A DNA stretch of 24,320 bases from Candidatus Woesearchaeota archaeon (GTDB lineage: Archaea > Nanobdellota > Nanobdellia > Woesearchaeales > SKGA01), in the NCBI GenBank assembly GCA_016926395.1, contig JAFGOT010000023.1, positions 1 to 24,320 of the forward strand, written 5' to 3'. The position numbers were made by a program, and so were the translations under genes. The notes under the pieces are model-generated. The model made no database searches. It was not told the DNA's origin and saw nothing but the letters and a program-made list of their open reading frames with translations. Positions 1 through 24,320 of the stretch are shown in pieces. Within the stretch, counting starts at the first letter, position 1, and each line of letters begins with the position of its first letter.

Positions 1-233
1 CTGATTACATCAATTACTTTTCCAATAATGATGTCGTTTCTTTTTGGCATGTAAATGCCTGCTAGTGGAATTGTTCTGATAACTTTACCATCAATAACAC
101 TAACTCCTAATCTGTTTGCCATGATTTTGTCATCTTGTCTGTATGTTCCATGGCTTGGTAAGTAGTCCATTCCTTCAGCCAACACTTGGCCTGGAACGAC
201 AACTTCTCGTTCTTTTATTAATAATTCACTCAT
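1..233 (-). CDS. rrp4: Exosome complex RNA-binding protein Rrp4 (N-terminal part; runs off the left edge)
   Basis: Not in the ORF track. Manual translation from ATG at 233 gives MSELLIKEREVVVPGQVLAEGMDYLPSHGTYRQDDKIMANRLGVSVIDGKVIRTIPLAGIYMPKRNDIIIGKVIDVI. VVVPG..LAEG and Y.PK..D..IG.V.D are Rrp4 motifs; position after SBDS matches the archaeal superoperon. Confidence 0.93.
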   Translation of the reverse strand, partial: MSELLIKEREVVVPGQVLAEGMDYLPSHGTYRQDDKIMANRLGVSVIDGKVIRTIPLAGIYMPKRNDIIIGKVIDVI

Positions 234-311
234 TTTTTTTACTCCGTTAAAAATATATTTTTTTAACCTCTGTTTTTTTTGTAATTTTAATTTGTTGAAT
301 TTCCAAAAACG

Positions 312-1043
312 TTAGTTTTTGATTCTCTCTTTTATTTCTACTGTGCAACCACCGTGACTCGCGTTGTTTAACATATCAATAAATTTGTTTTGAAGTCCAG
401 CTGGAAGTTCCACTACTGTGTGTAATCCCCCATCATTTAACCAATTCTCTTGTTTTATTTTTCCAAATGTAGTTATTTTTCCGTGAAGTGCACCTGCAAA
501 TTGTGTTGGTACTATTACTTCAAGAAGAACTTTTTCTAGAGAGATTGGCATTATTGGTCGAAGAACTTTAATTGCATTGTCCACTTGGTTTTCCGCTTTT
601 TCTAAATCATTTATTTTAAATTTAGCTTCTTCAAGTCCAGATCTTATTCTTGTTTCTGGATGTGGAATTCCTGTTTTAGGATCAACTGCGTTTAAGTGTA
701 TTAAATTAACTAATTTGTTAAATTTTCTTTCACGTAATTCATCTCTATATTTTTGTGTGAACTGCACTTCTCCTTCTTCAATCATTATTTGGAGAATTTT
801 TTCGGACTCATTTGTTCCAAAGCCTTCTTCTAATTCAGCTTCGCTTGCAACTAATCCTTTTTTCATGTCGATAAAAATTTTTGAATCGTTAACAATTTCA
901 TCAATATCTAACGCAACGCCTTCTCTAAATTCAACTATTTTGTCCGGATCAACTGATACTTCAAATGTTTTTCCAGCTTTTTTATATTTGACAAGATTTA
1001 CAGCAATTTGTACATGATCATCAATAAGCTTATTACCTTTCAT
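312..1043 (-). CDS. sdo1: Ribosome maturation factor SBDS/Sdo1
   Basis: KAGKTFEV N-terminus, DP.TG.PHP..RI motif, three-domain length of 243 aa; SD GGAGG at 1053-1057; located between psmA and rrp4. Confidence 0.95.
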   Translation of the reverse strand: MKGNKLIDDHVQIAVNLVKYKKAGKTFEVSVDPDKIVEFREGVALDIDEIVNDSKIFIDMKKGLVASEAELEEGFGTNESEKILQIMIEEGEVQFTQKYRDELRERKFNKLVNLIHLNAVDPKTGIPHPETRIRSGLEEAKFKINDLEKAENQVDNAIKVLRPIMPISLEKVLLEVIVPTQFAGALHGKITTFGKIKQENWLNDGGLHTVVELPAGLQNKFIDMLNNASHGGCTVEIKERIKN

Positions 1044-1150
1044 AATTTTAATCCTCCATGATTTTAATTAAAATAAAATTGAATTTACTTGATATTCAAA
1101 AATTACTTGAGTGCTTTTTCTATATATCGAGCTCACTCAATGCTGAGAAA

Positions 1151-1867
1151 TCACTTTAAAGATTTCTCAATGTCTTCGATGCTTAGTTTCTTCATAGTTT
1201 TATCTTCTGAATAAACTGCTGCTGCATCTATTCTTTGAACATCGAAATTTTCACCAAGGAATTCTTTTATTGCTTTTGTTGCGATTTTTAGTCCATCTTG
1301 AATACTGATTGATTCCTTGTACTCTTTGTGGATTTTTTCTGCAATATCATTTTCTCCTTCACCGATAACAGTTGCTTGATATTGGTAGTATGATCCAGTT
1401 GGATCTGTTAAGTAAAGTTTTGTTCCATCTTCATCAACGCCTGCAACTAATAATGCTACTCCAAAAGGTCTTAGTCCGCCTGATTGGGTGCACATTTGTT
1501 TTAGACTGCAGATGTCTTTTACTATTACGAATGTATCGATTGGATTGTCGTATGTTAGTTTGTTTTCTTGTGCTTTGCCTTGAGCTCTTTCAACTAATAC
1601 TCTTGCATCTGCCATTATTCCTGCTGCAGTTGCCATTATGTGTTTGTCTATTTGAAAGATTTTTTCAATGCTACTTGCTACAACTAGTTTGTCTGCAATT
1701 CGTTTATCTGTGACTAATAAAACGCCATCTTTACAGACCATTCCTATTGCAGTGTTGCCTAATCGCACTGTTTTTTTTGCGTATTCAACTTGGAGTAGTC
1801 GTCCATCTGGACTAAACATTGTACTCGCTCTATCGTATCCCATCGCTTGATGTTGCATTGGTTGCAT
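1151..1867 (-). CDS. psmA: Proteasome subunit alpha
   Basis: YDRASTMFSPDGRLLQVEYA signature, RPFGVALL, DPTG. Preferred start is MQPMQ at 1867, with SD GAGGT 8 nt upstream; the track start at 1882 overlaps the SD. Confidence 0.97.
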   Translation of the reverse strand: MQPMQHQAMGYDRASTMFSPDGRLLQVEYAKKTVRLGNTAIGMVCKDGVLLVTDKRIADKLVVASSIEKIFQIDKHIMATAAGIMADARVLVERAQGKAQENKLTYDNPIDTFVIVKDICSLKQMCTQSGGLRPFGVALLVAGVDEDGTKLYLTDPTGSYYQYQATVIGEGENDIAEKIHKEYKESISIQDGLKIATKAIKEFLGENFDVQRIDAAAVYSEDKTMKKLSIEDIEKSLK

Positions 1868-1976
1868 TTTTTCATACCTCATTTAATTTTTGTAAGTGTA
1901 ATTAAAATCAAACAATACCCAAAAATCTTTTTTTGATTTTTGTTTGCATTGGTTGCATTTTTTCATACCTCATTTA
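1853..1976. repeat. Exact 33-bp direct repeat (1853-1885 and 1944-1976) covering the psmA SD and first five codons
   Basis: ttgcattggttgcattttttcatacctcattta is present twice, 91 bp apart; the 58-bp spacer contains a 7-7-7 inverted repeat (aaaaatc 1921-1927 / gattttt 1935-1941). Confidence 0.95.
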
Positions 1977-2353
1977 TTGTTATTATTTTTTTGTGAATTT
2001 GATTCTTTTAATTCTAGATATTTTTCTTTTGCTTTTTTCATACTCCCACTAACCCCAACTGATTTTAATGAAATTTCCTCTTTATCTAGTTTTGTTATTA
2101 ATGGAAAGCATCCTTTTATTTTATCAACCATTTTGTTGTTAACACGAATTAATCCTCGTCTTATTTCTTGATTGTATTTTAATGGTTGAATTCCTGCTGT
2201 TGCGCTATCATAAATTCCAAGCATTTCGTTTAGTCTGGTTACTAGTTTGTTTTGAATAGAAAACATGTTTTCAGATTCCATTCCGGATATCTCATAAACC
2301 ACATATCTTTTCTTTTCTCTTTGACTTGGTTTTAATGCTTTTATTGATAACAT
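1970..2353 (-). CDS. rnp2: RNase P protein Pop5/Rpp14 family (RNase P component 2)
   Basis: LKPSQREKKRYVVYEI and GLIRV...SG motifs; directly upstream of psmA as in the conserved superoperon. Likely start MLSIK at 2353; an upstream ATG at 2416 is possible. Confidence 0.9.
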   Translation of the reverse strand: MLSIKALKPSQREKKRYVVYEISGMESENMFSIQNKLVTRLNEMLGIYDSATAGIQPLKYNQEIRRGLIRVNNKMVDKIKGCFPLITKLDKEEISLKSVGVSGSMKKAKEKYLELKESNSQKNNNNK

Positions 2354-2522
2354 TTCAATCGCGTATCTTACTGAGGGCGTTTGTATATCTTTTTCGAGAA
2401 AGGTTTTTGCCCCCATTCTCTTAAACTCTCTTTCTTTCTCTCGTACGAGATTCTCAAAAGCCTTTTTCTTTATAAATATTACTACTATTTTTATATAGTG
2501 GAGCTTATTTGCTTTGCTTACT

Positions 2523-3506
2523 ATGAAATGGATTTCTTCATTGCTTTTAGGTGCTTCAAACCCTCTTTATGGTGGTCAAGCTGTAATAGGTGGTGTTATG
2601 ATGAAAGGCAAGAAACACTATGCAATAAGTGTTAATACTCCTTCTGGTCTACAGTCTAAAACAGAAGAATTTCATTCAATTTCTGAAAAAATACCTTTTT
2701 TAAAATGGCCTTTCTTGCGAGGAGTTGTTAATCTTGTTGAGATGATGATTTTAGGTTATAAGTCTATGGACTATGCTGCCGATAAATCTCTTGAAGCCGA
2801 AGAACAAAGTGATACGGTGCCAATAATTTCAGAGAAATTATTGAGCAAAGAATCTGACTCATCAAATTCCAATTCGTCGAAAGTTGAAAAACAGATTTCT
2901 CCTTGGATGATGGTTGGAACGTTTTTGTTAAGCTTAGTTTTAGCTATTGGTTTGTTTAAATTTTTACCTCTTCTAGCAGCAAGAGGTTTAGATAATTTGT
3001 TTAATCTTTTAAGTCCTGTTTTCAATCTTGTTGATGGAGTAATAAAACTTGGAATTTTATTCCTTTACTTAATTTTGATTGCTCAAATTAAAGATATTAA
3101 AGATGTGTTTAGATATCATGGCGCAGAACACAAAACAATTAATTGTTATGAGGCAAAAAAACCTTTGACTGTTAAGAATATTTCATCGTTTACAACTGTT
3201 CATAAACGGTGTGGCACTACTTTCATTTTTGTGGTTATTTTCTTGAGCATTTTAGTTTATATGTTTATTCCAAAGGATATTCCCTTCTTTATTAATTTAG
3301 CTTTAAGACTGGCTCTTCTTCCTTTAATTGCTTCAATTGGTTATGAGATTCAAAGATTTGGTGCGACTCACTCAAATTTTTTGATTAATGCATTGGTAAC
3401 TCCTGGTTTATTGTTGCAAAAAATTACTACTAATGAACCAAGTCCTAAACATATTCGGGCTGCAAAGGCGGCTTTAGAAGAAGTTATTAAAGCTGAAAAT
3501 AATTAA
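2523..3506 (+). CDS. DUF1385 (YqhQ-like) polytopic membrane protein
   Basis: GGQAVI.GVMM, RYHGAEHK, HKRCGTTF and PGL.LQ.ITT.EP motifs; several transmembrane segments; TATA at 2490-2497 favours ATG 2523. Confidence 0.88.
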   Translation: MKWISSLLLGASNPLYGGQAVIGGVMMKGKKHYAISVNTPSGLQSKTEEFHSISEKIPFLKWPFLRGVVNLVEMMILGYKSMDYAADKSLEAEEQSDTVPIISEKLLSKESDSSNSNSSKVEKQISPWMMVGTFLLSLVLAIGLFKFLPLLAARGLDNLFNLLSPVFNLVDGVIKLGILFLYLILIAQIKDIKDVFRYHGAEHKTINCYEAKKPLTVKNISSFTTVHKRCGTTFIFVVIFLSILVYMFIPKDIPFFINLALRLALLPLIASIGYEIQRFGATHSNFLINALVTPGLLLQKITTNEPSPKHIRAAKAALEEVIKAENN

Positions 3507-3877
3507 CTATTTTCTTTGTAATAATTGTATGTTTTTTCTAATTCCTTTTTTGTTATAAAATTTTCAAGAGGCCATTTATCTGTTTCATTTTTTAAGAATT
3601 CTAATTCGTCTTTTGATACTTTATCTTTTAATTGTCTTCCAATTTCAAAAATTGATTTCGTTATGCTTCGAAACCCTTCCTCTATTTCTTTGCATTCTTT
3701 TTGAAATTGCTCTATTTCTTCTCCTTGTCTTTTTCTTTGACTTTCAAGCGTTCTTAATTGTTCTTCTTGTGTTTCTTTTAGTTTTATGTTGGTTTCTTCA
3801 ATTATATCTAATCTTTTACTTATTTTGTTTAGAATTTGAACATCTTCAAGAGTATCTCCTTTATTTTCTTCGCTCAT
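3503..3877 (-). CDS. Hypothetical coiled-coil protein
   Basis: 124-aa ORF with heptad E/K/Q-rich core and a C-terminal KWPLENFITKKEL motif; A-rich codon use like the other minus-strand genes. Confidence 0.7.
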   Translation of the reverse strand: MSEENKGDTLEDVQILNKISKRLDIIEETNIKLKETQEEQLRTLESQRKRQGEEIEQFQKECKEIEEGFRSITKSIFEIGRQLKDKVSKDELEFLKNETDKWPLENFITKKELEKTYNYYKENS

Positions 3878-4051
3878 CAGTTTGTTTATTTCCTTCTTCT
3901 TGTTTTTATAGTTTGTGTTAATTATTTTTTTTATTTTTTTGTTTTAACCGTCTAAAAACTGCTAATTTGTTGATTCTTTCTTTATCAGTACTAACAAAAC
4001 ATTTTTATATGTTCTAAGGGAGTTCTATTAATATTCTTTTAAAAGAGGGAG

Positions 4052-6232
4052 TTGTCCGTGGGTATTGATATAGAACCGCCAATGCCTCCAAAAAGGTTGG
4101 CGCAACGTGATTTAGAAGTAGAGCAAAAAAAAGGCTCTGGATTCTTTTCATTATTTAAGAAAAAAAAGGCACCCGTTACTAATCCTGATTCTATTAACAA
4201 TTCCTCTGTTGAACTTAGAAAAAAACTTGGTTTAGATAGTTCTAATTCTTTATCAATTGAAAAATTACATGAGCAACTTCAACAAGAAGCTGATTCTTTT
4301 TCAGATACTGTGGCTAAACAATATGAAGAAGAACAAAAAAGTCATGAAGAATCTTCAGCATCTTCTTCAAGCATATCGGTTGCTCCTTCAAATCAAAGCA
4401 TGGTTCCTGATGACTTGTTGTCTTCTTCTCCTTCAAAACCATCTCCTATTCCTGAAACCAAAGATGAGTCTTCTCCTTTAGAACCTGAGCCATTATCTGA
4501 TGTTTCTGATGACGTTCCTCCTTCGCCTGTTTCATTAGATTCTGTTTCAACAAGTGTTGTTGATGATAATCAACCTATTCATGAAGAAGAAAATCTTGAT
4601 TTACAAAAAGAAATTGAGGCTGTTCCCGAATCTTCTGGCGAGAGTAGTTTAGTTCCTGATTTTTTATTGTCAGAACAAGATTCAGAATCAAATTCTTCTG
4701 TCAACAATTCAACTAAAAAAGAAAACTCAAAAGATAAAACTAAAAATGGTTCTAAAACTGTTAATTCGTGGACTGATGACGATGATACTGATGACTCCTT
4801 GGAAGGAGGAGAGTTTGCCAAAGAACCAGAACCTGTAATTAGCGAACCTTCGAATGTTGACGATTCTAATTTTCCTCAGCCAGTTTCTTTAGATGCTGAT
4901 TCTAAATCTGAAGAAAAAAAGTCTTCTAAAAAAGAATCTAAAAAAGCTGCAAAGAAAGTTTCTAAAGCAGTTAAGAAAGAAGAGAAAGTTTCAAAAAAAG
5001 CAGCTAAAAAATCTTCCAAAGAAACAAAAGAAAAAAGCAAGACTGTCAAAGAAGAAATTGTTGTTAAAGAAAACGAAGATGAAAAAAAATCTGATTTAAA
5101 GACTCCTGTTCCTTTAGATTCTAAAGTTCCAGATGATTTGATATCTGATCAAGACACTGGTGATGCTAATTCTCAATCCGATAGTTCTTGGTTAGAAGAA
5201 CCTTCTGAAAATTTAACTCCTAGTTCATCCAGTTCTTTTCTTGATGAGCCTGAGGTTGTTTTACCAGAACCTGTTCCTGTTCCTGAAAATCTTAGTTTTA
5301 ATTCTCCAAATGAAGATGTTTCATTAAATAAAGAAATAAATTTAGATATTGATAAGGCTGAAGCTTTTGCTAGAGAATTATCTTCTTCCACTGAATCAGT
5401 TGCTAAGGAGCATTCAATTGACGCTCCTGCAAGTCCTTTCGATTTAAATCCTGCTCCTAATTTATCAAAACAACCTGTCATAGATGATCTTGATGAACCA
5501 AGGTTAACTAGTTTTGAAGAACCAAAAAGAAGCAAAAAAGGATTTTTATCCAAATTGTTTGGGTCTAAACCTTCTGCTGATAAAGATATTCCTTCTGCTC
5601 CTTTACCAGATCCTGTCGCGCCAAATATTCATTTTGAAAATAATCTTTCTTCACCTCCTAACTCTTTAAATTTAGAAACGTCTGTTGAAATGAAGACTTC
5701 TTCAAACTCCGTCCTTCCTGTTTCTTCAGATTCAAATGATGCTCTACCTTTGAAAACGGACTTTGATGCTTCAACTCCTATTGAGGCAAATGATCCTTAT
5801 CAAGAAACTCCCGAAATTTTACGTAAACGAGCTTCCACCTTGAATTCTATTATTGAATCTGGAAAACTTGATGTTTTATTTGTAGATAAAAATGGTGCTA
5901 TAGCATCAAATGAAGATGAGTTAGTTGAGTCTAAATTAAATTCTGATGAACATGCTTTTGATCAAGATGCGGATAAAATTAAAAAACATCATCATTACAT
6001 TTCAAGTTTCGCTCATGACATTGACATAATAATAAATGCTGCAAAAGAAGCTGCATCAAGTGGTGATTTGCTTCTAGCTAAGAAAAAATATAATGAAGCT
6101 AAGGACCTTTATGCCGCAAGTGAGCTTGAAGATCACACTAGAGAGCTTCTTTATGTCACTCTTAAAGATTTATTTGATGATATTCACTTAAAACTGCTTG
6201 AAGCACAGGCTAAAGATTTAATTGGTGAATAA
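4052..6232 (+). CDS. Large acidic, intrinsically disordered protein with two amphipathic KKG(F)F..LF motifs, a Lys-rich block and a C-terminal helical domain
   Basis: 726-aa ORF with S/D/E/P-rich low complexity; TATA at 4002-4010 and an AGAGGGA SD-like site before the TTG/GTG start. Confidence 0.85.
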   Translation: MSVGIDIEPPMPPKRLAQRDLEVEQKKGSGFFSLFKKKKAPVTNPDSINNSSVELRKKLGLDSSNSLSIEKLHEQLQQEADSFSDTVAKQYEEEQKSHEESSASSSSISVAPSNQSMVPDDLLSSSPSKPSPIPETKDESSPLEPEPLSDVSDDVPPSPVSLDSVSTSVVDDNQPIHEEENLDLQKEIEAVPESSGESSLVPDFLLSEQDSESNSSVNNSTKKENSKDKTKNGSKTVNSWTDDDDTDDSLEGGEFAKEPEPVISEPSNVDDSNFPQPVSLDADSKSEEKKSSKKESKKAAKKVSKAVKKEEKVSKKAAKKSSKETKEKSKTVKEEIVVKENEDEKKSDLKTPVPLDSKVPDDLISDQDTGDANSQSDSSWLEEPSENLTPSSSSSFLDEPEVVLPEPVPVPENLSFNSPNEDVSLNKEINLDIDKAEAFARELSSSTESVAKEHSIDAPASPFDLNPAPNLSKQPVIDDLDEPRLTSFEEPKRSKKGFLSKLFGSKPSADKDIPSAPLPDPVAPNIHFENNLSSPPNSLNLETSVEMKTSSNSVLPVSSDSNDALPLKTDFDASTPIEANDPYQETPEILRKRASTLNSIIESGKLDVLFVDKNGAIASNEDELVESKLNSDEHAFDQDADKIKKHHHYISSFAHDIDIIINAAKEAASSGDLLLAKKKYNEAKDLYAASELEDHTRELLYVTLKDLFDDIHLKLLEAQAKDLIGE

Positions 6233-6264
6233 TTTTATATTCTACTTATCATTCTCTTATTCTG

Positions 6265-7383
6265 ATGACAGACCCTATTGTGCTTGATGGTAGCAAGTTT
6301 AGTGGTAGTGGAACGCTTCTTAGGTCTGCTTTGGCTTTCTCATCAATAACTTCTAAGTCTTTTGTTATTGAAAAAATTCTTATTGATAGAAAATTTCCAG
6401 GTCTTAGTGCTCAGAAAGTTGCTTTGATTGAATCATTTGCAAAAGCAACACAAGCAGACGTTGCTGGAAATGGTGTTGGTTCGACAATTTTACAATTTTC
6501 TCCAAAACTTCCTTTTTCGGGAAAAAAAGTCGATATTGATTTTTCTTCTCCAACTAGTGTTACTCTCCCTCTTCAATCTCTCCTTATTCCTTCTTTAATT
6601 TCGGAAGATTCAGTTTCTATTAATTTAACTGGTGGGACTCACGTTGCAAACGCACCAACTATTGGCTTCTTGCGAGAAACTTTATTTAGATATTTAACTC
6701 CTTATTTTGAAAACATTTCTTTAAACATTCCTCTAATGGGCTTTTATCCTAAGGGAGAGGGAACTGTTGTCTGTAACTTAACAAGCTCAATTTCTAAAGG
6801 TGATAAAGTAAGGCCTTTAGATGTTATTGAAAAAGATAATTTAATTGCGTTAAAAGGAGAATTAGTTTCTTCAGGTGAACATTTGGAATCGGATGCTTTG
6901 AAGACTATTAATTCGCTAGTCTCTTTGTCCTTGAAGAATTATGGTGTTCCTTTAATTCTTCAGCCGCAATATGTTGCTTCTAAAAGTAGCGGGGTTAGCA
7001 TGACTTTGGTTGCATTATTTGGAAACAAAGATGGTTATGATAATTCTTTACCTTTTATTATTGGTCTTGACAAAACTTGGTCTTCCTTATCAACAATAGA
7101 TAAATCTGACTTAGAGGATGATTGTTTATCTTTTGTTAAAGAATTTTCTGCTCTTATTTCAAAGAAATTTGTTGATATTCCTTCTGCTGAGTTGTTGCTC
7201 CCTTTTATTGCTGTTCTTGGAGGTTCAATCGTTGTTTCAGAAATTACTGAGAGAATGAATGCAATAATTTATGTTTCAAAAGAGATTTTAGATGTTGATT
7301 TTATTGTTGTTGACAATAAAATTTCTACTGTTGGTTATTTAAACACTCTTCATGAATCTTTACCTTCAATTGAGGATGTATAG
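6265..7383 (+). CDS. RNA 3'-terminal phosphate cyclase-like protein (RtcA fold), probably catalytically inactive
   Basis: LDGS...G.G.LLRSALA, PGL..Q, GGTHV...P and GFYPKG.G match RtcA, but the nucleophile motif reads EITERMNAI instead of EIT.HL.TN. Confidence 0.88.
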   Translation: MTDPIVLDGSKFSGSGTLLRSALAFSSITSKSFVIEKILIDRKFPGLSAQKVALIESFAKATQADVAGNGVGSTILQFSPKLPFSGKKVDIDFSSPTSVTLPLQSLLIPSLISEDSVSINLTGGTHVANAPTIGFLRETLFRYLTPYFENISLNIPLMGFYPKGEGTVVCNLTSSISKGDKVRPLDVIEKDNLIALKGELVSSGEHLESDALKTINSLVSLSLKNYGVPLILQPQYVASKSSGVSMTLVALFGNKDGYDNSLPFIIGLDKTWSSLSTIDKSDLEDDCLSFVKEFSALISKKFVDIPSAELLLPFIAVLGGSIVVSEITERMNAIIYVSKEILDVDFIVVDNKISTVGYLNTLHESLPSIEDV

Positions 7384-7475
7384 CGGTTTTAAGACCTCAA
7401 TCAAGTTCTTTCGCGATATATTTATAAATGGTCTTTAAGTTCTTGTTATTGTTCAACTCTTAGGAGGTATTAACT

Positions 7476-7763
7476 ATGGATTCATCAAGACCTTTAGATG
7501 CATTAAACAATTCCCGTGGAAAACGAGTGATTGTTGATTTGAAGAATGGTTGGAGATTTGTAGGAAAACTTCATGCTTTTGACATTCACATTAATACTGT
7601 GCTTGAAGAAGCGGAAGAGTACGAACCAAAAAATAAGACGGTAATAACTCAAGTTGATGAAAAAACATCCGAACAAGTTGTTTTAGGTGATAAAGAGCTT
7701 AAAAGAAAACTTGGCACTGTTTTTATTCGAGGAGATACCATCACAAATATTTCCGTACAATAG
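7476..7763 (+). CDS. Sm-like archaeal protein (SmAP/Lsm)
   Basis: RPLDAL, G.L.AFD.HIN.VL and VFIRGD motifs; SD AGGAGGT; followed by rpl37e, a conserved archaeal pairing. Confidence 0.95.
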   Translation: MDSSRPLDALNNSRGKRVIVDLKNGWRFVGKLHAFDIHINTVLEEAEEYEPKNKTVITQVDEKTSEQVVLGDKELKRKLGTVFIRGDTITNISVQ

Positions 7764-7777
7764 TAAGGTGAATTATA

Positions 7778-7945
7778 ATGGGTAAAGGCACTGCATCCTT
7801 TGGAAAACACTCTGGAAAAAAGACTCACATCGCATGTAGAAGATGCGGTAAAATTACTTATCACGCTTCAAAGAAAGTTTGCTCATCTTGTGGATTTGGA
7901 AAATCTTCAAAACTGCGAATTTTCTCCTGGCTTAAGAAAAAATAA
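7778..7945 (+). CDS. rpl37e: 50S ribosomal protein L37e
   Basis: Not in the ORF track. Translates as [55 protein letters not shown] (55 aa, C4 zinc finger); SD AAGGTGA upstream. Confidence 0.97.
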
Positions 7946-7963
7946 GTCTTTTTTCAGATTAGC

Positions 7964-7996
7964 TGGTTAGATATTCTAGCCACTATTTATTTTTTT
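7964..7996 (+). terminator. Hairpin plus T-tract after Sm-rpl37e
   Basis: tggttaga-tat-tctagcca (8-bp stem with one G-U pair) followed by ctatttattttttt. Confidence 0.5.
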
Positions 7997-8079
7997 AAAC
8001 TAATTCTGCAATTTTCGAGGTTTTCAGACCGTATAATACGAAAAGTATTTAAATTTCTCACAATCCTAAAATTACTATA

Positions 8080-8721
8080 ATGGCAGGGATTTTCAAAAAA
8101 ATCGCAGAAAAATTATTCAAAAATTTTTTTAAAAAGCGAAAAGACATGAAGTTGGGGTTATACGGCCCTCCTAATGGTGGTAAAACCACTTTAGCAAATA
8201 GAATTTGCGAAGATTGGCTTAATGAAAAAGATGCTATGGGAACTGTTAGTAGCATTGCTCACGAGACTCGTGAAGTTCAGATAAAAAATAGCGTTGTTAT
8301 CGAATCCAAAAATGGTAAAAAATTAACTTTTAATCTTGTTGATACTCCTGGTATTGCAACAAAAATTGATTATGAAGATTTTATCAAAGAAGGAATGGAT
8401 GAAAAAGATGCTAAGGTTAGAGCTAAAGAAGCAACCAAAGGCGTTATTGATTCTATTAAATGGTTAGATGATATGGATGCTGTTGTTGTGGTTCTTGACG
8501 CTACAAAAGATCCCTATTCTCAAGTTAACATAACTATTGTTGGAAACCTTGAAGCAAGAAAAACTCCTGTTTTAGTTGTTGCTAATAAAATTGATCTGAA
8601 AAAAGCAGATATTAAAAAAATTCAAGCTGCCTTCCCTCAATACAAAGTTATTGGTATTAGTGCTATGAAAGGCCAGAACATCGAAGAGTTTTATGAAACT
8701 TTATTTGAGGTAGCTAGGTGA
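8080..8721 (+). CDS. oapA: Era-like small GTPase, OapA/ArvA family
   Basis: G1 GPPNGGKTT, G3 DTPG, G4 NKID, G5 ISA; followed by DUF2073-like and Zn-ribbon genes (oapABC/arvABC order). Confidence 0.88.
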   Translation: MAGIFKKIAEKLFKNFFKKRKDMKLGLYGPPNGGKTTLANRICEDWLNEKDAMGTVSSIAHETREVQIKNSVVIESKNGKKLTFNLVDTPGIATKIDYEDFIKEGMDEKDAKVRAKEATKGVIDSIKWLDDMDAVVVVLDATKDPYSQVNITIVGNLEARKTPVLVVANKIDLKKADIKKIQAAFPQYKVIGISAMKGQNIEEFYETLFEVAR

Positions 8722-9113
8722 GTATCATGGCAGGTGGATTGACTTTACAATTTATTCCTTATGGTGAGATAGAACATCTCGCTTCACAAAAAAGGGTTGA
8801 CAAATTATTGCGTCTTGTTAAGACTGACAAAATTATTCTTCTTGAAGGTAGACTTCGAAGTGAAGAAGAAGCAGAACTTATCCGACGTACTATGGAAGAG
8901 ATTAATGATAAATTTACAGGTATTGAACTATCTGTTGTATATCCTGAATCTAAAAATGTTGCATTTTTTGCAAGAGTAAAACAGTCTTTTATTAACTTGG
9001 TTCTTGGTGACAGACGAGGCATGACTATTATTGGTCCTGCTAATGTTGTTAGAGAAATTAAACAAGATCCTGATAAAATCCAACTATTTACAAAAGATGC
9101 GAGAAAAAGATAA
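8718..9113 (+). CDS. oapB: OapB/ArvB (DUF2073-like) protein
   Basis: IILLEGRL..EEEAELI..TM..I...F.GIE and G.T.IGPA motifs; GTGA start/stop overlap with oapA (alternative ATG at 8727). Confidence 0.82.
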   Translation: MSIMAGGLTLQFIPYGEIEHLASQKRVDKLLRLVKTDKIILLEGRLRSEEEAELIRRTMEEINDKFTGIELSVVYPESKNVAFFARVKQSFINLVLGDRRGMTIIGPANVVREIKQDPDKIQLFTKDARKR

Positions 9114-9165
9114 ATTATTTATCTTGTTTTTTTTTAATTTATATTTGTTTTAGGAGATAATTATT

Positions 9166-9552
9166 ATGCCTCATCAATGTGTATCATGCGGAACTTTTTT
9201 TGAAGACGGAGCTCACGAAATTTTAAGTGGTTGTTCTAATTGTGGTCATAAGTTATTTTTTTATGTAAAGAAAGAACGATTAGAAGAATTTAAGCGTGAT
9301 GAACCTCAGTTGTTTAATTTATCTGAAGAAGATAAACAACAAGTTGAAGAGGATGTCTATGATATTATTGGTGTTGATGCTGATAGAAGTAAACCTGTGA
9401 TTCTAGACATTGAAAGTGTTAAAATTCTTAAACCTGGAAAGTATGAACTTGATCTTGTGAATCTTTTCAAAAAGAAACAGCCCTTAATCTACAAATTAGA
9501 AGATGGTAAATACATGATTGATGTTATTGAGTCTTTTAAGAAAATGCGGTAG
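9166..9552 (+). CDS. oapC: OapC/ArvC Zn-ribbon protein
   Basis: MPHQCVSCG...GCSNCG zinc ribbon, then ESVKILKPGKYELDL..LF; SD AGGAGA. Confidence 0.87.
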   Translation: MPHQCVSCGTFFEDGAHEILSGCSNCGHKLFFYVKKERLEEFKRDEPQLFNLSEEDKQQVEEDVYDIIGVDADRSKPVILDIESVKILKPGKYELDLVNLFKKKQPLIYKLEDGKYMIDVIESFKKMR

Positions 9553-9682
9553 TTTTTTTTGTTGTGCTTGTGATTTTGGTGCAGCTTTTGTTTGAAAAGG
9601 TGCATGGTAAGCAGATGATTGATGTTATTGAGTCTTTTAAGAAAATGCGGTAGTTTTTTTTGTTGTGCTTGTGATTTTGGTG
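9503..9682. repeat. Direct repeat of the oapC 3' end and downstream T-tract: 68 bp exact (9514-9581 and 9615-9682), extendable to 79 bp with 3 mismatches, period 101 bp
   Basis: atgattgatgttattgagtcttttaagaaaatgcggtagttttttttgttgtgcttgtgattttggtg is read twice; cagcttttgtt also recurs at 9582-9592 and 9735-9745. Confidence 0.95.
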
Positions 9683-9755
9683 TCAAGAAAACTGCATGTT
9701 AATTGAAGCCAAAAAAAGCAATGTTTTTTGAGCTCAGCTTTTGTTCAAATTTGTT

Positions 9756-10283
9756 TTAATCAATTCGTTTTAATGTCTCAATCCAAACCACTTCGTTTTC
9801 TTTAAACGGATGAATTATTGGAATAATCTGTATTGGTGGTGTTTGTTGAATTCCAACCAAACCAACTATTAAATCATTATTCTCTATCAAAGTGTCATCA
9901 AAATAACTCTCAATACCTGATGGGTAATATTTTTGATCTTTTAGTGTTAATAATGTTTCATAAAGAGAATCAAATTTTTCTTCTATTGGTCCTGTGACTT
10001 TGTTGTAACCATCAATTATGTTCCAACTAGCGTCTTTAAACCCTCTACTAAAATCTCTTTCGATAAATTTGTATTGGCCAAAATTGTTAGTCGCTACCAA
10101 ATAATGTTTTACAAATCCCTTATTTTCTAGTTTTAAATTGGAAACAAACCCTGTAAAAGTGTATCCATCATGAATTCTATCTATTAACATTTGGTGTCCT
10201 GAATCGCTTGCTTCAAAATAAGTTCTTTCAGGATATTTTTGCATAAGAATTTCTTCAAAAATATTCTTTTCATCACTGCTCAT
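9756..10283 (-). CDS. Hypothetical protein
   Basis: 175-aa ORF with plausible globular composition and no recognised motif; start uncertain (10283 or 10244). Confidence 0.6.
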   Translation of the reverse strand: MSSDEKNIFEEILMQKYPERTYFEASDSGHQMLIDRIHDGYTFTGFVSNLKLENKGFVKHYLVATNNFGQYKFIERDFSRGFKDASWNIIDGYNKVTGPIEEKFDSLYETLLTLKDQKYYPSGIESYFDDTLIENNDLIVGLVGIQQTPPIQIIPIIHPFKENEVVWIETLKRID

Positions 10284-10370
10284 ATTATTCCCTTATTTTA
10301 TTCTAATTTTCTTCCTCTTTTTATGTTTTCTCCTAAGATTTATAAACCAGCTAATTTGTTTAACAAATAT

Positions 10371-11213
10371 ATGAAACTTGTTGATGTTCATGCTCATCTC
10401 GATTTTAAACCTTTATCTGATCATTTAGCTGTTGCTTTGGAGAATGCGAAGTCTGTTGGAGTAAAAGCCATTGTTGCAAACGGTGTTAGTCCTGAGAGTA
10501 ACCGTGCTGTTCAAGCTCTTGCTCATCAACATGATATTGTAAAACCGGCTTTTGGTTTTTATCCCTGGCATATTCCTGAATATGAAGAATCTATCCTTGA
10601 TGAAGAACTTGATTTTATGAATAAACACAATCCTGTTGCAATAGGTGAAGTTGGTCTTGATTTTAAGCAATCTGAATTTAATCATTACAAAACATTGTAT
10701 TCTGATTTTGAAAAAGTCAAACTAGTTCAAAAGCAGGGTTTTGAAAAACTTATTTCTATCGCTGAAAAAAAGAAAATTCCTATTATTGTTCATAGTAGAA
10801 AGGCAGAACTTGAAACGATTGAAATGTTGGAATCCAGTTCTGCTAAGAAAGTCATCATGCATTGTTTTATGGGTAAGAAAAAACTTATTCCAAGAATTGT
10901 TGATAATGGTTGGACTTTCTCGATTCCTGTTGTTGTAACCAAATTACAGCAAATGCAAGAGTTAGTTGGTGATGTTCCTCTTTCTCAACTTTTAACTGAA
11001 ACAGATGCTCCTTACTTAGGTCCTAGTTTTCCTGCTGTTAAAGACTCCTCTCTTCATAGCATTAATTATACTACTAGTGATGGTGCGCCTTTAACTTCTT
11101 GTAATGAATCGGCCAATGTTCTTCTTTCCATTAAAAAAATGGCTGAATTAAAAGGTCTAACTGAGAATGAGATTGCCGATCAGATTTTCCTAAATTATAT
11201 GCGTCTTTTCTAG
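10371..11213 (+). CDS. tatD: TatD family metal-dependent nuclease
   Basis: DVHAHLD, IGEVGLD, VHSR.AE, MHCF and LLTETDAPYL motifs; true start MKLVD at 10371, 24 nt after TATA tttataaa (10339-10346). Confidence 0.93.
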   Translation: MKLVDVHAHLDFKPLSDHLAVALENAKSVGVKAIVANGVSPESNRAVQALAHQHDIVKPAFGFYPWHIPEYEESILDEELDFMNKHNPVAIGEVGLDFKQSEFNHYKTLYSDFEKVKLVQKQGFEKLISIAEKKKIPIIVHSRKAELETIEMLESSSAKKVIMHCFMGKKKLIPRIVDNGWTFSIPVVVTKLQQMQELVGDVPLSQLLTETDAPYLGPSFPAVKDSSLHSINYTTSDGAPLTSCNESANVLLSIKKMAELKGLTENEIADQIFLNYMRLF

Positions 11214-11259
11214 TGACAACAGCATCTTTTATATATTTAAACTTCTTATATGTGATTTG

Positions 11260-13743
11260 ATGGTTAAGAAAAAGACTGCTTCAAAGAAAACTGCTAATAA
11301 GTCCACTAAAAAAGAATCTAAGAAAAGCAGTAAAAAAGCCACAAAAAAAGTATCTACTCCTCCAATTGATAAACAAGTTAAAGTTTCAAAACCATCAAGT
11401 CGCCTTGATGAAGGCGGAGCAGGTTTTCCAAGAAAAAATTTTATCAAATTCACTGTCTTGGCCGTAATTGTTATTTTATTTTTGGTTTTATTGGTTTATG
11501 CTATTAATATAAATGTTAAATTGTTATTTGATACGGAGACTCACATTTCTCTTTCTCCAACAACTGCTTCTTATATTTCGACAAATCATGAACCCGTGCC
11601 TGTTAATTTTGATGTTGATGTTACTAAATTAGAAATTTGTGATATACTTTGTGAACACCAACTTATAGATAGTAGTCAGGGTGTTATTCTTAAGAACTTC
11701 TCAGAAAAAGCTTTGAATCATAAATCTTACTCTTATGACTTGGCAGTTCCAAAATATGGTTCTGGTCAAGTAATTTATAATTATAAAGTGCAATGTCGAA
11801 CTCTTGATAATAATATTTGTCCTTCTAAGAATAAAACTTATTCAAGTTCTGCATTCATAACTGTTGATTATTCTCTTTCAGATAATGAAATTCAAAAAAA
11901 AGAATCTCTTAAAACAAATCTTATAAAACTGACCACTGATATTGATTCTGCTAAAAAAAACATTTATGATTCAAATAATATTTTGTCATCTTTAAACTAT
12001 AGAGCTGGATTCCTCACTTCTGAAGAAAAATCTTTATCTAGTAAAAATAGCGGTCTTAGTTCTCTTCTAAAAGTTGTTGAATTAAATCTTCTTGATTTAT
12101 TTGATATGTGGAAATCTCAGAAATTTGCTTTGGCAAGTGAAGGTTATTTGTTGTTAAATGATAAATTAAGTTCTGTTGTTAAGGAATCATCTTTAACAGA
12201 AAGTTCTCTAATAACTATTCATAATACTTTTAACAATAATATTCTCTCATTAAAATCTTTACAAGATAATTCTTCTTATTATTCAAACATGGCTGGTTTT
12301 TTTAATTTGGTTGATAAAACGCAGTATGCTAAAATGAAAGATCTTGATGTGTCTTTTGATTCTGTCGTTTCACAGATAGAAAATAAATCCTTCTTGTCAT
12401 TTTCATCTGTCTCTTTTGATGTTTCTTCCATAACATTAAATCTTGAGTCTATCGAATCAAATTATAATTCAAAACTTGTTTTATTAGATGATAAAGCAAA
12501 TTCTTTATTTGATAAATATAATCGAACTTATTATTTTTTAACAGGTAGTTCTTTTGAAAAGAAATCAAATTCATGTAAAACAATTTCTTCTCTTATTAAT
12601 CAAATTGATGACTACAATTTAGGTGTTGATGTTTCCGATTTAAATGAATCTGAAATTGAGAATTCTATTATTTATTCTGAATTGTTGCTTGATAATATTT
12701 CGAACAACAATATTTCCTTAAATGATTATTTTGTATTCCCCAATTCTTATTTGCTGGATTATTATTCTAATTATTGCAATTGGACGCCAATTAGCGTTTT
12801 TGATAATTTATTTGTTGCACCAAACATTTCTTTTGTTGATAATTTTCAAAGCGAAGAAATTGTTATTCCTCCTTCTTTAGATCAATGTTGTTTTGGAGGA
12901 AATTGCAGTCCTTGTTGTCATGGTGATTCTTGTGATACTATTTATCCTATTATTCTAGTCCATGGTCATTCGTTTAGTAAGAGTACCAGTCCTGAACTAG
13001 CTTTTACTCGTCTTACTTATTTGCAAGACGCATTAGCTAAGGATGGTTATATTAATGGCGGAACTATTGGTCAAACTTCATCAATAGAAAATATTACTGC
13101 GGGAACTTGGGGAGAAACTCCTGCTCCTTTGGTTGTTGGTGTTACTTATTATTATTTGAATTATTATGACGTTGGTGGAGTAAACTTTGTTACTAGAAAA
13201 ACGGATAATATTGAGAATTACGCTTTAAGACTTAGAGAGGCTGTTGATTTAGTTAAAGAGAAAACAGGCAGGGATAAAGTTATTATTGTTGCACATTCAA
13301 TGGGTGGTCTTGTTGCTAGAGAGTATATTTCCTTATTTGGTGAATCTAACGTTGATAAATTAATTATTCTGGGAACTCCTGATTATGGTGTTGAGGGTGA
13401 TGTAAAAAAATATTGTACTGTTACTGGTGCAGAAGCCGAATGTACTGATATGTATGCAAACAGTATGTTTTTGACTCGACTGAATAATCCTAATAATTAT
13501 TTATCTCAAACCAAAACTTATACTATTGCTGCTCATGGTTGTGAAATGAAATCTGATTCTGCTAAAAAAGAGGATGGTGATGGTGTTGTTTTAGCTCGTA
13601 ATGTTCCCTTGCCTTTCGCTAAGAATTATAACATTACTGGAAATTGTACTGATTTCTTTGGAACTGATTTACATATGAATTTTGTTAATCCAAACTTATA
13701 TCCTCAAACGTATGATTTGATAAAACAGATGTTAGCAGATTAA
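11260..13743 (+). CDS. Membrane-anchored alpha/beta hydrolase (lipase/PGAP1-like) with Lys-rich N-tail, beta-rich domain, helical stalk and Cys-rich linker
   Basis: One transmembrane segment (FTVLAVIVILFLVLLVYAI); C-terminal VHGH oxyanion motif, AHSMGG nucleophile elbow (Ser at 13297-13299), DGDGVV and a terminal His (DLHMNF). Confidence 0.85.
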   Translation: MVKKKTASKKTANKSTKKESKKSSKKATKKVSTPPIDKQVKVSKPSSRLDEGGAGFPRKNFIKFTVLAVIVILFLVLLVYAININVKLLFDTETHISLSPTTASYISTNHEPVPVNFDVDVTKLEICDILCEHQLIDSSQGVILKNFSEKALNHKSYSYDLAVPKYGSGQVIYNYKVQCRTLDNNICPSKNKTYSSSAFITVDYSLSDNEIQKKESLKTNLIKLTTDIDSAKKNIYDSNNILSSLNYRAGFLTSEEKSLSSKNSGLSSLLKVVELNLLDLFDMWKSQKFALASEGYLLLNDKLSSVVKESSLTESSLITIHNTFNNNILSLKSLQDNSSYYSNMAGFFNLVDKTQYAKMKDLDVSFDSVVSQIENKSFLSFSSVSFDVSSITLNLESIESNYNSKLVLLDDKANSLFDKYNRTYYFLTGSSFEKKSNSCKTISSLINQIDDYNLGVDVSDLNESEIENSIIYSELLLDNISNNNISLNDYFVFPNSYLLDYYSNYCNWTPISVFDNLFVAPNISFVDNFQSEEIVIPPSLDQCCFGGNCSPCCHGDSCDTIYPIILVHGHSFSKSTSPELAFTRLTYLQDALAKDGYINGGTIGQTSSIENITAGTWGETPAPLVVGVTYYYLNYYDVGGVNFVTRKTDNIENYALRLREAVDLVKEKTGRDKVIIVAHSMGGLVAREYISLFGESNVDKLIILGTPDYGVEGDVKKYCTVTGAEAECTDMYANSMFLTRLNNPNNYLSQTKTYTIAAHGCEMKSDSAKKEDGDGVVLARNVPLPFAKNYNITGNCTDFFGTDLHMNFVNPNLYPQTYDLIKQMLAD

Positions 13744-13774
13744 TTTATAAATTAGTTATTTCTTTTTACTTATT

Positions 13775-14890
13775 ATGCAACTTGTTACTACCAAAAAAAT
13801 TCATAATAAACGACTTGCTAAAGGCTGTCGTCAGTGTGTTTATGGTAGAAAGTCAGTTCTTTTTATAACTAGTCGTTGTCATTATACTTGTTTTTATTGT
13901 CCTATTAGTGATGATAAAAGAGCTAAAGAAACCGTTAAAATCAATGAACACTTCATAAAAAAACCTGATTCTAAATCTGCAATAAATGAATTAATTAGAG
14001 AAATAGAATTATCTCAATCAAAGGGTGTAGGAATAACAGGGGGTGATCCTTTAGCCACTCCTGCTAGAACTTTAAAATATATTGAAGCATTAAAAAGTCA
14101 TTTTGGACGTCGGTTTCATATTCATCTTTACACTTCTCCTCAATTTGTGACTCGTGACAAATTAGAAAAATTAAGTTTATCTGGTCTTGATGAATTAAGA
14201 TTTCATCTAAATGTTGAGTCAGATGCTTTATGGGATCGAGTTAATCTTGCCAAGGGCTTAAAATTTAGTGTAGGTGTTGAAGTTCCTGCAGTTCCAACTC
14301 TTTTAGACGAATCAAAAAAACTTCTTGATTTTTGTAAAAAAAATTCTTTAATTAAATTTGTTAATTTAAATGAATTGGAGTATAGTGATGCTGGAATTCA
14401 AATTCTGGCCAAACGTGGTTTTTTTACAAAAGATTCTTTATCTTATGCTATTGCCCATAGTGAAGCTGCTGCAATAAAATTGGTTGAGTATGGTAAATCT
14501 ATTGGTCTTAGAGTTCATTATTGTTCTGCGCAGTTTAAAGATGCTGTTCAATTAGGAAATCGAATTCGTCTTAGAGCCCAGTCTGTTGTCAGACCTCACG
14601 AATTAGTTGATGAAGAAGGAATGATTATCCGTGGTGAAATCCATTCTAAAAAAAATAATATTTCTTCTCGTCAAATGTCTGCTTTTGGTGTTAAAGCAGA
14701 AAAACTATTTAATATTCCTCGTCAGTTCTTTGAAGTTCACGATAAAGTTTTGATGGTTAGACCTGATGTTTTAGAAGAAATATGGCCTTTGTTTGATCAG
14801 ATTTATCCAAAAAAAGAATTATCTGCGAGAATTGTTTCTGAATATCCAACTGATGATCATTTGCTTGTAGAGGTTCATCCTTTAAACTAA
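13775..14890 (+). CDS. Radical SAM protein (archaeal COG2108-like, substrate unknown)
   Basis: CHYTCFYC [4Fe-4S] motif, GITGGDP, extra GCRQC and HYC cysteines, LDELRFH. Confidence 0.9.
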   Translation: MQLVTTKKIHNKRLAKGCRQCVYGRKSVLFITSRCHYTCFYCPISDDKRAKETVKINEHFIKKPDSKSAINELIREIELSQSKGVGITGGDPLATPARTLKYIEALKSHFGRRFHIHLYTSPQFVTRDKLEKLSLSGLDELRFHLNVESDALWDRVNLAKGLKFSVGVEVPAVPTLLDESKKLLDFCKKNSLIKFVNLNELEYSDAGIQILAKRGFFTKDSLSYAIAHSEAAAIKLVEYGKSIGLRVHYCSAQFKDAVQLGNRIRLRAQSVVRPHELVDEEGMIIRGEIHSKKNNISSRQMSAFGVKAEKLFNIPRQFFEVHDKVLMVRPDVLEEIWPLFDQIYPKKELSARIVSEYPTDDHLLVEVHPLN

Positions 14891-14931
14891 TTCGACAAAA
14901 TTATAAACAATTAATTTCATATTTTCTAGTT

Positions 14932-15453
14932 ATGGTTAGAATTAGCATTGATACTGAAAAAGATTCTCCTGAAATGATTGCAAAATTAATTGATGTTCTT
15001 AATGCACATCTGGGGCAAAGTTCTTCAACTCAAGTTCCTGTGTCTTCTTCAGCTCCGATTCAAAGCAGTTCTTCGCCGTTTGATATTTTTGGCTCCATGG
15101 ATTCTGTATCTAATAGCTCATCTTCTTCTCTTCCGTCAAGTGCACCAATTCAGTCTACTTCCTCCTCTTCAATCTTTGATGTGTTTGCAGATGAACCAAA
15201 ACAGAATCAACTGTCTTCTTCAAGTTCTTATGGTGGTGTTGCTGATGATAATTTATTTGGGGCTTTCTCTAATGATTTACCTTCGACTGATTTTAGATCA
15301 TCGACTCCTTCACTTCAGTCTACTGGTTTAGAAGCGTCCTTTGCTTCTGCACAAACTCTTCTTGATGATAATTTTAATCCAATACAAGATGAAGAAGATG
15401 ATGATGAACCTGAAGAAAAATCTGCTAATTTCTTTAATTTCGAGCAATACTAA
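14932..15453 (+). CDS. Hypothetical protein: small N-terminal domain plus Ser-rich disordered tail with repeated Phe motifs
   Basis: 173-aa ORF with its own TATA at 14900-14907; internal repeat SSAPIQS...FD(I/V)F. Confidence 0.8.
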   Translation: MVRISIDTEKDSPEMIAKLIDVLNAHLGQSSSTQVPVSSSAPIQSSSSPFDIFGSMDSVSNSSSSSLPSSAPIQSTSSSSIFDVFADEPKQNQLSSSSSYGGVADDNLFGAFSNDLPSTDFRSSTPSLQSTGLEASFASAQTLLDDNFNPIQDEEDDDEPEEKSANFFNFEQY

Positions 15454-15485
15454 GCTTTTTAAACCGTTCTTTCTTTCATTTTTTT

Positions 15486-15917
15486 ATGGGTTCGATTGAA
15501 TTTCTTCCACACACTGCAGATGAAAAATTTGTTGTGACCGCTGATTCTTTAGAAGATGCTTTTTCCACTGCTGTTTCTGCTTTTTTTGAGATTCTTCTTG
15601 GTAATTCTGTTTATGTTGAAAACAAGATAACTAAAGAAATTAATCTGAAGGCGAAAAAGCTTAGATCTCTTCTTTATGATTTTCTAAATGAACTTGTCTT
15701 TTATTTTGACAGTGAAGATTTGTTACTCCAAATTGTTAATAATCTTGTTATTGATAGGGAAAATGATGGTTCTTGGTCTTTATCTGCTAGTTTGAGCGGG
15801 GATTACCAATATGATTATTCTCTTAGAACTGAAATTAAAAATATGACTTATAGTGAAATGGCTATTTCAGAATCTGAAGAGGGCGTTTGGTCATTAACAG
15901 TTGTAGTAGATATATGA
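15486..15917 (+). CDS. Archease (RtcB cofactor)
   Basis: EFLPHTADEKF N-terminal metal-binding motif, LLYDFLNEL, and IK..TY..M...DI C-terminus. Confidence 0.93.
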   Translation: MGSIEFLPHTADEKFVVTADSLEDAFSTAVSAFFEILLGNSVYVENKITKEINLKAKKLRSLLYDFLNELVFYFDSEDLLLQIVNNLVIDRENDGSWSLSASLSGDYQYDYSLRTEIKNMTYSEMAISESEEGVWSLTVVVDI

Positions 15918-15966
15918 ACAACTGTAAAGTAGTAACATTTATAAATTGTTTTCTACTCACTTTAGT

Positions 15967-16776
15967 ATGAATATTATAAAAAAATCTTTAGCTGGTTTGG
16001 CTTTTCTTGTTTCTACTGCGATGCCTATGAAAGCCCAAATGCAAACTGACTCTACTTTAACTGACTCTTCAAAACAAAAAGACGTTTCTTTCTTTGCGGA
16101 TATTTCTGCAAGAAATGGTTATTATTTTTCAATCGGTCCATTAGCAGGGAATCGAGAGACAAGTAAATTTGTCACTCAAGCTGATTTTGGCGCTGCTGTT
16201 GGTAATTTTACTCTTTCCACTTGGACGGATTATGCTCCATTGAGAGGTCAAGTTGATGAGATTGATGTTTCTGCTACTTATGATTTATTTTCTAAAGATT
16301 TCAAAATAGGAAAGCAACCCTTTAACTTGTCTGCGACTGCGGGTATTATGGCCTTTATGTACCCTGTTAATTCTCAAGCAGGTGGAGCAACTGATTGGTT
16401 ACCTAATGTTAATCTAAATCTTTCCACTCCTTTATTTGGAGAAAAATCAACTTCACTAAATCTTTTTTACATGCATGACGTTGTCAAAGACCCTGTTCAA
16501 AATGGTGGTGCTTTGATGGTTACTTTAGATCAAGAGGTTGGTAAGTTTGGACCTGTGTCTTTATCTACTAATGCGTATGGTGCTTATGGTACTGATCTTT
16601 ACGAATTTAATGGATTTTTACTATCTCGAATTGGTGCTAAAGCTTCAATGGACATTGGAAAAAATTCTTCCATATCTGCTGATTATTCATACCAATTTAC
16701 TGGTCCAAATCAAAGTGAAACTTCAATTCCACAAGAGTCTATTTTTGGAATAACTTTCAGCACTAATTTTAAATAA
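15967..16776 (+). CDS. Secreted beta-barrel-like protein resembling the bacterial TorF/TIGR02001 putative porin family
   Basis: Sec-type signal peptide (MNIIKKSLAGLAFLVSTAMPMKA|Q); alternating amphipathic beta-strands throughout; GNFTLSTWTD, EIDVSATY and GIMAFMYP motifs; last strand IFGITFSTNFK. Confidence 0.7.
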   Translation: MNIIKKSLAGLAFLVSTAMPMKAQMQTDSTLTDSSKQKDVSFFADISARNGYYFSIGPLAGNRETSKFVTQADFGAAVGNFTLSTWTDYAPLRGQVDEIDVSATYDLFSKDFKIGKQPFNLSATAGIMAFMYPVNSQAGGATDWLPNVNLNLSTPLFGEKSTSLNLFYMHDVVKDPVQNGGALMVTLDQEVGKFGPVSLSTNAYGAYGTDLYEFNGFLLSRIGAKASMDIGKNSSISADYSYQFTGPNQSETSIPQESIFGITFSTNFK

Positions 16777-16796
16777 TTAAATGGATTTGATTTATT

Positions 16797-17153
16797 ATGG
16801 GAACAATATTTAATCTGGTTAAAGATCATCGACAATACGAACCTTCATCTAGTGTGCAAGAAGGAAATATTGAATTATTAACTTCTGCCGATCTTCTTTG
16901 TATTAGTGCTAATTTGGAAGGGTCGTTTGAAGATAAAGTTGATGACTTAACTAATATTCTTTCTATTCAAGAGTCATTTAATCGTCCTTCCTTATTGTAT
17001 AATCTTGGTAAACGTTCATTTCCTGTTCCTAATTTACTAAGATCTGTTTTTCCTGTTTATGCAGTGAGATATGAAGCTGTTAAAAAGTTTAACAACCTCT
17101 TATCTGACGAAGAACGTGCTAAAATTAAATTTCCTAAGTATCTTCGGAATTGA
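16797..17153 (+). CDS. Hypothetical protein
   Basis: 118-aa ORF, 20 nt after the barrel gene and probably co-transcribed; no recognised motif. Confidence 0.65.
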   Translation: MGTIFNLVKDHRQYEPSSSVQEGNIELLTSADLLCISANLEGSFEDKVDDLTNILSIQESFNRPSLLYNLGKRSFPVPNLLRSVFPVYAVRYEAVKKFNNLLSDEERAKIKFPKYLRN

Positions 17154-17217
17154 TTCACATATTTTATAAACAACTCTTTCTTTTTTCATTTTAATAAATT
17201 GAAGCGGTGTTATTATT

Positions 17218-18645
17218 ATGGTTACTCCAACAAAAATTAATGATTACTTATATGAAATTGAAAAAAAAGATAATATGAATTCAAAAGTGAAAATCTTTGC
17301 TTCTGATCTTCTTATGAAACATCTAAATGAAGATAGATCTTTGCAACAAGGAATTAATGTTGCTTGTCTTCCTGGTATTTGTGGTCCCTCTATTATGATG
17401 CCTGATGCACATCAAGGCTATGGTTTTTCTATCGGCGGTGTTGCAGCATTTGATTTAGAAACAGGAATTATTTCTCCTGGTGGAGTTGGTTTTGATATTA
17501 ATTGTGGTGTTAGGCTTATTACTACTAATCTAAAAAAAGATGAAGTTCAGTTAAAGATAAATGAACTTCTCGATGGTTTATTTGATGCCATTCCTACAGG
17601 TAAAGGTTTTGAGAATAAATCTAGTTTATCTGATGAAGAATTAAATGATATTTTTTTAAATGGTCCAAAACACTTAGTTGATAGGGGGATTGGAACTCAA
17701 GACGATTTGAATCATTGTGAATCTGGAGGAGCTATGCCTGGGGCAGTTCCTGAATATGTAAGTCATCGAGCAAAAGCGCGTGGGAGAAAACAGCTTGGTA
17801 CTCTTGGTGCTGGAAATCATTTCCTTGAAATTCAAACTGTTGGAGAAATTTTTGATAAAGATATTGCTAAGATTTTTGGTTTTACTGATGTTGATCAAGT
17901 AGTTTTTATGATTCATTGTGGTAGTCGTGGTTTGGGACATCAAGTTGCAAGTGATTACTTGCGTTTAATGGAAGATGAGTATCCAAAAATTATTGAATCT
18001 CTTCCTGAAAAAGATTTGATTTATGCTCCTATTAATAGTGATCTTGGAAAAAAGTATTATGGCGCCATGTGTGCTGCTGCAAATTTTGCTTGGGCTAATC
18101 GTCATATGATTGGACATTTAGCAAAAGAAGTTTTCAAAAAATTATTTCCTGCTGTGCAATTTAGAACTGTTTATGATGTCGCTCATAACATTGCTAAAAG
18201 AGAAACACACATTATTGGTGGTGTAGAAAAAGAAGTCATGGTTCATAGAAAAGGGGCAACAAGAGCGTTTGGCCCTGGAAACAGCGACCTGCCTGCGGAC
18301 TATCAAACTACTGGACAGCCTATTTTGATTCCTGGTTCTATGGGTACTTCTTCTTTTGTTCTTGTTGGAACTAAAGAAGGAATGGAAGCTTCTTTTGGAA
18401 GTACTGCTCATGGTGCTGGACGTCTTATGAGTCGATTTGATGCAAAAAAAGAATTTGATGGCGAGACTATTCGTGATACTTTAGCAGAACAAAATATCTC
18501 CTTAAAAGCTCGAAATATCAGGGGCGTTGGTGATGAGGCTCCTGGAGCATATAAGGATGTTGATGAGGTTGTTAAAGTTAGTCATGAAGCACACATCGGC
18601 AATTTGGTTGTTAAGCTAAAGCCTATTGGAGTAATAAAAGGATAA
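17218..18645 (+). CDS. rtcB: RNA-splicing/repair ligase RtcB
   Basis: MPDAHQGYGF, GFDINCG, GNHFLE, HCGSRG, HNIA, HRKGAT and STAHGAGR catalytic motifs all intact. Confidence 0.98.
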   Translation: MVTPTKINDYLYEIEKKDNMNSKVKIFASDLLMKHLNEDRSLQQGINVACLPGICGPSIMMPDAHQGYGFSIGGVAAFDLETGIISPGGVGFDINCGVRLITTNLKKDEVQLKINELLDGLFDAIPTGKGFENKSSLSDEELNDIFLNGPKHLVDRGIGTQDDLNHCESGGAMPGAVPEYVSHRAKARGRKQLGTLGAGNHFLEIQTVGEIFDKDIAKIFGFTDVDQVVFMIHCGSRGLGHQVASDYLRLMEDEYPKIIESLPEKDLIYAPINSDLGKKYYGAMCAAANFAWANRHMIGHLAKEVFKKLFPAVQFRTVYDVAHNIAKRETHIIGGVEKEVMVHRKGATRAFGPGNSDLPADYQTTGQPILIPGSMGTSSFVLVGTKEGMEASFGSTAHGAGRLMSRFDAKKEFDGETIRDTLAEQNISLKARNIRGVGDEAPGAYKDVDEVVKVSHEAHIGNLVVKLKPIGVIKG

Positions 18646-18720
18646 TTTACTACCTCAAAGTAACAACAAAATAGAAAGATTTAAATACTTGTTTTTCTCA
18701 CTTAACTAAAGGTGATATTA

Positions 18721-19137
18721 ATGTCAAATTCATTTAATCAATTTAAAGAAAAGGTTATCAAACCTGTTGTTTTAGCCACTCTTCCTTTAGTGATTGCAAG
18801 TTGTAATCCTTCCACTCAAGAAGTATCCAATAATTATGTTAAAAATCCTGCTGTTGTTGGATGGAATATGGCTACTCCTTATTTAATAGATGATGTAACT
18901 CAAGATGGTCGAGCTGATGTGATTTTTTCCAAAAAGGATCATTTTGGAAGTTCTCCTTATGTTGTGCAATTTTATGATTCTACTCAGATTTCAAAAGACG
19001 AATTAAGAAAACATTTCGATTATATTGCTAATGATGTTAAAGCAATGGATCTTCCTCTTGCTGCAGCAGCAACTAGGGAAATGCAATCTGAACAAAGATT
19101 TAAGAATTCTATTGAATCTTTTTTAGATAGAGAATAA
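18721..19137 (+). CDS. Putative lipoprotein
   Basis: Basic N-region, hydrophobic stretch and lipobox IASC (Cys28 at 18802-18804); DVTQDGRAD resembles a Dx(x)xDG Ca-binding loop; SD AAGGTGA. Confidence 0.7.
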   Translation: MSNSFNQFKEKVIKPVVLATLPLVIASCNPSTQEVSNNYVKNPAVVGWNMATPYLIDDVTQDGRADVIFSKKDHFGSSPYVVQFYDSTQISKDELRKHFDYIANDVKAMDLPLAAAATREMQSEQRFKNSIESFLDRE

Positions 19138-19148
19138 TTTGTTAATTA

Positions 19149-19180
19149 GGAAAGTTAATTTTAACTTTCCATATTTTTTT
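19149..19180 (+). terminator. 22-bp palindrome plus T-tract: terminator of the lipoprotein gene and/or operator next to the following TATA box
   Basis: ggaaagttaa-tt-ttaactttcc (perfect 10-bp arms, 19149-19170) followed by atattttttt. Confidence 0.6.
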
Positions 19181-19210
19181 AAATACTTCAAAAAATCTGA
19201 GTACTTCAAA

Positions 19211-19846
19211 ATGTTTTTAGATGAAATCATGCCAACTTTGTCAAAACCCGAATCTAAACTGTATAAGATGCAATGGGATAAAGATTTGTTTAATTCTAAG
19301 TCTGAAAAAATAATTATAGATGAACAAAAACCTTCTTTTGCAGATGGTGTTTTAGATGTGGCTGAACATTTTTTAGGGCGTATAAATTATGATTCTTCTT
19401 TAGATAAGGCTGAAATGGAGGCTGAAGCTTTTTCTAGAATTATGGCTGAAACTCTTCCTTTTTTGTGGTTTGAGAGTGCTGACGAATTTCATAAGAATGA
19501 TATTTGGAAAAAAACCGGTTCTATTTGGCCAAGATACTTATCCACTTTTGATTTGGGTCCAAGACGATTAAGTGATTTGGAAGAAACAAGTCTTACTTGT
19601 ATGGGTCAGAGTATGAATCTTTCTTCTCTTGTAAACAATTATATTTCTTCAGAGTGGAGATTATACAATGCTATTGTGGCAGGCGCGGTTCGAGTGCATG
19701 GCTTTATGGCAAAAGAACTCAAAGATGGTTATGTTATTGTAGATCCTTCTTTAGCAAAGTTTCCTTATACTAAATTTGTAATGTCTAAAAAAGATTTTGC
19801 AAAAAATGCCTTTCCGGCGGTTATTGTTGATTTAAATCAGAATTGA
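19211..19846 (+). CDS. Transglutaminase-like / papain-fold Cys protein
   Basis: Cys (LTCMGQS, 19598), His (RVHGF, 19697) and Asp (VIVDPS, 19742) in transglutaminase-like order and spacing; ATG 19211 follows the TATA at 19176-19183. Confidence 0.6.
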   Translation: MFLDEIMPTLSKPESKLYKMQWDKDLFNSKSEKIIIDEQKPSFADGVLDVAEHFLGRINYDSSLDKAEMEAEAFSRIMAETLPFLWFESADEFHKNDIWKKTGSIWPRYLSTFDLGPRRLSDLEETSLTCMGQSMNLSSLVNNYISSEWRLYNAIVAGAVRVHGFMAKELKDGYVIVDPSLAKFPYTKFVMSKKDFAKNAFPAVIVDLNQN

Positions 19847-21610
19847 TTATTGTCCTTCGTATAGATCATAAATATCGTCCATTGTTGCAATATCGTCAAT
19901 TGATTTATCGTTTCGAATATTTAGAACTCTTGGGAATCTTAATGCAAATCCTGATGAATATGTTGGGCTTTTTTGAATTTCTTCATATGCTATCATTAAA
20001 ATTATTTCTGGTTGTACTCTTACATTTTTTCCATCTTCCCCAATAATTAATGGCTTTAGAAGCTCTGTAAGTCTTGCAAACGTCACTGTTTCTTCATCTT
20101 CTGCTATTTCTTTTAGTCCTGTTCCTACTTTTCCAATTTCAAGAATGTTGCCGTCTTCATCTTGAACTGCTAGTGTAAAACTAGTCATCCAAGCAGAACG
20201 TTTACCATTTCCCCATTCTGCTTCTGTAATAACCAGGTCTAGTTCGTCCATGATTGGTTTCATTTTAATCCACGCACTAACTCGTCCTCCCGGTTCGTAA
20301 AGCCCTTTCATGTCTTTTATCATCACTCCTTCGTTTCCTGCTGCCAGTGATTCTTCATAGAATGATTGTGCATCTTCTTCTTTTTCAACCAGAATTCCTT
20401 TTGCTTTTACTATGCTTCTAGGGATATCCTTAGGGATTATTTTCTCTAGTGCTAAAAGTCTATGCGGGAGTTCTTCATCAATTATTACTTTATTACCATC
20501 ATATAATACATCAAAGATGTTTACTTCGACAGGGAGTTCTTTTGCTAATGCTTCAATATCGTACTTTCGTCTAATTCTTTTGGAAATGTGTTGAAATGGT
20601 TGGTATTTTCCTGTTTTTGGGTCGTATCCTACTGCTTCACCATCTATTATACATTCATCGACCGTTACGTGCTTAAGAATTGCTTTTTCAACATCTGGAA
20701 ATTGTTTGGTTACATCTTCAAGTCGTCTTGTGAATAGTTTAATTTCTTTACCTTTTTTATGGATTTGCATCCTAAAACCATCGTATTTGTATTCTAGACG
20801 TGCTGGAAATCCAGTTCTTGCAAATGCATCGGTAAATGTTCTTTCTTTTCTAGCAAGCATAACTTTGCAAGGAGATCCTGCTGTTAGTTTAAACTCATCA
20901 AGAGATTTTCCTTTTTGTAGATGTGTTATGACTTTGGCATAGTCTGCAGTTAAATCGAATGCTCGCTTTACTTTTTCCATTAATTGTTGTATTTCCTCTT
21001 TTGAGAATTGTCCTTCATGAATTATTGCATTATTTTCTTTGTCATATATTACTGTGTCCGTAAAAAATGCATATGTTATTGCATCTCGCATTGTTCCGCC
21101 TGCGATTCCAACCCTTAGGTCCTCTAGGACTGTTCTAATAATAAATTTAGCTTCAATTGGCTTAGCACTTGTTAACAATTTGCTAAGTTCAGACATTTTA
21201 ACGTCTTGAGATTTCATCCCTTCAAGACTTGCAAGTTTTTGTAGTGTTTGAAATACGTCTTTTAATGTTAAATCTGAACTAAACAACGTTTGTTGGCGTT
21301 TTCTTTTTACTAGTTCTTCAACTGTGTTCCCTATATCTCCATGCTTTTTAAAGACTTTTTCAACTTCACTTTCACCATGTCCTGTGGCTCTGGAGATTGC
21401 TTTTAATGCTAATTTAGCAGCCATCCCCACAGTTTGACTATCCCATTCAGGGAATACTCTTCCCTGCAACAACAACACCGTCTCTTCAATAGTTTCTTCA
21501 CTTTCTTCTTTAATTTTTTTAATGAAATTTGCTAGAATTGTTGTTTTTTCAAGCCTAGAAGTCGTCTTAGATAGTTCTTCAAACGTTTCAGCCAGTTGAA
21601 GGTATTTCAT
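19847..21610 (-). CDS. lig: ATP-dependent DNA ligase (archaeal type)
   Basis: Motif I EYKYDG, III IIDGE, IIIa IFDVL, IV EGVMIK, V WIKMK and VI LRFPR; N-terminal DNA-binding domain present. Confidence 0.98.
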   Translation of the reverse strand: MKYLQLAETFEELSKTTSRLEKTTILANFIKKIKEESEETIEETVLLLQGRVFPEWDSQTVGMAAKLALKAISRATGHGESEVEKVFKKHGDIGNTVEELVKRKRQQTLFSSDLTLKDVFQTLQKLASLEGMKSQDVKMSELSKLLTSAKPIEAKFIIRTVLEDLRVGIAGGTMRDAITYAFFTDTVIYDKENNAIIHEGQFSKEEIQQLMEKVKRAFDLTADYAKVITHLQKGKSLDEFKLTAGSPCKVMLARKERTFTDAFARTGFPARLEYKYDGFRMQIHKKGKEIKLFTRRLEDVTKQFPDVEKAILKHVTVDECIIDGEAVGYDPKTGKYQPFQHISKRIRRKYDIEALAKELPVEVNIFDVLYDGNKVIIDEELPHRLLALEKIIPKDIPRSIVKAKGILVEKEEDAQSFYEESLAAGNEGVMIKDMKGLYEPGGRVSAWIKMKPIMDELDLVITEAEWGNGKRSAWMTSFTLAVQDEDGNILEIGKVGTGLKEIAEDEETVTFARLTELLKPLIIGEDGKNVRVQPEIILMIAYEEIQKSPTYSSGFALRFPRVLNIRNDKSIDDIATMDDIYDLYEGQ

Positions 21611-21812
21611 AGCTTTTTTGAATTCTCTTCTCTATTTTAATCTTCCCATTGACAAGCCCATTCCTTGGAATTCTTTGTTTTTAATTGCTTCTACTTCCTA
21701 CTCTCTCTTTTATCATCACTGGACATTTGCTTGGGACGTTTATAAAGAAAGTCATCCCTTATTTTGTATAAGCAGCTGCACATTAAGCAGCCTTCCTTTC
21801 GAGGTGAATATT

Positions 21813-21929
21813 ATGGAAGATGTAAAATATATTGAAAATTTATTTTTCAAACAAATCAAATCCTTAACAGCTAAAACGCTTGCACAATCCTATGACTACC
21901 AATTTTCTGATGGTTGGGTTAGGAGGTAA
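21813..21929 (+). CDS. Micro-ORF 1 (38 aa)
   Basis: SD GAGGTGA at 21801-21807, then ATG; MEDVKYIENLFFKQIKSLTAKTLAQSYDYQFSDGWVRR; TATA tttataaa at 21739-21746. Confidence 0.55.
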   Translation: MEDVKYIENLFFKQIKSLTAKTLAQSYDYQFSDGWVRR

Positions 21930-21934
21930 TTTAG

Positions 21935-22084
21935 ATGAAGGCAGAAGAATTGTATTCAGAACAAGAGCTTTATCCAAAGCATATAGTGTCTATGCTTGGT
22001 GAGTTGGGAGCGTCTGCTGAGGAGCAGTCTATTATCGAACAATATTTATGGTCTACGTTTGGAGGTGAACCAATTGATCTTTAA
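21935..22084 (+). CDS. Micro-ORF 2 (49 aa, acidic)
   Basis: Not in the ORF track. SD AGGAGGT at 21921-21927 overlaps the ORF1 stop; MKAEELYSEQELYPKHIVSMLGELGASAEEQSIIEQYLWSTFGGEPIDL. Confidence 0.6.
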   Translation: MKAEELYSEQELYPKHIVSMLGELGASAEEQSIIEQYLWSTFGGEPIDL

Positions 22085-22178
22085 GAAAAAAACTGATTTT
22101 GTTGATTGGTCATCTTACAAAAGCAAAATAGATTTTATGAGTGAGTTTTATTACCAACAAGTTCGTTTAAAGAACTAA
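22074..22178 (+). CDS. Micro-ORF 3 (34 aa, TTG start)
   Basis: Perfect SD GGAGGTGA at 22061-22068, 5 nt before TTG; MIFKKKTDFVDWSSYKSKIDFMSEFYYQQVRLKN; overlaps the end of ORF2. Confidence 0.5.
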   Translation: MIFKKKTDFVDWSSYKSKIDFMSEFYYQQVRLKN

Positions 22179-22311
22179 GTGGATTTGATGTCTCAAAGGA
22201 TTAATGTTTAGCACCAACAACTAACACTTATTTAATTTTATTTTTAATCTCGCGCAAACACACCTACACCACCCTCTTTGTTTTTGTTTTGTTTTAAACC
22301 AATCTTTTTCT

Positions 22312-22335
22312 GGGGGCTTTGCTCCCTATTTTTTT
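22312..22335 (+). terminator. GC-rich hairpin plus T-tract downstream of the micro-ORF cluster
   Basis: gggggc-ttt-gctccc (6 bp, one G-U pair) followed by tattttttt. Confidence 0.5.
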
Positions 22336-22368
22336 AACAAAAAGTGCAAATTTATGCAAGAATTACTA

Positions 22369-22445
22369 TTTGAAACACTGTTTCAAAAATGAAATTATGT
22401 TTCAAAAAAGAACAGTTGTTCCAGAATATGAAAATATTTATAAAT
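22369..22445 (+). promoter_or_regulatory. Array of palindromic operator-like sites abutting a TATA box
   Basis: Perfect tttgaaaca-c-tgtttcaaa (22369-22387); second copy tgaaattatgtttcaaa (22390-22406); degenerate third copy (22409-22425); 19-bp period; TATA tttataaa at 22438-22445. Confidence 0.65.
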
Positions 22446-22467
22446 AAACACATTTATAGTATTGCAT

Positions 22468-23004
22468 ATGTCGCGAGATAGAGAGATACTAGAAAGCCTC
22501 ATTAACCCTTCTATGCTTAAAATTCTTAAGTTATTTATAAATAATGAAGACCAGAAGTACTATCTAAGGGAGATCTCTAAGTTGAGTAAGGTTCCTCCTG
22601 CAACTACTTATCGGATACTACACGAATTGGTAGAAACACATATAATAACTATTGAACCCATTAAAAAGTTCAAATTGTATTCTTTGGACTTTGAAAACTC
22701 TGGTTTTCTCTTAGAACTGTTACAAGACCGTAAATCGGCTGTTTCGGAGTTTATTGACTCTATAAAGTCCTTTGATGGTGTTGAAATGGTTGTTCTTCAT
22801 GGTAAGGAGGAAAAAGACAAAGCTAATGTTCTTGTTATAGGTACTGAGTACGATAAGCCGTCTATTGAACGAAATGCCCTCTATATATCTAATAAATTTA
22901 AATTTAACCTCATTCTGTTGATGTTAACGCCCGATCAGTACAATCAAATGACTTCTATGGGTCTTTATTCAGGTAAAAAGAAAATCTTATTTGAAGCAGA
23001 ATAA
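22468..23004 (+). CDS. Winged-helix transcription regulator fused to a degenerate minimal nucleotidyltransferase-like domain
   Basis: KILKLF.....YYLREISK...VPPATTYRIL..L helix-turn-helix; C-domain VVLHGKEE...ANVLVIG aligns to LFGS...DIDLLV but lacks the GS and DxD residues. Confidence 0.75.
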   Translation: MSRDREILESLINPSMLKILKLFINNEDQKYYLREISKLSKVPPATTYRILHELVETHIITIEPIKKFKLYSLDFENSGFLLELLQDRKSAVSEFIDSIKSFDGVEMVVLHGKEEKDKANVLVIGTEYDKPSIERNALYISNKFKFNLILLMLTPDQYNQMTSMGLYSGKKKILFEAE

Positions 23005-23038
23005 TCATTTCCAATATATATTTTCCAAAACATAAACA

Positions 23039-23188
23039 TTTATATATTAAAACTCCAAGTATTTGTACTGTTGCTTGAAATGGTTGTTTGAGGGGTCGAG
23101 AACCTTTCTAAATATGTTCGCTTATTTGGTGTGGGCGGGCTTTAAACAATCTTGCATTCCAAACCACCGTTAGGGGGAAAGAAAGAAA
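23039..23188 (+). promoter_or_regulatory. ftsZ promoter (TATA 23039-23046) and about 120-nt structured 5' leader
   Basis: Helix 23082-23091/23142-23151, UUCG-capped hairpin 23108-23129, and hairpin 23164-23177 over the GGGGG putative ribosome-binding site. Confidence 0.5.
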
Positions 23189-24265
23189 ATGGACTTTATC
23201 GTAAATGAAGCGCAAAACAATGCTCATCAAATGCAAGGCTTTGATGGACTTGAAGTAGGAAAGGCAAATATCAAAGTCATCGGTATCGGTGGCGCTGGAA
23301 ACAATATGACTAATTGGTTATATAAGAAAGGTATTGAAGGAGCAGAAATCATTGCATGTAACTCTGATCTTCAACATCTTAACATGGTCGAAGCTGACCG
23401 AAAATTCTTATTAGGAAAAGATTCTACTCGTGGACTTGGTGCAGGTGGATTTCCAAATGTTGGAAAAGAAGCTGCTGAAGAAGCAATGAGTGAAATTAAA
23501 GATTCTCTAAAAGGCTCTGACATGGTATTCGTATGTGCAGGTATGGGTGGAGGAACTGGTACTGGTGCAGCTCCTGTAGTTGCTAAAGTTGCTAAAGAAA
23601 CTGGTGCAATCGTTATTGGAACAGTAACTATGCCATTCAAAATTGAAAGAGCTAGAGTAGACAAAGCAGAATTTGGTCTACAACAGTTAAGACAAAACAC
23701 TCACACAGTTATTGTAATTGACAACAACAGACTTGTTCAAATTGCAGGAAACCTACCTGTTAACCAAGCATTCGCTGTTGCAAATGAATTAATCTCTACT
23801 ATGATTAAAGGGATCGTTGAGACAATCGCAGTTCCATCTCTAGTTAACTTAGACTTTGCAGATGTTAAAGCTGTTATGACTGCTGGTGGAGTTGCTTCCA
23901 TTGGTGTTGGTTCAAGTGATACTAAAAATAGAGTAGATGAAGCTGTTAAAGGCGCTTTAAGTAATCCTTTACTTGATATCAGCTATGATGGTGCTCAAGG
24001 TGCAATTATTCAAATCCACGGTGGATATGATATGACTCTTGATGAAATCAACAGAGTTGGTGAATTAGTAACTGAATCTATGGACTCTTCCGCAAACGTT
24101 ATTTGGGGAGCTCGAGTAAGTGAGAACATGAAAGGAAAACTAACTGTAATGACTATCGTTACAGGCGTTAAATCTCCTTGGGTTATCGGTCCACAAGATA
24201 TTAAACAACAAGCTCAAGCAAGACAACAATTGTCCAATGAACTTGGTATTGAAGTTCTAAGATAA
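23189..24265 (+). CDS. ftsZ: Cell division protein FtsZ (FtsZ2-like)
   Basis: GIGGAGNN, GMGGGTGTG signature, NLDFAD T7 loop; VIDNNRL resembles the archaeal FtsZ2 clade. Confidence 0.98.
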   Translation: MDFIVNEAQNNAHQMQGFDGLEVGKANIKVIGIGGAGNNMTNWLYKKGIEGAEIIACNSDLQHLNMVEADRKFLLGKDSTRGLGAGGFPNVGKEAAEEAMSEIKDSLKGSDMVFVCAGMGGGTGTGAAPVVAKVAKETGAIVIGTVTMPFKIERARVDKAEFGLQQLRQNTHTVIVIDNNRLVQIAGNLPVNQAFAVANELISTMIKGIVETIAVPSLVNLDFADVKAVMTAGGVASIGVGSSDTKNRVDEAVKGALSNPLLDISYDGAQGAIIQIHGGYDMTLDEINRVGELVTESMDSSANVIWGARVSENMKGKLTVMTIVTGVKSPWVIGPQDIKQQAQARQQLSNELGIEVLR

Positions 24266-24320
24266 ATCTTGGAATTTTTTTTATTTCATTTTCCTTTCTC
24301 AATGTCTGCTTTGCAGATGA

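Follow-up and report, generated by a model that had tools for sequence, protein, structure and literature searches.

The gene at positions 6265..7383 of the window, i.e., the whole 24,320-nucleotide stretch of Woesearchaeota DNA analyzed here, is probably a cyclase-dead pseudoenzyme that arose from the archaeon's own RNA 3′-terminal phosphate cyclase, RtcA. According to this reading, catalysis was lost a single time, new sequence elements were gained before the loss, selection has kept the gene, and the product (the pseudo-cyclase) likely has a non-catalytic binding role. All features discussed below lie on the + strand.

The earlier note on this DNA described a full-length ORF with its own TATA box, and both hold. 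The ORF is intact, with 372 codons plus a stop, and the TATA-like box TTTTATATT, read from the sequence at 6233..6241, is found ~26 nt 5′ of the ATG. As this spacing matches that of usual archaeal promoters, TTTTATATT fits the promoter of a probably leaderless mRNA. The pseudo-cyclase scores 144.6 bits (E 3.2e-42) against Pfam PF01137 (RTC), for which the cut-off is 27. It stays under the NCBIfam cut-offs for RtcA equivalogs: 146.1 vs 250.05 bits for TIGR03399, and 132.5 vs 352 for NF003246.

The RTC fold, consisting of three repeated domains and an inserted domain, is present over the whole length of the protein. The AF2 model has a pLDDT of 95.6, and a Foldseek search with it matches Pyrococcus horikoshii RtcA (4o89) at E 7e-34. 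In the VIA comparison of the model with 4o89, 334 of 341 residues are aligned, with a Z of 40.2, an rmsd of 1.9 Å, and 28% identity.

Residue positions come from phmmer alignments with the RtcA of P. horikoshii (4o89) and that of E. coli (3tut/1qmh), together with a profile alignment; these alignments also bear out all of the motif substitutions that the earlier note had named. For residue counts, 32 members of the degenerate clade described below were compared with 139 distinct canonical relatives. The EGGGQ motif is degenerate, reading S13-G-S-G-T17 (6301..6315), such that E. coli Glu14, the metal-binding residue, is replaced by Ser13, and Gln18 by Thr17. The SGSG form is likewise found in the transitional sequences P0017 and P0008. 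Of the phosphate-binding Arg residues, only Arg20 (6322..6324; Arg21 in E. coli, Arg17 in P. horikoshii) persists across the clade, in 25/32 members. The segment IR..R..PGL.PQH becomes IL..R..PGLSAQK (6376..6417): Arg40 is replaced by Leu39 and His52 by Lys51 (6415-6417), Arg43 and Gln51 are retained as Arg42 and Gln50, and the columns vary within the clade. GGTH replaces GGTD at 6631..6642, and E309-L310 replaces D-Q at 7189..7194, the AMP-ribose site (P. horikoshii Asp286). Where RtcA has the His that becomes adenylylated (His309 in E. coli, His307 in P. horikoshii), the pseudo-cyclase has Arg330, encoded by AGA at 7252..7254, and the T-N-H motif thus reads T-E-R330. Among the 32 clade members, the nucleophile column holds R in 11, E in 7, H in 4, Q in 3, T in 2, and K in 2, along with Y, D, and N.

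In the canonical relatives, His309, Arg21, Arg40, and Arg43 are present in 139/139 sequences and Gln51/His52 in 135/139. Because these relatives are near-invariant at the same positions, the substitutions in the pseudo-cyclase are, judged from the alignments, far from chance. Published work on P. horikoshii RtcA indicates what such changes cost: R17A, R36A, R39A, and H307A each kill the enzyme, the metal-binding Glu, Arg40, and Arg43 are required for adenylylation in both the P. horikoshii and human enzymes, and Asp286 holds the AMP ribose (PMC4174438). In the RtcA–RNA structure of P. horikoshii, the RNA and its 3′-phosphate are gripped by Arg36, Arg45, His48, the backbone of a TAGS stretch, and Trp125 (PMC4174438). 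Across the clade, each of these contacts has either been lost or varies, and Arg20 (Arg17 in P. horikoshii) is the one RNA contact that has been kept. Thus, with the His, the metal Glu, Arg40, and His52 all gone, along with most RNA contacts, and with these columns drifting among relatives, the pseudo-cyclase most likely can neither self-adenylylate nor cyclize RNA 3′-phosphate ends. Early-branching members of the clade might still be active, as P0008, P0009, P0016, and P0017 retain the nucleophile His and two of the four also retain Arg40 and Arg43.

Could the protein instead have kept cyclase or nucleotidyl transferase activity by means of a different nucleophile, e.g., His126 or Lys51? His126 is found in 26/32 clade members, and the acidic residue at 309 remains, as do Pro131 and Phe135 of the adenine pocket. 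Lys51, however, is found in just 12/32, the metal-binding Glu and Arg40 are gone from the pseudo-cyclase, and the Arg43 column is variable in the clade. We regard such an activity as highly improbable. His126 itself was rejected as a substitute nucleophile: nine of the 139 canonical enzymes have a His at the GGTD site alongside His309, making it an ordinary variant. Elsewhere in the clade's sequences, no His or Lys proved invariant.

The residues and the gene's surroundings also bear on a second alternative, in which the protein is a non-catalytic RNA-end binding or processing factor whose old cleft still grips the RNA 3′-phosphate and which works with an Sm protein or with the RtcB/archease pathway. 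The pseudo-cyclase has Gly16, Gln50, and the basic Lys51, and from the YPKG stretch it retains Tyr161 and Pro162; against these stand the RNA-contact positions listed above, which are lost or variable. As to context, an Sm gene (7476-7763; Pfam LSM) and a gene for ribosomal protein L37e (7778-7945; Pfam Ribosomal_L37e) adjoin the pseudo-cyclase gene in genus g1, but not in genus g2 or in the sister families. Archease (15486-15917; Pfam Archease) and RtcB ligase (17218-18645; Pfam RtcB, E 4e-163) are encoded in the window, but 8–10 kb downstream and behind unrelated genes. Across the genus, RtcB is 68–75% identical; its gene lies 6–7 kb from the pseudo-cyclase gene in 3/5 relatives checked, and on another contig in G005. 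On balance, we consider an RNA-end factor unlikely. The earlier note had proposed an independently exapted, non-catalytic RNA-binding or processing factor. The loss of the catalytic set and the independent origin stand, but the RNA role is not sustained, given that most RNA-contact residues are lost or variable. Its argument from the proximity of Sm-rpl37e and rtcB/archease proves weak, as the former adjacency is a property of one genus and the latter genes are distant.

The degenerate sequences, ~32 of them distinct, form one clade that comprises a family-level group of Woesearchaeota (coded f1) and its metagenome kin, and the decay is common to all. All genome-derived members belong to families coded f1. 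In a tree obtained by a quick search, a branch with an SH-aLRT of 100 sets 35 degenerate rows apart, although their branches are long and mutual attraction among them is possible. Independently of the tree, a single origin is supported by the sharing of both indels and taxon. In the sister families, RtcA is fully canonical, with the His kept in 139/139. A 301-genome sample of the phylum gave low RTC scores in f1 only, and no second degenerate RtcA lineage was seen in that sample. Three low scorers outside this pattern were examined and set aside: in G093 and G131, a canonical gene is cut off by the end of the contig, and the G204 match, at 16 bits, is spurious. The best explanation is a single catalytic loss on the stem lineage of this family-level group. 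A second, intact rtcA, which the earlier note suggested looking for, was found neither in the source genome (G000) nor in 15 f1 relatives. A related-locus search of genome contigs with the pseudo-cyclase protein gave no match, and one with RtcB as the query gave one relative, Candidatus Woesearchaeota archaeon.

Selection on the gene is purifying, though relaxed. NG86 dN/dS for the pseudo-cyclase is 0.16–0.30 (bootstrap 0.12–0.33), compared with 0.03–0.10 for the neighboring GTPase, OapB, and OapC genes and 0.04–0.20 for Sm; with dS near 1, these values are rough. By this measure, the pseudo-cyclase evolves 3–6x faster than most of its neighbors. Its mean identity is 31.5% within one genus, vs 48% for canonical RtcA between families, and in the same genomes the Sm and GTPase neighbor proteins are 71–86% identical. 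Nevertheless, over 30 distinct lineages, diverged to 20–35% identity, have an intact ORF, including the most diverged, G006 and G011.

The fast rate and the low identity within a genus are what a functionless relic, i.e., a slowly decaying gene that is still unbroken, would be expected to display. In the same direction, G011 first seemed to lack the gene, and the copy found at the same site is hyper-diverged, cut to 309 residues, and nearly unrecognizable; in G010, no copy was found, the contig ending at the GTPase gene, just before the expected site. A relic is nonetheless very unlikely in our estimation, in view of the many lineages with an intact ORF, the bootstrap upper bound of 0.33, the confident fold prediction, and the conservation of new motifs clade-wide. 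The earlier note had likewise held that the gene is not a decaying pseudogene, and the dN/dS values, clearly below 1, agree with it and give no sign of decay.

The new motifs are two. A clade-specific loop in the insert domain, identified by alignment, reads G253-N-K-D-G-Y-D259-N260-S (7021..7047). Its pattern, G-x3-4-[GNS]-[FY]-D-[NTY] (typically G-x3-4-G-[FY]-D-N), is found in 31/32 clade members and in none of the 139 canonical relatives. A clade-specific C-terminal extension comprises residues 356–372 (7330..7380) and ends in the tail L-P-S-I-E-D-V (7360-7380); the tail pattern [ILVM][DEN][DEA][LIV]-COOH, the typical ending of which is [ILV][DE][DE][LIV], is found in 29/32 clade members vs 1/139 canonical sequences. 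The extension is modelled by AF2 at a pLDDT of ~90, and for this reason the tail may pack against its own protein and not bind a partner.

The transitional sequences P0017 and P0008 already have the loop and tail gains while His309, Arg40, and Arg43 remain. Since the gains are carried alongside these residues, they appear to predate the loss of the His, and it would follow that the new role came first and the active site decayed afterwards. The proposed order is that the loop and tail were gained, the metal and phosphate ligands were then lost, and the His was lost last. In the mechanism suggested here, the four-domain RtcA fold would be retained while the catalytic columns and most RNA-contact columns drift, and selection would now hold the new loop and the acidic-hydrophobic tail constant. 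By analogy with the way in which Rcl1 serves Bms1, the new role would most likely be that of a non-catalytic adaptor or scaffold.

A partner for such an adaptor may be encoded next door. Directly upstream, at 4052..6232, lies a gene, conserved in synteny, for a 726-residue low-complexity protein, which is long and disordered and has MinD-like amphipathic motifs. Its last 75–80 residues (~5990-6229) form a conserved three-helix bundle, predicted by AF2 at a pLDDT >90 over the bundle. In at least 11 of the 14 f1 loci of genera g1 and g2 that were checked, this gene is directly 5′ of the pseudo-cyclase gene; G012 is one exception. In G011, the pseudo-cyclase and the upstream gene are both shortened and still adjacent. 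In four sister families, the three-helix gene adjoins canonical RtcA in convergent orientation, and outside f1 the three-helix gene and RtcA do not strictly co-occur. Based on the conserved bundle and the co-inheritance with the pseudo-cyclase, we infer that the upstream-encoded protein is the best candidate partner.

Searches of Pfam, PDB sequences, and a protein atlas assigned the upstream domain to no family (the atlas gave a score of 0.80, no better than noise). With Foldseek, the best matches of the bundle are Vps4/VPS4 MIT domains, at a TM of 0.65–0.75 and an rmsd of 2.2–2.6 Å but with an E of only 0.2–0.3, and there is no Pfam MIT match. E values of 0.2–0.3 are common for any three-helix bundle.

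A more specific proposal is that the pseudo-cyclase and the upstream protein are a dedicated pair, in which the tail and/or the loop would dock on the MIT-like bundle; a former RNA-repair enzyme would thereby have come to serve a membrane-associated system of these DPANN archaea as an adaptor. We put this forward tentatively, as a rather unlikely special case.

The pseudo-cyclase is of wider concern for several reasons. A change of the Rcl1 type seems to have arisen separately in archaea, down to a His-to-Arg replacement at the nucleophile in this protein. Transitional forms that survive today reveal the sequence of changes, so that the birth of a pseudoenzyme becomes testable with a few recombinant proteins. 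In addition, the clade's genes score above Pfam's cut-off for RTC and have probably been annotated as "RNA 3′-terminal phosphate cyclase"; metabolic reconstructions would then credit these Woesearchaeota with an RNA-repair step that is probably missing.

Among known systems, RtcA (4o89; E. coli 3tut/1qmh), to which the pseudo-cyclase is 26–28% identical, is clearly the parent family. The two have in common Arg21, the PGL turn, GGT, the YPKG stretch, and the GG preceding the former nucleophile helix. Unlike RtcA, the pseudo-cyclase has lost the nucleophile His, the metal-binding Glu, Arg40, and His52, along with most of the RNA contacts; it also has the extra conserved loop and C-terminal tail and evolves much faster than the canonical RtcA of the sister families.

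A second likeness is to MIT/MIM pairs. MIT domains bind short C-terminal peptides. In the pairs formed by the Vps4 MIT domain with ESCRT-III tails (4niq, 2v6x), the MIT domain is what the upstream bundle resembles; a C-terminal peptide is likewise conserved in the pseudo-cyclase. The bundle differs from MIT domains in having no sequence match to them. Its would-be ligand, the pseudo-cyclase tail, does not appear to fit the known MIM patterns.

The textbook RtcA-fold protein reused without catalysis is Rcl1, which is confined to eukaryotes. Rcl1 acts via its partner Bms1, a Phe of which enters the old adenylate pocket. The likeness of the pseudo-cyclase to Rcl1 (TIGR03400; 3pqv, 4clq) is that of an RtcA fold without the cyclase residues, retained for a non-catalytic role. 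Moreover, yeast Rcl1 has the same replacement at His309, by Arg (R321) (PMC4150785). This shared change, the shared fold, and the short C-terminal extension of Rcl1, which aligns to residues 360–363 of the model, raise the prospect that eukaryotic Rcl1 has its archaeal orthologue or ancestor in the pseudo-cyclase, which would then not be an independent invention. That relationship is scarcely credible in light of the comparisons. The pseudo-cyclase scores 44 bits against the NCBIfam Rcl1 model TIGR03400 (cut-off 227.95), vs 146 bits for RtcA; phmmer gives E 1.9e-23 for RtcA vs 1e-3 for Rcl1; and the structural match to Rcl1 is at Z 33 and 18% identity, vs Z 40 and 28% for RtcA. The clade is found in one family of Woesearchaeota, with canonical sister families and with transitional forms, and Arg at the His position is present in 11/32 members only, i.e., it is not fixed. 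The independence from Rcl1 that the earlier note inferred is thus upheld, and the pseudo-cyclase is, on sequence and structural comparison, descended from the archaeon's own RtcA, not from Rcl1.

A literature search for an archaeal Rcl1-like protein or an RtcA pseudoenzyme returned nothing relevant, and a search for PF04950, the Bms1 C-terminal domain, gave no match in G000 or in the control genomes. The pseudo-cyclase further differs from Rcl1 in its separate origin, nested in Woesearchaeota RtcA, and in the drift of its clade's active-site columns, which are not fixed. The likeness to Rcl1 is therefore one of kind, not of descent. If the dedicated pair proposed above is real, the pseudo-cyclase and its upstream neighbor would be an independently reached archaeal counterpart of Rcl1–Bms1, in which the binding motifs were gained before the active site decayed.

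From its sequence, the pseudo-cyclase, an RtcA-fold protein that lacks the catalytic histidine, is best read as a cyclase-dead RtcA derivative whose role is probably binding, and its family is best read as showing newly conserved surface features. The gene is an intact ORF of 372 aa at 6265–7383 on the forward strand, with a TTTTATATT run about 26 nt 5′ of the ATG on the same strand. The protein matches Pfam RTC (PF01137) with an E of 3.2e-42, and it scores 146 bits against the NCBIfam RtcA equivalog, below the 250-bit cut-off. Its AlphaFold2 model, made with an alignment of 145 relatives, has a mean pLDDT of 95.6. Foldseek matches the model to P. horikoshii RtcA (4o89) at E 7e-34, and VIA superposes the two over 334 residues with an rmsd of 1.9 Å (Z 40.2). 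Thus, the Pfam match, the model confidence and the superposition indicate that the predicted fold is fully RtcA.

The active-site columns were placed by alignment to solved RtcA proteins, and every motif change claimed in the earlier note is located in this way. The EGGGQ motif has become S-G-S-G-T (residues 13–17 of the pseudo-cyclase), E. coli Arg40 is Leu39, and E. coli His52 is Lys51 (6415–6417). E309-L310 stands where RtcA has the D-Q that binds the AMP ribose, and Arg330, encoded by AGA at 7252–7254, stands where it has the adenylylated histidine. E. coli Arg43 and Gln51 are kept, as Arg42 and Gln50. In P. horikoshii RtcA, the mutants R17A, R36A, R39A and H307A are each inactive (PMC4174438).

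The host, a Woesearchaeota-type DPANN archaeon, has a genome of 1.02 Mb that is 82.5% complete; its RtcB is nearest to that of a named 'Candidatus Woesearchaeota archaeon'. Among 40 relatives, wherever the gene was located and aligned in the host family (two genera, g1 and g2), it is degenerate; every sequence aligned from another family of the order has EGGGQ, IR.GR..PGLK.QH, GGTD and T.H..TN. Searching 1.84 billion representative proteins yielded 2683 matches; among the best 150 of these, degenerate sequences are nearest to the pseudo-cyclase and the remainder are canonical. The de-duplicated comparison set has 32 sequences of the degenerate clade and 139 canonical ones. His309, Arg21, Arg40 and Arg43 are present in all 139 canonical sequences; in the clade, the His309 column holds R (11), E (7), H (4), Q (3), T (2), K (2), Y, D and N, and the Glu14, Gln18, Arg40, Arg43, Gln51 and His52 columns scatter comparably. 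In a quick IQ-TREE run (LG+C20), 35 degenerate rows lie together, set off by a branch whose SH-aLRT is 100. An RTC match is found in 195 genomes of a 301-genome phylum sample (a count that includes two unpublished genomes, G258 and G259, both canonical and used nowhere else). Canonical scores there are about 230–276 bits and low scores are confined to the host family, the other low scorers being contig-end fragments or noise rather than degenerate RtcA. Degenerate RtcA is thus confirmed as a trait of the whole family. A second, intact rtcA, which the earlier note had proposed seeking, was not found: the host genome has a single RTC match, and 15 other genomes of the family, 87–100% complete, have one RTC locus each. 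In G002 and G016, the second RTC match is a fragment, not a further copy.

The clade has also gained features. The insert domain has acquired a loop, G-x3-4-[GNS]-[FY]-D-[NTY], which is present in 31/32 clade sequences versus 0/139 canonical ones; in the pseudo-cyclase it is G253...G257-Y-D259-N260. A C-terminal extension ending in [ILVM][DEN][DEA][LIV] is found in 29/32 versus 1/139; the pseudo-cyclase ends in L-P-S-I-E-D-V. This tail is modelled with a pLDDT of about 90, and it may pack on its own protein or dock elsewhere. GGTD has become G.TH in 26 of the 32 clade sequences; since 9/139 canonical enzymes have a His at the same Asp place, no catalytic meaning is given to it. Two metagenome sequences are transitional. 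In P0017, EGGGQ is already H-S-G-S-G-C, the loop is of the new type and the C-terminal extension is long, but Arg40, Arg43, Gln51, His52, GGTD and His309 are all retained. P0008 has GGTH, the complete loop and tail, and no His52, and it retains Arg40, Arg43, Gln51 and His309. In the clade crown, the remaining active-site residues are gone. Because both forms carry new features together with His309, the gain of loop and tail appears to have preceded the loss of the nucleophile. This order, drawn from few sequences, fits a change of job first, after which the disused active site would have decayed.

The gene is best read as being under purifying but relaxed selection. Its dN/dS, computed by the NG86 method from the DNA of three nearer metagenome relatives (77, 66 and 65% identical), is 0.16–0.30, with bootstrap limits of 0.12–0.33; the ratios are rough, as dS is near 1, but clearly below 1, and the proposal that this is not a decaying pseudogene stands. 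In the same loci, GTPase, OapB and OapC give 0.03–0.10 and Sm gives 0.04–0.20. The pseudo-cyclase evolves fast: its mean identity inside one genus is 31.5%; canonical RtcA is 48% identical between different families of the order, the Sm and GTPase neighbour proteins are 71–86% identical across the same genomes, and RtcB is 68–75% identical across the genus. In the 0.7-Mb genome G011, a hyper-diverged 309-aa copy lies at the same site; it was missed by the protein search and by the Pfam RTC search, and was found by hmmsearch with the clade profile (E 1e-19).

What might such a protein bind? The earlier note favoured an RNA-binding or processing role, partly because of the neighbouring genes. 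RtcA contacts RNA through Arg17, Arg36, Arg45, His48 and Trp125 (P. horikoshii numbering) and through the T-A-G-S backbone, which grips the RNA phosphates (PMC4174438). The Arg17 contact is conserved as Arg20 in the pseudo-cyclase and in 25/32 clade members, but the other residues and the T-A-G-S stretch are gone or variable. The old RNA cleft is therefore largely lost, and a role as an RNA-end-binding factor, though possible, is not supported. The gene neighbourhood, too, is a weak argument: Sm-L37e lies downstream in genus g1 only, and archease and RtcB are 8–10 kb away, with unrelated genes between. In three relatives RtcB is 6–7 kb from the pseudo-cyclase, and in a fourth it is on a separate contig. 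RtcB is present in four other genomes of the genus; G008, of the same genus and 97% complete, has no RtcB match at E ≤ 1e-30, and the gene may have been overlooked or split there, or may really be absent.

The window holds other genes of note. Directly 3′ of Sm-L37e, 8080–9552 (+) encodes a small GTPase and then OapB and OapC, which are origin-associated protein families. This block is 89–97% identical in close relatives (dN/dS 0.03–0.10), and because of its strong conservation a replication origin may lie nearby. Between the block and archease are an 828-aa protein with a C-terminal, lipase-like alpha/beta-hydrolase domain (11257–13743, +) and then a radical SAM protein (13775–14890, +). At 312–2416 (−), SBDS, proteasome alpha subunit and RNase P Pop5 genes stand in series; in G011 and G012 the row extends into exosome-like genes, the usual archaeal exosome/proteasome superoperon.

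A candidate partner is encoded directly 5′ of the pseudo-cyclase, at 4052–6232 (+). This 726-aa protein is of low complexity and rich in S, D, E and K. Two amphipathic KKGF..LF motifs lie near 4127 and near 5534, and the final 75–80 residues are conserved (alignment A2). Its family is order-wide, with proteins of 450–1400 aa that have this C-terminal domain and, at the N terminus, a basic-amphipathic motif of the same kind. In the host family, the domain gene immediately precedes the pseudo-cyclase, in the same orientation, in at least 11 of 14 loci checked across both genera; an exception is G012, where the domain is about 18 kb away. In G011, the two genes are strongly shortened and diverged and still adjacent (locus L066, contig C21, 4615–6027), encoding 151 and 309 aa. 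In four sister families (G022, G038, G024, G036), the domain gene is convergent with and adjoins canonical RtcA. The domain has no match in Pfam or in a PDB sequence search, and it is modelled as a three-helix bundle (pLDDT > 90). The nearest folds are Vps4 MIT domains (TM 0.65–0.75, rmsd 2.2–2.6 Å), at an E of only 0.2–0.3, a likeness that any three-helix bundle could reach. Short C-terminal peptides are ligands of MIT domains. Rcl1 acts through its partner Bms1, which occupies the old adenylate pocket (PMC4150785). On these grounds, a pairing of the pseudo-cyclase tail with the bundle is attractive; it remains a guess, since the RtcA-family and bundle genes do not strictly co-occur outside the host family.

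Literature searches for an archaeal Rcl1-like protein or RtcA pseudoenzyme found no description of one. Yeast Rcl1, like the pseudo-cyclase, has Arg in place of His309 (PMC4150785), but within the clade this Arg is not a fixed residue. By every score the pseudo-cyclase is far nearer to RtcA than to Rcl1: the NCBIfam Rcl1 model gives 44 bits, below its 228-bit cut-off, and Rcl1 structures match the AlphaFold2 model of the pseudo-cyclase with a Z of 33 at 18% identity (VIA). The pseudo-cyclase also falls inside a single archaeal family whose sister families are canonical. Thus, in line with the independent origin proposed earlier, these findings favour a local derivation from RtcA, separate from the origin of Rcl1.
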